23,896 nucleotides of DNA from a virus, in the UHGV virus genome UHGV-0115697; one strand, written 5' to 3'. The notes under the pieces are model-generated. The model searched no databases. It had not been told where the DNA came from and saw only the letters and a program-made list of their open reading frames with translations. Position numbers and translations under genes: made by a program. This document shows positions 1 to 23,896 of the stretch, one piece after another. How positions within the stretch are numbered: position 1 is the first letter of the stretch; every line of letters starts with the position of its first letter.

Positions 1-52
1 CGGGCATCGTTAACTTAAGATACAAAAGCTGTCCGGAAATGGCGGGTCAAGA

Positions 53-1654
53 TCATGGATTATTATTTACGCCTCTAATACTGCCAGCAGAAAATGACAT
101 AGATGTAGAATTAGTTGCATTAAGGAAGTTATAGGTACGTCGACTGGGTGTGCTGTATTCTCCAATGCCAAGTGCATCAAAAGAAGACATAACAAAACCA
201 TTAACTTTATCAGCCCTTATAGCTGTCATGTTAGTATTCAATGCGGTTGATGCGTGAACAAAATGAGCGTTAGATATTTGCACAGATTCTACTTTACGTA
301 CTGAGTTTCCGTACAGTGCTAAAATCGGGATAGATACTCCTGAAGTATTAGTTGTCTCACCAATATAAATATTACTAAGCGCGGTATTTATATGATTTGT
401 TGAAGTATCTTGTGGCTCTAAAGCTATAGCTCCAATATCATATCCTCCATTGCAAAATATATTGCTAGCTCGATTGCCACCGGCTGATAACCTTAATGGG
501 CAGCTTCCTCCGTACACTTCCACAGTGTCTAGAACAGAGTCGCTGTACACACGTATGCCACCTCCCGTTGCACGGATTGAGATATCTGATACATCGGTAG
601 CTTCGCAATAAATATCTCGAAATCTTGCAAGTCCTTGACCGTCATAGATAAACCATGTATTGAATCTCTTGCCAGTTAACTTCTCGTAATACCACCCAGC
701 ACCGCGAGTATGCAGTATGGCGTGGTTGCACCGCCACTCACCGTCGAACTGGATGTTTTCAAACTTAATACTATCTTGCCCATCATTAGTGTCACCAGAG
801 CCAAAAATATAGTTCTGACCATCGTTCAATGGTTTTATTACTGTAGTCCCTGAGTACGCCTGGTTAGCACCTTGGCCTACAAAAGTTAGCCCTTGGGTGT
901 ATCCAGGTATAGTACAAGGTGACATTCTAAGCTCACCCTTGGGCAGGATAATGCGTCGTACACCAGCATCTATAGCTTTTAATATCGCGGGTGTTTGGTC
1001 GGCAACATGCACGCCGCCGCCGTAATTTTCAATATAGTCAGACACAGGTTCTTTTTTCCAGTTGGTATCTACTGTCGGTGTAGTGGGAACCATTGAACCT
1101 GGTGTGATTTCCCCCTTGTATGAGTAGTATTCATTATTAAATTTGAATGCCTGTAGCGCAGAGTGCAATGGTGAATTGCTACCAAAATATCCAGATGGAA
1201 TAAATGGATGCAAATCATATTGCTGTAATTCAAATAGTTTTATTGCATTATCAAGCGTAGAATCTTCATATCCAACAAGTGAGGCCCCTTCAGGACCAGA
1301 TAACTCTTTCCTTAGCTGATCAGGATCATACTTCAGCACATTAGGAAAATAGAACTGCTGTGCACCATACGCATCATAAACAGCCATAGAATGGCCTTGC
1401 ACAGTTACGAATTTGGCAATCTGTCCGTTATATACAGGGTAACCAGCGGCGTTAATGATGATTGGCTGGGATACAGGAACGTGAGAGCCGTCTTCGTTCT
1501 CCACATAAACCTGAATCTGGTTTTCAGGATTTACAGGGTCAGTGTCAATTTTACCGATATAAATTTTGCCATTGGCTACGGCTTTAAAAGAACGCGCCAT
1601 AGTGAAGAGTTGCGAAGGCATGCTTACCACAACATTTGCGGTGATATCTGACAT
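53..1654 (-). CDS. Tailspike protein (P22 gene 9 homolog): conserved head-binding N-terminus, divergent receptor-binding/depolymerase domain
   Basis: N-terminal [11 protein letters not shown]...[12 protein letters not shown]...DTDPVNP...[12 protein letters not shown]...VLKYDPDQ closely matches the remembered P22 tailspike head-binding domain; GGAG SD 7 nt upstream of ATG at 1654; the track ORF extends to an ATG at 1711 that abuts a terminator T-tract, so 1654 is preferred. Rest of protein is Asn/Thr/Ser/Gly-rich, beta-helix-like, not P22-like. Confidence 0.85.
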
Positions 1655-1711
1655 TTCATTGCTCCAGATACAAGGAATCGCCGCAGCGTAGCTACGGTGA
1701 ATTTTGGGCAT

Positions 1712-1734
1712 AAAAAAACCCAGCCGAAGCTGGG
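1712..1734 (-). terminator. Intrinsic terminator (minus strand) upstream of tailspike gene
   Basis: Stem CCCAGC / loop CGAA / GCTGGG at 1719-1734 with A7 run on plus strand at 1712-1718 (= U-tract after hairpin on the minus transcript). Confidence 0.6.
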
Positions 1735-1786
1735 TCGTTGCGTTGGTTATCTGTCAGTAGTTATGTACTGGCTGAAGGATTTGTAC

Positions 1787-1808
1787 AAAAAACCCACCTG
1801 AAGGTGGG
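1787..1808 (-). terminator. Intrinsic terminator (minus strand) immediately downstream of the 322-aa gene
   Basis: Stem CCCACC / loop TGAA / GGTGGG at 1793-1808 with A6 run at 1787-1792 on plus strand; 9 nt after stop codon at 1817-1819. Confidence 0.6.
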
Positions 1809-1816
1809 TTTCATAA

Positions 1817-2785
1817 TTAGATTTCTGGTTTCATTCTTCCGAAAACCTTTTCTATTCCTTTTTCGTATTCTTCTCTTGTCTCACTCATCGCTGCGACACC
1901 AAGAAGCTTACCGATATGCTGACGCAAAGCCTTGACACCAATTTCAGAAAGGAACAGATGCAACTTATCAGATTGTTTTCCGTTCTCGTCTCGGCTGGCT
2001 CGAATCTGTTCAAGGATTTTACCTTTACTCTTTGCTAGCGGGGTATATATCTGCATGTTGGTTAGCTGCCCAAAACGAATAGGCCGTCCTTTCTCTGGCC
2101 TATTCAGGCCGTACAGTCGATACCACTCCTCGTATAGCTCATCTGGAAATTCCTTTTCATATTGACGAGCCTCTTCACGAACAAACGCTTTGAACTCGTC
2201 AATGACAGCCTGAACTTCTGGACGATAACCAGCAAGCGCATACGCAACCCCCTTAATTCCCGCCTTAGCGGAGGCATTAATAAGTCTCTGTGCTGCGGCG
2301 GCTGCCTTTAACCGTGATTGTGGTAGATCGTCATTATCTTTGGCTTCTATTAGTGCCCTACCAATATCAACAATTGCTGTAATGTCATAACCTAACGCTT
2401 GATGAACGGTTTTAGACTTCGAAGTAAGTTGAAATTTATAGGGATTTTCCATTTTTCGCTGCAATTCTAGATCTCGGTATTTGCTCATATACTGAGCGCC
2501 AAGCAGTTGATCTAAATCCCTGGCATGTTCACCAATCCCTAGCAACTGAGATAATCCAGTTTTCGTAACAACGACAGTTTTCGACTCGTCATCCAGTACA
2601 TAACATTCAGCGTCAATGCCAAAATCATCTAAAAAGTTACCACGATGAGTTGCCCTGAGAATCTTACTTTTCCATCTTGCAGCAGCTGCTTTCTTTGCTA
2701 TTTCAGAACGCTGCTCTTTAGTCAGCGACTTTGCGCGAGCGATCCCGCCCTTAGCTTTCCCTTCGCCACTTTTCTTTTCAGTCAT
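1817..2785 (-). CDS. Hypothetical 322-aa soluble Lys/Glu/Ala-rich protein with basic N-terminus (accessory/moron gene in the position of P22 ant)
   Basis: ATG at 2785 preceded by AAGGTG SD; track ORF extends upstream from a TTG. N-terminus MTEKKSGEGKAKGGIARAKSLTKEQRSEIAKKAAAARW; no confident family match from memory (weak recollection of P63C-domain-like N-termini). Same orientation as tailspike; looks AT-rich. Confidence 0.6.
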   Translation of the reverse strand: MTEKKSGEGKAKGGIARAKSLTKEQRSEIAKKAAAARWKSKILRATHRGNFLDDFGIDAECYVLDDESKTVVVTKTGLSQLLGIGEHARDLDQLLGAQYMSKYRDLELQRKMENPYKFQLTSKSKTVHQALGYDITAIVDIGRALIEAKDNDDLPQSRLKAAAAAQRLINASAKAGIKGVAYALAGYRPEVQAVIDEFKAFVREEARQYEKEFPDELYEEWYRLYGLNRPEKGRPIRFGQLTNMQIYTPLAKSKGKILEQIRASRDENGKQSDKLHLFLSEIGVKALRQHIGKLLGVAAMSETREEYEKGIEKVFGRMKPEI

Positions 2786-2877
2786 AATGCAAGCACCTTT
2801 GTTGTTATGTATGCTTGCATTATATACACTGTACACACATACAAGCAAGCATAAAACTAAAACAAAATGCTTGCATT
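2786..2877. promoter_or_regulatory. Divergent intergenic control region with four ATGC-NN-GCAT operator-like palindromes
   Basis: aATGCAAGCAc (2786-2796), ATGCTTGCAT (2811-2820), aaGCAAGCAT (2843-2852), ATGCTTGCAT (2867-2876); arranged as two pairs with about 24-bp centre spacing; TATATA at 2821-2826 between them. Confidence 0.45.
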
Positions 2878-2945
2878 ACAACCGCGCTACTCCAACTACA
2901 CATTATCATCTGGTATCCTGCTCAAAACTAAGGAGTGGCTACTCA

Positions 2946-3584
2946 ATGAAAAAAATAGATATATATAGCGATACATCAGCCTATGTCATAGGCTCATTGG
3001 GGTTTTTAATTTTTTTTGTTTGGCAGTACCAGTCACTATCTCCAGGATGGCGATTTTTGGGGATGTCTTTGATATCACTTGGTGCAGGAATAGCAACGCA
3101 GGTGTTGATGTATCTCTTTAATGGATGGCTCTCAAAAAGAGTTGAGAAAAAAAGAGCTACTTCAATATGTAGAAGCCTAGCTATTCCAGAAGACTCTACA
3201 GATCAGGATGATATTGCAAAATGTTGGCGGTATATGATTGCAAGATACTCAAATGAGTTACTGGCAAACAGACTGTCCGACTTAATCGGGATCGTAGTTA
3301 CCTCTGTTGGAACAATCATCAGTATAGGGATATCAATTTGGTATGTCGGGATGATTGTCTATTTTGTTTGGAATAGAGACTTCAATGAACCTTCCCTTCT
3401 TTTTATACCTTTATTTTTCAGGGTATTAGCATTCATATGTGAGTTATTGCTCTCTTTTTTCTGCAATGTTTTGTTCAACAGATACCCAGGTGAAGCAAGA
3501 AAGTTTAATAAAAACTATGATGAGTTAAGGAGAACAGATCCTTTTCTATCAAGCAAAGAGTTCCGCGATTCCATTCGCAATTAA
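2946..3584 (+). CDS. Hypothetical 212-aa integral membrane protein (~4 predicted TM helices); candidate superinfection-exclusion-type moron; only plus-strand gene in window
   Basis: ATG at 2946 with AGGAG at 2931-2935; hydrophobic segments AYVIGSLGFLIFFVW, FLGMSLISLGAGIATQVLMYLF, LIGIVVTSVGTIISIGISIWYVGMIVYFVW, LLFIPLFFRVLAFICELLLSFFCNVLF; charged loop and tail; AT-rich; sits where P22 has sieA. Confidence 0.6.
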   Translation: MKKIDIYSDTSAYVIGSLGFLIFFVWQYQSLSPGWRFLGMSLISLGAGIATQVLMYLFNGWLSKRVEKKRATSICRSLAIPEDSTDQDDIAKCWRYMIARYSNELLANRLSDLIGIVVTSVGTIISIGISIWYVGMIVYFVWNRDFNEPSLLFIPLFFRVLAFICELLLSFFCNVLFNRYPGEARKFNKNYDELRRTDPFLSSKEFRDSIRN

Positions 3585-3605
3585 CAACATCCATGACATC
3601 AACCC

Positions 3606-5402
3606 TTAGCGATCAGTTGCATCATTGGCAAGTATTGGTCTGATGGCGTTTGCGGCGTTATTCAGCGCTCTTTCATAAGCTGGCGTTCCAGCTTTAGTGT
3701 TTGCCAAACGAAGAAGCATATTCCTTGCGGCTTTGGACTCATACAAACGCATCATTGCACCAAAACCAGCCTCAAGCCCCATTGATACACCAAGAGTCGC
3801 AGTTGCGCCAATCGTCCTTATCCTGTTGGCTTGCGATTGCCCCGTCTGAGTTACTACATTTGCGGTGTCTGACCTTGCTGTTTGCTGTAGAACTTCATGA
3901 AGAGCATCAAGCTCTTTCATGTGCTTTCCAGAAAAAATAGTGTTGTAAATTTCACCGCCTGACTGAGATTTCAGCTTATTAACTTCAGTGATGAACTTGG
4001 CTGGAGAGTCACCGGCCTTTTCCGCTATTTTGCTGACGTAAGCTGCACGCATAGCATCTTTCCCTTTATCATCCAGTGCGCTCCAGATTCGTTTCACGTC
4101 AGATGGTTTTCTGCTTAATACAACGGTATTTATAAGTTCAGGACTGGCTTCACTGCTTGCCTTGTTGAGCTTGTTAGCAATGTTTTTATTAAGCACCTTA
4201 TTATAAACGTTTGCATAATCGGAATTTGCTTTAAGGTATTTTGCTGCGTCTGATGCACCGAGGTTTTTAGCAACTGCGTTACGAAGGTCTTTTGACATTG
4301 CATTCTCTACCATATTGGTAGCTGCTTTTGCCTGGTTGGGGAAGACCATAGCATCTCCCTGAACATTAGATCTAAATGCTGTTCTGTGCTGACGCAAGAG
4401 ATCAAACGTAACATCCAAATCAGTTGCAGGGTTTGCTAATTCTTCACGTAGGTTACGCAAGGATGTAAGCAGGCTTTGATTGGCAGACGTCCCAAGCCGT
4501 TCCTGTCTTGCGATCGCTGTATTCAGAGCATTCATGGTATTTGTGGTATCAACTGCGGCATTACCCATTTTATTGGTGACGTCATTGATAACAGCGCCAG
4601 CGGCATCCTTCCGCCCCCTTAACGTGGTGGTCAGAGATTTCACCACATCATCAGGGTTATACTCACCAAAACGGTCAAAATAATTGCTTACCAGTTTACT
4701 ACGCGTTGCATATTGCTCCGCTCGCTTTGAGCCTGTCCCGAGCAAAGCACCCTCGGCATCCTGAGTAAGGCCACGAGTGAAAGCATTTTTCGGCGGGATA
4801 ACATCAGATGTCATTGGTGTCACGCCCATCGATTCTGATGTGGCAATTTTCTTCGCCACTTCTGGCGCAATATCACCTTTTATAGCCGTTATTCCACGCC
4901 CTATTCCCTTTGCTGCTGCGGAAAGAAGACCCTGTGCGCCCAGGTTAACAACGGCGTTTTTTGCCGCGTTTTCGGTAAAATCACCTTTCTGGTTAGATGC
5001 CTCTGCGATTGAGCCAATCGCCATATTCCCAGCGGTGCTGATTCCTCTGGCGACATCGGCGGTCGCCCCTACGGCTTTCGCGGCTCGACCCAGTGGCAGG
5101 ACATAACCACCAATGGCCTCGCCAGCCTGGGCGTATTGGTCTGTTGGGCGGTTTATCGGACGAGGGATCTGGTAAGGGGTGCTGTCAGCACCAAAAAGAC
5201 TACCAACTGATGTTGCGGCATCAGAAATCCCCTGAGCGACATCAAATGGAATATTTACCAGGCCTCTGGCCGCTTGCTCTGCACTTTGCATGAGCGTTTG
5301 GTCCTGCCCTGGCTCATCCAAGACAAACCCATCAGGCAGTCTAGGTGATGCCTGCTTATCGTCCAGCACAAACCCTTCCGGTAATGCTACATTGCCTGCC
5401 AT
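3606..5402 (-). CDS. Ejection (injection) protein, P22 gp16 homolog
   Basis: 598 aa versus about 609 aa for P22 gp16; last gene of the conserved order 4-10-26-14-7-20-16; Ala/Gly-rich low-complexity sequence typical of E-proteins. Confidence 0.8.
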
Positions 5403-6817
5403 TGACCACCTCGGAACACTATTTTTTGACCGGTTTTCTGATTGGTGGCCGTAGCCCCCTCTGGAATCCCTCCCTGCGCGGCCGCCTGCTGTTGCCCACC
5501 TGATTGCTCTCGTTGCGCTTGCCTTTCTGACACATAGGTATCGTAACCCTGCGAGCTGTAGCCCATGGACTCAGCTTCGCGGCCTGCCACCTTTTGCAGT
5601 ACGGAATACTGACTGCGGATTTCGCTGAGCTGCTTCCTTACCACATCTTCAGGTTGCGTAACATCAAGGCGGGCTATCAGGTTTTCGAGCTTGCTACCCT
5701 CTGCGTTCGACAGTGAGCCCAGACCCCTTAACATCTGGACGTTCTGCACGAAAGCACCAGACTTAAGCTCTTCAATGGCGTTCCTGTTCGCCAGCCCCTC
5801 TTCTGAGGTGGTTGCATCAGGCATCCTTCCCGCATACCTGCCAATACCTTCTAATTCTGGCTTATCCAGTACGGAGTCAATCTTCTCGATCCCCCTTTCG
5901 CCAGTGATTAGCGCTTCGTTATAGCCGTTATTGCCCTCAAGCCACTTTCTGGCCTGCCCAATACGTGCGCCGGTTGCTGGCTTACCGGTTAGCGGATCAA
6001 TTCCCGTCGCTGCTATCTGTGAGTTAAGAGACAAAACATCCATATCCTGAAGTTGTCCTGCTCTTTCAAGGGCCGCCTGTGACTGCTTAAACACATACTT
6101 GTCGTGATTCAGTCTTGCCATTTGAGCCTTATAGGAAAGATCCTGCCCCCTAATAGCCCTCGCATTCGTCATGTCATTATTGCGAATGGTTTCGTTAATT
6201 CTTTGCTGCTCCTGCTGGCGACCAACCATCTTATCCTGAACAGCAAAAGCCTTTTCTGGCCCAAGTGCACCGAGAGACATAGTAGTCAGCATGTGTGATA
6301 GTTGCTCTGGATTCTGGATACCTGTCTGAATCATCCAGTCAGCATTCGCCCCCACGCGATTTAACCTGTCCTTGTTGTCAGTAATGAATTTACTGTAGGC
6401 TTCCGGTCCCTGGGAAAGAGCGACGTTAGCCCTCATGGCTAAATCGCCCATATCGTTGCGTTGCTGCTCATTAAGACCGGAAAACGCCTGTTGTGCCTGT
6501 GCAACAAACGCTGGATTTTCCTGGGCAAACTTAAATAGTCCCGATGGATCACCAGAAGCCCATGCATCAGCGTGAACCTTATTGAACGCACTAATCGCTT
6601 TCTGTTGCTGTTCCTGATTGTAAATATCAGCAACTCCAGCCAGACCACGTAACGCGGTCAGACCAACGTTATTTGCACCTGATCGAGCCAGTTCATTGTT
6701 TTCGCGGATCAGACCAAGCGTTGCGTTAATGTCGCTTGCCTTTGGCGCATTCTCATTTTGCGTACCGATGCCAGCCAGAAAACCACCAGAATTAATACCC
6801 TGTTGCCACGTAGCCAT
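5387..6817 (-). CDS. Ejection (injection) protein, P22 gp20 homolog
   Basis: 476 aa versus about 471 aa for P22 gp20; position between gp7 and gp16 homologs; 16-nt overlap with downstream gene. Confidence 0.8.
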
Positions 6818-6827
6818 TGATTACCCC

Positions 6828-7523
6828 TTAATAAAGCAGTGAACCAAGCAGACCGATACCAGCACCGATACCAGCACCCCACGGAGTTGATGAACCAATT
6901 AATTTCGCAAGTCCAGCCCCAGCAATAGCACCAGACGCACCTCCGCCAATAGCAGATTGCATTGCTGATGGTCTGTTGGCATTTGCCGCTGCAAGAGCCG
7001 CACTTTGCTGCGAAATCTGACTCATGTTGTTGGCATATGTCTGCCCGGCGTTTGCCTGACCTTGCAGTGCGCCAAGACCAATATTTGCCAGATTCTGGTA
7101 GTTGTTCATCTGACCAGATAGCCATTGCTGACCAAGCGTTGGTGCGATTGTTGCTAACTGATTACCGGTTGCAGTGGAACCCAATCCACCTGTTGCTTCC
7201 GCTGCCGCCAGACTCTGATAGCGAGCCTGACCAGCAAGATCTTTGTACTGCTGAGAGTTGTAATACTGGTTAAGTGCCTGACCTTGCCCTTCCAGAGACG
7301 ATAAGTTCTCGAGGCTGCCGACATACTTATCAGCCAGAGGAGTAAACGGCTTCAGGTTGTTCATGATGGTGTTGAACTGCTGATTTTGCAGGTCTGCTGC
7401 ATACTTCTGAGCTTCTGCTGCATACTTTGCGCTTTTATCAGAACTGCCACCCTTCCCGCCTTTTTCAGGGCAATAAGGTTCCTCGCCGCGCAGTTTTCTG
7501 CCCAGCTTAAATGCATATAACAT
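6828..7523 (-). CDS. Ejection (injection) protein, P22 gp7 homolog
   Basis: 231 aa versus about 229 aa for P22 gp7; Gln/Ala/Gly-rich with hydrophobic Gly-rich C-terminus; conserved position. Confidence 0.75.
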   Translation of the reverse strand: MLYAFKLGRKLRGEEPYCPEKGGKGGSSDKSAKYAAEAQKYAADLQNQQFNTIMNNLKPFTPLADKYVGSLENLSSLEGQGQALNQYYNSQQYKDLAGQARYQSLAAAEATGGLGSTATGNQLATIAPTLGQQWLSGQMNNYQNLANIGLGALQGQANAGQTYANNMSQISQQSAALAAANANRPSAMQSAIGGGASGAIAGAGLAKLIGSSTPWGAGIGAGIGLLGSLLY

Positions 7524-7525
7524 GG

Positions 7526-7981
7526 CTATCTCCCGTGATTCAGGAAGTCGATTAGTTCTTCGCGTGTGGCGCTGTAAAAAGTCACGTCATCCACGCCTTT
7601 AAAGTATTTCTTGATGGTTCCTACACGCTTAAGGCCAATCATTGCGCAGTACATCTGCCCGTGGCGGAATTTGCGTGCAGCGAACGATGTGACGCACTGA
7701 ACGGTGGTGTTAGTCAGAATGTATCGCCAGAACGCCAGACCGATTTCCTTGCTGAATCCACGAACCTCTGGCAGGTACATGGCGTGGCAATCGAATGTAA
7801 GCGGCTGAATCTCCTGATAGTAAACAATGCCGCCGAACTGCCCGTGCACGTTCACCTCAAAGTAACGGCATTCAGGTTTGTAGTCGTATCCATCGCCGTT
7901 GTTGCTACCGGCGATAATGTCAGGGTGATTTCCGACTGCTTCGATCAGGTCGATGTTTCGCGTTGGTTTGAATGTAATCAT
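7526..7981 (-). CDS. P22 gp14-like head completion / ejection accessory protein
   Basis: 151 aa in the gp14 position between tail needle and gp7; TGATG stop/start overlap with gp26 at 7979-7983. Assignment is positional. Confidence 0.6.
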   Translation of the reverse strand: MITFKPTRNIDLIEAVGNHPDIIAGSNNGDGYDYKPECRYFEVNVHGQFGGIVYYQEIQPLTFDCHAMYLPEVRGFSKEIGLAFWRYILTNTTVQCVTSFAARKFRHGQMYCAMIGLKRVGTIKKYFKGVDDVTFYSATREELIDFLNHGR

Positions 7982-8619
7982 CAGTCAATCAACCCATGTG
8001 CACGCAAGGCGTCTTCCAAAGCCTTAGTGCGCCGACGCTCAGCAATTAGAGCATTGGCTATAGCCTGGATTTCAGATTGCGTGTAAGTATCGCTAACGGT
8101 GAATGTCAGGTCAGCATTGAATACGCCTTTATTCGCCGTACCTGTTGCCGCGGTCCATCCAGTCTGGCGAGCGCCAACAACTTTTGTACCGTTAACAGAA
8201 TAACTTCCTGATACGTTAAGGGATGAGGCAAGAGTTTGAGTTCCTGCTCTGCTGAGTGAAACATAATCAACGATTATCTCTGATACCTTACCGTCGATAT
8301 CCTGAACTTTTATTTTCAGACCATTAACATCATTCTCTATTTCAAGAAGCTTTACTTTTATTCCTGAAATATCCTCTTCTGTTTTTGCAATTCTTTTTTC
8401 GTGCTCATCAAGAATTACATCCTGCTCATCATTTCTGACCTGCGCATCATAAGCACCGCCTCCTGCCTGATTTGCCTTTTCTGCAATGGAGCCAACATCA
8501 GTACCCTGATTTATGACATACAGAAGGTAAGACTGACTGAATATGTTGCGAGGGAGAATAGATGCATCAATGCGTGTAGCCTGAACCACGACAGGCTTAT
8601 TAAGTGACGGGTCTGCCAT
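7981..8619 (-). CDS. Tail needle protein (P22 gp26 homolog)
   Basis: N-terminus [36 protein letters not shown] and C-terminus [59 protein letters not shown] match remembered P22 gp26; coiled-coil middle. Confidence 0.9.
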
Positions 8620-8622
8620 ATT

Positions 8623-10041
8623 TTACTCCAGACGAATTTGACACCCGGATAGTGTTACTGGTGACTTCGTGATAACGCGCAATTTGAAACCAATGTTTTT
8701 CCTGATGCGCCCTACTTTCTTCCACAAAACGCGTTTGTCGTAAACGAACGGTTCATTCTGCTCAATCATCTGCTCACGCCCGTAATTGATTCCGTCAGTG
8801 GTTGCAGAGAGGAACAGGCGGTCGGCGTACTGAGCTACGCCAGTGGATGATTCCACCTCCAGATCGAAGCATCTGGCGTTATCCGCTTTGAACAGTGGAG
8901 TAAACAGCAGGTGTTCCTGTTGAAGACCATACTGACTGCTGATATCGAACTGCAATTTGCCGGTAACCGATTCCAGCTTATCGCCGCACGTTATCTGATT
9001 TCCTTCGTAAATGAAGTCGATAGCGCGGTACACATCGTCATACAGGCCTGTTTTCAACACACACCATTGCGGACCATTGGCGCTTGAAGATGCGTCGTAC
9101 ACGAGGACGTGACGCGGAAGATGGATAATAAGCAGCTCATGCGCATCAAATCGCAGAGACTCCATCACGCCATCAGCCAGTTCATCAGCAGTGTAGGAGC
9201 GTAGTATTTTCTCAATGCTCGCGCTGGCGATTGGCGATACCTGACCGGAACCGATGATGTACACAGACGGCGCACCCGTTGCCGGATTGCTGATGAACGC
9301 ATACGAATCAGCAAACGGCGTTTTGCAGTAAGTCCCGGCAATGCCTTTCTGCACCATCAGTGATGGCTGCGCGACATACAACGCGGCACCAACAGTGGTT
9401 GCACCAGTCAGGGAGAAATATTCAATCGTTGATGAACCAAAGCAGACGATGAAGTCTCGCCATGTGCCGATACCGAGGATACCGTCAGGCTGCGACTCGG
9501 CACGATATTGTGCGCTGTAGCGGTCAGGATGCGATTCGTCTTCAAGGTCAGTGATAAACCATGAATCAGTGCCGTCTTTTGACCACGCATAACGCCCACG
9601 CAAGCGCGTAATGTCACGAACCGAACCTAACTCATACTGCGTGAATCCGCTGTCCGTAGGCCAGTTTGAGACGGTTTTAACCGTGCCATCATAACGATAC
9701 TCGATCAGTTGACCATTAACGCCTACCGCCTGTGATGTCCGACCATGAGCCATTGATACACGACCACTTCCGGCAACGTCACCGACTTCACTTTCTCCTT
9801 TGTAGAGCTTTCCACCACACACACGATAAACAGCATTCTGCGCCATGTTGTACTCGACGCCGCGCGATATACCGTTCACATCAGAACGTTTGGCAATGCC
9901 CGGGAATGAACGAAGATATCCGCTACTGTTCAGGATTTCTTTGGGTGTAGCCAGCATATTCACTGGCAGATAGTCGATATAGTCGGCGTTTCGAAAGTCT
10001 TTGCCGACGCCTTTCATAAGCGGAAGTTGCTGAATCGGCAT
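8623..10041 (-). CDS. Tail hub/adaptor protein (P22 gp10 homolog)
   Basis: 472 aa, same length as P22 gp10; conserved position between gp4 and gp26. Confidence 0.8.
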   Translation of the reverse strand: MPIQQLPLMKGVGKDFRNADYIDYLPVNMLATPKEILNSSGYLRSFPGIAKRSDVNGISRGVEYNMAQNAVYRVCGGKLYKGESEVGDVAGSGRVSMAHGRTSQAVGVNGQLIEYRYDGTVKTVSNWPTDSGFTQYELGSVRDITRLRGRYAWSKDGTDSWFITDLEDESHPDRYSAQYRAESQPDGILGIGTWRDFIVCFGSSTIEYFSLTGATTVGAALYVAQPSLMVQKGIAGTYCKTPFADSYAFISNPATGAPSVYIIGSGQVSPIASASIEKILRSYTADELADGVMESLRFDAHELLIIHLPRHVLVYDASSSANGPQWCVLKTGLYDDVYRAIDFIYEGNQITCGDKLESVTGKLQFDISSQYGLQQEHLLFTPLFKADNARCFDLEVESSTGVAQYADRLFLSATTDGINYGREQMIEQNEPFVYDKRVLWKKVGRIRKNIGFKLRVITKSPVTLSGCQIRLE

Positions 10042-10050
10042 TTATTCACC

Positions 10051-10512
10051 TCACGTACTCGGATCATCTTTCTCGATGTAAAACCGATTCCACGTAAACG
10101 CGCTTTTGTTACCACTACCGCGAGGCATGTCATTTCTCCGCTCAAGTGGTGGTATTTTGGTTAAAGCGATACAGATTGTCTGATATGCACTGTCAGCAGC
10201 GGTAAGGAGAGCGTCTGACGGCTGAATGACGTTATCCATGCACACTTGCACCGCGAGTTTCAAAGCGACGCCATCATTTGCCCATGCAGGGATACCTGAA
10301 TCATCGTCCGGTAACGGCATGATGCCGTTTTCTGTATCAGCAAACTGATACCCAAGCTCGATACCTTTAGCCTGCCATGCTGCCATCATGTCTTCGAGGT
10401 CATTAATGGCATCTTCAATTGCCTGAGGGTCAGCATCTGTCAACGTGGCATTGGAATACAGCCCGGCTTTTCGTAAAGCCTTTAGAACGAGATCACCCTT
10501 CGTTTTCGCCAT
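10051..10512 (-). CDS. Head-tail adaptor protein (P22 gp4 homolog)
   Basis: 153 aa versus about 166 aa for P22 gp4; acidic; position between coat and gp10. Confidence 0.75.
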   Translation of the reverse strand: MAKTKGDLVLKALRKAGLYSNATLTDADPQAIEDAINDLEDMMAAWQAKGIELGYQFADTENGIMPLPDDDSGIPAWANDGVALKLAVQVCMDNVIQPSDALLTAADSAYQTICIALTKIPPLERRNDMPRGSGNKSAFTWNRFYIEKDDPST

Positions 10513-10681
10513 CTTCTTCCGCCTTAGCCACTTTATGCTTCGTTGCGGTTTCTTCAGGAGTTTTTACCCAGCCTTTTTTCAGGTGAGATTTAACTTCTTC
10601 GTCATCAACAATGATGTAATCGACAGCAAACTGACCACAGGTGATCATGTTGCCCGGCTTATAGAGCATTGTTCGTGCCAT
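10493..10681 (-). CDS. Hypothetical 62-aa acidic protein between coat and gp4
   Basis: ATG at 10681 with GGGAGA SD; starts right after the coat terminator T-tract; 20-nt overlap with gp4 start. No homolog recognised. Confidence 0.4.
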   Translation of the reverse strand: MARTMLYKPGNMITCGQFAVDYIIVDDEEVKSHLKKGWVKTPEETATKHKVAKAEEDGENEG

Positions 10682-10692
10682 TGTCTTCTCCC

Positions 10693-10715
10693 AATAAAAA
10701 TGGGGCCGAAGCCCC
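10693..10715 (-). terminator. Intrinsic terminator (minus strand) immediately after coat gene
   Basis: Stem GGGGC / loop TTCG / GCCCC (plus 10702-10715) followed on minus transcript by AUUUUUAUU (plus 10693-10701); 6 nt after coat stop. Confidence 0.6.
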
Positions 10716-10720
10716 TTAGA

Positions 10721-11980
10721 TTACTGGTTAGCCAGTACCAGGCCGGTAAACTCTGGAACCAATACACTTGCGCCAGCCAGCGTGGTGAATCGCGTCCACG
10801 TCTTACCTGCTTTGGCATCGAACTGGTAAGCCATGATGATGGTCGCCCCCTGCTCGGTAGTTGCCGTCATAACCTGCGGGCCCTGCCCGGTCGGGAATGC
10901 CAGCTTGCCGTACATCAGCTCTACAGATCCCTCAGCAAAGAAGATGTTGGAAGCCGCAGCCTTCTTGTTGAGAATGGTGATCGCCGCGTTATTCGCCGGA
11001 TTGGCGGTAACGTTCTGGTAAGGAATAGACGGCGCATCAGCGTTGTTTGGTGGCAGAATTTTCGGGCTGATGGTAACGGTGGTGCCATTTACCGCCAGGA
11101 CGCGGAATACCTGCGACTGGCCTGTATCCACCTTCTTGATCATGTGGACACTATTAACGCCTGCGATAGTGAATGCATCACCAACAGCCAGCACGCCAGC
11201 AGTAGACACGGTGATGTCGCCCTGACGGTTATCAGTAGGTGCGCCGTTGGAGTCCATTGCGGTAACTTTATGCGCTACTGCGCCACCAAGAGTTACGGCG
11301 GTGGCAGAACCTGCCTTCATCGCGCCAGCATAATCAACACGGAAGCTGTCGAAGGATGCCACAGGTGGGATCTGAGCTTTCTCATACGCCGTCAGCGTTG
11401 CGCCAACTGCATATGCGCGAGAGCCAAGCTCTTTAGCCAGGTCTTTGTAGTTGAACGGGTTGTAGAACGCTTTGCGCTGCCCACCCTGCGGCACACCAAT
11501 AGAGAGCATCATTGCGTCAATGCCTGCAGATGCGTTCCAGAGGTCTTCGCCGAGAGTCTTGCCGGTTGATGCCGAACCAATGGTGACCATGTTGGTAGCG
11601 CGGGCGGCCACCTCATCGACGATCAGGTTATCAACCCACGCTGCCAGCTGACGACCCGCCGCTTTACCAGCTTGCTCCTTATGCCATGGATCGCGCATTT
11701 CTTTTGCGTCCAGCTCGTAGATAACGTTTTCTGGCTCGCGGAAACGCGCAGGTACCTGACGCTGAACGAGTGAGTTTGCAGTTGCTGCGGTCAGATCTAG
11801 GCCGCTAACGGTTTTCAGATGGTAACCTTGAGGGCGATAAACTACGTCGCCTGCGCGTTGCATTTCAGTGTCGCCCGGGCGGAACTTGCTGCACTCACGG
11901 GATACTACGTTTGATGCCTCGAATCCATCAATGACGTTTTCAAATAGGATTTCAAGGTCTTTTGCTAATTGGTTAGCCAT
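10721..11980 (-). CDS. Major capsid (coat) protein, P22 gp5 positional homolog; sequence not P22-type
   Basis: 419 aa between scaffold and gp4; GGAG SD; followed by terminator; sequence differs from remembered P22 coat, so a divergent (Sf6/HK620-like?) coat is inferred from position. Confidence 0.75.
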   Translation of the reverse strand: MANQLAKDLEILFENVIDGFEASNVVSRECSKFRPGDTEMQRAGDVVYRPQGYHLKTVSGLDLTAATANSLVQRQVPARFREPENVIYELDAKEMRDPWHKEQAGKAAGRQLAAWVDNLIVDEVAARATNMVTIGSASTGKTLGEDLWNASAGIDAMMLSIGVPQGGQRKAFYNPFNYKDLAKELGSRAYAVGATLTAYEKAQIPPVASFDSFRVDYAGAMKAGSATAVTLGGAVAHKVTAMDSNGAPTDNRQGDITVSTAGVLAVGDAFTIAGVNSVHMIKKVDTGQSQVFRVLAVNGTTVTISPKILPPNNADAPSIPYQNVTANPANNAAITILNKKAAASNIFFAEGSVELMYGKLAFPTGQGPQVMTATTEQGATIIMAYQFDAKAGKTWTRFTTLAGASVLVPEFTGLVLANQ

Positions 11981-11998
11981 GCTTAATGCTCCGATAGG

Positions 11999-12892
11999 TT
12001 ATTTTTTTGCCTTTTTAGCGGCGAAATACGGCGTCCAGTCACCAGTTTCCAGCGCCTTGGCTTTCAATTTGTCGAGGTTGTTGATTACTGCGCCGTTGCT
12101 CCCCTTAACTGTCGGGGTTGTGGCTGCCGTGGTTTTTGCTTTTGGCATGATTCTGGCCTTCGATTCGATACGTTCCAGCAGACGACCAATTGCTACGGGG
12201 TTGGTAGCTTCTGCCAGTTGCTTGCGCAGTTCAGCGTTGCGACCGAGCGCCAGAACAACGATTTCCGGCTTCTCTGACTCAAACAGGATCGCGTTTTGTG
12301 TCTCGATGGGGATTTCCTCGAGTACGGCCTGCTCAGCTTCCTGATAGCCAGGAACTTTGAGAGCCTTAACACGTTGCTGATATTTGGATAATCGCTCTTG
12401 ATAGGCAGCCTGAAGCTCCTGCTCCTTCTGCTTGCGAGCCATCTCCTGTTGCTGGTACTTGCCGTTATCCTCTGCCCACTTAGTCATGCGTTGCTGATAG
12501 ATTTCTTCATCGAAACCGATGTCCTCATCATCCAGTTTTGGCATTCGCGGTGGTTGAGTGATTACCGGCTGCTGCTCGACGGGTTTCTGAGACTGACGCA
12601 TCAGCTCTTTCAGCTCACGGTCTTTCTCTTTAATCGTCTTGCGCAGGTGTTTTACCAGTCCATGCTCTGCGCCATCTTCGCTGGTTGGCGAATCCAGCTT
12701 TTCGTCACCAAAGTAGAATTCCTGTTCTGATTCGTCGTCATCAGTTTCAGTAGCTTCCTCTGCATCATTGCCGGAGGACTCACTGCCATCTTCTGTTTCG
12801 ACTTTTTCAGCCAGTTCGACATCATCAGGAATCTGCTCTGACGCGTCGGTTTCGATTTCAACTTCTGGTGTGTTTTCTGCCATCTGGTCCAT
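11999..12892 (-). CDS. Scaffolding protein (P22 gp8 positional homolog)
   Basis: 297 aa; highly acidic N-terminus, charged helical Q/E/K-rich body, basic C-terminus; located between portal and coat. Confidence 0.7.
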   Translation of the reverse strand: MDQMAENTPEVEIETDASEQIPDDVELAEKVETEDGSESSGNDAEEATETDDDESEQEFYFGDEKLDSPTSEDGAEHGLVKHLRKTIKEKDRELKELMRQSQKPVEQQPVITQPPRMPKLDDEDIGFDEEIYQQRMTKWAEDNGKYQQQEMARKQKEQELQAAYQERLSKYQQRVKALKVPGYQEAEQAVLEEIPIETQNAILFESEKPEIVVLALGRNAELRKQLAEATNPVAIGRLLERIESKARIMPKAKTTAATTPTVKGSNGAVINNLDKLKAKALETGDWTPYFAAKKAKK

Positions 12893-12982
12893 TTGTTACC
12901 CCTGTTTACTCGATGTTCAGCCCATCGGAAGGCAATAGGGTGCCAGGCCTCATAAAGACAGCCATTGCACGTTATGGGTTAA

Positions 12983-15187
12983 TTACTGCTGTGGTTGTTG
13001 CTGAGTTGATTTTTGCAGGATGCTGCTGATGTCCATGCGCTGCGCATGGCCCTGTGCCTGACTTTTCAGGACAAGCTCTGCATCAGCACGGGCATTGTCT
13101 CCTTGCTGTTGCTGGAACTGTCCGAGCAGTTTCAGCGCCTCACGGATATCAGATTTTTGCTGGCTATCGGCAGATGCGAGGATTTTCACAACATTTGCCG
13201 CAGCAACCTGAGCATCCGTCTGTGCCTGGAATGCTTTAACCTGAATGGCTGCTTGTTCGTTCTGCGCTTTCTGCAATTCAGCCTGACCAGCAAGAAGCTG
13301 ACCTTGCGCAGCAACCATAGCCGGATCTGGCTGACTGGCCTGTTGTTGTTTCGCCTGCTCAACCATCTGCTGTTCTTCTGGCGTTCTCGGCTTGATAACG
13401 CCAGACAGAAGCAACTGATTGCGGTTGTATTCTTTCAGGTCGTCCATCCCTTCGCCGTCCATATTGTCGAGAATCATCGACGATACAAGGTCATGCTTCG
13501 GCGTTCCTGGCGGGATAAGTGCCAGCATGGAAAGTAACGACTTAACCGTTGCATCACGGCGAGTAGCGAACGACTGACCGACATCGACAGTCACTTCGTA
13601 GTTACCCTGCGAAAGGTCGTTAAGCGCGATAACCTGCCCTGTCTGACGGTCAACCACTTCACCAGTCATCAGCGCCACGTCATCGCTGCCGTCCTCATTA
13701 ACGATACGCATCGGCGTATCACTGCCATAGACCTCACGCGCCATAGAAAGCCACACAACGCCAGCGCGGCGCATGGATTTAGCCATGTTGTCCATGTAGA
13801 TATATGACTGCGTGTCCATCCTGTTAAAGATGCTATCAACGGTATCGGTAGCGACGTTGCTCGGCATGTTCTCAAGCTGCGACGCACCTGTAATTTGCTG
13901 AATAGCCGTTCCGGTGTACTGTAATAGCCCGGCAAGAGCAGGAGGCATTTGTGTCGGAGGCGTATAACTGCTGACCTGAGCCTGCGCTGTAATATCTCCG
14001 TTTTTGTTTTTCAGACTGACCATCGGCAGGAACGCCGGGCGCTTTTTGTTTCGCTCCGCCCAATGAGTGGCGAGAGTACCAGGAATCATGTCAACATCAA
14101 CTACAGGAATGCCATCACCGCCAGCCTGAGTAGCGTTATCTGCAATCATGGAAACCATCAGGTTCTCAAGACGCTGTGCATCCATCGCTTTTGCTGCGTG
14201 ACCTTCGATTCGCTCCTGATTATCAACAAATGATCGACGCCCATATACCGGGATGAGAGGAATATGTTCGCCCGGAATACGCTTCGGTTCTTCCAGCCAT
14301 TCAGCGCCAGACAGAAGACCGCAATAAACTCGGCGCTTCTTCACCGTTCGCTCGCCAATCATTTCGAATGCACCATCGTTCAGCTCGTCGACAATATCTT
14401 TGATTTGCTCTTCATCATAAATTGCCGTTTCTCCGCTAACAGGGTTGCGCCACGCCGTGAGCTTCACCTTCTCTATGCGAACTTCGTAGTAGCGTCCAAC
14501 ATAGATGGCATCGGGCGTTGACCAGTCATACTGAGTACCAGTGTCATCACGAGAAAGGCTTGCCGCGATGGAATCAGGGTATTCAGCCTCGAACGCTTTA
14601 GGCGTCATGGAGAACATTTCCATAGCCCACATAGCATCAGAGCGGTCATATTGCTTGCTGTCCTGATCGAAGAAAACGCATGTCGCTGGGTCGTAAACAG
14701 GAAGAAGGCTGATGCGTCGCTGCTCGTTACTCGGATCCATTTCATCTTCGTAATCGGCACACATGCGGAAACAACCGAATCCGCCCGTTACAGCATCATC
14801 AAATGCGTTATCACACGCTTCGCCACCTGATGTTTCCTGATAGTCAGCGCGGAATTTGCCGTTCATTTTTTCGGCTAACGCTTCCGATGCCTTGTCATCC
14901 TTCGGCCTGAATTTAACGCTGATGCGATTCTGTCGATACTCGCCAATGATGCGATCACATTCACGGGCAATCTTATTTAGTTCAAAGCGCGGGTAATGCT
15001 CAAACCTGCCTTCATCAAATGAGTAACCAGCGTTTGTGCTGCCTTCCCACTGTGCACCGGACACCCTGACGAAACGTTGAGCCTCAATAATCTGCTCACG
15101 CATATCCTGCGTTGCTGACCAGGCATTATCAAAGTTGCACAGCACCTTGCGATGCCAGTCAGTCATCTTTCTATCATCAGCCATCAT
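12983..15187 (-). CDS. Portal protein (P22 gp1 homolog)
   Basis: About 734 aa; ATG at 15187 forms ATGA overlap with terminase stop; Gln-rich C-terminal barrel-like tail as in P22 portal; conserved position. Confidence 0.85.
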   Translation of the reverse strand: MMADDRKMTDWHRKVLCNFDNAWSATQDMREQIIEAQRFVRVSGAQWEGSTNAGYSFDEGRFEHYPRFELNKIARECDRIIGEYRQNRISVKFRPKDDKASEALAEKMNGKFRADYQETSGGEACDNAFDDAVTGGFGCFRMCADYEDEMDPSNEQRRISLLPVYDPATCVFFDQDSKQYDRSDAMWAMEMFSMTPKAFEAEYPDSIAASLSRDDTGTQYDWSTPDAIYVGRYYEVRIEKVKLTAWRNPVSGETAIYDEEQIKDIVDELNDGAFEMIGERTVKKRRVYCGLLSGAEWLEEPKRIPGEHIPLIPVYGRRSFVDNQERIEGHAAKAMDAQRLENLMVSMIADNATQAGGDGIPVVDVDMIPGTLATHWAERNKKRPAFLPMVSLKNKNGDITAQAQVSSYTPPTQMPPALAGLLQYTGTAIQQITGASQLENMPSNVATDTVDSIFNRMDTQSYIYMDNMAKSMRRAGVVWLSMAREVYGSDTPMRIVNEDGSDDVALMTGEVVDRQTGQVIALNDLSQGNYEVTVDVGQSFATRRDATVKSLLSMLALIPPGTPKHDLVSSMILDNMDGEGMDDLKEYNRNQLLLSGVIKPRTPEEQQMVEQAKQQQASQPDPAMVAAQGQLLAGQAELQKAQNEQAAIQVKAFQAQTDAQVAAANVVKILASADSQQKSDIREALKLLGQFQQQQGDNARADAELVLKSQAQGHAQRMDISSILQKSTQQQPQQ

Positions 15188-16680
15188 CCAACTCCGCAAG
15201 GTATGTTGTAGCTTGAGTAATCAATCTCTTTAGGATCTTTGATGTCTCGCATCTGTATTGCAAAACGCCTCATCATGTAGCCATAGCGAACAGCAGAAAG
15301 GATGTCGTCATTTAGCTTGACGATCTTCCCGTTCTCATCGCGGTGATACAGGCGAAACTCTTCAAAGAATGGCTCGCAGGTGTTAAATACCTTGAAACGA
15401 CCGTCGAGCATCATGTCGCGTATCTCTGCTATCCCGGGTTCGACCGCATTACCTCCATCAGGCCATGTTGCATGATCTGGCAACATATCGAACCCAGCGT
15501 CGGCATATTGTTCCTTGAGCTGAGCGCCGCCTCCCTTTTCGTGCTGATGCCCGTCATGAGGCCAAGCCGTAGGGGTGTTTTTGCTCCATGCTTTAACAGC
15601 ACTCCATGCCTCTGTCGCCTTCTTCTGTTTGGCCTTCCAGACGCGAGAAAGATAAATCACGTCCTCGTCTTTATCCCACCAAAGCTGGATGTGTGCCTGT
15701 GGGTGATCCCATCCGAAGTCCATTGCATTGATGACGTAGAAGTGATCAGGACACTCGAACGGCTGACACTTAATAGTCTCTTCCGGTATCTGGAAGATTC
15801 GACCACTACCCATCGTAGGAATACCGCGAGCACGCGCCTCTCTCTCATGCTCAGGATAGGATGCGATGATTTGCTCTTTCTGCTCGTCGGTATAGTGCTC
15901 AGCGTCATAGATGGTCATGTTGACCACTTTCTGCGACTTGCTGGGATTCTTCAGGAACTTGGTAACAACGTCAGACATCCCCATCAGCGGGGTAAACGTC
16001 AGAATTGAGAATTGCCCGTATTTGTTGGTACGGGTAAGACCTTCGCCATAAATGCTGTATGGTGGCTCTTCGTCAAACCACACGCCGTGGATTGTGTCAC
16101 CCTGCCAGCGAGCGCGGCCTTGCGAGTATGGTTTGAAGTAGCAGATTGAAATGCCATCTTCAACGCCATCAGTCGTGTGATGCTTAACCAGAAGATGATC
16201 AACAAGGTTCGGAAAGAAAGGAGACTTCTTCCAGCTAATGATGTCCTCTTTCGGTATTGAACCGTAGCCCGGCTCATCATTCTCTTCAATACGACCGCAC
16301 AGGATGCGTTGAGTCGTTTTGGTTACCGTCTCGTTTGTCTCGCCGCCAATCCAGAAGACAACAGGCTCATAGAAACGCTTACCTTTCCACTCACCGCCAT
16401 ATTTACCATCAGCAGGATAGCCTTTTGTGCCCGGATAACGCCCGGTAAGGTGAAACGCGACTTCAGCAGCACCAGTAAATGACTTACCAAGCTGGTTACC
16501 AGCCATAAAACATCGCTCTGGATAGTCATGCCCGGCGTCGATGAACTCAAGCTGTTTGCTGTATGGCGTAAATTCATATAGCAGGTGTGTGTTACGGTAG
16601 TTCTCTTCTTCTTCGAGTAGCTCGAGCAATTCGATTTGCTCTTCGTCGCTCAAGTTATCAAGAATCGCGTCCAGTTCCAC
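15184..16680 (-). CDS. Terminase large subunit (P22 gp2 homolog)
   Basis: 498 aa; [37 protein letters not shown]...[25 protein letters not shown] matches remembered P22 gp2 nearly residue for residue; GTG start with AAGGAG SD. Confidence 0.95.
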
Positions 16681-17146
16681 GGTTGAATAGCTCCTTGATA
16701 CGAGAGCGCCGCTTATCGCGATCTCCCTTATCAGGTGTCACGTCTTCAACTTGCGACTGCTCTTTGAGGCCCAAATCACGGGCGATGATGTTAGCGTTGA
16801 GAAGGTCAGCGGCTGCGCCAGAGAATTTCTGATCGTAGATGATGTCTTCCGCTCGTGATGTGACGTCAGAAAAACCTTCCATTGACCGGAAGGTTCCCCA
16901 CGTTTGCCTGGTGATATCAAGGAAGGTACACAATCCTGAAATAGTCATGGCTCGCATCTTAGGGATATTAGCCTTAATTATTTCTCCCTGATATGAAAAT
17001 ACCTTACCCTCCCATAGCGGGTTATCATCAGCCCACTCGAAGTATTCACAACAAGCAGCCCACAGCGCCTCAGGCGATTCGAATTTAGGATTTCGCCCAT
17101 GACTGCTGCGGGCCTCCCAAAATCGGTTGCCCTTTGGTGCTGCCAT
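16658..17146 (-). CDS. Terminase small subunit (P22 gp3 homolog)
   Basis: 162 aa; [38 protein letters not shown]... and ...[43 protein letters not shown] match remembered P22 gp3; 23-nt overlap with gp2. Confidence 0.9.
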
Positions 17147-17151
17147 ATTGA

Positions 17152-17241
17152 TTATTTCCCTTCTGTTTGCTTATCCCACTCTTCGCGGAATTTGGATGGG
17201 TTGTCGAAGCCCTGAGAGCCTGAACAAACTTTGATTACCAT
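17152..17241 (-). CDS. Possible 29-aa small ORF upstream of small terminase ([29 protein letters not shown])
   Basis: AGGAAGGAG SD 7 nt upstream of ATG at 17241; TAATG overlap with the Cys-rich ORF stop. Short, no homolog known to me. Confidence 0.3.
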
Positions 17242-17435
17242 TACTTAGCTCCTTCCTGCTTGCCTGTGTTTGATGTCGTTTCAGCAGCAGCCCCAGAGCA
17301 ATTAACGCTACCCGCAACACCATATCCATAACCAGTCTTGAAGAAATTGTTGCCAGTAAATTGGTTAACAATCTTCCCGCAGCACGGGCAGCGTTGGCAT
17401 TGGCAATAAGGGGATTGATTATTCCAGTGATACAT
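17241..17435 (-). CDS. Possible 64-aa Cys-rich small protein (CQCQRCPCCGK motif)
   Basis: ATG at 17435 with AGGAGA SD 6 nt upstream; track lists a longer 89-aa version starting inside the upstream gene. Confidence 0.35.
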   Translation of the reverse strand: MYHWNNQSPYCQCQRCPCCGKIVNQFTGNNFFKTGYGYGVAGSVNCSGAAAETTSNTGKQEGAK

Positions 17436-17808
17436 CTTGTTTCTCCTGAATGAATGGCAGGAAGTGATTAACCATCCTGTCCAGCATGTAACAGTACGTC
17501 TCGTTGGCATCTTCAGGCCTTGTCGTCACGCCGACATCAGAGCAAACGTAAAAGCAGACGTGGGCACACTCATGAACGAGCGTAGCGATCTGCTGATCGA
17601 ATACTCCAATCAGATAGCATCGCTCACCCGTATCAGTGTTTTCATAGTTGCTTGCAATCCCAAGATTGAATGGCTTCTCATCCCCGCTGCCGCCAAGGAA
17701 TTTATCAGCGTGCTGAAACTGTTCTCTGGTTGTTGCGAGGTAGACGTGTGCACTTTGAAACAGCGGAATGGTGAACGCCGGGAGTTTGTGCCATTTGTCC
17801 TTAGCCAT
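17419..17808 (-). CDS. Hypothetical 129-aa protein with HExxH motif (putative small zinc metallopeptidase-like)
   Basis: Motif LVHECAHVCFY; GGAG-type SD; adjacent to upstream 80-aa gene. Confidence 0.55.
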   Translation of the reverse strand: MAKDKWHKLPAFTIPLFQSAHVYLATTREQFQHADKFLGGSGDEKPFNLGIASNYENTDTGERCYLIGVFDQQIATLVHECAHVCFYVCSDVGVTTRPEDANETYCYMLDRMVNHFLPFIQEKQDVSLE

Positions 17809-17809
17809 A

Positions 17810-18052
17810 TCACACTCCAGCAGTGAACAGGTCTAACGCTTCCTTCGATTTACGCACCGCTTCGATAGTACGGGTCGTGATATCTGAATTAGCGCCGCCT
17901 GACTGGAAGTGAATTTTGAATAGCTCAAGCTTCAGCTCGTCAGTGCCAATGAATTGAAATGCTTCTTCTGCGGCTGCGTTCTGGTTCATGACCAGTTTGT
18001 AAATCTCTAACTGGAATTTCTGTTCTTCAGTCATGGGAATAATCTCTGCCAT
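17810..18052 (-). CDS. Hypothetical 80-aa acidic protein
   Basis: ATG at 18052 with GGAG-containing SD; ends one codon before the HExxH gene start; no homolog recognised. Confidence 0.5.
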   Translation of the reverse strand: MAEIIPMTEEQKFQLEIYKLVMNQNAAAEEAFQFIGTDELKLELFKIHFQSGGANSDITTRTIEAVRKSKEALDLFTAGV

Positions 18053-18155
18053 TGTTGGCTCCGTTTATCCGTTAAAAGGGATATCAATTAAGTTATCCCG
18101 TGTAGGGTATAAGCCATTATCAAAGCCACTCTGTAGGGAATGGCTTTTGTAATAA

Positions 18156-18536
18156 CTACTGTTCGCTTAGCTTCTGCTTCAGCAAGTAACCTTCGAGCAT
18201 CCAGATTTTGTTTACAGCATTCTGCCGGGCAATCTTCCGACCAATTTCTGCATCAAAGTTTTCCGGGCTTGCACAGGCACTCTCTCCGGTGACGGTGAAG
18301 CCATTCTTCAGCACCAGTACGCAGAAAGTGAGCAACTTCAATGGTGATAAATCACGATCGCCTTCTTCTGGTTTTTCCCTGCCACAATATTCGTTGCTGG
18401 AAATGGCACCATTTCGTCCATCATAAGCAGTAAAGTAATGCTCGCTTTTAATCACGTCTTCGATGTGCTGCAGGGTGATTCGCGGTGCCGTTTTGCCTTT
18501 CTCAACGATTTCTTTTTCGATTTGCTGGTCGTTCAT
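18156..18536 (-). CDS. Gp49 / Sf6 gene 66-family phage protein (function unknown)
   Basis: C-terminal LKNGFTVTGESACASPENFDAEIGRKIARQNAVNKIWMLEGYLL resembles the remembered Phage_gp49_66 family core; location after lysis genes as in Sf6-type genomes. Confidence 0.55.
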   Translation of the reverse strand: MNDQQIEKEIVEKGKTAPRITLQHIEDVIKSEHYFTAYDGRNGAISSNEYCGREKPEEGDRDLSPLKLLTFCVLVLKNGFTVTGESACASPENFDAEIGRKIARQNAVNKIWMLEGYLLKQKLSEQ

Positions 18537-18770
18537 AATTATGCCCCTGTGGAGTGGTTGCTTGATTAGGATGTCTTTCCATCAGTCCGCCACCACAAAG
18601 AATCTTTTTTGCCATAAGGCTGGAGGTTCATCTTTCAGTGGCTGCCAGTGTTATTTCCCCACTTTCTGGCTTGGGTTGCTTCGTGGTACTGCCGTTAACT
18701 GGTGACCTAGAATAAATTCCGGTTTCATTATCAAGCCCACCCGTAGATGGGCTTTGTAATGCCTACATGG

Positions 18771-19241
18771 TTAAATGATTTGCCAGTCTTCTGCTAGAAC
18801 ATCAGTCTGACTAGCCAGCCACGGTACTAATTTATCGTCCGCTGTCTTCATGCAAATGCATGGCAGCGTCACAAGGCCATTAACTCCGTCCAGGTCACAC
18901 TCAAACCCCCAAGCATTCTGCTGGATAATGAACAGATACATCCCCTTACCATTCCAGCCAGCACGGGCAACTTTATTCCCCAACTTGAGCGCTTCAATGG
19001 CAAGGCCGAAACTTAGCCCTGATACCGGACGATAAGCCTTTTCGAATACTTCTTTTGGACTCCAGCTAACGTAGCCATCAAAGCGATCGGTGTTAGGTTT
19101 TCCGCCATCAAGATATTCAACCAGATAGCCTTCATCCTCGCCGTTTTCTCCGGCAGGAAGCTGCCAGCCACGAAAATCGTTATATGCCTGTCTCGTCATC
19201 GGAAAGGCGTTAATCAGTTTTACGCCAATATGCTGGGTCAT
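18771..19241 (-). CDS. DUF2829-like protein (Tad2-type nucleotide-sponge fold candidate), 156 aa
   Basis: C-terminal half LSFGLAIEALKLGNKVARAGWNGKGMYLFI...CICMKTADDKLVPWLASQTDVLAEDWQII resembles remembered DUF2829 core; ATG at 19241 chosen because the longer track ORF would overlap Rz and the post-Rz terminator. Confidence 0.5.
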   Translation of the reverse strand: MTQHIGVKLINAFPMTRQAYNDFRGWQLPAGENGEDEGYLVEYLDGGKPNTDRFDGYVSWSPKEVFEKAYRPVSGLSFGLAIEALKLGNKVARAGWNGKGMYLFIIQQNAWGFECDLDGVNGLVTLPCICMKTADDKLVPWLASQTDVLAEDWQII

Positions 19242-19262
19242 AAAATTACCTATAGAGTTGGG

Positions 19263-19287
19263 AATAAAAAGCCCCGCATCGCGAGGC
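19263..19287 (-). terminator. Intrinsic terminator (minus strand) after the lysis cassette
   Basis: Minus-strand GCCUCGC-GAU-GCGGGGC hairpin (plus 19271-19287) followed by UUUUUAUU (plus 19263-19270); 35 nt after Rz stop. Confidence 0.55.
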
Positions 19288-19321
19288 TCATTAAATGGAC
19301 TTTGTGATTTGCAAAAAAAAA

Positions 19322-19789
19322 TTATTTCAGGCATTGCGTCCTGATGTATTCCTGCAGGTAGTTAACCTGCGCGGTTATCTTATCGATTCCACTTCGGAGA
19401 CGGTAATAATTGAGTTCAGCATCTGCTGTAAGTCTTGGGCTTTCTCCATCGCCCATGCCGCTGGCTCCGGTCGTTGACTTTGCACAGGTGGCGGCGACTT
19501 GCAGGCGCTTACGCCCAGCAGAAACATCAGCACGGAGGCTTTCGATAGTCGCGTTAGCATCAGCAAGCTCCTTTGTGTATCTGGCGTCAAGTTCTGCTAC
19601 ATCACGTTGACGCTTCTGCATGTCTTTAATGGTGGCGGTCGCCAGGAGGAGTTTCTCAGTGGCCTTATCGCGCTGGTCTCTGTAAGTGATGGCGTTGTCG
19701 CGGTAGTGGTTCACGAAGAAAGCCAGTGCGCCGATTAACGCCAGCACCAGCAACTGCAGCCAGTAACGCTTAACCAGTGCGCTAATCAT
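19322..19789 (-). CDS. Rz: Spanin inner-membrane subunit Rz (i-spanin)
   Basis: 155 aa; N-terminal TM segment then AVNHYRDNAITY..RDK...DMQ.RQRDVA.LDA.YTKELADA, closely matching lambda Rz; ATGA overlap with lysozyme stop. Confidence 0.9.
   Translation of the reverse strand: MISALVKRYWLQLLVLALIGALAFFVNHYRDNAITYRDQRDKATEKLLLATATIKDMQKRQRDVAELDARYTKELADANATIESLRADVSAGRKRLQVAATCAKSTTGASGMGDGESPRLTADAELNYYRLRSGIDKITAQVNYLQEYIRTQCLK
19375..19560 (-). CDS. Rz1: Spanin outer-membrane lipoprotein subunit Rz1 (o-spanin), embedded in +1 frame within Rz
   Basis: MLTRLSKASVLMFLLGVSAC with lipobox V-S-A-C and Cys at position 20, then Pro-rich KSPPPVQSQRPEPAAW; fully embedded in Rz as in lambda. Alternative start ATG at 19527. 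Confidence 0.8.
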   Translation of the reverse strand: MLTRLSKASVLMFLLGVSACKSPPPVQSQRPEPAAWAMEKAQDLQQMLNSIITVSEVESIR

Positions 19790-20235
19790 GACAGGAACAG
19801 AGCTCGCTCTGCCTTGCGGCGATTCGTGAGCCCCGGCATCACCTTTCCGCCTGATTTATTCCAGCGCAGAAATTCATCTGCCGCGCCTTTTATATCGCCA
19901 GCATTCAGCTTTTTCAGCAGTGTAGATGTGGAAAGAGCACGCGACCCAACGTTGTAAGCGAACGACACCAGTGCGTCGAACTGGCCTTGTGTCAGCTTCA
20001 CCCTGACAACTTTCAGCACGTCATTCTCATAACCAACAAGCCCTGTTTTCAGAAGCCTGTCAGCGGTTTGCTGGTCGATAGTCATACCGCGCTTTACTGG
20101 CTTTCCGTCAACCGGATGGGTCCAGCCATAGCCGATGGTCCACGGCGCATCTCCCGTTCCGGGGTCTGGGTAAGCAGTCAGCCGACAACCTTCAAATTTT
20201 TTTATCAGAGCAATTCCGTCAGGACTGGTTTGCAT
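19786..20235 (-). CDS. Endolysin, P22 gp19-type lysozyme (GH24, T4-lysozyme-like)
   Basis: [21 protein letters not shown]......TIGYG.T and C-terminal ...[11 protein letters not shown] match remembered P22 gp19; ATG at 20235 preferred over upstream track start, which would overlap holin by 89 nt. Confidence 0.9.
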
Positions 20236-20542
20236 CGTCAACTCCCGCCTTTTTTGCTGCAAGTTTTTTAATAAGATTGCCGATCGAATCGGTGCCGATG
20301 TATCCAATAAAGACGCTGGCTATGTAGGCGAGGTTGCTGCTCAGGCCGATAAAGTCCAGAAGGTCACGAACGAACCAGGCAATCATCGCGCACATCAGCG
20401 CATCAATTAGCGTTTTTGTTACCGCGCCGCCGTTATAGCGACCACGCAGATACGCCATGATAAAAGCCAGCATTGCACCAATACCCTGCTCCTTGGCGGC
20501 AAGTAGCGCAGCGATGAAATCTTGTTTGTATGGCATTTTCAT
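20219..20542 (-). CDS. S: Class I holin, lambda S-type with dual-start (Met-Lys-Met) motif
   Basis: 107 aa [91 protein letters not shown] matches lambda S107; GGAGGTGA SD; ATGs at 20542 and 20536. Confidence 0.9.
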
Positions 20543-20650
20543 AGGCCTCACCTCCGATTTTTCGGATGGCGCTGTGTGTGTATGAAAAGGATCAGGCTTC
20601 ACTGGCTGGATTTTCAACAAAGCACGTAGTGATTGATTCCCGTGAGCCTG

Positions 20651-20675
20651 AAATAAAAAACCCGCTCAAGGCGGG
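20651..20675 (-). terminator. Intrinsic terminator (minus strand), tR'-like, downstream of the tRNAs and upstream of holin
   Basis: Minus-strand CCCGC-CUUGA-GCGGG hairpin (plus 20661-20675) followed by UUUUUUAUUU (plus 20651-20660). Confidence 0.6.
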
Positions 20676-20731
20676 AATGTTAGGGTGTGGCAATGTCAGC
20701 TCTGCGGCTGAAGATACCCTGGCTGGGTTTT

Positions 20732-20807
20732 TGGTGCCGGTTAACGGATTTGAACCGCTACCTATTCACTTACAAGGCGACCGCTCTACCATTGGAGCTA
20801 AACCAGC
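20732..20807 (-). tRNA. tRNA-Thr (anticodon UGU)
   Basis: 76-nt minus-strand cloverleaf GCTGGTT-TA-GCTC-CAATGGTA-GAGC-G-GTCGC-CTTGTAA-GTGAA-TAGGT-AGCGG-TTCAAAT-CCGTT-AACCGGC-A-CCA: 7/7 acceptor pairs (one G-U), 4-bp D stem, T loop TTCAAAT, encoded CCA; anticodon stem has one G.A and one G-U. Confidence 0.65.
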
Positions 20808-20812
20808 ATGTT

Positions 20813-20887
20813 TGGCGGGACAGCGTGGACTCGAACCACGATAAGAAGGTTAACAGCCTTCCGTAATGACCTTTATACGACTGACCC
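20813..20887 (-). tRNA. tRNA-Asn (anticodon GUU)
   Basis: 75-nt minus-strand cloverleaf; perfect anticodon stem GAAGG/CCTTC with loop CTGTTAA; T arm CGTGG-TTCGAGT-CCACG as in E. coli tRNA-Asn; discriminator G and encoded CCA; one U.U mismatch at acceptor 4-69; 5-nt spacer to tRNA-Thr. Confidence 0.65.
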
Positions 20888-20950
20888 AAATAAAAAAAGC
20901 CACCGTTGCAACTTAAGAGTCACTAACGGCAGCTTACCCTCTAATTATGG

Positions 20951-21469
20951 CTAAATGGCTAATTGCATGTCAAGGTTTTTAACAGCAACATGCTTAACTT
21001 TCTCAACACGTTTACGCATTTTGAAAGCATTTTGCATTGGTTGGTACAAAACAAATAATGACGCTTTCAGGATGTCGTCAATTTCATTTCTACAGGTTGC
21101 CAGTGAAGGTTTTCTCCATCCCTCGCCACCACGTCCACACATCTTGCGTGGCTTTGCAGTCGCGTGATAGTAGGATGCAATTGCTCGCTTAGATGAACCA
21201 TGAGCGTAGTAGCTGAGGAGGATGCCAAAGGCTTTCTTGTCAATGTACATGACGGAATCGACGACCTGAGAAATCAACATTCCATCGTCATCATTACACA
21301 TTGGCCTTGTCATAACTCTTCCCGGCTCTACGCTCTCCATGAACTTAACTATTACGCTGCTCATGCGCTTTTCCAGACGACCTGAATAAACCCATGCCCC
21401 CCACAGTTCAAGCCAGCCATTCAGCCAATCGTGCTGTTCTTTGGTGAGGTTTATTTCTCTTATGCTCAT
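20951..21469 (-). CDS. Q: Late-gene antiterminator Q (phage 82 / QuuD family)
   Basis: 172 aa; L.LWGAWVYS...SRPMCNDDDGMLI resembles remembered QuuD (..ERWGAWAA...SRPQCCDDDAMII); sits immediately upstream of the tRNA/lysis late leader. Confidence 0.7.
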   Translation of the reverse strand: MSIREINLTKEQHDWLNGWLELWGAWVYSGRLEKRMSSVIVKFMESVEPGRVMTRPMCNDDDGMLISQVVDSVMYIDKKAFGILLSYYAHGSSKRAIASYYHATAKPRKMCGRGGEGWRKPSLATCRNEIDDILKASLFVLYQPMQNAFKMRKRVEKVKHVAVKNLDMQLAI

Positions 21470-21654
21470 CGTCTTCCTCTCTTGCCCTGTTTGACCATCA
21501 GGACGCCGTTAACTATTACGTGACGCTCACCTTTGCTGTCTCGGTTGTACTTGAGCACTGTTCCTCTTGCGCAGGAAAGCATCCTCGCCACTTCGGTCTG
21601 ATTGCCTCGTGTCTGGATAAGAAGCTCTGGTATCGTTTGAATTGTGGCGTTCAT
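21466..21654 (-). CDS. ninH: NinH (Fis-like small DNA-binding protein)
   Basis: 62 aa; ..KTIP..L....GNQTEVAR.L.C.RGTV.KY..D..G..H.IVN.VLMV matches remembered lambda NinH. Confidence 0.85.
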   Translation of the reverse strand: MNATIQTIPELLIQTRGNQTEVARMLSCARGTVLKYNRDSKGERHVIVNGVLMVKQGKRGRR

Positions 21655-22013
21655 ACGTTCTCCAGTTCAGTGATTTTTATTCCAAGCCGTCCGCCTGGTA
21701 CTTTCACACCACGAATTACGCGAATGTCATCGAATTGCTCGTCGTCTTCCGCAAATCCGGCGTGGATAAGGGAGTCGAGTAAACCTTTCAGGATGTTGTC
21801 GAGGTCGCGGCGGCGGGAATCTGGAACGTCTGCGATGACTTTGATGCGGAGTCGTGATTTGGTGAAAATGTCTAACTTGAGTTGGCGAATGATTTGCTGA
21901 ACGTCTTTTCGGTATTTCTGGCCTTTATCGCTGATGTAGTATTGGCTTTCCCGTCTTCGCCAGTAGGTGTTCACCGACGGCGGGTACGGAAGCACAAACT
22001 GATATTCGTTCAT
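21651..22013 (-). CDS. rusA: RusA-type Holliday junction resolvase
   Basis: 120 aa; LPYPPSVN.Y.......DRRRRDLDN..K...D.L..AGF..DD.Q...RV....GGRL...ITE matches remembered E. coli RusA; ATGA overlap with ybcO. Confidence 0.85.
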   Translation of the reverse strand: MNEYQFVLPYPPSVNTYWRRRESQYYISDKGQKYRKDVQQIIRQLKLDIFTKSRLRIKVIADVPDSRRRDLDNILKGLLDSLIHAGFAEDDEQFDDIRVIRGVKVPGGRLGIKITELENV

Positions 22014-22300
22014 GACTTAATCTTCCCCTCCTTCAGCAGTATCGCCTGCGTCCTGATCACGCCTTCGAGGTGGTAAAGTCTGGCGTCTTTGTTGTCGAGA
22101 TTATGGGTGCGTCGGTCGATTTCATCGTGACACGCGCTACAAGCCCATGCGCCGATCATGTCGTCAGGTTTCATTCCCGTTCCGCAAATTCCAGCCATCC
22201 GGTAATGTGCCAGAACTGTAGTTTCAGGATTGCCATTGCATATGCCGTAAATACGTACCTGGCATTCTCTGCCACGTGCTTCTTTGCGTAGATTAGCCAT
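22010..22300 (-). CDS. ybcO: YbcO / NinX-like DUF1364 protein (putative zinc-binding nuclease)
   Basis: 96 aa; MA.LRK.ARGRECQVRI.G.CNGNPET.VLAH.R..G.CGTG.KP.D.I.A.ACSACHDEIDRRTH matches remembered DLP12 YbcO. Confidence 0.8.
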   Translation of the reverse strand: MANLRKEARGRECQVRIYGICNGNPETTVLAHYRMAGICGTGMKPDDMIGAWACSACHDEIDRRTHNLDNKDARLYHLEGVIRTQAILLKEGKIKS

Positions 22301-22505
22301 TTACCTTCCCTCGCAATTGAAGAATTGACTGAAGGTCTTTTTTAATAAATATGCGAGTGCGAATTGAGCAGTAGTTTTCCTTCATTCTGGCGTAGTAATA
22401 GTCCTTTCGTTGTTTAAGCTTGTTGGCATCCGCTGTCATCCAGTCTTTTACAGCAAACTTAATTAACCAGCGGTGGCAGAGATACCATTTCAGGTAATCA
22501 CTCAT
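22293..22505 (-). CDS. Hypothetical 70-aa basic protein inserted between ninF and ybcO
   Basis: ATG at 22505 lies in ATGAGTGA overlap with ninF stop; 8-nt overlap with ybcO start; AT-rich; no homolog recognised. Confidence 0.45.
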   Translation of the reverse strand: MSDYLKWYLCHRWLIKFAVKDWMTADANKLKQRKDYYYARMKENYCSIRTRIFIKKDLQSILQLRGKVNG

Positions 22506-22668
22506 CGTCTTCTTCCTCGTACATTGAGCTATTCGGATCGCTCATCAGTTCTGCGCAGCAGTGCTCACACACGTGAACTTCCAGCACATGCAGCTTCTGA
22601 CCGCAATTAGCGCACGTTAAAGCCCGCTCGACGCTTTCTTGTTCGTAACTTCGATTTGGGTCAATCAC
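22498..22668 (-). CDS. ninF: NinF
   Basis: Hand translation [56 protein letters not shown] matches remembered lambda NinF; GTG start at 22668 in GTGA overlap with ninE stop; below the ORF-track length cutoff. Confidence 0.85.
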
Positions 22669-22847
22669 CTTGTTTTCCTCGCACGTTCTCTAAGCCACCG
22701 GATATCCCACAGGTGAGCCGTGTAGTTGAAGGTTTTTACGTCAGATTCTTTTGGGATTGGCTTGCGTTTATTTCTGGAGCGTTTCGTTGGAAGGTATTTG
22801 CAGTTTTCACAGATTATGTCGGTGAAACTTCGTCGCTGTCGTCTCAT
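22665..22847 (-). CDS. ninE: NinE
   Basis: 60 aa [60 protein letters not shown] resembles remembered lambda NinE; ATGA overlap with ninB stop. Track ORF is 15 codons longer. Confidence 0.7.
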
Positions 22848-23254
22848 TCGTACCTCCTGTCGGTAAATCTGACACCCTGACCAATAGCCCATGCTGTCGT
22901 GTACTCAATCAGGCTTGCCATGCGCTTCACGCTCATCTGTGCGCTGCTTTCGCGAATGTTGACGTATTCACCTTCAAGGCCGGGCAAAACATCAGCTTCC
23001 TGCTTTGTTGCCACTGCATGACCGCTTATCAACAAAACCTTCCATTGTTCTGGTTTTAACCATTTGCCGCACCATTGAACCTGACTTGCGATATCCGCCA
23101 GCATCGCGTGAAATTTTGCGTTCTGGTCAAGGTTGCGCTTGTAGTCAGTAATGCGGATGGTAACTGGCTTGTCTTTATCGAGTGGTGTTGCGAGGATGGC
23201 GGTGATTGCGGCTTGCTGTTGTTGCTTACTCCTGAGGAAAATTGTCTGTTTCAT
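22844..23254 (-). CDS. ninB: NinB (Orf-family recombination mediator)
   Basis: 136 aa from ATG at 23254 (GAGGAA SD); P.TI.I.....R.LDQN.K..A.L.D...QV.W.G.WL..E.WK matches remembered lambda NinB. Confidence 0.85.
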
Positions 23255-23262
23255 GGAATTCC

Positions 23263-23475
23263 TCAATATGTGTAAAGGCTATATCCGTTTTTATTTGTCC
23301 TGGTGCCATAGCCATATAGGCTCCAGTCATCCTGTTTTCTCTCACCAAAAATATGCTTGCGGTATTCTTCCTGCTGGCGTCTCCATATTTCCATCATGTC
23401 TGGCTGGTTCTTTTCTCGCATTTTTCGAATCTGCTCAAGGATGAACTCTATTTGCTGCTGATTTGTCATGCTCAC
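23263..23475 (-). CDS. Hypothetical 70-aa protein upstream of ninB
   Basis: ORF-track ORF (MSMTNQQQIEFILEQIRKMREKNQ...), stop 9 nt before ninB start; position corresponds to lambda ren-like small genes but no homology recognised. Confidence 0.45.
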   Translation of the reverse strand: MSMTNQQQIEFILEQIRKMREKNQPDMMEIWRRQQEEYRKHIFGERKQDDWSLYGYGTRTNKNGYSLYTY

Positions 23476-23479
23476 TCCT

Positions 23480-23695
23480 TTACTTTAAATCCAGACTCCG
23501 AATAATTCTGTTGCGCTGAAACTCATTGTTGAGTTTGGACAACCGTCGAAGAACACGGTCACGCGGATAGATACGTGGCTTAGGGGCGTTTTTCTGTCTC
23601 TCGCCAGTCGGAAGTCTGGAAGCAGACCAGTACCGCTTTGCACGACCAATGTTCTCCTGAAAGTCGGCGCGGACAAGCTCAGTCATCGAACTCAT
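23480..23695 (-). CDS. Hypothetical 71-aa basic protein
   Basis: ORF-track ORF (MSSMTELVRADFQENIGRAKRYW...); ATG at 23695 overlaps AAATGA with a possible upstream 30-aa ORF; downstream of tR2-like terminator. Confidence 0.45.
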   Translation of the reverse strand: MSSMTELVRADFQENIGRAKRYWSASRLPTGERQKNAPKPRIYPRDRVLRRLSKLNNEFQRNRIIRSLDLK

Positions 23696-23723
23696 TTCTT
23701 AAAGCCTCCAATTACTCTCCCCC

Positions 23724-23755
23724 AAATAAAAAGGCCTGCGATTACCAGCAGGCCT
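23724..23755 (-). terminator. Strong intrinsic terminator (minus strand), tR2-like, at entry to nin region
   Basis: Perfect 8-bp stem AGGCCUGC / 8-nt loop / GCAGGCCU (plus 23732-23755) followed on minus transcript by UUUUUAUUU (plus 23724-23731). Confidence 0.65.
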
Positions 23756-23896
23756 GTTATTAGCTCAGTGATGTAGATGGTCATTGCCTTACCTCCATAA
23801 GCGCCCTATTAATAAACGCCGTCATTGGATTTGCACATCCCAACCCCGTACCATCTGGATTTCTTTTAATTGGCTCCTTCTTCACTTTGCGTTTTG

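Follow-up and report, generated by a model that had tools for sequence, protein, structure and literature searches.

An IS-interrupted allele of a P22-type chimeric tailspike gene whose receptor cassette is shared with Kuttervirus TSP4

The tailspike gene and its setting in a P22-like prophage

The window analyzed here, a stretch of 23,896 nucleotides, covers a lambdoid, P22-like prophage over its right-hand two thirds. Read along the minus strand, NinB, an HNH gene, RusA, a Q-like antiterminator, two tRNAs, an endolysin and Rz are followed by the small and large terminase genes, portal, scaffold, coat, gp4, gp10, a gp26-like gene and gp14 (DUF2824), and then by gp7, gp20, gp16, sieA (on the opposite strand), a gene with a P63C domain and the tailspike. 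According to Pfam and PHROG matches, a late operon of the P22 type ends with the tailspike, which follows gp7/gp20/gp16 and the sieA region. The same layout of the tailspike end was found in E. coli NCTC8623 (L001), in the finished E. coli chromosome CP056412.1 (L004) and in L005. The prophage of CP056412.1 adjoins an integrase gene, yfdC and mlaA, and the same neighbors are present in NCTC8623, where intS and yfdC flank an annotated tRNA-Arg gene (argW). The chromosomal flank of the CP056412.1-type prophage is 100% identical to E. coli ECONIH5 and ABWA45. The best explanation for this arrangement is a P22-like, lambdoid prophage of the Lederbergvirus type, integrated at argW of E. coli.

The tailspike reading frame runs from 1711 to 53 on the minus strand and encodes 533 amino acids when counted from the ATG at 1654 (Table 1). 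A previous reading made from the sequence alone (the sequence-only reading) had favored this start over the first ATG of the frame, and the choice was confirmed by comparison, since the same methionine is the first residue in Sf6, P22 and the closest E. coli orthologue. The start at 1654 is also preceded by a suitably placed GGAG, whereas the spurious upstream ATG (1709-1711) sits in the T-tract of a terminator hairpin. A second hairpin lies directly after the stop codon of the upstream P63C-domain gene (1817-2788); its stem is followed by four T, one fewer than the five needed by the terminator scan, which did not list it. The exact 533-residue protein corresponds to WP_251326772.1 and is encoded on 17 contigs.

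Table 1. Features at the tailspike end of the window (coordinates are window positions)
Feature	Position	Strand	Basis or remark
IS end, terminal 55 nt of a 1336-bp IS3-family (IS2-group) element	1..55	+	100% identity to E. coli IS ends
Last five codons and TAA stop of transposase orfB	1..18		Part of the IS end
Terminal inverted repeat of the IS, ending ...GATCA	19..55		Part of the IS end
TGA stop of the 533-codon ORF	53..55	-	Supplied by the IS end (its first three bases, TGA)
16-bp target sequence CGTAAATAATAATCCA	56..71	-	Second copy beyond the IS in CP056412.1
Tailspike gene, codons 1-533 of originally 642 (5' 83%)	56..1654	-	Orthologue alignment; in silico removal of the IS
Head-binding (virion-attachment) domain, aa 1-113	1316..1654	-	Pfam PF09008
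Receptor-binding module, aa 114-533 (neck/linker aa ~114-210; predicted right-handed parallel β-helix aa ~234-533)	56..1315	-	Cut inside the last β-helix rungs
Shine-Dalgarno sequence GGAG	1662..1665	-	7 nt upstream of the ATG at 1654; read from sequence
Terminator-like hairpin GACCCAGC-TTCG-GCTGGGTT and T-tract	1710..1736	-	Hairpin scan (stem 1717-1736)
Second hairpin and T-run, AACCCACC-TTCA-GGTGGGTT-TTTT	1787..1810	-	Read from sequence

The IS junction and the interrupted reading frame

Intact orthologues of the gene were used as a reference for its 3' end. Among 5,426 complete E. coli genomes, NCTC8623 was the only one that matched the whole gene (94% nucleotide identity), and its copy has 642 codons (WP_250185911.1). 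A second intact orthologue, P0001 (= WP_367600706.1; 642 aa), is 95% identical to the window protein over 533 of 533 residues. Both intact proteins are 109 residues longer than the window protein. The NCTC8623 prophage has the same argW setting and the same P63C gene upstream of the spike; it differs in bearing Arc and gtr-like genes, none of which lie beside the window-type spike.

The window opens with the end of an insertion sequence (IS), and the rest of this element falls beyond the left window end. The 55 nucleotides of the IS end have 100% matches in many E. coli genomes, in up to 26 places per genome, where they adjoin an annotated IS3-family transposase with a programmed frameshift. 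Register with the NCTC8623 orthologue is perfect up to ...GGCGTAAATAATAATCCA, and homology ends exactly after window position 56. The alignment breaks after ...AATAATAATCCA, past which NCTC8623 reads ATAGTATTGGG... and the window reads TGATCTTGACCCGCC.... Position 53 had been taken as the natural end of the gene, which does not hold, since bases 55 to 1 match the end of the IS3-family element at 100% identity. The target sequence at the junction is single-copy in the uninterrupted NCTC8623 orthologue.

The window itself holds only 55 nt of the IS; the full insertion was observed in a different assembly, the chromosome CP056412.1, which equals the window over all 1,711 bases compared. There the IS is complete and flanked by the 16-bp duplication, and the missing 109 codons lie intact and in frame beyond it. 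In silico removal of the IS and one copy of the target restored a 642-aa ORF, identical to P0001 at 616 of 642 residues. Five draft contigs (L005-L009) run only 27-119 nt into the IS, as is typical where an assembly breaks at a repeat. An assembly artefact at the junction was considered and rejected, because the same junction is present in the six loci examined (L004-L009), taken from the 17 contigs, and because the finished chromosome shows the IS with both ends, the duplicated target and what remains of the gene.

The IS sits between codons 533 and 534 and removes residues 534-642. The C-terminal domain that completes the trimer is absent from the window ORF and present in the intact orthologues. 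Matches to the PHROG profile end at position 904 of 1013, i.e. 109 positions short of the profile end, and 11 of the 15 members listed for the 74-sequence cluster that P0001 represents are 642 aa long. The tailspike gene in this genome is thus an IS-interrupted allele. The sequence-only reading had treated it as a complete, working gene, a view that has to be abandoned because the stop codon comes from the IS and the conserved C-terminal 109 residues are missing.

It could be argued that the 533-codon ORF is nevertheless a complete, naturally short and functional tailspike that determines host range. The ORF is clean, its start and ribosome binding site are good, NCBI annotates its product as an ordinary protein, and the invariant acidic residues D219, D294, D372 and E433 all precede residue 533. 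This reading is already contradicted by the junction, where the stop codon belongs to the IS end, and the homologues speak against it as well: P0001-P0003 (630-642 aa), Kuttervirus TSP4 and the siphophage proteins described below all extend for ~110 conserved residues past position 533. The survival of the missing codons behind the IS in CP056412.1, together with a cut that falls inside the predicted β-helix, makes a natural short form extremely improbable. The RefSeq entry WP_251326772.1, which appears 'complete', is an annotation trap that can now be corrected: it represents the truncated allele with a stop codon supplied by the IS.

The full element, delimited in L004 and L003, is 1336 bp long, with TG...CA imperfect inverted repeats and IS2-like orfA/orfB. 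IS3-family features, namely overlapping ORFs, a programmed frameshift, a DDE (rve) transposase and TG...CA ends, were all found in the full copies (L003, L004, L011-L014). The element resembles IS2 in its length of 1336 bp, its frameshifted orfA/orfB, its inverted repeats and its best NCBIfam matches (IS2 TnpA/TnpB). It differs from IS2 in that orfA/orfB score under the IS2 subfamily cut-offs, whereas the IS3 model is matched above its cut-off. Target duplications are 3-5 bp in the IS3 family and 5 bp for IS2. A literature search for IS3-family elements with 15-16 bp duplications returned nothing relevant. Direct repeats of 15-16 bp flank 6 of 6 copies of the element that were examined, and a short duplication of 3-5 bp was not seen in these copies.

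Domain architecture and predicted fold

Residues 1-113 of the tailspike cover positions 1-113 of the 113 positions of the Pfam Head_binding family (PF09008; E 3.3e-67). In a PDB search, the N-terminus aligned without gaps to Sf6 gp14 (E 5.6e-65) and P22 gp9 (E ~1e-50), and both alignments stop at residue 117-119, just past the conserved YDPDQ hinge. By phmmer against P22 gp9, residues 1-117 were the only ones to align. The nucleotide comparison gave a similar boundary: in 32 phage records and ~1,160 E. coli genomes with P22-like tailspike genes, the match ends at ~1266-1316. In the phage records (HK620, Sf6, CUS-3, epsilon34 and others) megablast similarity ends at ~1300-1316, corresponding to codon ~113-118, and in the E. 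coli genomes it is gone by codon ~130.

These results agree with the sequence-only reading in two respects. The first ~110 residues had been described as a P22-type head-binding domain, as the full-length PF09008 match and the Sf6 and P22 alignments now demonstrate, and the remainder as unlike the P22 endorhamnosidase. Residues 120-533 have no sequence match to the receptor domains of P22, Sf6 or HK620, and identity to the P22 tailspike is confined to the N-terminal domain. The data support a modular chimera in which a P22-type head-binding domain and a non-P22 module with a predicted β-helix are joined between YDPDQ and LRKEL. Like the P22-like tailspikes (P22 gp9, Sf6 gp14 and HK620 gp9), the protein has the common head-binding domain, for which Sf6 gp14 is closest (aa 1-119). 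It is also encoded at the same position at the end of the late operon and follows the same plan of hinge, predicted β-helix and C-terminal domain. It differs from them in its distal module, which is neither the P22 endorhamnosidase, the Sf6 endorhamnosidase nor the HK620 endo-N-acetylglucosaminidase, and in the interruption of the gene by an IS. On the basis of its head-binding domain, genomic position and predicted fold, it is a member of the P22-like tailspike family in the form of a disrupted allele. Tailspike domain swaps in P22-like phages are textbook knowledge, and IS-disrupted prophage genes are commonplace.

The distal part has a G+C content of 41.6%, compared to 50.2% in the other late genes. 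Its content of Gly, Ser, Thr and Asn (10.7, 9.0, 7.6 and 7.4%, respectively) is moderately raised over the values of 8.6, 6.4, 5.7 and 5.2% used for comparison. The AT-rich and Gly/Asn/Thr/Ser-rich character noted earlier is therefore present and moderate on both counts. The distal part had also been called repetitive; a tandem-repeat search of the gene at the DNA level gave no repeats and does not bear this out.

Searches of the PDB with the distal module matched only N-terminal anchor domains and no solved β-helix, whether the query was the single sequence or a profile of 33 sequences. Since no solved structure was matched by sequence, the fold had to come from prediction. Pfam searches with the window protein, relaxed to E 1, gave no catalytic or glycoside-hydrolase family, and those with P0001, EP75 TSP4 and two other homologues at E 0.1 gave no catalytic family. 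RTX or 'haemolysin-type calcium-binding' repeats were likewise absent from these Pfam searches of the window protein and the four relatives, so the public annotation of Kuttervirus homologues as RTX/haemolysin-type proteins is unsupported. NCBIfam gave no match to the window protein at E 1e-5. One PHROG, annotated as a tailspike that degrades colanic acid, matches the protein as far as aa 209.

A structure model was made with AF2 on the intact orthologue P0001, using the 33-sequence alignment. Confidence was high across most of aa 220-640 (pLDDT 86-97), with one 10-residue block at 61, and low in the first 160 residues, for which the aligned sequences are heterogeneous. The model shows β-strands throughout residues 234-550, followed by a separate β domain at ~560-640. 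This confident model predicts, at a pLDDT above 90, a right-handed parallel β-helix in the receptor module, in agreement with the β-helix-like character noted earlier. Foldseek searches with the model returned the Sf6 and P22 tailspikes among the matches, and alginate epimerases and polysaccharide lyases (such as AlgE4, K5 lyase, K1 lyase and RbmB) are among the best structural hits. As modeled, the fold alone does not separate a hydrolase from a lyase. Catalytic acidic residues had been suggested as something to look for, and the four invariant acidic residues named above, which are conserved among homologues down to 25% identity, are candidates judging from the alignment.

When placed on the model, the cut at codons 533/534 falls between the predicted strands 519-527 and 534-536. 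The last rung and the entire C-terminal domain are lost. The near-invariant residues W552, F583, P618, G631 and T635 are all in the missing part.

The shared receptor cassette and the probable effect of the insertion

In tblastn searches the module was found at 73-75% identity in 26 records of Kuttervirus (Ackermannviridae), inside EP75 ORF169, which is the TSP4 (gp169) of Witte et al. (PMC8217332). Residues 143-533 of the window protein are 74% identical to EP75 TSP4. With P0001, the BLASTP alignment to EP75 TSP4 (67% identity over 530 residues; aa 114-641 against 484-1012) starts directly after the PF18668 domain of TSP4 (416-481) and includes the 109 residues missing here. By the span of this alignment, from the PF18668 edge onward, the exchanged unit comprises the neck, the predicted β-helix and the C-terminal domain. 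PHROG 34776, which represents EP75-type TSP4, matches aa 113-533 at profile positions 483-904 (E 3.5e-209).

By these alignments the entire receptor cassette is homologous to that of Kuttervirus TSP4 (EP75 gp169, SPTD1, PhiSH19, SJ3 and moki). In TSP4 an N-terminal baseplate anchor of ~480 aa (gp10-like XD domains and the PF18668 TD1) takes the place of the head-binding domain. Conversely, PF18668 gave no match in the window protein or P0001, which have PF09008 in its place. Kuttervirus TSP4 belongs to a virulent myovirus, whereas the window spike belongs to a P22-like prophage. Sequence comparison thus indicates that the spike shares its cassette, and not its anchor, with EP75-type TSP4, and that the cassette is carried behind a head-binding domain in podoviruses and behind a baseplate-anchor region in myoviruses.

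The cassette also extends to other tail types. Homologues at 86-92% identity (654-664 aa) are present in ~44-kb siphophage contigs, where they have an N-terminal PF18668 and are placed after the tape-measure and distal-tail genes. The Drexlerviridae phage vB_EcoS_FP has a copy at 58% identity and a Citrobacter freundii chromosome one at 70%. A search for the module across one genome per species found no relatives, a scan of IMG/VR found three loci only, and distant blastn of the module against the 5,426 complete E. coli genomes found NCTC8623 as the single carrier. Horizontal transfer is the best explanation for a cassette common to P22-like prophages, Kuttervirus TSP4, siphophages and a Drexlerviridae phage. 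One receptor cassette circulates among podo-, myo- and siphoviruses of enterobacteria, i.e. across three tail morphologies. The distal domain had been expected to encode a distinct glycan depolymerase; the module is indeed not that of P22, but the word 'distinct' applies with reservation, since the module is widely common to these other phages. Receptor-domain exchange between podoviruses and Ackermannviridae is well documented. A comparable sharing of cassettes between Kuttervirus and P22-like phages or prophages is seen for Det7 TSP3 and P22 gp9, EP75 TSP1 and HK620 gp9, and CBA120 TSP1 and a Salmonella Minnesota prophage. In each of these pairs the O-antigen specificity is the same or closely related. 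The receptors of these three pairs are known.

Purified EP75 TSP4 produced no halo on any strain tested (PMC8217332), and SPTD1 TSP4 is dispensable on all known hosts and listed with 'unknown specificity' (PMC9965104). A non-functional cassette has been stated as one possibility for these proteins (PMC8217332, PMC9965104). The polysaccharide that the intact trimer would target is most likely an O-antigen. An alternative is that the cassette is not an O-antigen hydrolase and instead has a capsule or exopolysaccharide as its target, acts in the manner of a lyase or epimerase, or only binds. The structural matches to AlgE4, K5 lyase, K1 lyase and RbmB would fit such a role, as would the lack of a Pfam glycoside-hydrolase match, the inactivity of EP75 TSP4 on the O-antigen panels tried (PMC8217332) and the match through aa 209 to the PHROG of colanic-acid-degrading tailspikes. 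We regard this alternative as unlikely.

NCTC8623, the sole complete-genome carrier of the intact gene, has an O125 wzx/wzy cluster, and gtr-like O-antigen modification genes lie beside the spike in its prophage. Together with the matched specificity in the comparable pairs, this makes the E. coli O125 O-antigen a reasonable candidate for the receptor, a proposal made post hoc from one lysogen. The O125 cluster is present in 8 of the 5,426 complete E. coli genomes. An argument built on this frequency (p = 0.0015) was rejected because the hypothesis was drawn from the same single genome. The strains of the collection that come nearest to the window lineage by chromosome, ECONIH5 and ABWA45, do not belong to the 8 O125 genomes, and a literature search for an O125-specific tailspike found no link. 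We propose only tentatively that the shared cassette may be an endoglycosidase for O125 or a closely related O-antigen and that it may reveal the receptor of TSP4 of the EP75/SPTD1/PhiSH19 type. If true, this would explain the lack of TSP4 activity on panels without O125. There is a precedent in CBA120 TSP1, whose host was found through its homologue in a Salmonella Minnesota prophage. EP75 and SPTD1 TSP4 thereby gain a testable receptor candidate, which is relevant to host-range engineering of Kuttervirus phages for diagnostics and biocontrol.

Our preferred interpretation, to which we assign a probability of about 0.85, is that the gene encoded a 642-aa chimeric spike of the P22 type with a shared receptor cassette, that it was cut by the IS after codon 533 and that it is now likely non-functional. 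In the intact protein, the head-binding domain (aa 1-113) would plug the spike into the gp4/gp10 tail hub. It would be followed by the YDPDQ hinge and an exchangeable cassette of ~530 aa, made up of the neck, a predicted right-handed parallel β-helix and a small C-terminal β domain. By analogy with all characterized relatives, the intact homotrimer would bind and cleave a host surface polysaccharide, by which the virion would reach the outer membrane. Codon 533 has since been separated from codon 534 by the 1336-bp IS, which duplicated 16 bp of target and ended the ORF with its TGA. The P22 tailspike is known to lose trimer formation when truncated at its C-terminus. With the last rung and the C-terminal domain missing, the same behavior would make a stable trimer unlikely here; the truncated product most likely does not trimerize stably and is expected to be unstable and non-functional. 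The prophage would at best release non-adsorbing particles unless the IS were lost. Lacking the conserved C-terminal 109 residues, the allele probably specifies nothing at present, and this includes the host range that had been ascribed to it.

A rival reading is that the prophage is effectively functional despite the interruption, either because the truncated spike can assemble and work or because loss of the IS is frequent enough to give back a working gene. No damage is apparent in the remaining late genes of the window, and the allele persists on 17 contigs from several samples. In addition, the 3' remainder of the gene is undamaged and in frame in CP056412.1, so that deletion between the two 16-bp copies, though rare, would repair it. 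We nevertheless consider this improbable, since the insertion costs the spike its final helix rung and a conserved domain in which near-invariant residues lie, a loss of the kind that is not tolerated in the P22 trimer. IS3-family elements transpose by copy-out/paste-in, and precise excision is hence rare. The interrupted, likely non-functional spike is also in keeping with a further observation in CP056412.1, where a second IS is present in sieA, which suggests a prophage under IS-mediated decay.

Insertion sequences in the prophage

The tailspike gene is cut by a 1336-bp element of the IS3 family, IS2 group. Direct repeats of 15–16 bp lie on both sides of this element in all six full copies examined, found in CP056412.1 (L004), a finished E. 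coli genome whose tailspike allele is identical, and at five further E. coli loci (L003 and L011–L014). In NCTC8623, an E. coli genome with an intact tailspike orthologue, the target is uninterrupted and present in one copy only. The repeats are therefore genuine target duplications. Members of the IS3 family duplicate 3–5 bp, far less than is seen here; a literature search for long (15–16 bp) target duplications in IS3-family elements found nothing.

A further IS3-family element, distinct from the first, lies within sieA in CP056412.1; in the window this gene is intact. Therefore, IS insertions are building up in the prophage within the lineage of this tailspike allele.

Features of the prophage and related loci
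Feature	Window	Strand	Other loci
1336-bp IS	1-55 (end only)		L004 11600-12935; L003 2501-3836; L011-L014 1501-2836
Hairpin and T-run of the P63C-domain gene	1787-1810
P63C-domain protein gene (PHROG 2384, annotated function unknown)	1817-2788	minus
sieA (intact)	2949-3584		L004 7412-8532 (with second IS)
tRNA-Thr (TGT) and tRNA-Asn (GTT), listed as a pair	20732-20807 / 20813-20887	minus
O125 O-antigen gene cluster			L010 32455-50000 (NCTC8623 chromosome 1257455-1275000)

The sieA–tailspike interval

Between sieA and the tailspike gene, the window's P63C-domain gene lies at the position that the mnt/arc/ant immI region takes in P22. NCTC8623 has the same gene and, additionally, an Arc-family gene.

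Tailspike neck and codon usage

Residues 1–209 (window 1028-1654) match PHROG 8280, whose annotation is a colanic-acid-degrading tailspike. The match runs well past the end of the head-binding domain and takes in part of the neck, which suggests that the neck may be a segment in its own right, either exchangeable separately or conserved.

Compared with the other late genes, the AT-rich tailspike module makes heavier use of AAT (Asn) and ACA/ACT (Thr) codons (AAT:AAC is 21:10 in the module and 73:105 in the other late genes). The tRNA-Thr and tRNA-Asn genes have a Q-like antiterminator gene (20951-21469) on one side and the lysis genes on the other.

The O125 cluster

Among 5,426 complete E. 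coli genomes, only NCTC8623 has the intact tailspike version, and it carries an O125 cluster containing wzx and wzy of the 'O125 family' with gmd, fcl, gmm, manC and manB. Just 8 of these genomes have the O125 wzy gene.

Follow-up and report, generated by a model that had tools for sequence, protein, structure and literature searches.

A type B sieA gene and a separate P63C-family cassette with four operator-like sites between gene 16 and the tailspike gene of an Escherichia coli P22-like prophage

In phage P22, the interval that separates the gene for the ejection protein from that for the tailspike contains the immI region, a variable hot spot described as the "ant moron", in which sieA, hkcC, orf59a, mnt, arc, sar, and ant are set into the late operon as transcription units of their own (Villafane et al., 2008, PMC2629481). 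P22 SieA represents type A of the superinfection-exclusion proteins, and SieA of prophage HS1 from E. coli HS represents type B. Both sieA genes are located between genes 16 and 9, and both products share the family assignments PF26849 and phrog_7745 as well as the cytoplasmic motif FxRYPxEAxxFNK. HS1 SieA was shown to exclude P22-like phages, and cloned HS1 sieA with 106 bp of upstream sequence provided full exclusion of P22, L, MG40, MG178, and LP7 (Leavitt et al., 2024, PMC10883804). Another prophage-encoded system relevant here is BstA, a 307-aa abortive-infection protein encoded by a solitary gene and associated with aba, a DNA element of 63 bp that has direct repeats at its ends (Owen et al., 2021, PMC8585504).

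The DNA analyzed here, herein referred to as the window, is the whole 23,896-nucleotide stretch of the genome UHGV-0115697, belonging to an E. coli P22-like prophage. Between the gp16 gene (3606-5402, minus strand) and the tailspike gene (53-1711, minus strand, start codon at 1711), it contains two divergent genes, an intergenic control region of exactly 160 bp (2786-2945), and two terminators. This arrangement agrees with the preliminary description, made from the sequence alone, of a divergent two-gene module at the P22 sieA/immI position. The locus is a mosaic of known kinds and occupies a hot spot already recognized as variable, the "ant moron"; as in P22, autonomous transcription units are inserted in the late operon. 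Unlike P22 immI, the window lacks the genes mnt, arc, sar, and ant as well as operators for Arc or Mnt, and the hkcC slot is occupied by a cassette of the P63C family with its own, unrelated operator set. No Rfam match was found in the locus. From their sequences, the two genes would represent two independent, prophage-expressed cassettes placed back to back.

Both intrinsic terminators are read on the minus strand and consist of a hairpin and a T-run. The first (1713-1736) is directly upstream of the tailspike start codon, within a stretch common to HK620, where the annotation "terminator (x2)" before gene 9 refers to this pair; the pair is also found ahead of gene 9 in P22. The second (1787-1811) begins 5 nt past the stop codon of the P63C gene and contains a perfect 10-nt inverted repeat, AAACCCACCT/AGGTGGGTTT, followed by the T-run. 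P63C homologs in other contexts have their own terminators, with different sequences. The GC content is 36.8% for sieA, 38.1% for the intergenic region, 44.0% for the P63C gene, 41.1% for the whole interval, 42.3% for the tailspike gene, and 49.5% for the remaining window. Thus, the previously estimated range of 35-40% against a backbone of about 50% fits sieA and the intergenic region but not the P63C gene, and horizontal acquisition, proposed on this ground, is a fair suggestion for sieA and a weak one for the P63C gene. The view that sieA is the only plus-strand gene of the window was confirmed: every other plus-strand ORF of 90 aa or more overlaps a minus-strand gene, and the five tested had no PHROG match, whereas the minus-strand partners tested did.

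The plus-strand gene (2946-3584) was identified as sieA on the basis of homology, motif, and position. Its 212-aa product is identical to HS1 SieA in 211 of 212 residues (99.5% identity at the nucleotide level), matches phrog_7745 ("SieA-like") at 1.6e-20, has PF26849 (SIEA) in precomputed Pfam assignments, and aligns with P22 SieA at 28% identity (BLASTP, E 2e-24). The sequence FNRYPGEARKFNK at residues 176-188 fits the conserved cytoplasmic motif, and the gene lies between the homologs of genes 16 and 9 on the strand opposite to the late operon, as in P22 and HS1. Hydrophobic segments near residues 12-27, 37-58, 109-143, and 146-179 agree with the earlier prediction of about four transmembrane helices. 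Relative to P22 SieA, there is a 30-residue N-terminal extension, and the window protein, like HS1 SieA, probably has the extra N-terminal transmembrane segment typical of type B. Judged by sequence, the protein is therefore a true SieA homolog of type B. Superinfection exclusion had been considered previously as a function of a SieA analog; the family is indeed an exclusion family, with the protein being a homolog rather than an analog. By extension, SieA in the inner membrane would block DNA injection by superinfecting P22-like phages, a step performed by the ejection proteins gp16 and gp20. This activity has been demonstrated for the HS1 protein, which differs from the window protein by one residue (PMC10883804), so the label "uncharacterised" does not hold for this half of the locus, which is a further copy of a characterised exclusion gene and in that sense ordinary.

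A 38-bp leader or boundary sequence upstream of sieA (2898-2935, plus strand), with -10-like sequences CATTAT/TATCAT and the Shine-Dalgarno sequence AAGGAG, is common to the window, HS1, a type A sieA locus, and P22, and the sieA alleles diverge directly after the Shine-Dalgarno sequence. No convincing -35 element was found for a sieA promoter in the window. The upstream neighbor of sieA is a co-directional HTH gene in HS1 and the divergent P63C cassette in the window; the promoter context upstream of the shared leader therefore differs.

The minus-strand gene (1817-2785; ATG at 2785, stop codon at 1817-1819) encodes a protein of 322 aa, the same length as WP_000136767.1, annotated at the homologous position in loci L001-L003. 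Its composition (A 10.9%, K 10.6%, L 9.6%, E 9.0%) and basic N-terminal motif bear out the earlier characterization as a Lys/Glu/Ala-rich protein with a basic N-terminus. The statement that no family could be assigned was wrong for both proteins of the locus. The 322-aa protein matches Pfam PF10546 over residues 199-286 (6.8e-14; 52.7 bits against a gathering cut-off of 26.1) and phrog_2384 at 1.7e-104. All 51 aligned homologs match PF10546, and more than 1600 homologs were found in total, annotated in E. coli genomes as "P63C domain-containing protein" and including 933W L0095, ST104 orf23, and Gordonia Barco gp34. Function is not assigned in PF10546 or phrog_2384, and to this extent "uncharacterised" remains appropriate for the P63C protein. 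Neither PADLOC nor NCBIfam was informative for the two proteins of the locus, PADLOC had no match for six P63C family members, and no experiment or publication on function was found in the literature on P63C, PF10546, or the site sequences described below.

Three regions can be distinguished in the P63C protein. The first is a basic N-terminal motif, KGGIARAKSLTKEQRSEIAKKAAAARW (codons 10-38; 2672-2758, minus strand), proposed here as an operator-binding module. Residues G13, G14, A16, R17, A30, R37, and W38 are invariant in the 51 homologs. Model confidence for the motif is low (pLDDT 39-64), and searched alone it has no Pfam or PDB match; it recurs in 332 clusters, mostly of small proteins, and Pfam scans of ten other motif-bearing proteins returned nothing informative. 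The second is a confidently modelled alpha/beta domain (codons 42-150; 2336-2662, minus strand), which in the model is possibly Bro-N/KilA-N- or winged-helix-like; no significant solved fold relative was found for the protein, and the likeness to Bro-N/KilA-N is weak. The third is the helical P63C domain proper (codons 199-286, Pfam envelope; 1928-2191, minus strand), for which no solved structural relative was found.

The control region contains four palindromic operator-like sites, as previously noted. A search of the whole window for ATGCWWGCAT with at most one mismatch found four sites, at 2787, 2811, 2843, and 2867. This total is not above chance (5.3 expected for the whole window); what exceeds chance is the clustering of all four within 90 bp and their conservation in other genomes. 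In the P63C sense, S1 (GTGCTTGCAT, 2787-2796) lies between the Shine-Dalgarno sequence and the start codon of the P63C gene. S2 (ATGCAAGCAT, 2811-2820), the most invariant site, abuts the -10 element and covers the expected transcription start, and S3 (ATGCTTGCTT, 2843-2852) contains the -35 hexamer. The distal S4 (ATGCAAGCAT, 2867-2876) is about 41 bp upstream of a guessed sieA transcription start. The predicted sigma-70 promoter of the P63C gene (2819-2848, minus strand) comprises TTGCTT (2843-2848), an 18-nt spacer, and TATAAT (2819-2824). With the thresholds used, a consensus promoter scanner detected no promoter between the two genes, the P63C -35 element matching 3 of 6 positions. Both promoters were read from the sequence, and conservation backs that of the P63C gene only: its layout, with the -35 element inside S3, a spacer of 17-18 nt, and the -10 element abutting S2, is kept in the Klebsiella, Providencia, Mixta, ST104, and high-GC homologs.

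Across 39 distinct upstream regions, the site cores show almost no variation, unlike the spacers, which diverge. In all but three of these regions the distances between sites are 22-25, 31-32, and 23-25 bp, and the -35 and -10 elements always coincide with S3 and S2. The four sites travel with the P63C gene, not with sieA. P22-like ant morons contain both the sites and the gene, as do high-GC contigs; in Klebsiella prophages and ST104 both are placed downstream of cI, and in Mixta they follow tail-fibre genes. No such sites occur in P22 or HS1, whose sieA is not accompanied by a P63C gene. The joint range of sites and gene covers Enterobacterales, Burkholderia, Paracoccus, Pseudomonas, and an actinobacterial (Gordonia) phage.

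Within the P63C family, judging from the sequences of 12 lineages, the presence of the N-terminal GGxARA...RW motif is correlated with the upstream sites. The canonical motif occurs together with GCAAGC sites in ST104 (29% identity), Bups phi1, Gordonia Barco, Paracoccus Pkon1, and Pseudomonas Lodos. In 933W, DC1, and E192a an altered motif is accompanied by different repeats. Homologs from SI8, Midgardsormr38, and Javan515 have neither motif nor sites; their genes follow a repressor or regulator gene of the phage at a distance of 35-160 bp and are probably co-transcribed with it. This behavior of the sites, including their travel with the P63C gene, their conservation across phages, and the correlation with the motif, appears not to have been reported in the literature searched, and a link between the operator array and the N-terminal motif was found in no description of PF10546 or phrog_2384. 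Two small unrelated proteins share the N-terminal motif and have no GCAAGC sites upstream of their genes. Thus, the motif alone does not predict such sites, which weakens the idea that it specifies the operator on its own.

On balance, we favor a model in which the locus combines a type B sieA exclusion gene with a separate, autoregulated P63C cassette whose product most likely acts on foreign phage DNA. The cassette would be a self-contained transcription unit composed of the sigma-70 promoter, four ATGCAAGCAT-type sites, the gene, and the terminator. The P63C protein, which from the comparative data is probably an autoregulated, prophage-expressed DNA-binding protein, would bind the four sites through its basic N-terminal motif, probably together with the alpha/beta domain that follows, and repress its own promoter. 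Bound protein would cover the -35 element at S3, the -10/+1 region at S2, and the segment between the Shine-Dalgarno sequence and ATG at S1. Such autoregulation would keep the lysogen supplied with the protein at a steady low level, whatever the insertion site of the cassette. These sequence comparisons strongly support the earlier suggestion that the 322-aa gene is under operator-like control. The position of S4 would suit an activator or a repressor acting on the divergent sieA promoter, so the P63C protein may also modulate sieA; this link is a guess, since the sieA promoter has no convincing -35 element.

The downstream role of the P63C protein is the least certain step of the model. Most likely, the protein would target incoming or replicating foreign phage DNA, resulting in exclusion or abortive infection. 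A defence role is suggested by the positions of the genes in lysogeny modules and moron slots and by a BstA-like build, with a putative N-terminal DNA-binding region and a C-terminal helical domain. BstA and the P63C protein are similar in size (307 and 322 aa). In both, a putative KilA-N/Bro-N-like DNA-binding domain occupies roughly the same N-terminal residues and is followed by a C-terminal domain whose fold is not known, and both are solitary genes with a conserved DNA element spanning the 5' end. The BstA slot downstream of cI also holds P63C homologs (ST104, SI8, and Klebsiella); the homologs in Midgardsormr38 and Javan515 are likewise located downstream of a repressor. The copy in the window is beside sieA, and the 933W homolog is in the nin region and not in a lysogeny module, which speaks against the model. 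No homology between BstA and P63C was detected (no PADLOC match; hhalign probability 6.5% over 23 residues), and the aba element differs from the four pseudo-palindromes around the P63C promoter.

It is unlikely that the 322-aa protein is instead an antirepressor or another trans-acting regulator replacing the missing Ant, which would inactivate or displace the repressors of resident or incoming phages and be silenced by the four sites until needed. An Ant-like antirepressor had been among the first candidates, and the gene does occupy the immI/ant position. The 933W homolog adjoins roi, annotated as an anti-repressor, and weak Foldseek matches to Bro-N and Ant N-terminal domains were found. 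The P63C domain was reportedly first named, by Iyer and colleagues in 2002, among C-terminal domains fused to the Bro-N/KilA-N modules of antirepressor-like phage proteins; this naming points in the same direction. Against these points, neither sequence nor profile comparison revealed any similarity with P22 Ant or Roi: the hhalign probability is 0.1% for P22 Ant and 0.5% for 933W Roi, and none of 51 P63C members has a P22_AR, AntA, or Bro-N Pfam match at E up to 1. In related prophages, the P63C gene is found alongside a complete mnt-arc-ant set. The P63C gene is not under control of Arc or Mnt operators, and the immI region of P22 does not contain its site sequence. Finally, the location of the motif-less homologs just downstream of repressor genes is a poor fit for an antirepressor acting in the same phage.

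The autoregulatory model assumes that the sites act as DNA. Their action as RNA is improbable; in that case, hairpins in the late-operon read-through transcript, which would include gene 16, antisense sieA, and P63C, would bury the ribosome-binding site and start codon of the P63C gene, restricting translation to its own short transcript. A 12-nt perfect inverted repeat (2784-2795/2812-2823) indeed includes the P63C start codon, a 121-nt region folds at -47.6 kcal/mol (z = -5.9), and the orientation pattern AA-TT-AA-TT of the sites is conserved. However, the S1 core is changed to TGCTTACA or TACTTGCA in 12 of the 37 correctly anchored regions, with S2 compensation in none, and one region (L018) has S1 and S2 in the same orientation. 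Complementarity of the spacers is not conserved beyond the E. coli/Salmonella version. The architecture is also kept where no read-through operon precedes the gene, as in Klebsiella and ST104, whose cassettes directly follow a terminator, and a transcript from the predicted promoter would begin inside S2, without the 5' arm.

Binding of the sites by another factor, be it a conserved protein of the host or a different prophage regulator, into whose regulon the cassette is merely wired, is quite unlikely as well. This reading draws on the two other motif-bearing proteins without such sites. The P63C gene is, however, the only gene consistently co-occurring with the sites, which stay with it from Enterobacterales to Burkholderia, Paracoccus, Pseudomonas, and the actinobacterial phage, change when the N-terminal motif changes, and vanish without it. 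To our knowledge, no host transcription-factor motif matches the sites.

Autoregulation by the P63C protein thus remains the favored reading, and it treats the two genes as separate. A single obligate two-component defence or toxin-antitoxin-like system, for which the divergent arrangement around a shared 160-bp control region and the position of S4 next to the expected sieA promoter might speak, is very improbable and close to refuted, because cloned HS1 SieA works alone, HS1 has the same sieA and no P63C gene, the P63C gene accompanies type A sieA or other small ORFs, or has no detectable sieA beside it, and also occurs in unrelated phage slots, and only 2 of 5426 E. coli genomes contain both genes (type B sieA in 21, the P63C cassette in 46). 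The same counts dispose of the proposed abortive-infection/defence pair, each gene occurring without the other, and the exact pair is not a core feature of all related prophages.

Many temperate phages, among them the Shiga-toxin phage 933W, carry P63C homologs, in lysogeny modules and moron slots. As a tentative and rather doubtful generalization, the P63C family may represent widespread single-gene anti-phage cassettes of prophages, acting by BstA-like abortive infection or replication blocking, from phages of Enterobacterales to those of Actinobacteria and Firmicutes. The portable version would be autoregulated through the GGxARA...RW module and four ATGCAAGCAT operators, the array may double as a titrating self-immunity element at prophage replication, and in P22-like phages it may tune sieA. 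The locus offers three comparative handles: an operator of defined sequence; a 30-residue module that is a candidate for DNA binding and is also present in hundreds of unannotated small proteins; and natural motif-less P63C variants directly downstream of phage repressor genes. If the P63C protein is a defence factor, a common single-gene system would be added to the prophage arsenal; if it is a regulator only, a new DNA-binding motif and its target site would still be defined.

In the window, the late region of a P22-like E. coli prophage runs along the minus strand. The tailspike gene (53-1711, minus strand) is followed by the 322-aa ORF (1817-2785, minus strand), the divergent 212-aa ORF (sieA; 2946-3584, plus strand), and gene 16 (3606-5402, minus strand), beyond which genes 20 and 7, the head genes, and further genes follow. 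Two terminators, each a hairpin with a T-run, were found at 1787-1811 and 1713-1736, and HK620 has this pair annotated upstream of its gene 9. The locus is genuine and its limits are correctly drawn, in agreement with the layout in the preliminary description: two ORFs diverging from a 160-bp spacer, a pair of terminators, and a single credible plus-strand gene, the 212-aa ORF. The remaining plus-strand ORFs overlap minus-strand genes, and none of the five tested had a PHROG match. The AT-richness proposed for the locus holds for sieA (36.8% GC) and the spacer (38.1%) relative to the rest of the window (49.5%) but was overstated for the 322-aa gene (44.0%); the GC content of the tailspike gene is also low (42.3%). 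Elsewhere in the prophage, adjacent genes for tRNA-Thr(TGT) and tRNA-Asn(GTT) (20732-20887, minus strand) separate the lysis genes from the next gene upstream.

By sequence, the membrane protein is a SieA of type B. It matches phrog_7745, "SieA-like" (1.6e-20), has a precomputed assignment to Pfam family PF26849 (SIEA), and shares 28% identity with P22 SieA (E 2e-24) in an alignment that takes in FNRYPGEARKFNK. Three types of SieA share the motif FxRYPxEAxxFNK, and in types B and C the N terminus is extended by a stretch that contains an additional TM segment (Leavitt et al. 2024). The type B gene of HS1, a prophage of E. coli HS, cloned with 106 bp of upstream DNA, conferred full exclusion of P22, L, MG40, MG178, and LP7 (Leavitt et al. 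2024). The sieA half of the locus is already characterised, because the DNA of the gene shares 99.5% identity with the HS copy (NC_009800.1 325462-326099) and the protein matches at 211 of 212 residues; identity to the tested protein thus shows that SieA-B should exclude P22-like phages at the DNA-injection step. This allele is rare, being found in 21 of 5426 complete E. coli genomes. A 38-bp leader upstream of sieA, ACACATTATCATCTGGTATCCTGCTCAAAACTAAGGAG, is common to the window, HS1, a type A locus, and P22, and the alleles part company directly after the Shine-Dalgarno sequence, a pattern that would be expected of recombination at a boundary sequence. A stretch much like this leader (2898-2935 in the window), TTAGTTTTGAGCAGAATACCATGATG, was also found in the nin region of 933W (about 2805-2835 of the analyzed locus), upstream of a distant P63C homolog, which suggests that the boundary sequence may travel with P63C cassettes as well as with sieA. 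In HS1, sieA-B is preceded on the same strand by a gene for a 213-aa HTH-domain protein instead of the divergent P63C gene; in the ant region of that locus (931-2732), an IS3-family element adjoins a truncated ORF (pseudogene).

The 322-aa protein is assignable to the P63C family by its matches to PF10546 (residues 199-286, 52.7 bits, cut-off 26.1) and, over its full length, to phrog_2384 (1.7e-104), annotated as "unknown function". In related E. coli prophages, the homologous position carries a gene for a 322-aa protein that RefSeq names "P63C domain-containing protein" (WP_000136767.1), and more than 1600 homologs were found. No publication on P63C function was found in the literature searched, and PADLOC gave no match for six family members.

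The gene order in P22 is 16, sieA, hkcC, orf59a, mnt, arc, ant, 9, an interval named the "ant moron", the variability of which is documented (Villafane et al. 2008). In related E. coli and Salmonella prophages, gp16 is followed by a variable gene in the sieA slot (among others, type A SieA and unrelated ORFs of 122, 134, and 161 aa), the P63C gene, mnt, arc, ant, and the tailspike gene; mnt-arc-ant is missing from the window. The same sieA-B without the P63C gene was found in HS1, and the exact combination of both occurs in only 2 of the 5426 genomes (the P63C cassette, in 46). Thus, sieA and the P63C gene are not a pair, and the interval is a known mosaic hot spot. The preliminary description, an uncharacterised two-gene module at the P22 sieA/immI position, is upheld for the position; "uncharacterised" fails for sieA, as do the idea of a defence pair and the supposed lack of an assignable family for the 322-aa protein. 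In P22 (BK000583), a 121-aa ORF with a HECAH motif, missing from the feature table of the record, lies on the late strand between sieA and orf59a (2862-3227, plus strand). This ORF is probably the hkcC mentioned in PMC2629481, and its place is taken by the P63C cassette in the window. In E. coli CP165539, a P22-like prophage has a 54% identical P63C homolog, 485 bp without a called gene after gene 16, and, in its ant moron, a ClpP-like protease gene (PF00574; 5047-5583) directly downstream of mnt on the same strand.

Four sites of the ATGCWWGCAT type (at most one mismatch) were found in the spacer, S1 (2787-2796), S2 (2811-2820), S3 (2843-2852), and S4 (2867-2876), and nowhere else in the window. 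Their count over the whole window does not exceed chance; their clustering within 90 bp does. Comparative evidence settles the assignment of these candidate operators to the P63C gene. The same four sites precede this gene in every related P22-like locus examined and are absent from P22 and HS1. Together with P63C homologs, they were found downstream of cI in Klebsiella lambdoid prophages (the rexAB/bstA slot), near the integrase gene after the tail-fibre genes in Mixta, in Providencia and high-GC metagenomic contigs, and ahead of orf23 of phage ST104, the product of which is only 29% identical. A comparison of 39 distinct upstream regions shows hardly any variation in the cores G-C-A-A-G-C-A but divergent spacers; all except three of the regions have spacings of 22-25, 31-32, and 23-25 bp, and the orientation AA, TT, AA, TT is conserved apart from one lineage. 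A sigma-70-like promoter is embedded likewise across homologs, with the -35 element (TTGCTT or TTGCAT) inside S3 and, after 17-18 nt, the -10 element abutting S2 (TATAAT, 2819-2824, minus strand, in the window); S1 separates the Shine-Dalgarno sequence from the ATG. The cassette, often flanked directly by one terminator upstream and another downstream, is a classical moron (promoter, gene, terminator) with an added operator set. In three Salmonella loci (about 3885-4000), a natural 56-bp deletion between direct repeats TAATGCAAGCAT in S4 and S2 has eliminated S3 along with the core of the predicted promoter; what is left, two sites with TGTAAT ahead, may be a natural regulatory variant. In the window, the control region (2785-2878) forms one big imperfect palindrome, with 34-nt arms (74% complementary) centred on TGTACA (2830-2835), that mirrors S1 onto S4 and S2 onto S3; this symmetry is limited to the E. 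coli/Salmonella version.

The sites are best read as protein-bound DNA. They could also fold as RNA: the control region has a strong predicted fold (-47.6 kcal/mol, z = -5.9), and a perfect 12-nt inverted repeat takes in the P63C start codon. However, substitutions in the S1 core, present in 12 of 37 correctly anchored regions, are never compensated in S2, S1 and S2 have the same orientation in one lineage, spacer complementarity is not conserved, and a transcript from the predicted promoter would begin inside S2. Because of these four observations, protein-bound DNA is favoured; the RNA reading stands as a rival, since folding could add a further layer for late-operon read-through in this particular context.

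No gene other than the P63C gene always accompanies the sites. Among family members, they vary with an N-terminal motif, KGGxARAxxLTxEQRSxIAxKAAxARW. The canonical motif and GCAAGC sites occur together in ST104, Burkholderia Bups phi1, Gordonia Barco, Paracoccus Pkon1, and Pseudomonas Lodos; an altered second helix and different repeats occur in 933W (ACGTGCA, three copies), DC1, and E192a; neither motif nor sites were found in Salmonella SI8, Erwinia Midgardsormr38, and Streptococcus Javan515. Each motif-less gene has a phage repressor or regulator gene 35-160 bp upstream, with which it is apparently co-transcribed. Together, these patterns point to autoregulation via the N-terminal module and place the family in lysogeny modules. 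The motif had no match in Pfam or PDB. As GGxARAxxLTPEQRSEIARKAAxARW (corresponding to codons 10-38 of the gene, 2672-2758), it is a widespread, unannotated module: at E up to 1e-3, it was found in 332 clusters, for the most part of 50-200-aa proteins, in which it is often C-terminal or in tandem copies. One such protein adjoins a DarT/NADAR system. Two small motif-bearing proteins examined have no GCAAGC sites upstream, so the motif by itself is no predictor of the operator, and some of the specificity may come from the adjacent alpha/beta domain. These site-less proteins are the main evidence against a simple autoregulation model.

We infer fairly strongly that the P63C gene forms a transcription unit of its own under operator control and that its product would be a DNA-binding autoregulator. 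Family members occur beside sieA, in the slot downstream of cI where rexAB, bstA, and similar genes are found, in a streptococcal phage between the repressor and integrase genes, and in an actinophage between tail genes and the integrase gene. The build of the protein resembles that of BstA, and the aba DNA element spans the 5' end of bstA (PMC8585504) as the conserved sites do for the P63C gene; comparisons with BstA, Ant, and Roi detected no homology. Because of its position, solitary gene, and BstA-like build, the product might act against other phages in the lysogen. An antirepressor role fits poorly, since the motif-less P63C homologs appear to be co-transcribed with repressors and the gene coexists with complete immI sets. 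More speculatively, the protein might influence sieA expression, as a conserved -10-like CATTAT in the sieA leader, for which no good -35 element was found in the window, implies a start about 41 bp downstream of the centre of S4.

The locus is largely explained: one gene is a known exclusion gene, the other belongs to a known family with no assigned function, and the hot spot in which they lie was already described. Neither the conserved four-operator switch nor its link to an unannotated N-terminal motif was found described in the literature searched, and it is these two that make the locus worthwhile.

Follow-up and report, generated by a model that had tools for sequence, protein, structure and literature searches.

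A four-site array over the predicted promoter of a phage P63C gene, conserved across phyla

We found that four short sites in the gap between two divergent start codons of a prophage form an array which also precedes P63C genes in several bacterial phyla. We are highly confident that the P63C gene is the one to which the array belongs, and that both the promoter and the ribosome site of this gene lie within it. The general idea that the sites are operators is supported by their position and conservation. The more specific reading, that they form an autoregulatory operator set read by the N-terminal motif of the P63C protein, is in our estimate slightly better than an even bet.

The P63C domain (PF10546), whose function is unknown, occurs widely in phages, prophages and transposons. 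The literature that we searched contained no functional study of P63C and no description of either the array or the GG-ARA...RW protein motif discussed below. An invariant DNA motif tied to a short protein motif offers a handle on the family, consisting of a 10-bp target and a candidate module of ~30 residues.

Four sites in an inserted cassette

The window, meaning the whole stretch of DNA that was analysed (23,896 nt; ~23.9 kb), carries just a P63C gene and a SieA-like gene between its tailspike gene and its gp16/gp20-like genes. P22 has sieA-mnt-arc-ant between such genes. The features of the region are:

53-1711: tailspike gene, with Head_binding domain
1802..2897, minus strand: P63C cassette, approximate extent (a moron comprising gene, array and ~21 bp); shared with vB_EcoP-611R6 and bounded by comparison
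1817..2785, minus strand: P63C-domain gene, 322 aa; Pfam PF10546, E = 6.8e-14; phrog_2384 (function unknown); RefSeq 'P63C domain-containing protein'
2787..2796, minus strand: site 4, reading GTGCTTGCAT; between the Shine-Dalgarno and the start codon, in a 27-nt leader
2794..2799, minus strand: Shine-Dalgarno AAGGTG of the P63C gene; overlaps the first bases of site 4; the AGG before site 4 is conserved
2811..2820, minus strand: site 3, reading ATGCAAGCAT; spans the -10 to the predicted transcription start
2819..2824, minus strand: predicted -10, TATAAT; shares its last two bases with the start of site 3
2843..2848, minus strand: predicted -35, TTGCTT; the 3' half of site 2; 18 bp separate it from the -10
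2843..2852, minus strand: site 2, reading ATGCTTGCTT; its last six bases are the predicted -35
2867..2876, minus strand: site 1, the putative distal operator, reading ATGCAAGCAT; a homologous first AA site is found in 54 of 81 protein-retrieved loci, its core kept in at least 51 of the 54
2898..2935, plus strand: 38-bp leader with Shine-Dalgarno; precedes the sieA-position gene in many E. coli prophages; outside the array
2946..3584, plus strand: SieA-like membrane protein, 212 aa; phrog_7745 'superinfection exclusion SieA-like', E = 1.6e-20; Shine-Dalgarno seen
3606-5402 and 5387-6817: two gp16/gp20-like DNA-transfer genes

Direct reading and a pattern search placed the sites at 2787-2796 (ATGCAAGCAC), 2811-2820 (ATGCTTGCAT), 2843-2852 (AAGCAAGCAT) and 2867-2876 (ATGCTTGCAT), confirming the four palindromes that a preliminary description had reported in this divergent promoter region. 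They start 24, 32 and 24 bp apart, in line with its account of paired sites at a spacing of ~24 bp. The flanking start codons lie at 2785 (minus strand, 322-aa gene) and 2946 (plus strand, 212-aa gene), leaving a gap of 160 bp. The 10-bp inverted repeat of the preliminary description proved to be a repeated 10-mer but not a perfect palindrome: its centre is asymmetric, either AA or TT, making it a pseudo-palindrome. Taken in order on the minus strand, which is the gene strand, the four centres are AA, TT, AA and TT. The conserved core is the 8-mer TGCAAGCA / TGCTTGCA; three of the cores in the window are exact and one carries a single mismatch. Site 4 runs into the start codon as GTGCTTGCAT-T-ATG at 2796..2783, and the stretch 2785-2878 as a whole is an imperfect palindrome with 34-nt arms.

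With one mismatch allowed, a pattern search of the 23.9-kb window returned no fifth ATGC(AA/TT)GCAT site. The total of four sites is not above chance, the expectation being 5.3 in the pattern search and 3.4 in our own shuffles, but their clustering is. Among 1000 dinucleotide-preserving shuffles the maximum was two matches per 100 bp (57 shuffles), and three or four were never reached. Between five E. coli copies of the 90-bp array, all eight variable columns fall in the spacers and none in the 40 site positions (hypergeometric ~0.007, our own estimate).

The array lies in an inserted piece of DNA. Phage vB_EcoP-611R6 is 98% identical to the window over 1787-2935, and both there and in several E. 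coli prophages an insert of ~1.1 kb separates the 3' end of mnt from the 38-bp leader. In prophages without the cassette, mnt or an HTH gene is joined straight to that leader. This shared insertion indicates that the array is part of the P63C cassette and not of the Mnt/Arc control region. A gene in the P22 immunity-I region here brings its own, host-independent control region. PADLOC anti-phage defence models gave no match for the P63C protein, the SieA-like protein or the transposase of related loci.

The sites had been read as cooperative operators for a dimeric repressor, as in the P22 Mnt/Arc-controlled Pant region. Their promoter position and cooperative-operator layout bear out the first part of this reading, whilst the P22 likeness is not supported. 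The array does resemble P22 immI (Pant/Pmnt, with Arc and Mnt operators) in its place in the genome, in its short divergent intergenic region, in having operators over promoter elements and in its small pseudo-palindromic units, of a size suited to a ribbon-helix-helix dimer. It differs in operator sequence and in having four equal sites where immI has one Arc and one Mnt operator. It also lies in an inserted cassette that is found far outside P22-like phages, in a window without arc or mnt.

We give almost no credence to the possibility that these are nevertheless P22-type immI operators for an Arc/Mnt-like ribbon-helix-helix repressor whose gene lies elsewhere in the prophage. The region does sit at the immI position, between a gp16-like gene and the tailspike gene, and related prophages carry mnt and arc by the cassette. 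Against this, tblastn of the window with Arc and Mnt gave no significant match, although the same queries found both arc and mnt in five related prophages used as positive controls (L001, L003, L004, L254 and L255). A weak tblastn match (E = 0.33) to the 3' end of mnt, nine codons long, lies in the expected place at 1772-1798; the window has lost mnt, arc and ant, with the last nine mnt codons apparently left behind. The mnt/arc promoter region of 611R6 lies apart, with the array outside the mnt-arc intergenic region. The array, moreover, travels with P63C into settings that are neither phage nor enterobacterial, and into phyla that lack P22-like phages. That no small repressor gene is visible in the locus, as the preliminary description had remarked, would be most simply explained if the adjacent 322-aa P63C protein were itself the regulator.

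Conservation of the array and its register with the P63C promoter

The link between array and gene was followed from the protein to the DNA and from the DNA to the protein. For the first, 80 loci were retrieved through the P63C protein alone, one genome per species, and the window was added to make 81. Homologues numbered 1682 at E <= 0.001 among 4846 candidates scored. The 80 loci cover ~45-90% protein identity, with Enterobacterales at 57-76% and distant groups (Acidobacteriota, Myxococcota, alpha-, beta- and delta-proteobacteria, Firmicutes MAGs and Abditibacteria) at 42-52%. The AA-TT-AA-TT array stands before the P63C gene in 53 of the 80, or 54 of 81 counting the window, and is present ahead of homologues from several phyla with just 45-50% identity to the window protein. 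Across these 54 loci the spacings are 22-25, 30-33 and 22-25 bp, typically ~23/31/23, the middle one falling to 23-24 bp in three loci. Core positions 1-8 are kept in at least 51 of the 54 and the flanking A (position 0) and T (position 9) in roughly 60-85%; the spacer sequences are unrelated between loci.

For the second, the bare pattern TGCAAGCA-N14-17-TGCTTGCA-N22-25-TGCAAGCA was used, with site 4 left unconstrained, and matched 49 viral contigs and at least 120 metagenome contigs. Among the matches listed were 150 clean four-site arrays (130 distinct sequences). A P63C-family ORF starts at one end of 146 of these 150 arrays among the matches listed, and the other four are cut by contig ends. 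The same array accompanies proteins only 27-29% identical to the window protein (L095 and L114) and one that is recognisable with a profile only (L116). In the pattern-found arrays, conservation of site 4 reaches at least 96% at seven of the eight core positions and 82-98% at the remaining one, and the AA-TT-AA-TT order is kept in more than 95% of arrays. Such a near-invariant non-coding element, beside a protein that has diverged to 45% identity across phyla, is unusual. It makes the array a reliable marker with which to find and orient P63C cassettes in metagenomes. The orientation of the array is that of the P63C gene, not of its divergent SieA-like neighbour.

The same breadth makes sites for a host global regulator, such as CytR octamers or a SlyA/MarR-type palindrome, very improbable. 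The resemblance is only partial: the CytR octamer, cTTGCATT, agrees with GTTGCATT at seven of eight positions, and the SlyA/MarR-type palindrome TTAGCAAGCTAA has GCAAGC in common with the sites. Those regulators are enterobacterial and are not shared by Acidobacteriota, Myxococcota, Firmicutes and other groups, where the same core nevertheless occurs. Among the matches listed the sites are found beside P63C genes only, and no CRP half-sites are evident between them.

The sites are in register with the elements of a predicted promoter. The TATATA element that the preliminary description had placed between the sites is present at 2821-2826, between the inner two, and corresponds to the predicted -10 box. 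Site 2 ends in TTGCAT, TTGCAA or TTGCTT, conserved at a fixed place relative to the -10, and the distance of 30-33 bp between sites 2 and 3 yields a promoter spacer of 16-19 bp in 51 of 54 loci. Numbered from site 3, the -10 bases are T(-4) in 39, A(-3) in 46, A(0) in 43 and T(+1) in 52 of the 54 loci, and the same register recurs in 115 further arrays. No TAnnAT signal was seen in front of site 1 in the 54 loci. From this conservation we infer a sigma-70 type promoter for P63C. The position of the -10 puts the predicted transcription start at ~2812, the invariant A at position 8 of site 3. A generic consensus promoter scan of the window did not call the P63C promoter because its -35 is weak, TTGCTT fitting TTGACA at only three of six positions. 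The ribosome site is likewise tied to the array: a G stands at -1 of site 4 (AGG) in 45 of 54 loci, and in most non-enterobacterial loci the ATG overlaps site 4 (ATGCTTGC-ATG, with the ATG at site start +8). L010, L060 and L074 are the exceptions in spacing: with all four sites set evenly at intervals of 23-24 bp, sites 2 and 3 lie too close for a promoter to fit between them.

This register bears on two other readings of the array. According to one, the array is a cis site for the main function of P63C, for example nucleation, anchoring or transposition control, and any effect on the promoter is a by-product. Four regular repeats before the gene of the presumed binder would suit such a role. 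Iteron/Rep and centromere/ParG-omega arrangements have such repeats. P63C, moreover, is a multi-domain protein of 322 aa, bigger than a dedicated repressor, and it travels in a transposon. We nevertheless regard this as fairly unlikely: in most loci the position of the -35, -10, Shine-Dalgarno and ATG is fixed relative to the sites, which points to selection on expression control, and the window holds no second copy of the array elsewhere.

According to the other, the sites act as hairpins of RNA or single-stranded DNA in a long leader, pairing 1:2 and 3:4, or 2:3, with the 3:4 hairpin hiding the Shine-Dalgarno and AUG in the manner of an attenuator. AA and TT sites are exactly complementary, and over 95% of arrays keep their alternating order. 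Site 4 overlaps the Shine-Dalgarno and AUG, and the 131-nt region of the window folds well as RNA (-47.6 kcal/mol, z = -4.9). With a conserved -10 over site 3 and a -35 in site 2, however, transcription would start inside site 3 and leave sites 1-3 outside the mRNA. The stems are conserved as sequence and not through compensatory change, and only positions 0 and 9 vary; between partner sites these gave no convincing sign of covariation, or of pairing in excess of shuffles (p = 0.02-0.9, 12 tests). The arms are palindromic in themselves, a property that a hairpin does not require, and the spacer 'loops' are non-complementary between pairs outside the enterobacterial copies. No Rfam family was found: the best score over 2650-3000 was 27.6 bits against a gathering score of 119, to miRNA-precursor models, and in the window only two tRNAs passed the gathering score. 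Taken together, these observations make the hairpin reading quite improbable. A long hairpin of the whole array was also considered and rejected; it forms only in enterobacterial copies, whose spacers happen to be T-rich or A-rich.

A candidate binder in the P63C N-terminus

The presumed binder of the four sites is most probably P63C itself, acting through a basic motif near its N-terminus:

2672..2761, minus strand: N-terminal motif GKAKGGIARAKSLTKEQRSEIAKKAAAARW, codons 9-38; proposed DNA-binding module

In P63C proteins the motif reads GG-ARA..L....R...A...A..RW, with invariant residues G13, G14, R17, A30, R37 and W38. AlphaFold2 predicted two helices in it, at residues 11-20 and 23-37, with moderate confidence (block-mean pLDDT 60-72). 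The window motif scores 63.6 bits, and P63C is the only motif-bearing ORF in the window. Pfam and NCBIfam hold no model for the GG-ARA...RW motif nor for the small ORF described below, and P63C has no solved relative by sequence or by fold. A search with the motif alone returned 314 representative clusters. Most of these proteins are 35-130 aa long and bear the motif at one end or the other, often two to six times, as expected of a small autonomous module.

Presence of the motif goes with presence of the array. Amongst 80 protein-retrieved loci, at least three cores lie upstream of 61 of the 74 homologues that have GG-ARA...RW and of none of the six that lack it (Fisher p = 9e-5, with kinship ignored). 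Those six have a replaced N-terminus, and no core at all is found upstream of any of them. Ten of the 13 loci with a motif but no array belong to a subfamily from Acidobacteria in which the motif is longer and altered (..LSxLGAxKGGEARA..IQARW). This subfamily has a different inverted repeat round its promoter, TATACTTGCYCGRG / CTCGGGCAAGTATA, whose common part with the array sites is just CAAGTAT against CAAGCAT. The co-occurrence of motif and array, their co-variation in this subfamily and the single motif-bearing ORF of the window make the P63C product the most economical candidate for the binder.

Operator variants seen among homologues include GCAAGCAT, GCAAGTAT and a CTCGGG class.

We infer both which protein binds and with what sign it regulates; the presence of the array before P63C across phyla suggests that the protein switches off its own gene. 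In the mechanism that we propose, a sequence-specific protein, likely P63C acting through its basic two-helix motif at the N-terminus, would recognise the 8-bp pseudo-palindrome TGCAAGCA cooperatively at the four sites. These would be occupied as inverted pairs 23 bp apart, the inner two sites lying 31 bp, or three helical turns, from each other. Bound protein would shut RNA polymerase out of the -35 and -10 and cover the initially transcribed region. The resulting negative autoregulation of the cassette could set its level of expression in any host or mobile element.

Two features of the array are not, as the sequences stand, accounted for by a simple picture of symmetric dimers. The strict AA/TT alternation is not expected of a simple two-fold symmetric dimer site, and a pair spacing of 23 bp (2.2 turns) sets the paired sites on different faces of the helix.

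The array is most likely an autoregulated multi-operator promoter; its unusual aspects are the invariance across phyla, the unrecognised candidate module and the transposon origin. Like lambdoid OR/OL (CI/C2, Cro; PR/PRM), it places copies of an imperfect palindrome over the -35 and -10 of back-to-back promoters, and cooperativity and autoregulation would be expected of it. It differs from OR/OL in having sites of 8-10 bp instead of 17 bp, in its strictly alternating orientation with 23/31/23 spacing, in a presumed binder without a recognised HTH and in placing one site on the ribosome-binding region. An 8-bp pseudo-palindromic core is the site size read by a ribbon-helix-helix dimer, as in MetJ and Arc. 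With the MetJ met-boxes, omega/ParG/CopG and toxin-antitoxin operators the array shares boxes of ~8 bp, repeated across the promoter of a gene that presumably encodes its own regulator; several dimers would bind next to one another, and the cassettes are portable, on mobile elements. Unlike in those systems the boxes are non-contiguous and no toxin partner is evident, and the GG-ARA...RW motif, with its two predicted helices, has no predicted N-terminal beta-strand and no match to such a Pfam family.

Probable transposon origin of the cassette

In many environmental genomes the P63C cassette is cargo of an IS1-family transposon. A divergent protein of ~290 aa starts ~25 nt beyond site 1 in 43 of the 146 arrays among the matches listed and in ~18 genome loci, and is an IS1-family DDE transposase with an N-terminal HTH. 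At 30 of 168 loci, inverted GGTAGTGTCTCAGTTTGAAAT ends enclose transposase, array, P63C gene and a small convergent ORF, in that order, in elements of 2.3-3.8 kb. The product of the small ORF (77-86 aa) carries the GG-ARA...RW motif at its C-terminus and belongs to a very large unannotated family, sometimes labelled 'histone H1' at NCBI. In the window, the SieA-like gene sits where the IS1-like transposase stands in the ancestral module, and no transposase, small ORF or inverted GGTAGTGTCTCAGTTTGAAAT ends were found there, even with up to five mismatches allowed in the ends. The P63C array links this prophage moron to an IS1-family transposon with cargo.

The array also carries traces of a second, leftward promoter. 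A T of its -10-like box, at site 2 +12, is present in 82% of arrays with the transposase against 41% of those without, indicating that the array originally served two overlapping divergent promoters. The hexamer at this place in the window is ATACAA. On the mechanism proposed above, the ancestral array would have driven the divergent transposase as well, through an overlapping promoter of opposite orientation; this prophage lacks that partner, and its leftward -10 has decayed.

These elements encode other proteins that might bind the sites, namely the transposase, through its N-terminal HTH, or the small 'histone-H1-like' protein, in which case the window would hold orphan sites round a constitutive promoter. 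The divergence of the transposase from site 1, the transposon ends that bound some loci, the motif that the small ORF shares with P63C and the loss of the leftward -10 where the transposase is absent all fit such a binder. Against it, ~70% of the arrays among the matches listed have no transposase, yet all four of their sites are intact. These include enterobacterial prophage copies, which keep their sites intact at 60-90% protein identity and with unrelated spacers. With transposase, small ORF and ends all missing from the window, orphan sites would not be expected to stay invariant. We consider a binding of the sites by one of these other proteins unlikely.

With P63C as the presumed binder, the array can be compared with IS1-family insertion sequences, whose transposase is autoregulated, with InsA binding the IS1 ends. 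The likeness is that many array elements have an IS1-type DDE transposase and inverted ends of GGT... type, and that a DNA-binding protein encoded by the element presumably limits expression of the transposase. The differences are that the sites are internal and not terminal, that the presumed regulator is the cargo protein P63C and not InsA, and that the window has neither transposase nor ends.

A broader reading can be put forward tentatively, at rather less than even probability. The ~30-residue GG-ARA..L....R...A...A..RW motif may be a new minimal, portable, sequence-specific DNA-binding module, with which P63C reads a four-site code of TGCAAGCA that does not change from phylum to phylum. 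Together with the histone-H1-like protein and the IS1-family transposase it would form a self-regulating transposon, whose cargo was captured as a moron by P22-like E. coli prophages and whose array is a common switch for transposase and cargo.

Some further sequences were considered in these elements. ATGCTTGAGCGG, a candidate for a second operator class before the small ORF, was found in just 13 of 28 cases. A 'site 0' sequence upstream of site 1 was considered as terminal inverted repeats and set aside, as it occurs at few loci only and is not general. At one locus, a transposon end coincides with a break in homology between two contigs.

Transposon-borne P63C cassettes

In at least 30 comparison loci (L207, L013, L181, L188, L245 and 25 others), the P63C gene and its four-site array were found as the cargo of an IS1-family transposon. 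The elements span 2.3-3.8 kb, and their inverted GGTAGTGTCTCAGTTTGAAAT ends flank a DDE_Tnp_IS1 transposase that diverges from the array, then the array itself, P63C and a small ORF convergent with it. When L207 was compared with L233, the homology break fell at one transposon end. Examples of the element and of the small ORF are as follows:

L207 8009-10371, transposon with inverted GGTAGTGTCTCAGTTTGAAAT ends
L207 10062-10304 (-), small ORF convergent with P63C
L181 2728-2988 (-), small ORF convergent with P63C
L247 2809-3042 (-), small ORF convergent with P63C

In transposase-bearing loci a conserved 'site 0', CCGCTCAAGCATA-ATG, adjoins the transposase start codon about 20 nt beyond site 1, the array site distal to P63C. 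The small-ORF promoter contains the related ATGCTTGAGCGG in 13 of 28 cases. These may represent a second operator class with CAAGCAT in common. Examples of site 0 are:

L022 2885-2905, site 0
L058 2890-2901, site 0

The GG-ARA...RW motif and variant arrays

The GG-ARA...RW motif of the P63C N-terminus also forms the C-terminal end of the small ORF (77-86 aa), where it follows the pattern ..ALGRxGGLKGGKARAxKLTxxxRSEIAKKAAxARW. The small ORF matched no family in Pfam or NCBIfam; its own family comprises more than 7900 clusters in the protein database, some members of which are labelled 'histone H1' by NCBI. P63C residues 6-45 (window 2651-2770, -), used as the sole query, matched 314 representative clusters. 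The motif-bearing proteins retrieved range from 35 to 356 aa, with the motif at either the N- or the C-terminus and often in 2-6 copies. With such variation in length, position and copy number, the motif behaves as a small mobile module.

Six P63C homologues (L068, L069, L077, L080, L083 and L084) have unrelated sequence in place of the N-terminal motif, and no array was found upstream of them. In an Acidobacteria subfamily of P63C the motif is extended, and another inverted repeat replaces the TGCAAGCA array:

About 120 nt upstream of the P63C gene (L021, L025, L029, L031, L037, L039, L045, L048, L056, L078), TATACTTGCYCGRG ... TTGACT ... CTCGGGCAAGTATA repeat

Variant arrays in L010, L060 and L074 have an even 23-24 bp spacing across all four sites. 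This leaves no room for -35 and -10 elements between sites 2 and 3, and on these spacings the P63C promoter must thus be located elsewhere. In the window, a lone exact core, TGCTTGCA, was also found in the late region (17649-17656), a single match being close to chance expectation.

The divergent gene and neighbouring remnants in the window

The divergent neighbour of P63C encodes a SieA-like protein:

2946-3584 (+), SieA-like membrane protein gene (phrog_7745)

On inspection of the array and upstream hexamers, no obvious promoter was seen for this gene. The array's leftward hexamer reads ATACAA, while TTGCAT (2871-2876) is without a good -10 and TATCAT (2904-2909) is without a -35. A 38-bp leader (2898-2935) ending in AAGGAG is common to many E. 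coli prophages, in which it precedes differing sieA-position genes. The mosaic junction at this leader falls exactly on the Shine-Dalgarno sequence.

An apparent remnant of a P22-type mnt, its last 9 codons, is located at 1772-1798 (+), albeit as a weak tblastn match (E = 0.33). In the relatives 611R6 (a phage), AR_0118 and AREA_486, mnt and arc occupy the same position, in some cases together with ant, so a deletion appears to have removed the immI regulators from the window prophage while the P63C cassette was retained.

The tailspike (53-1711, -) has an N-terminal head-binding domain of the same type as that of P22. Its C-terminal part best matches phrog_34776 ('haemolysin-type calcium binding'), and its receptor-binding module is therefore unlike that of P22. 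The prophage also carries two neighbouring tRNA genes (20735-20807 and 20816-20887, both -; Rfam tRNA, 55 bits each).

Follow-up and report, generated by a model that had tools for sequence, protein, structure and literature searches.

Metallopeptidase (MPTase) domains of the zincin-like type are embedded in giant injected polyvalent proteins, and autoprocessing has been proposed for them; their core was described as a beta-sheet that is preceded by one helix and followed by two, which bear HExxH and a Glu (Iyer et al., PMC5512222). One such domain occupies residues about 2130 to 2448 of the virion RNA polymerase (vRNAP) of phage N4 (Iyer et al. 2017). Here, we describe a gene from a 23,896-nucleotide stretch of viral DNA (UHGV-0115697; hereafter the window) whose family members, in contrast to the polyvalent-protein MPTases, stand alone at about 125 aa. 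Its closest described relatives are Orf-129 of phages ST64T and L, a true homologue (61% identity for ST64T) in the same post-lysis, pre-terminase slot, and HkcC of P22 and HK620, also a true homologue (35% identity), which keeps HECAH and ANETYCY. Unlike the gene studied here, P22 hkcC is located within the immI/ant moron, between sieA and mnt. The annotations and literature examined assign no function to any member, P22 hkcC included, and no functional data on the family were found in the literature on hkcC, DUF2560, SprT-like phage proteins, and accessory-gene screens.

The gene, its operon, and its family

The features of the locus are as follows (window coordinates).
17241 to 17435, minus strand: possible 64-aa Cys-rich ORF (CQCQRCPCC), downstream neighbour; ATG at 17435 preceded by AGGAGA; 17-nt overlap with the 129-aa gene
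17419 to 17808, minus strand: 129-aa gene of the HkcC/ST64T Orf-129/PHROG 1365 family, ATG start; predicted stand-alone minimal zincin-like metallopeptidase
17488 to 17505, minus strand: codons N102-E103-T-Y-C106-Y107, spelling the family motif N-E-x-[FY]-C-Y, with E103 as candidate for the third metal ligand
17560 to 17574, minus strand: HExxH codons H79-E80-C81-A82-H83, in predicted helix 74 to 91
17810 to 18052, minus strand: gene for an 80-aa acidic DUF2560 protein (Sf6 gp67-like), upstream neighbour; PF10834, E=1e-43
17815 to 17818, minus strand: GGAG, Shine-Dalgarno-like (direct sequence reading), 6 nt 5' of the ATG of the 129-aa gene and within the 3' end of the DUF2560 gene

A sequence-only reading of the window had singled out a 129-aa ORF with the segment LVHECAHVCFY; both are present, and HECAH comprises residues 79 to 83. 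The gene is truly coding and under strong purifying selection, with a dN/dS of 0.07 to 0.08 against alleles 86 to 90% identical. An antisense ORF of equal length (129 aa; 17437 to 17826, plus strand), the frame of which gave a dN/dS above 2 in the allele comparison, is a shadow of this gene. HECAH was the sole HExxH found within an open frame in a six-frame scan of the window; given the composition of its genes, chance occurrences are expected at 0.0013 per 129-aa protein and 0.07 across all genes.

The phage is P22/Sf6-like, and within its late operon the gene comes after the lysis genes and before the gene for the small terminase subunit. Upstream of it, on the same strand, are a PR'-like promoter and a tR'-like terminator along with the holin, lysozyme, and Rz genes, and no sigma-70 promoter of the island's own was found on the minus strand between 17000 and 19300.

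The protein matched PHROG 1365 (E=8.2e-37; residues 1 to 125 against profile positions 3 to 121 of 127). It has 113 close homologues, and the family, highly abundant in tailed phages with many different hosts, comprises at least 937 clusters at 50% identity, of which the best 150 representatives are 69 to 216 aa long and all stand-alone. Family genes were found in 81 phage records and, in a scan of viral contigs that used an alignment of closer homologues, at 288 loci. A plasmid or defence-island setting was rejected because just 8 of 72,556 plasmid records matched, most of them phage-sized; the family is large and restricted to phages, namely tailed phages. Several P22-like phages hold two paralogues (one of the Orf-129 type and one of the HkcC type), close relatives such as Sf6 and HK620 have no family gene at the equivalent site, and other members are located in replication or small-gene arrays.

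Candidate metal site, predicted fold, and remote similarity

H79, E80, H83, and E103 are the only invariant positions among 132 diverse family members (24 to 49% identity; 132/132 each). The HExxH motif, whose conservation the sequence-only reading had proposed as a check, is therefore kept throughout, and the third zinc ligand that it had suggested looking for has an invariant candidate in E103, which opens the following helix 18 to 19 residues past the motif. H83 and E103 are separated by 18 to 19 aa in 120 of the 132 members, across which no conserved His was found C-terminal to H83. Other residues of the C-terminal motif are kept less strictly (Y107 in 128/132, C106 in 112/132, N102 in 76/132).

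Thermolysin has the spacing HExxH-x19-E (H142/H146/E166, with N165 preceding the Glu), and M1 peptidases have HExxH-x18-E. The ligand pattern and spacing of the family equal those generally known for gluzincins (thermolysin M4, M1 aminopeptidases), and the Asn before the Glu of thermolysin (N165-E166) recurs in the 129-aa protein (N102-E103). The gluzincin ExxxD signature, however, has Asp at Glu+4, where the family has Tyr. The invariance of four residues (E80 as putative general-base Glu, both His, and E103) argues for zincin-type catalysis, and the protein is most likely a tiny metallopeptidase because all family members keep an active site of the zinc-protease type. The zinc-metallopeptidase signature claimed from the letters alone thus gains a conserved motif and a candidate third ligand; it gains neither a curated peptidase family nor a match to a solved zincin.

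A confident, reproducible AF2 model was obtained (pLDDT 92.7 and pTM 0.86 with a 132-sequence alignment; pLDDT 83.3 with 44 sequences), in which the elements run beta-beta-alpha-beta-beta-alpha(HExxH)-alpha(E103). Judged by sequence and predicted secondary structure, two marks of a zincin are present, with HExxH on a helix and a downstream Glu on the next, and the model contains the core elements of the zincin-like MPTase described above. Helix 103 to 127 opens with E103, and H83 sits 8 residues before the end of the preceding helix, so the proximity of E103 and H83 is an assumption. The order also matches that of the minimal zincin scaffold known from minigluzincins (proabylysin/projannalysin), which is beta-alpha-beta-beta-alpha-alpha. 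Structure searches with the model returned no matching solved structure, zincin or other, and PDB searches with the protein detected no gluzincin or minigluzincin by sequence or fold. Foldseek against BFVD returned 29 phage proteins at E<1e-3, and a few further BFVD matches were labelled SprT-like, PolyVal metallopeptidase, or Metalloprotease.

The 129-aa protein reached the cut-off of no Pfam or NCBIfam model. Membership in the SprT-like, ImmA/IrrE, PhageMetallopep, and PolyVal families of Pfam was rejected after hmmscan of the protein, the 132 members, and their consensus, as no cut-off was reached, and the polyvalent-protein MPTase family (PF18818) was not among the matches listed for the protein or the 132 members. 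Kinship with ImmA/IrrE (peptidase M78, PF06114) was also set aside, given no Pfam match, neighbours that are DUF2560, Cys-rich ORF, and terminase genes in place of the XRE-type repressor gene of an ImmA/IrrE pair, and a TM-score of 0.33 for the single IrrE-labelled match in BFVD.

Remote sequence matches in the PDB numbered 13, comprising nine zinc-protease chains (myroilysin three times, with a best E=0.003 over two colinear segments; BMP1/tolloid five times; and a peptidyl-Lys metalloendopeptidase) and four N4-type vRNAP chains, matched over the part of the chain where the MPTase domain lies. Aligned with hhalign to the N4-like vRNAP domain, the family gave Prob 91.9 and P=7e-7 over 107 columns (reversed control, 0.1). 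With the HExxH columns removed, Prob fell to 5.7 (P=0.007) in an unchanged register, the motif supplying about half of the score; without it, the case for homology to the vRNAP domain is no more than suggestive. Both the N4 domain and the family have an HExxH helix that comes after two strands and x-I-Y-L-x...E-T-L-x-H-E, and a helix motif N-E-x-x-x-[YW] can be seen by eye in both. The connector between the two helices, unlike that of the vRNAP domain, is short in the 129-aa family. We rejected an equation of the family's N-E-x-F-C-Y helix with the conserved NEFMAW helix of N4-like vRNAPs, as the C-terminal helix fails to align and the equation has no statistical support.

Probable role and its alternatives

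Taken jointly, our preferred reading, which we hold to be on balance probable, is that the protein is a soluble, stand-alone, gluzincin-like zincin, likely a Zn endopeptidase, and that it is a late, cytoplasmic accessory enzyme acting in trans on a protein substrate. We infer metal binding, peptidase activity, expression timing, and target class alike. The gene would be transcribed with the Q-dependent late operon of its P22/Sf6-like phage. The metal would be held by H79 and H83 of the active-site helix and by E103, which opens the helix that follows, E80 would activate the water, and the near-invariant Y107, one helical turn past E103, may aid catalysis. A peptide substrate could bind edge-on to the strand before the helix (Y65-x-x-G68-x-F70). 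No signal peptide was found in the protein, and action in the cytoplasm late in infection is proposed for this reason. Should the prediction hold, few stand-alone zincin scaffolds would be smaller than that of this family (about 115 to 130 residues). The outcome is a better annotation and no surprise, as small HExxH accessory proteins are already known in phages.

In our reading, the gene is a non-essential accessory of tailed phages and not morphogenetic, because it is absent from the site in Sf6 and HK620, has variable neighbours, and occurs as paralogue pairs. The substrate would most probably be a protein of the host or of a rival element, the purpose being host manipulation or counter-defence. 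An anti-defence role is a plausible candidate; anti-defence factors are not usually expected to be expressed late, and PADLOC defence models gave no match at E<=1. A more specific version, to which we give little weight, makes the protein a free-standing relative of the injected polyvalent MPTase module, serving as a late counter-defence protease that would cleave an immune sensor or effector (of host or prophage) triggered by terminase, portal, or capsid. This would explain the accessory distribution, the two divergent paralogues per P22-like genome, and the position of the family gene, which recurs just upstream of several unrelated terminase types. A search for substrates is feasible because the catalytic signature is clear and the systems are tractable (P22, ST64T, and Sf6-like coliphages); identifying one could expose proteolytic counter-defence or host takeover, or else a hitherto overlooked processing step.

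Such a processing step is itself an alternative to the preferred reading, though an unlikely one: a stand-alone counterpart of the vRNAP MPTase would cleave virion, ejection, or accessory proteins of the phage before or after packaging. The vRNAP MPTase domain is the best profile-profile match, the gene is, from its operon position, transcribed late with virion genes, and hkcC of P22 comes just after genes 7, 20, and 16, which encode ejection proteins. Nevertheless, the gene comes and goes among close relatives that share the same virion module, and without the motif the vRNAP homology, as noted above, is suggestive only. We know of no prohead protease step in P22. The P22 record contains one annotated processing event, the trimming of gp7; HkcC/Orf-129 was rejected as the protease responsible, since that record attributes the removal of the 20 N-terminal residues to host OpdA.

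It is quite unlikely that the HExxH...E site is non-proteolytic, whether the protein is a catalytically silent binder or, as a metal-dependent hydrolase or hydroxylase, has a small molecule or nucleotide as its substrate. Some HExxH proteins, such as those of the DUF45/YgjP type, are not peptidases, and the 129-aa protein weakly matched the aKG-HExxH peptide beta-hydroxylase model (TIGR04267; E=0.0025, residues 75 to 104 only), but at 17.9 bits this is far below the cut-off of 40. An adjacent gene in the window encodes a Tad2-like domain (Pfam), the Tad2 family being named for sequestering a signalling nucleotide. Against these points, strict invariance of E80, both His, and E103 favours catalysis of the zincin type, and 9 of the 13 remote PDB matches are peptidases, with the other 4 in the predicted metallopeptidase region of vRNAP.

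We regard as improbable a DNA-associated protease of the SprT/Wss1/Spartan kind that would clear phage DNA of bound or cross-linked proteins, such as restriction and other DNA-bound host factors. The SprT-like family (E. coli SprT, Spartan, Wss1) consists, like the 129-aa family, of small HExxH proteins. Weak Pfam SprT-like matches occur in 16 of the 132 members (best E=1e-4), automated annotation named one close homologue "SprT-like family protein," mEp515-type members have a Lys-rich C-terminal tail, and in Serratia phage Tsm2 the family gene directly follows DNA polymerase I. The window protein, however, has no basic tail, and its SprT-like match (PF10263) reaches 12.7 bits against a cut-off of 25.6 over residues 73 to 91 only, about 17 residues at the motif (family consensus, 12.4 bits). 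Homology to E. coli SprT was rejected, as hhalign against a 24-sequence yggI/sprT alignment gave Prob 10 and left the motifs unaligned; with so narrow a SprT profile (Neff about 2), the negative is a weak one. An invariant H95 (in PHGKEW) and a C131/C133/C155/C158 cluster are found in E. coli SprT, whereas the 129-aa family has neither a conserved third His downstream nor, at the C-terminus, the Cys4 module of a zinc ribbon.

Least probable is a late lysis accessory enzyme that, in the manner of a canonical endolysin, would first wait in the cytoplasm, then pass through holin lesions to the envelope and cut a peptide link there, such as a peptidoglycan stem peptide or an Lpp link. In its favour, the gene lies downstream of Rz or lysozyme genes in most of 80 viral loci, follows the lysozyme gene in Ralstonia phage RSB3 and metagenomic loci L004 to L006, and lacks a signal peptide as canonical endolysins do. 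Against it, hkcC of P22 belongs to the immI region and other members to replication or small-gene arrays, the post-Rz site takes up unrelated genes, and, to our knowledge, phage peptidoglycan peptidases use M15 and M23 metal motifs and not HExxH.

Variable neighbours

Unrelated genes insert at the post-Rz site as at a general hotspot, among them Rha-like and KilA-N-like ORFs (by sequence) and Tad2-like and DUF2560 genes (by Pfam). The sequence-only reading had seen the 129-aa gene as tightly packed between two small genes in a co-transcribed operon. Close packing in the post-lysis, pre-terminase stretch stands, but the Cys-rich neighbour is of doubtful status, and a fixed three-gene unit is contradicted by neighbours that vary among related phages.

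The TGA of the DUF2560 gene (17810 to 17812) ends 1 nt ahead of the ATG of the 129-aa gene. Among parsed viral loci, about 40 have a DUF2560 gene immediately upstream of the family gene and 2 have one immediately downstream (at most 5 on that side), and 28 of 80 related viral loci gave no DUF2560 match. Sf6 and HK620 have DUF2560 without the HExxH gene. We rejected DUF2560 as an obligate partner or inhibitor because it occurs alone in these two phages, was not matched in those 28 loci, and stands in reversed order in a few.

Read from its first ATG, the Cys-rich ORF would span 17241 to 17510 and overlap the 129-aa gene by 92 nt; the internal ATG at 17435 is the more plausible start. The ORF is open in 8 alleles, which are too alike for a selection test. 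It has no PGAP annotation and no match in Pfam, PHROG, or tblastn, and is doubtful as a gene.

PhageMetallopep (PF18894), a putative phage metallopeptidase, is likewise an HExxH protein of lambdoid phages encoded beside terminase genes; it differs from the 129-aa family in its length (212 aa) and its VEHELYH motif, and the window protein has no PF18894 match. In 8 related loci, a PhageMetallopep gene lies directly 3' of the family member.

The 129-aa gene and its metallopeptidase signature

The 129-aa ORF with an HECAH motif, claimed by the sequence-only reading, was present in the window, and an antisense ORF of equal length lies over it.

17419..17808, minus strand: 129-aa gene, ATG start, LVHECAHVCFY, with HECAH at residues 79-83
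17437..17826, plus strand: antisense ORF

HExxH occurred within an open frame only once in the window (six frames scanned); composition predicts 0.0013 for one protein this long and 0.07 for all genes in the window. GGAG lies 6 nt upstream of the ATG, and the annotated start is backed by an N-terminal "MAKxKWPK" kept throughout the family. In the minus-strand frame, dN/dS was 0.07-0.08 in comparisons with alleles of 86-90% identity. The antisense ORF was rejected as a gene and taken as a shadow, because its own frame gave ratios of >2.

The protein was matched full length by PHROG 1365 ("unknown function"; E=8e-37), with no match at or above cut-off in Pfam or NCBIfam and none in PADLOC. A word-indexed search returned 113 homologues, every one from Enterobacterales or their phages; an exhaustive profile search gave at least 937 clusters at 50% identity (E<=1e-3; 276 at E<=1e-10), and lengths were 69-216 aa throughout the best 150 of the 937. 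The nearest named relatives in the phage collection were ST64T/phage L Orf-129 (61% identical) and P22/HK620 HkcC (35%), and hkcC is listed as a gene of unknown function in the epsilon34 and UAB_Phi20 genome papers (PMC2629481, PMC4837284). Distant members were found in Ralstonia T7-like phages, N4-like coliphages, Jersey-like Serratia phages, a Providencia phage, and an Achromobacter jumbo phage. Only 8 of 72,556 plasmid records held a family copy, and only 16 of 5,426 complete E. coli genomes held the window's three-gene segment, where PGAP names the 129-aa gene "hypothetical protein." No experimental literature was found on any family member.

Representatives (n = 132; 24-49% identical to the 129-aa protein; mean column identity, 16%) were aligned. 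H79, E80, H83, and E103 were invariant, followed by G50 (131/132), Y107 (128/132), G93 (122/132), T76 (117/132), L77 (116/132), F70 (115/132), C106 (112/132), and G68 (111/132), giving the family signature [YF]-x-x-G-x-F ... T-L-x-H-E-x-x-H ... G ... [NG]-E-x-[FY]-C-Y, both motifs of which are kept in P22 HkcC. HExxH, whose loss among homologues would have refuted the earlier reading, was kept in 132/132, and the third zinc ligand that this reading proposed to look for now has a candidate in E103. The H83-to-E103 spacer was 18 or 19 residues in 120 sequences, which is the gluzincin ligand pattern: thermolysin binds zinc through H142, H146, and E166 (x19; N165 precedes the Glu), and M1 peptidases carry HExxH-x18-E. 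Judged by this alignment, the family conserves a genuine metallopeptidase signature, and the motif appears to be the point of the protein.

Predicted fold and nearest relatives

AlphaFold2 models built with 44 sequences (mean pLDDT, 83.3; pTM, 0.80) and 132 sequences (mean pLDDT, 92.7; pTM, 0.86) agreed on strands 11-13, 20-25, 50-56, and 63-69 and on helices 28-37, 74-91 (HExxH), and 103-127 (E103 at its start). The zincin-like metallopeptidase core has been described as a sheet preceded by a helix, together with two C-terminal helices that bear HExxH and a Glu, in that order (Iyer et al., PMC5512222); the predicted fold contains these elements. Foldseek with the 44-sequence model found no significant match among solved structures (best E, 0.04) and 29 matches at E<1e-3 in BFVD (predicted viral structures). 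All 29 were phage proteins of ~100-215 aa from many hosts, most of them unnamed; a few of the hits listed were auto-labelled "SprT-like family protein," "PolyVal Metallopeptidase superfamily domain," or "Metalloprotease."

The family profile gave 13 weak matches against all PDB sequences, 9 of them zinc proteases (three myroilysin chains, five BMP1/tolloid chains, and peptidyl-Lys metalloendopeptidase). Myroilysin scored best (E=0.003), in two colinear segments that take in the strand-plus-HExxH helix and, near the N terminus, the "KWP..." strand. The other four were chains of N4-type virion RNA polymerase (vRNAP), matched at about residues 2188-2235 of the full-length chains, inside the zincin-like metallopeptidase (MPTase) domain set at residues 2130-2448 (Iyer et al., PMC5512222). 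Compared by hhalign with an alignment of this domain (N4 plus 13 diverse N4-like phages), the family alignment scored Prob 91.9 (P=7e-7, 107 columns), versus Prob 0.1 (P=0.59) for the reversed vRNAP control and Prob 3.7 (P=0.012) for a SprT alignment against the same domain. Deleting the five HExxH columns from both sides gave Prob 5.7 (P=0.007) with the register unchanged. The downstream helices of the family and the domain did not align significantly; an N-E-x-x-x-aromatic motif was common to both by eye.

The vRNAP domain keeps (I/L)-E-x-L-M at ~+27 and A-L-N-E-F-M-A-W at ~+77 from HExxH (14 diverse N4-like phages, loci L094-L108), and either acidic motif could be its third metal ligand; the latter resembles N-E-x-F-C-Y of the 129-aa family. 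Taking profiles and models together, the 129-aa protein is probably zincin-like and appears to belong to an uncharacterised family among the zincin-like peptidases of phages. The MPTase domains of phage polyvalent proteins are its nearest detectable relatives; it is a candidate member of that family.

Late-operon layout and apparent mobility

The window is a segment of a P22/Sf6-like (Lederbergvirus-type) phage genome with its major genes all on the minus strand. Transcription order runs from antiterminator Q/gp23 through a PR'-like promoter and a tR'-like terminator to holin, lysozyme, and Rz, then a terminator-like hairpin and the Tad2-like-domain, gp49/66-family, DUF2560, and 129-aa genes, a small Cys-rich ORF, small terminase gp3, large terminase, and portal onward.

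20944..20973, minus strand: PR'-like promoter, near-consensus TTGACA-18-CATAAT, from sequence
20661..20675, minus strand: tR'-like strong intrinsic terminator, CCCGCCTTGAGCGGG plus T-run, ~270 nt past the promoter, upstream of the holin gene
19289->19269, minus strand: terminator-like hairpin, Rz-downstream intergenic space
18771..19334, minus strand: Tad2-like/DUF2829 gene, probable true start 19241 (PF11195, E=1.4e-26, C-terminal domain)
18156..18536, minus strand: Phage_gp49_66 family gene, N4 gp49/Sf6 gp66-like (PF13876, E=1.5e-34)
17241..17435, minus strand: Cys-rich ORF

The promoter and terminator upstream of holin have the PR'/tR' layout that late transcription under Q would call for. 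A sigma-70-like promoter for the 129-aa gene was looked for on the minus strand and not found, so late, Q-dependent expression is the simplest reading.

PF11195 is the Pfam family named for Thoeris anti-defence 2. Because the hairpin falls within the long Tad2-like ORF, towards its 5' end, this gene probably starts at M32; its PHROG match begins at residue 28. The Phage_gp49_66 protein and the N-terminal part of the Tad2-like protein may share a module, since PHROG 9467 matches both. The phage Huey record labels a gene under the 18156..18536 stretch "anti-CRISPR protein."

In the Cys-rich ORF, CQCQRCPCC is followed by a stretch rich in Gly and Tyr, and AGGAGA, a strong Shine-Dalgarno sequence, lies upstream of its more plausible start (ATG 17435; 64 aa). 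The ORF stays open in eight alleles, had no Pfam, PHROG, or tblastn homologue, is left unannotated by PGAP, and may be an unrecognised small gene.

The tight packing reported earlier stood, with the DUF2560 TGA (17810-17812) 1 nt ahead of the 129-aa gene's ATG and a 17-nt overlap of its 3' end with the Cys-rich ORF. The trio does not form a constant operon, as neighbours vary. Across 80 viral-contig loci (relatives 55-98% identical), and where markers were identifiable, relatives lay on the late-operon strand after Rz or lysozyme and before a small terminase gene of several unrelated types (P22 gp3-type, Sf6-type, P27/Terminase_2-like). DUF2560 was immediately upstream in ~40 parsed loci and immediately downstream in 2 (<=5 on that side), with no match in 28 of the 80. 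Downstream, an ST64T Orf-134-like gene was called in ~29 loci, a match to the 64-aa Cys-rich ORF in 14, and a Terminase_2-like 333-aa small-terminase-like gene directly in 9, other terminase types lying a short gap beyond. Sf6 and HK620 have DUF2560 and lack the 129-aa gene at the same site. In several P22-like phages (ST160, SE1, UAB_Phi20, and others) two paralogues coexist, one post-lysis and one in immI. Beyond the lambdoid phages, members follow lysozyme at the right end of the genome (Ralstonia phage RSB3), lie within a small-gene array (N4-like ECBP1), directly follow DNA polymerase I (Serratia phage Tsm2), or sit upstream of terminase (Kokobel2); metagenomic members show the same spread. 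Contexts as varied as these suit a mobile accessory gene that is tied to no one partner, rather than a morphogenetic gene or half of a two-gene system.

A second HExxH protein, PF18894 "PhageMetallopep," adjoins in eight lambdoid loci (L021 4376-5014, with L028, L029, and L039-L043; E=5e-43, 212 aa, motif VEHELYH), directly downstream of the family member with a 4-10-nt gap. It is unrelated to the 129-aa family, so that two predicted metallopeptidases abut just upstream of the terminase genes.

Candidate roles

The best reading, to which we give somewhat better than even chances, is a cytoplasmic stand-alone Zn metallopeptidase that would be made late in infection and would cleave some protein in trans. 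Its accessory distribution, coexisting paralogues, and presence in virulent and temperate phages favour a host- or competitor-directed role, and the Tad2-like gene, which lies two genes ahead of it, is a weak hint through guilt by association. The earlier reading is partly supported, with peptidase activity predicted and an anti-defence role a candidate. Processing of phage proteins is an unlikely alternative, given the accessory distribution and, per its record, the trimming of P22 gp7 by host OpdA. Slightly less probable is a non-proteolytic use of the HExxH site; an aKG-HExxH hydroxylase domain gave a weak signal (17.9 bits versus a cut-off of 40). A SprT-like DNA-associated protease is improbable: the SprT-like Pfam signal was weak (12.7 bits versus 25.6; residues 73-91), and the 129-aa family lacks two features of SprT, its Cys4 ribbon and its conserved third His. 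Homology to E. coli-type SprT found no support by hhalign (Prob 10, motifs not aligned), a weak negative because that profile is narrow (Neff about 2). Least probable is a lysis helper that would reach the envelope via holin lesions.

A specialist would not be surprised to meet a small accessory protein with HExxH in a phage; the large family, clean catalytic signature, and copy in P22 make this one easy to test experimentally. The P22 hkcC ORF is uncalled in the P22 reference annotation (BK000583 13861-14220, +; locus L002 2501-2860), although HK620 and other P22-like records do annotate it. This ORF is intact, with HECAH and ANETYCY both kept, and overlaps at its 5' end the annotated sieA promoter on the opposite strand. 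The Escherichia phage mEp515 member (195 aa; locus L003 3001-3585) keeps both motifs and has a Glu/Ala/Lys-rich C-terminal extension of ~65 aa that finishes on a basic stretch (KKPVKKGKRKPKAK...RFKRG) and may serve in nucleic-acid binding or targeting; similar long members (173-189 aa) occur among the representatives.

Follow-up and report, generated by a model that had tools for sequence, protein, structure and literature searches.

The gene at 18771..19241 on the minus strand of the window (the whole stretch of viral DNA that was analysed, 23,896 nt in length) encodes a protein of two domains, in which a small N-terminal module is followed by a Tad2-like (DUF2829) domain. We consider it quite likely to serve a temperate phage of the P22-like (Lederbergvirus) kind against host defence, as a Tad2-type sponge for gcADPR that would be expressed late together with an Acb4-family gene. 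It is not new as a kind of gene, its RefSeq name is already "DUF2829 domain-containing protein" and its architecture is common to thousands of homologues, and the Tad2 assignment adds one more member to a well-studied family of sponges. The useful lead is the N-terminal module, which is conserved like the ligand core, is independent of its partner and occurs fused to practically all known families of sponge.

The gene and its genomic context

The open reading frame singled out by the first-pass annotation is a genuine gene, with a peptide of 156 aa exactly as quoted there; the ORF list and translation place its start at the ATG at 19241, with an AGG 8-10 nt 5' of this codon and the stop included in the coordinates. 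An in-frame ATG upstream at 19334 would give a protein of 187 aa, the form used by one public gene call (P0001). This longer form was rejected and the 156-aa start is taken as correct, because the former covers the Rz stop and the hairpin that follows it and because homologues begin at the MTQHIGVK position. The protein matches phrog_872 over its full length (E 1.3e-68) and a protein search that scored 8,000 candidates returned at least 7,988 homologues with E<=1e-3; the best 120 of these all carry PF11195, are mostly ~150-175 aa long and cover 97-100% of the query. An AF2 model of the monomer has a pLDDT of 88.5 and a pTM of 0.60, with the mutual arrangement of the two domains uncertain, and the domains are separated by a linker of ~3 residues.

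The surrounding features run on one strand in the order Q, PR'-like promoter, tR', holin, endolysin, Rz, hairpin, Tad2 gene, Acb4-family gene, terminase, portal and tail. The Q antiterminator gene (20951..21469) was identified by Pfam (Phage_antitermQ, E 4.5e-25), and downstream of it and upstream of the holin, within 20661..20973, scans found a PR'-like promoter with 11/12 matches (20973..20944, minus strand), tRNA-Asn and tRNA-Thr (20887..20732, minus strand) and a tR'-like terminator (20675..20661, minus strand). The lysis cassette that had been placed upstream of the gene is confirmed by Pfam for Rz, endolysin and holin, and the intrinsic-terminator-like hairpin reported after Rz is indeed present. 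Together with its T-run the latter occupies 19259..19289 on the minus strand, in the gap that separates the stop of Rz at 19322 from the ATG (terminator scan and RNA fold); the stem, 19289..19269 (minus strand), has 9 pairs (6 G-C) and is followed by TTTTTATT, the fold is worth -15 kcal/mol (z -2.6 against shuffles), and the ATG lies ~18 nt from the T-run and ~27 nt from the stem.

The suggestion that the gene is separately transcribed is not supported, as a scan of the minus strand from Rz to the ATG found no sigma-70-like promoter, the gap between hairpin and ATG is ~18-27 nt, and the gene sits within a Q-dependent late operon. To reach the terminase, portal and tail genes, which follow on this strand, a polymerase started at the PR'-like promoter must pass the post-Rz hairpin, and gene order makes late transcription by Q-modified RNA polymerase reading through this hairpin most likely. 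Its expression would in that case coincide with that of the neighbouring Acb4-family gene and of structural proteins, which often trigger signalling defences. Late expression is uncommon for an anti-defence gene.

A second strong hairpin, this time with no T-run, lies just past the stop codon (18733..18754, minus strand; -20.6 kcal/mol, z -4.0, with 0/200 shuffles as stable). The gene is therefore flanked by hairpins on both sides and resembles a moron cassette, which raises the alternative of a lysogenic-conversion gene that is expressed from the prophage and buffers a host second messenger or NAD-derived metabolite, altering the host or protecting the lysogen and not serving lytic growth. 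The phage is temperate and occurs as a prophage in E. coli chromosomes, and certain Tad2 proteins have a picomolar affinity for c-di-GMP. Yet a moron would sit poorly with the lack of a promoter-like site between Rz and the ATG, the c-di-GMP binders have an insertion of 35-41 residues where the one here is short, and the same architecture is found in strictly lytic phages such as N4; we therefore regard this alternative as improbable.

The next gene downstream (18156..18536, minus strand, 126 aa) belongs to PF13876, "N4 Gp49/Sf6 gene 66", with an E of 1.5e-34 over the full-length profile. This family has been equated with Acb4 (bioRxiv 10.1101/2024.12.30.630793), and the protein is 45% identical to N4 gp48, the Acb4 of N4 (E 1e-28), and matches the SPO1 Acb4 structure 9e4w with an E of 0.006; it is thus a candidate for a second signal sponge. 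With an Acb4-family sponge as its neighbour the two-domain gene would be part of a small anti-signalling island, and the two genes are likewise neighbours in 19 of the 80 related loci from IMG/VR. Two small downstream ORFs (DUF2560 and a HExxH protein) gave no informative matches in profile and homology searches.

The same pair is found in Escherichia phage N4, whose gp49 (ABK54417.1, EF056009) also consists of the module and a Tad2 domain, shares 47% identity with the protein here from end to end (E 7e-50) and adjoins the Acb4-family gene gp48. N4 differs in that it is lytic, its Acb4 gene comes first so that the order is reversed, and its pair lies in the N4-like "anti-signalling hotspot" beside the virion RNA polymerase gene, whereas here the pair follows the lysis cassette. 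The gene pair here shows that P22-like temperate coliphages carry a Tad2-type and Acb4-type island between their lysis and packaging genes. The Acb4 of N4 binds c-di-AMP and triggers PanDA.

The Tad2-like domain and its insertion

The C-terminal half of the protein (residues 77-156; 18774..19013, minus strand) had been recognised as a DUF2829 core, and the Pfam profile PF11195, "Tad2-like", bears this out with an E of 9.3e-27 and 93.8 bits against a gathering cut-off of 25, aligning residues 77-156 to positions 2-73 of 73. Comparison with Tad2 structures agrees, both in sequence and in predicted fold. In phmmer searches of the PDB the solved Tad2 proteins (8sme, 9eib, 8kbi and 8wjd) matched with E from 3.8e-17 to 6.5e-14, SPO1 Tad2 giving 3.8e-17, MoTad2 4e-16 and HgmTad2/AcrIIA7 1e-14. 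Foldseek placed the AF2 model with 24 Tad2 chains (E 8e-8 to 4e-6, probability 1.0), and the target-normalised TM against Tad2 crystal structures was 0.63-0.87 for what is a predicted and not a solved query structure.

The most instructive comparison is with SPO1 Tad2 (Gp34.65; 8SME/8SMF/8SMG, 8WJE), the founding Thoeris anti-defence 2 sponge, which inhibits type I Thoeris and contacts its ligand through W25, N26, I63, T65, D67, H71, W73, S76, T78 and D79 (bioRxiv 10.1101/2023.05.01.538930). The two proteins share PF11195, the predicted fold, a short insertion and 48% identity over the domain, and residue mapping gives W96, N97, M131, T133, D135, V139, W141, S144, T146 and D147 as the putative gcADPR pocket. 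Eight of these ten contacts are identical (W96, N97, T133, D135, W141, S144, T146 and D147), and W96, N97, W141 and D147 are invariant across 67 homologues. The two substitutions, I63 to M131 and H71 to V139, also occur in active Tad2 homologues, both residues being found in Tad2_82 and Tad2_70. SPO1 Tad2 is otherwise a single domain of 89 aa, whereas the protein here adds a 73-aa N-terminal module and is encoded in the late operon of a phage with a Gram-negative enterobacterial host.

Amongst experimentally tested Tad2 proteins the closest is Tad2_82 (IMG/VR Ga0244015_10031327), at 51% identity, which is active in vivo against type I Thoeris (Hadary et al., bioRxiv 10.1101/2025.08.24.671296). 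Its insertion too is short and the pocket's two variable positions are again M and V, but it is an 80-aa single metagenomic domain with another insertion sequence and no N-terminal module; indeed the module is absent from all 18 Tad2 proteins assayed in that study, some of which blocked nothing.

Profile, solved-protein matches, predicted fold and pocket conservation thus support the proposal that this is a candidate signal sponge of the DUF2829/Tad2 family, its function being assigned by homology, and most likely the gene encodes a sponge for TIR-made ADP-ribose signals of type I Thoeris. By analogy with SPO1 Tad2, the C-terminal domain would form a homotetramer with two inter-protomer pockets that close around TIR-made 1''-3' gcADPR (3'cADPR), and capture of this signal would leave the Thoeris effector ThsA not switched on. 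Tad2 homologues vary in specificity, with 3'cADPR, His-ADPR, N7-cADPR, cUMP/cCMP and cyclic dinucleotides amongst their ligands, and because of this the exact ligand cannot be read from sequence.

The family also includes AcrIIA7, and a function as an anti-CRISPR of that type has to be weighed. It would draw on the homology to AcrIIA7/HgmTad2 (8kbi, E 1e-14) and on the annotation of Escherichia phage Huey, where both the orthologue and the Acb4-like gene are labelled "anti-CRISPR protein". E. coli, though, carries type I CRISPR systems and is not known to carry type II-A ones. Furthermore, Li et al. saw no inhibition of Cas9 by HgmTad2/AcrIIA7 or homologues, either in vitro or in vivo, and Yirmiya et al. 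make the case that Thoeris, and not CRISPR, is what the family counteracts; it would seem very improbable that the protein acts in this way.

Between beta2 and beta3 lies an insertion of 23 aa (residues 105-127; 18861..18929, minus strand) that is far more variable than the remainder of the protein. Identity to close homologues is 93-100% over the module and 79-97% over the flanks, yet only 7-21% over the insertion, and across 67 homologues its mean pairwise identity is 16.7% against 72-74% elsewhere, with lengths of 20-40 aa. The region is being swapped rapidly among relatives, and a hypervariable insertion in otherwise near-identical proteins provides a natural experiment on how the specificity of the second Tad2 pocket may evolve. 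Some close relatives have an insertion of 35-40 residues.

In HgmTad2, SptTad2 and MoTad2 the beta2-beta3 insertion builds a second pocket for cyclic nucleotides. HgmTad2/AcrIIA7 and SptTad2 (8KBI-8KBM, 8WJC, 8WJD) share the PF11195 family and the conserved gcADPR pocket with the protein here, but their insertion of 35-41 residues, the length that marks the cyclic-dinucleotide subtype, forms a second pocket for c-di-GMP/cGAMP, which is not expected from 23 residues; the insertion of SPO1 Tad2, which binds no cyclic nucleotides, is 21-24 aa long. By analogy, and because the insertion is short, a cyclic-dinucleotide pocket of the HgmTad2 kind is unlikely. The wider activity that had been envisaged, against CBASS, Pycsar and type III CRISPR, accordingly finds no specific support, the second-pocket insertion being of the short type.

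The N-terminal module

The first-pass annotation had left an N-terminal extension of ~75 aa without an assignment. The extension is real and forms a module of its own (residues 1-73; 19023..19241, minus strand), a predicted small beta-barrel with the order beta-beta-alpha-beta-beta-alpha that has no Pfam match even at E<=5. Searches with the module profile gave no match in the PDB. Its signature is PMxRxxYNxxRGWxLPxDExxxDEGYLVEYxDGGKxN....GYVSWSPKxVFExxY, with ~17 conserved polar or aromatic positions including K8, R17, Y20, N21, R24, W26, E32, D36, Y43, Y57, S59, W60 and S61. In a set chosen by whole-protein score the module and the Tad2 core are equally conserved, with mean pairwise identities of 73.5% and 72.3%. 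A larger difference (58.5% against 32.6%), from which the module appeared more conserved than Tad2, was set aside as the sequences had been chosen by similarity to the module and the comparison was biased.

The module is short, acidic, phage-restricted and fused to sponges. A phmmer search with it found 1,587 representative clusters and tblastn found it in 137 phage genomes of INPHARED. The hosts of phages that carry it include Proteobacteria, Bacteroidota (the phage protein being crAssphage gp41) and Clostridium, and model phages with the module include N4, crAssphage and the P22-like phages Kapi1, IME10 and HZ41. In PHROG the family matches the N-terminal parts of phrog_872, phrog_9467 and phrog_32732, and the SWSPK motif occurs 94 times in the Sequestin table.

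Its partners are diverse. In 143 representative module proteins Tad2 is present in 52, Sequestin (PF21825) in 38 and Acb4 (PF13876) in 20, in orders that include Acb4-module-Sequestin, module-Tad2-Sequestin and module-Sequestin-Acb4, and there are single fusions to a Tad1-like domain (P0356) and to a RyR-Tad-like domain (P0255, CB1 gp68). Stand-alone module proteins of 73-80 aa also exist, and in Erwinia phage phiEaP8 the module alone (AWN06211.1) stands where N4 has gp49, and no gene for a sponge lies close by. The sequence of the module does not depend on its partner: identity is 58% whether the proteins compared have one architecture or two different ones, and in only 49 of the 143 does the nearest neighbour share the architecture.

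The one relative with a solved structure is gp68, "RyR Tad", of Pectobacterium phage vB_PatP_CB1, in which a homologue of the module (hhalign probability 97.5%, E 5e-12; local jackhmmer E 1e-11) is again fused to a gcADPR sponge (bioRxiv 10.64898/2026.06.04.730250). The sponge domain of gp68 is RyR-repeat-like, all-helical and dimeric and is not Tad2, and its N-domain is a divergent short variant without the RGW and DGGKPN motifs.

Possible roles of the module

What this autonomous and highly conserved small beta-barrel does in the protein may be read in two ways. Tentatively, it could be a new signal-binding sponge or other autonomous anti-signalling domain, in which case the 156-aa protein would neutralise two immune signals. 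There are precedents in the Acb4-Tad2 fusion of Pasteurella phage Pm86 and the Acb4-Sequestin fusions of Pseudomonas phages YH6 and Ab09 (gp59), which like the protein here join a sponge to a second small domain, although in these both halves are proven sponges and the fusions are active against two systems. The Pm86 fusion blocks both Thoeris and CBASS, so N-terminal fusions to Tad2 are tolerated. Sequestin itself was discovered through guilt by fusion, and this logic applies to a module that is joined to Tad2, Sequestin and Acb4 in many orders, and to Tad1-like, RyR-Tad and Lockin partners as well. The stand-alone copies, the independence of sequence from partner and the wide range of phages (Proteobacteria, Bacteroidota and Clostridium) all fit a domain with an activity of its own, and the ~17 conserved polar and aromatic positions look like a putative binding site. 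Against this, the N-domain of CB1 gp68 (residues 1-86) was inactive against type I Thoeris and the C-domain alone sufficed; the module is small and, with a net charge counted by hand as about -3, acidic, where the pockets of known sponges are positively charged, and the solved sponges gave no structural match to it.

By the second reading, the module is only a strand-swapped dimerisation accessory that stabilises sponge oligomers with pockets at protomer interfaces and has no ligand or target of its own, and this too we would hold as possible and somewhat short of an even chance. In the crystal of CB1 gp68 the N-domain is a domain-swapped dimer with beta1 exchanged into the partner, both domains aid dimerisation, and the C-domain holds the ligand pocket and all the measured activity. 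The monomer model of the module here has a short beta1 (residues 2-5) that could swap in the same manner. All the partner families are homo-oligomers with two-fold axes, and the ~3-residue linker leads directly to helix alpha1 of Tad2, which mediates tetramerisation in SPO1 Tad2. Nevertheless Tad2, Acb4 and Sequestin oligomerise without the module, complete phage genomes keep stand-alone copies of it, and a clamp would not need to be as conserved as a core that binds ligand, nor to have so many polar and aromatic positions that never vary. Independent anti-signalling activity of the module, a second binding function, is favoured over a pure oligomer clamp, but only slightly. A clamp would account for the way in which phages keep pockets at protomer interfaces stable; a binding domain would point either to a new sponge fold or to an immune signal missed by current panels.

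The favoured reading, a binding function, may be taken a step further, with the same reserve: the module could perhaps represent an unrecognised family of anti-signalling domains, either a sponge for a not-yet-assayed signal or one that binds some conserved part of host immunity. If so, it would have been overlooked for lack of a Pfam model, the fusion screen behind Sequestin having been confined to Pfam, and two-target inhibitors would include the 156-aa protein, N4 gp49 and crAssphage gp41 along with over 1,500 protein clusters.

More specific identities were also considered. An anti-guard role (anti-Panoptes/PanDA) is unlikely, as N4 has the module in gp49 yet PanDA restricts N4 via Acb4. 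Tad3-Tad8, reported by Yirmiya et al. (Cell 2025), are said to inhibit by binding of the protein to ThsB/ThsA. The N-domain of gp68 is described as of "unknown function" by the group that located Tad3 in hotspots of the N4-like type (bioRxiv 10.64898/2026.06.04.730250), and this label together with the absence of a PDB match argues indirectly against the module being one of these. Identity with Lockin or Acb5 was rejected, since Lockin is described as a hexameric cog absent from INPHARED phages whereas the module is present in 137 INPHARED genomes, and a search of the related loci with the Lockin seed gave no matches. Finally, Table S4 of Tal et al. contains two Lockin homologues that carry a divergent short form of the module, which is a fusion partner of Lockin and not Lockin itself.

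The Tad2 domain and its predicted pocket

The gene for the two-domain protein runs on the minus strand from an ATG at 19241, with an AGG 8-10 nt 5' of it, to a stop codon at 18771-18773, and its 156-aa ORF gives exactly the peptide quoted in the first-pass annotation, so that the gene at 18771..19241 and the observation made on it are both confirmed. An alternative ATG at 19334, used in one public gene call (P0001), would give a 187-aa reading; it was rejected, as a gene with this start would overlap both a terminator-like hairpin and the 3' end of Rz, and the homologues all begin at the position of MTQHIGVK.

The profile search and structure prediction proposed in the first-pass annotation both bear out its placing of the protein in the DUF2829/Tad2 family. 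Residues 77-156 match the whole profile of PF11195 "Tad2-like" (formerly DUF2829) with an E of 9.3e-27 and 93.8 bits, the cut-off being 25 bits, and phmmer against PDB sequences finds the solved Tad2 proteins of SPO1 (8sme, 3.8e-17) and Myroides (MoTad2, 9eib, 4e-16) together with HgmTad2/AcrIIA7 (8kbi, 1e-14) and SptTad2 (8wjd, 6.5e-14). The predicted fold is that of Tad2, with an AlphaFold2 model built from 67 homologues (pLDDT 88.5) matching 24 Tad2 chains in Foldseek at a probability of 1.0 and a target-normalised TM of 0.63-0.87.

The Tad2 assignment is correct and it is not new; in E. coli prophages the RefSeq name is already "DUF2829 domain-containing protein". In a collection of 5.8 billion proteins at least 7,988 homologues are significant, out of 8,000 candidates scored, and the best 120 of them are mostly of two-domain length (about 150-175 aa), and among 5,426 complete genomes the gene is found at 80% query coverage or more in 8 and partially in 45. 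Near-identical DNA is present in the P22-like phages IME10, Huey, Louie, HZ41 and Kapi1, and gp49 of phage N4 has the same module-Tad2 architecture with 47% identity over its full length (E 7e-50).

The suggestion that the protein is a candidate sponge is supported by its predicted pocket. Ten residues of SPO1 Tad2 touch 1''-3' gcADPR or its ordered waters, namely W25, N26, I63, T65, D67, H71, W73, S76, T78 and D79 (bioRxiv 10.1101/2023.05.01.538930), which correspond in order to W96, N97, M131, T133, D135, V139, W141, S144, T146 and D147 here; eight of the ten are identical, and the two changed residues, M131 (I63) and V139 (H71), are also found in Tad2_82 and Tad2_70, both inhibitors of type I Thoeris. 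The nearest tested relatives are Tad2_82 and SPO1 Tad2, at 51% and 48% identity respectively. The exact ligand can only be inferred, since Tad2 homologues differ in specificity and binders of His-ADPR, N7-cADPR and cUMP/cCMP are known.

HgmTad2 and SptTad2 need 35-41 residues between beta2 and beta3 for their cyclic-dinucleotide pocket, and SPO1 Tad2, in which this region is 24 residues long, does not bind cyclic nucleotides. Because the region has 23 residues in the two-domain protein, we would expect a gcADPR-type sponge lacking an HgmTad2-like second pocket. Comparison of homologues shows that this insertion (residues 105-127, 18861..18929 on the minus strand) is hypervariable: in close homologues the module is 93-100% identical and both Tad2 flanks are 79-97% identical, whilst residues 105-127 are replaced by an unrelated sequence of 20-40 residues with 7-21% identity. 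Two more distant public homologues, P0024 and P0028 (65% overall), share the window's type of insertion at 52-61%. As the second pocket of HgmTad2, SptTad2 and MoTad2 is formed by this same region, the pattern suggests a cassette-like exchange of second-site specificity.

Late-region setting and the Acb4 neighbour

The window represents a late region of the P22-like type, and its minus strand carries in order RusA, the Q antiterminator (PF06530), a PR'-like promoter beside the Q gene (20973..20944, 11/12 matches), tRNA-Asn(GTT) and tRNA-Thr(TGT) (20732..20887), a tR'-like terminator (20675..20661), holin (PF05106), endolysin (PF00959), Rz (PF03245, stop at 19322) and a hairpin, followed by the Tad2 gene, an Acb4-family gene, DUF2560, an HExxH ORF, the small terminase gp3, the large terminase, the P22-type portal and further genes as far as the tailspike. 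Late transcription in lambdoid and P22-like phages yields a single Q-dependent transcript on which terminators are ignored.

The terminator-like hairpin noticed after Rz is indeed present on the minus strand at 19289..19269, between the Rz stop and the ATG, with 9 pairs followed by TTTTTATT (-15 kcal/mol, z -2.6). The claim that the gene is separately transcribed found no support, as a promoter scan of the minus strand from Rz to the ATG returned no promoter-like site and the terminase genes lie past the hairpin on the same strand, so that polymerase must read across it to reach them. For these reasons, and because the gap from hairpin to ATG is short (about 18 nt counted from the T-run and 27 nt counted from the stem), late read-through is a likelier mode of expression than a transcript of its own. 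Another hairpin, stronger and lacking a T-run, lies 3' of the stop codon (18733..18754, minus strand; -20.6 kcal/mol, z -4.0), and since the two hairpins bracket the gene in a moron-like way, it may also be expressed from the prophage.

Directly 3' of the Tad2 gene is a candidate sponge gene (18156..18536, minus strand) matching PF13876 with an E of 1.5e-34, the Acb4 sponge family (bioRxiv 10.1101/2024.12.30.630793). Its product is 45% identical to N4 gp48, the N4 Acb4, a c-di-AMP binder (111 nM) that sets off the PanDA guard system (bioRxiv 10.64898/2026.08.10.743972). Of 80 related IMG/VR loci, 19 have an Acb4 gene no more than 3 kb from the two-domain gene and on its strand; the usual place is 234-316 nt downstream, as in the window, or 41 nt upstream, and the pair is also adjacent in N4. 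The Tad2-type and Acb4-type genes thus make up a two-gene anti-signalling island in the interval from lysis to packaging.

Naming in this region is inconsistent. PF13876 is titled "N4 Gp49/Sf6 gene 66", yet the N4 record (L003, EF056009, 2109-2962) has the PF13876/Acb4 protein as gp48 and gives the name gp49 to the module-plus-Tad2 protein, therefore annotations of the type "similar to gp49 N4" may denote either family. In the 2025 record of Escherichia phage Huey (L001, 382-762 and 997-1497) the Tad2-type and Acb4-type orthologues are both labelled "anti-CRISPR protein", a name probably inherited from the disputed label of AcrIIA7. The same moron region holds a DUF2560 protein of 80 aa (17810..18052, minus strand; PF10834, E 1e-43) and, between the Acb4-like gene and the small terminase gene, the HExxH ORF (17419..17808, minus strand; 129 aa, motif HECAH, phrog_1365), for which searches gave no Pfam family, no PDB relative and in NCBIfam only a sub-threshold match to an HExxH-type model.

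The N-terminal module

It is the N-terminal half of the protein that is worth following up. The extension left unassigned in the first-pass annotation is real, residues 1-73 being confidently predicted as a separate fold, a small beta-beta-alpha-beta-beta-alpha barrel (pLDDT 94.1). No family match was found in Pfam or NCBIfam, even at lenient thresholds, and no relative among PDB sequences. The module is widespread, with 1,587 clusters at E<=1e-3 (phmmer, 1.84 billion representatives), at least 567 IMG/VR loci and 137 phage genomes (tblastn), including N4-like phages, crAssphage and phages of Vibrio, Pseudomonas, Klebsiella, Acinetobacter and Clostridium.

Among the best 143 module representatives the co-occurring domains are Tad2 (52), Sequestin PF21825 (38) and Acb4 PF13876 (20). 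Local profile searches recovered the orders module-Tad2, module-Sequestin and module-Acb4, the three-domain orders Acb4-module-Sequestin, module-Tad2-Sequestin and module-Sequestin-Acb4, and copies with no partner domain. Single public proteins join the module to a Tad1-like domain (P0356, residues 82-209), an RyR-repeat-like domain as in gp68 of Pectobacterium phage CB1 (P0255, 74-192) or a WDGH domain (PF25311; P0359, 82-181), and in P0270 a helical region that is MazG-like by eye precedes it (1-158). In the tables of Tal et al. the module's SWSPK motif occurs 94 times in Sequestin homologues, and a divergent short form of the module is present in two Lockin homologues; the module goes unmentioned in their text, and their fusion screen used only Pfam families as queries. 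Module sequences are on average 58% identical whether or not the proteins share an architecture, and in only 49/143 cases does the closest sequence come from a protein of the same architecture, hence the module sequence is independent of its partner. Across an unbiased set of 67 homologues it is conserved to the same degree as the Tad2 core (73.5% versus 72.3%).

The sole experimental information on this family comes from the N-domain of CB1 gp68, which is homologous to the module (hhalign 97.5%, E 5e-12; jackhmmer E 1e-11) and in the crystal is a dimer with swapped beta1 strands; when produced by itself it has no anti-type I Thoeris activity, the RyR-like C-domain being sufficient (bioRxiv 10.64898/2026.06.04.730250). 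Both structure and assay favour a dimerisation clamp. About equally likely is that the module is an autonomous anti-signalling domain, a reading which the negative assay speaks against, but which is favoured by its repeated joining to sponge domains, by its pattern of conservation and by the existence of stand-alone module genes. One of these, of 78 aa, lies in Erwinia phage phiEaP8 (L085, 2468-2704) directly 5' of the virion RNA polymerase gene, where N4 has gp49, with no recognisable sponge gene within 2.5 kb.

By the same fusion logic, a recurrent domain with the motif DPDYAWGWHCNIAMAAFDAGCPH..ANEGAARF, found C-terminal to the module in P0296, P0315 and P0342 (residues ~73-150) and in gp06 of Rhodoferax phage P26218 (L087:2501-3046), is a further candidate anti-defence domain.

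Follow-up and report, generated by a model that had tools for sequence, protein, structure and literature searches.

The window, a stretch of 23,896 nucleotides of virus DNA (UHGV virus genome UHGV-0115697), carries on its minus strand a tRNA-Asn(GUU) and a tRNA-Thr(UGU) gene within a late leader. Taken as a whole, these genes are probably best explained as the known mobile lambdoid two-tRNA cassette, placed after the tR' U-tract of a P22-like E. coli prophage, expressed in dependence on Q, and with counter-defence as its main benefit. The genes and their placement are already known, with textbook-level annotation for phage 21, Sf6 and P22-like phages, and are nothing new by themselves. The useful outcome is a correction of an earlier sequence-only reading of this DNA: the late leader has two predicted terminators with the tRNA genes in between, and expression of the tRNAs would be Q-dependent rather than constitutive.

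Along the minus strand the order is the Q gene, pR' with the Q-binding repeats, the predicted start site, the sigma-dependent pause element (SDPE), tR', tRNA-Asn(GUU), 5 nt, tRNA-Thr(UGU), a 56-nt spacer, the second terminator-like site (t2), and then the holin, endolysin and spanin genes followed by the virion genes (Table 1). Downstream of the holin, the Pfam matches are a lysozyme (PF00959) and then Rz (PF03245).

Table 1 Features of the late leader and its flanks in the window.
Feature	Position	Strand	Evidence
Q antiterminator gene, phage 21/Sf6 type, 172 aa	20951..21469	-	ORF list; Pfam PF06530 Phage_antitermQ 4.5e-25
Late promoter pR' (-35 TTGACA 20973-20968; -10 CATAAT 20949-20944)	20944..20973	-	promoter scan, 11/12 matches, 18-nt spacer
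Putative Q-binding element (QBE), tandem 8-mers AATTAGCC/ATTTAGCC	20949..20964	-	read from sequence; aligns to phage 21 QBE ATTGAGCA/AATGAGCA
Predicted late transcription start	20937	-	by homology; aligns to annotated phage 21 start, 7 nt past -10 hexamer
SDPE, TAAGCTG	20930..20936	-	identical to SDPE annotated in phage 21 record OL657228
tR', late-leader terminator (nested hairpin 20935-20898, then UUUUUUUAUUU)	20888..20935	-	fold centroid -20.2 kcal/mol, z -4.36, U7
tRNA-Asn(GUU), 75 nt, CCA encoded, G73 discriminator	20813..20887	-	ARAGORN; Rfam tRNA model 55.3 bits
Inter-tRNA spacer AACAU, 5 nt	20808..20812	-	sequence
tRNA-Thr(UGU), 76 nt, CCA encoded	20732..20807	-	ARAGORN; Rfam tRNA model 55.4 bits
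Second terminator-like site t2 (stem CCCGC/GCGGG 20675-20661, loop CTTGA, U-tract 20660-20651, TTTTTTATTT)	20651..20675	-	terminator scan
Class I holin, lambda-S-like dual start (MKM...), first protein gene of late operon	20219..20542	-	Pfam PF05106 8.5e-30

Two phage-type tRNA genes

The sequence-only reading had placed two adjacent minus-strand tRNA genes, both with encoded CCA ends and separated by 5 nt, between the Q gene and the holin in a Q-dependent late leader. ARAGORN calls the genes at exactly the outer coordinates proposed there, Rfam agrees, the Pfam families of the flanking genes confirm the position, and the spacer and CCA ends can be read directly from the junction (...GTCCCG-CCA-AACAT-GCTGG...). 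The Rfam RF00005 scores in Table 1 compare with a gathering score of 29 (E about 1e-9). Among the homologues of tRNA-Thr 94.9% of the cells were paired and three pairs carried double (compensatory) changes, while the corresponding figures for tRNA-Asn were 88.8% and seven pairs, and neither result was matched by any of 500 shuffles. It is clear that both tRNAs are genuine, far beyond chance.

The anticodon loops, CUGUUAA and CUUGUAA, have 7 nt with U33 and a purine at position 37, and U8, G18-G19 and the T-loop GTTC(R)A are present as well. Synthetase identity elements are G34, U35, U36 and G73 for Asn, and G1-C72, C2-G71, G35 and U36 for Thr; all of them are found in the window sequences, which are probably functional phage-type tRNAs with the expected identity elements. 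Function had been doubted earlier on account of a U.U mismatch at acceptor position 4-69 of tRNA-Asn and of G.A and G-U pairs in the anticodon stem of tRNA-Thr. These irregularities are all present, the Rfam alignment marking U4.U69 together with U13.U22 in tRNA-Asn and G27.A43 in tRNA-Thr, where G30.U40 is visible too, but U4.U69 occurs in 8 of the 9 Asn alleles and G27.A43 in all 14 Thr alleles. Judged from this comparison of alleles, the listed mismatches are conserved features rather than decay.

For tRNA-Asn the window has the commonest allele, shared by 40 of 52 copies. Its tRNA-Thr is a minor one (2 of 43 copies), five transitions away from the allele shared by phage 21, Sf6 and HK446, and scores 55 bits compared with 61 bits for the latter. 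Recent capture from the host was considered as a source and rejected, since K-12 asnT and thrU share only about 60% identity with the phage genes, compared with 75-85% for tRNAs of N4-like and T4-like phages.

The benefit of the cassette

By analogy with other phages, counter-defence is the likeliest benefit of the cassette, unproven for the window, and simple tRNA supply would be a secondary one. The anticodons match those of host tRNAs cut by defence tRNases, Thr(UGU) being a target of both OLD and PARIS and Asn(GUU) of PARIS, and according to a recent report OLD is overcome by a near-identical tRNA-Thr. P2 OLD depletes the host Thr(UGU), and OLD-sensitive phages plate again when the HK446 Thr(UGU) is expressed (10.64898/2026.07.10.737580), results that come from a preprint and from a plasmid-expressed HK446 tRNA, from which the minor allele of the window differs by five transitions. 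In the same preprint one Thr tRNA gave no rescue of lambda or of OLD toxicity in recB cells. Gly(UCC), another tRNA found in the same slot, is also an OLD target.

The AriB nuclease of PARIS cleaves the host tRNAs Lys(UUU), Thr(UGU) and Asn(GUU) between C and N in U36-A-A-U39-C-N, and a change of U39 abolishes cleavage (PMC12409363). Positions 36-41 read UAAGUG in the window Thr and UAACCU in the window Asn, as opposed to UAAUCA and UAAUCC in the host tRNAs, and the anticodon stems differ completely; many tRNAs have a base other than U at position 39, which makes the U39 difference weak evidence. Variants of tRNA-Lys, -Thr and -Asn from phage T5 neutralise PARIS (PMC11464382, PMC12409363). T5 and the window share the anticodons UGU and GUU, the U39 of the AriB motif is replaced in both, and their Thr anticodon stems are similar (GUCGC in T5 and GUUGC in the window). 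The two sets are nevertheless not close homologues, and T5 is a lytic phage with about 24 tRNAs under their own promoters that supplies the essential Lys(UUU). PARIS escape requires a Lys(UUU) tRNA (PMC12409363), which the cassette lacks, and late-only expression would leave the translation of early genes, ACA users among them, unprotected.

We regard it as rather unlikely that codon supplementation is instead the main function, that is, more tRNA for the Asn codons and for the rare codon ACA, which would be heavily used in the late structural genes. In E. coli the single-copy thrU is the sole reader of ACA. In the late genes ACA makes up 12.7 per 1000 codons, compared with 8.6 in a set of 22 ordinary K-12 genes and with 2.9 in genes of high expression, and Asn accounts for 5.1% of the codons, compared with 4.2% and 3.4%, respectively. 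The sequence-only reading had suggested that the tRNAs support translation of an Asn/Thr-rich tailspike and injection proteins, and had proposed a check of late-gene codon usage; these proteins are indeed about 7% Asn, and the same suggestion has been made for phage L (PMC8022706). The enrichment over the K-12 gene sample is however modest, only 1.2-fold for Asn and 1.5-fold for ACA, and by enrichment ACA ranks 12th and AAC 19th of the 61 codons, whereas AGG, AGA, GGA and ATA are far more enriched without a matching tRNA in the cassette. In the coat gene ACA occurs just once. Moreover, the cassette is absent from CUS-3 and from more than half of the IMG/VR relatives, with late genes about 95% identical or the same Q, so that among these phages the presence of the tRNAs does not track codon usage.

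Two terminators and the timing of expression

The window resembles a phage 21-type late leader in that a Q gene of the Phage_antitermQ family lies directly upstream with the promoter over its 3' end, the SDPE lies just past the start site, and an intrinsic terminator is found within about 50 nt of the start. The genes of this type in Sf6, BTP1 and others carry the annotation Q, and pR', which overlaps the Q stop codon, sits where pR' is annotated in Sf6 and in phage 21. The phage 21 QBE is absent from the window, which has the Sf6/L variant instead, and the near-identical pair AATTATCC/ATTTAGCC has been proposed as the QBE of phage L (PMC8022706). The Q specificity of the window is presumably Sf6-like rather than 21-like.

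None of 200 shuffles was as stable as the tR' fold. The hairpin and its U7 run are base for base the late terminator of the phage 21 record OL657228, which gives PMID 1704887 for it, and also the Sf6 feature annotated tR', and it is on these GenBank annotations of phage 21 and Sf6 that the assignment as tR' rests. The hairpin of t2, found by the terminator scan, does not by itself exceed chance, the scan giving three terminator-like sites with 1.6 expected and the local fold a z of -0.7. It is backed by a homologous, covarying hairpin that phage L (GCCCAC/GTGGGC) and Klebsiella phage Mulock (GCCCG/CGGGC) have at the corresponding position, and it recurs in both of the two window-like IMG/VR loci. 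The predicted t2 is a second, downstream terminator and not tR'. By consensus criteria only 10 of 49 tRNA-bearing loci have a trailing terminator. Folding gives, after tRNA-Thr in both phage 21 and HK446, a long hairpin that the simple terminator scan had missed, and in phage 21 alone a U7 run comes next; for these two phages the absence of a second terminator is therefore valid by the criteria of the scan only.

In a lysogen pR' would be expected to fire and stop at tR', as in phage 21, lambda and the Stx phages, and the constitutive transcript would be an RNA of about 47-50 nt that is free of tRNA, because tR' lies between the promoter and tRNA-Asn. A separate tRNA promoter was considered and rejected: in positions 20200-21600 a scan for the promoter consensus gives pR' as the single minus-strand hit, and there is no room for another promoter because tRNA-Asn abuts the tR' U-tract. 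On this layout the tRNAs would be made mainly by Q-modified polymerase, needing either Q antitermination or leakage through tR'. Once Q is made, a terminator-resistant polymerase would pass both tR' and t2, the tRNAs would be the first products in the late RNA, and they would presumably be excised by RNase P and trimmed at their 3' ends. The t2 site would then belong to the leader of the downstream lysis module, where it may halt polymerases that leak past tR' before they reach the lysis genes, with a low tRNA-only output in lysogens as a possible by-product.

The sequence-only reading had instead taken pR', the tRNAs and the hairpin now called t2 for a lambda-like pR'-6S-tR' unit, from which the tRNAs would be made constitutively in lysogens as a short leader transcript and boosted by induction. 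We find this improbable. The GC-rich hairpin and U-tract it described do exist, conserved also in phage L and Mulock, and leakage through tR' ending at t2 would yield some constitutive tRNA. It overlooked, however, the much stronger terminator upstream of the tRNAs, which is identical to the annotated phage 21 late terminator, so that, as annotated in that phage, tR' precedes tRNA-Asn and the short transcript would be tRNA-free. Relatives that lack the tRNAs keep tR', and 39 of the 41 surveyed Asn+Thr loci (36 Sf6/21-like and three other) have no consensus terminator 3' of the tRNAs. High read counts for both BTP1 tRNA genes in lysogen cultures are implied by Owen et al. 2020 (PMC7067206), the supplement of which gives no tRNA expression values, but since spontaneous induction of BTP1 is very high and tRNAs are stable, such counts do not discriminate.

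The cassette is annotated in phage 21, Sf6, BTP1 and many others, and is found in about 15% of complete E. coli genomes. It is carried by 33 of 80 Sf6-type and 13 of 80 lambda-type Q loci, and in 48 of the 49 tRNA-bearing loci tRNA-Asn directly abuts the U-tract of a tR' that is either 21-type or lambda-type. In CUS-3 and the loci L008-L010, all without tRNAs, pR'-tR' is retained and homology breaks right past the tR' U-tract. As far as these alignments tell, the cassette is optional and separable, near-identical phages keeping pR'-tR' without the tRNAs and HK446 carrying the cassette after a lambda-type tR'.

It is highly improbable that the tRNAs are passengers without a function, whether as decaying copies, as scars of recombination or to make up for a host tRNA gene disrupted by integration (the last a speculation of the OLD preprint, 10.64898/2026.07.10.737580): the cassette is indeed optional and lies at a mosaic boundary, two Watson-Crick pairs of the window Thr allele are weakened to G.U, and the second tRNAs of phage L and E. 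albertii are degenerate or chimeric, but against this stand the strong sequence conservation with compensatory stem changes, the lack of any pair broken by variation in the window alleles, the rescue of translation-dependent phage growth by the HK446 allele (same preprint), the distance of the cassette from the attachment site, and anticodons (UGU/GUU) that differ from thrW (CGU) and argU, the integration targets of P22-like phages (PMC8022706, PMC2629481).

Extending the counter-defence reading beyond the window, we tentatively suggest, with somewhat less than even confidence, that Asn(GUU)+Thr(UGU) is a compact mobile counter-defence module of temperate lambdoid phages, directed against the TOPRIM tRNases of competing P2 prophages (OLD) and P4-like satellites (PARIS). 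Such a module could dock at any tR' U-tract and become the first Q-antiterminated product, and where a trailing terminator is present (the window, phage L, Mulock) leakage through tR' would keep a low level of nuclease-resistant tRNA available in lysogens without lysis. A link between the lambdoid tRNA-Asn and PARIS, or a role for the flanking terminators, was not found in the literature searched. If the role is counter-defence, the cassette would provide a case of temperate-phage tRNAs in phage-against-phage conflict that is very widespread and easy to test.

Relation to known phage systems

The order pR', tR', tRNA-Asn, tRNA-Thr and holin is that of phage 21, where OL657228 annotates the -35, QBE, -10, start site, SDPE and terminator (attributed to Guo, Kainz & Roberts 1991) followed by tRNA-Asn and tRNA-Thr. 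The sequence from the SDPE through tRNA-Asn is identical in the two, and tRNA-Thr is 93% identical. In contrast, homology ends at the start site on the promoter side, the Q-binding repeats and -10 of the window being of the Sf6/L type, and the pinholin S21 module of phage 21 is replaced in the window by a lambda-S-type holin module and the small terminator. Sf6 (Casjens et al. 2004, AF547987), BTP1, SPN9CC and HK620 relatives share the Q type, pR', the putative QBE, tR' and both tRNAs at 96-97% identity, annotated as such; homology with Sf6 stops at the 3' end of tRNA-Thr, beyond which Sf6 lacks t2 and its spacer, about 240 nt long, is a different one. HK446 has the same Asn+Thr cassette directly after the tR' U-tract, with the Thr allele also found in 21 and Sf6, in which 5 of the 76 positions are unlike the window (93% identical), but its Q, pR', 6S leader and tR' are lambda-type. 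A prophage in NZ_LR536431 is 100% identical over 321 bp, yet its neighbouring genes differ (ninI phosphatase, frameshifted lysis genes) and it is a different prophage.

In the Stx phages (ileZ-argN-argO; StxS leader sRNA; PMC7547250) tRNAs likewise follow tR' and precede the late and lysis genes, and the constitutive pR' transcript ends at tR'. Their anticodons are different, their leader is 258 nt long and processed to an sRNA as compared with about 50 nt in the window, and a separate promoter is reported between the Stx tR' and the tRNAs, an arrangement that is inapplicable here because only pR' was found and tRNA-Asn abuts the tR' U-tract. The lambda pR'-6S RNA-tR' unit follows the same logic, with a constitutive promoter, Q loaded at a pause close to the promoter, and a short leader that is terminated. 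The 194-nt lambda leader, however, contains no embedded element, and its equivalent in the window would be 20937-20888 and not the tRNAs with the 20651-20675 hairpin.

Two terminators around a late-leader tRNA pair

In the whole 23.9-kb window ARAGORN calls two tRNA genes and no more, and both are also found by the Rfam tRNA model, whose gathering score is 29 (E ~1e-9 for both). They lie between the Q and holin genes with a 5-nt spacer (AACAT) and encoded CCA ends (...GTCCCG CCA AACAT GCTGGTTT... and ...CCGGCA CCA AAAACCC...), as the sequence-only reading had described. Past the holin gene Pfam detects lysozyme, Rz, virion genes and a P22-type tailspike head-binding domain, and as a whole the window is an E. 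coli prophage of P22-like (Lederbergvirus-like) type with E212, CUS-3 and Sf101 as relatives. It also has, between the genes for the injection proteins and that for the tailspike, a plus-strand ORF of 265 aa (2787-3584) overlapping the end of a minus-strand ORF of 343 aa (1817-2848); the stretch 1817-3584 is probably immI or an accessory region.

Features of the Q-holin interval, in order of transcription
Feature	Position	Strand	Basis or remark
Q	20951-21469	minus	Pfam PF06530
pR' -35	20973-20968	minus	alignment to phage 21
tandem AATTAGCC/ATTTAGCC repeats	20964-20949	minus	putative Sf6/L variant of the Q-binding element (PMC8022706)
pR' -10	20949-20944	minus	alignment to phage 21
predicted transcription start	20937	minus	alignment to phage 21
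sigma-dependent pause element	20936-20930	minus	alignment to phage 21
tR' hairpin	20935-20898	minus	alignment to phage 21; fold
tR' U-tract	20897-20888	minus	tRNA-Asn begins at 20887
tRNA-Asn(GUU/GTT)	20813-20887	minus	ARAGORN; Rfam tRNA model, 55.3 bits
tRNA-Thr(UGU/TGT)	20732-20807	minus	ARAGORN; Rfam tRNA model, 55.4 bits
t2	20675-20651	minus	CCCGC-CTTGA-GCGGG then TTTTTTATTT (terminator scan)
holin	20219-20542	minus	Pfam PF05106

The same reading had taken the hairpin downstream of the tRNAs as the equivalent of tR' and the tRNAs as part of a short constitutive leader, and neither claim is supported. A strong tR' lies immediately upstream of tRNA-Asn, as annotated in phage 21 and Sf6; it folds at -20 kcal/mol (z -4.4, with none of 200 shuffles as stable), and the only reason why the consensus terminator scan passed over it is that a hairpin forms its loop. 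The phage 21 record lists the -35, Q-binding element, -10, start, sigma-dependent pause element (TAAGCTG), a terminator for which Guo, Kainz and Roberts 1991 is cited, tRNA-Asn, tRNA-Thr and pinholin, and the window matches it without a difference from the pause element to the end of tRNA-Asn, terminator included. The Sf6 record gives the order pR', qut site, "late mRNA leader terminator, tR', similar to phage 21", tRNA-Asn and tRNA-Thr. Because tR' precedes tRNA-Asn, the predicted terminated leader is approximately 47-50 nt long and free of tRNA, and since the terminator thus comes before the embedded RNAs, the locus lacks a defining feature of a lambda-like pR'-6S-tR' unit with embedded tRNAs.

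The predicted constitutive leader (20888-20937, about 50 nt) is nearly all one hairpin; in Stx phages an sRNA role is described for StxS (PMC7547250). TAAGCTG (20930-20936) is part of the 5' arm of tR' (20888-20935), so that the same bases are both DNA pause signal and RNA terminator stem. The CUS-3 record labels the pause element/tR' stretch a mosaic "boundary sequence".

A promoter scan revealed no further promoter-like site between Q and holin, in contrast to the Stx phages, where a separate tRNA promoter has been mapped (PMC7547250). With pR' as the only promoter found and tRNA-Asn behind tR', transcription of the tRNAs must therefore start at pR' and pass tR'. The tRNAs would be made by Q-modified polymerase, plus any leak past tR'.

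The hairpin and U-tract downstream of tRNA-Thr do form a terminator-like site, for which a second terminator, t2, is the best reading. Homology to Sf6 and phage 21 stops at the 3' end of tRNA-Thr, and the downstream spacer and holin are another module, akin to phages Louie, HK225 and mEp237 and to Klebsiella phages. In phage L and Klebsiella phage Mulock the spacers that follow the tRNAs align with that of the window and have a hairpin and U-tract at the same place with covarying stems (window CCCGC/GCGGG, phage L GCCCAC/GTGGGC, Mulock GCCCG/CGGGC), and Mulock shows the layout of promoter, strong tR', four tRNAs, second terminator and holin. The Mulock tRNAs (L043:1484-1803) are Asn-GUU, Phe-GAA, Thr-UGU and Arg-UCU, the Asn and Thr genes being homologous to those of the window with compensatory stem changes. 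t2 itself is modest (5-bp stem, local fold z -0.7), and only 10 of 49 tRNA-bearing loci have a trailing terminator by consensus criteria. In both phage 21 and HK446 the sequence past tRNA-Thr folds into a long hairpin, and only the phage 21 copy has a U7 run behind it. The phage 21 hairpin (L004:885-1000), stable, terminator-like and immediately past tRNA-Thr, was missed by the consensus scan; CUS-3 and two relatives without tRNAs (L008, L009) have the same sequence, by alignment only. t2 would back up tR' in barring unmodified polymerase from the lysis genes, and through t2 a leak past tR' would yield tRNAs only.

Spread and separability of the cassette

Many phages, among them Sf6, BTP1, SPN9CC and Oslo, share at 96-97% identity a 270-bp region that runs from the Q 3' end across the promoter and through the two tRNAs. 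It matches 95 phage records, usually with the tRNAs annotated; of 5426 complete E. coli genomes 832 contain it, and there both tRNA-Thr and tRNA-Asn are annotated by PGAP. One E. coli prophage (L003; NZ_LR536431, 3499878-3506198) matches the window at 100% over the tRNA region; it has a ninI phosphatase gene beside Q and frameshifts annotated in holin and Rz, so that here an identical cassette belongs to another prophage in partial decay.

Behind tR' the cassette behaves as an insertion that can be present or absent. CUS-3 has an identical pR', Q-binding element, pause element and tR', diverges directly past the U-tract and has no tRNA, and three genome loci with Q 87-98% identical do the same. 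Any tRNA follows Q in only 7 of 35 Q21-type loci from different Enterobacterales species. Among Sf6-type Q loci in IMG/VR, 33 of 80 carry tRNAs (26 Asn+Thr, 5 Asn alone, 2 Asn+Gly(UCC)), and Asn+Thr occurs in 13 of 80 lambda-type Q loci there. HK446 has both tRNAs behind a lambda-type pR', 6S-like leader and lambda-type tR', and tRNA-Asn abuts the tR' U-tract (TGGCTTTTTTTATTT or CGGGATTTTTTATTT) in 48 of 49 tRNA-bearing loci. In HK446 (L047:1201-1356, JQ086372) both genes directly follow tR'; its GenBank record carries no tRNA annotation, and the OLD preprint mentions a single Thr(UGU).

Integrity and probable benefit of the tRNAs

The mismatches that had been taken to cast doubt on function are real: in the Rfam alignment tRNA-Asn has U4.U69 and U13.U22, and tRNA-Thr has G27.A43 and G30.U40. 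As a sign of doubt they fail, since all 14 Thr alleles keep G27.A43 and 8 of the 9 Asn alleles keep U4.U69. Compensatory double changes across alleles affect 3 Thr and 7 Asn pairs, which none of 500 shuffles matched. The window carries the major allele of tRNA-Asn (40 of 52 copies) and a minor one of tRNA-Thr (2 of 43); the latter is five transitions away from the 21/Sf6/HK446 allele, with no pair broken and two Watson-Crick pairs turned into G.U (Rfam score 55 bits vs 61 for the common allele). The published identity elements are GUU and G73 for Asn and G1-C72, C2-G71, G35 and U36 for Thr, and all are present. Identity to K-12 asnT and thrU is only about 60%, other phages' tRNAs being closer.

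In Escherichia albertii NBRC 107761 (L014:2161-2314) a normal phage tRNA-Asn is followed by a chimeric tRNA-Thr (5' half phage allele, 3' half thrU-like) that ARAGORN does not call, and 3 nt further on by tRNA-Gly(UCC); the chimera's sequence suggests recombination between phage cassette and host-type tRNA genes. The second tRNA of phage L (L002:1202-1273), annotated as tRNA-Leu(TAA), gets no ARAGORN call and only 42 bits from Rfam; judged by its acceptor and T arms, common to the Thr gene, and its shortened variable region, it may be a degenerate or retargeted derivative.

We tentatively consider counter-defence the most likely main benefit of the pair, Thr(UGU) being a target of PARIS and OLD and Asn(GUU) a target of PARIS. 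The PARIS nuclease AriB cuts host Lys(UUU), Thr(UGU) and Asn(GUU) between nucleotides 40 and 41, beside a UAAU motif; changing U39 abolishes cleavage, and the T5 versions of these tRNAs jointly neutralise PARIS (Belukhina et al., PMC12409363). At positions 36-41 the window has UAAGUG (Thr) and UAACCU (Asn) against UAAUCA and UAAUCC in the host, U39 being replaced as in the T5 copies; however, many tRNAs have a base other than U at position 39, and the cassette lacks Lys(UUU), needed for PARIS escape (PMC12409363). P2 OLD reportedly acts as a tRNase that lowers the levels of Thr(UGU), Gly(UCC), fMet, Val(UAC) and Pro(UGG), and expression of viral Thr(UGU), including that of the lambdoid HK446, restores plating of OLD-sensitive phages whereas E. 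coli thrU does not, although a single tRNA fails to rescue lambda (July 2026 preprint, 10.64898/2026.07.10.737580). HK446 carries the same Asn+Thr cassette, but the HK446 Thr allele expressed in that rescue is not the window's. Gly(UCC), the alternative second tRNA in the cassette slot, is another OLD target. Against counter-defence, late-only expression would not protect early translation.

Codon supply, proposed in the sequence-only reading as support for late translation, is a less likely main benefit: the injection proteins and tailspike do contain about 7% Asn, and the late genes exceed 22 ordinary K-12 genes and the ribosomal/elongation-factor genes in ACA (12.7 vs 8.6 and 2.9 per 1000 codons) and Asn (5.1% vs 4.2% and 3.4% of codons), but this enrichment is modest, that for AGG, AGA, GGA and ATA is far stronger, and phages with near-identical late genes do without the cassette.

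Relation to known cassettes

The present analysis adds the corrected two-terminator anatomy and the match of the lambdoid Asn+Thr pair to the PARIS/OLD target sets, a match that we did not find in the searched literature. The feature itself is a member of the phage 21/Sf6 late-leader tRNA cassette, which the records of both phages already describe and which has been discussed for phage L (PMC8022706) and for epsilon34 relatives (PMC2629481).
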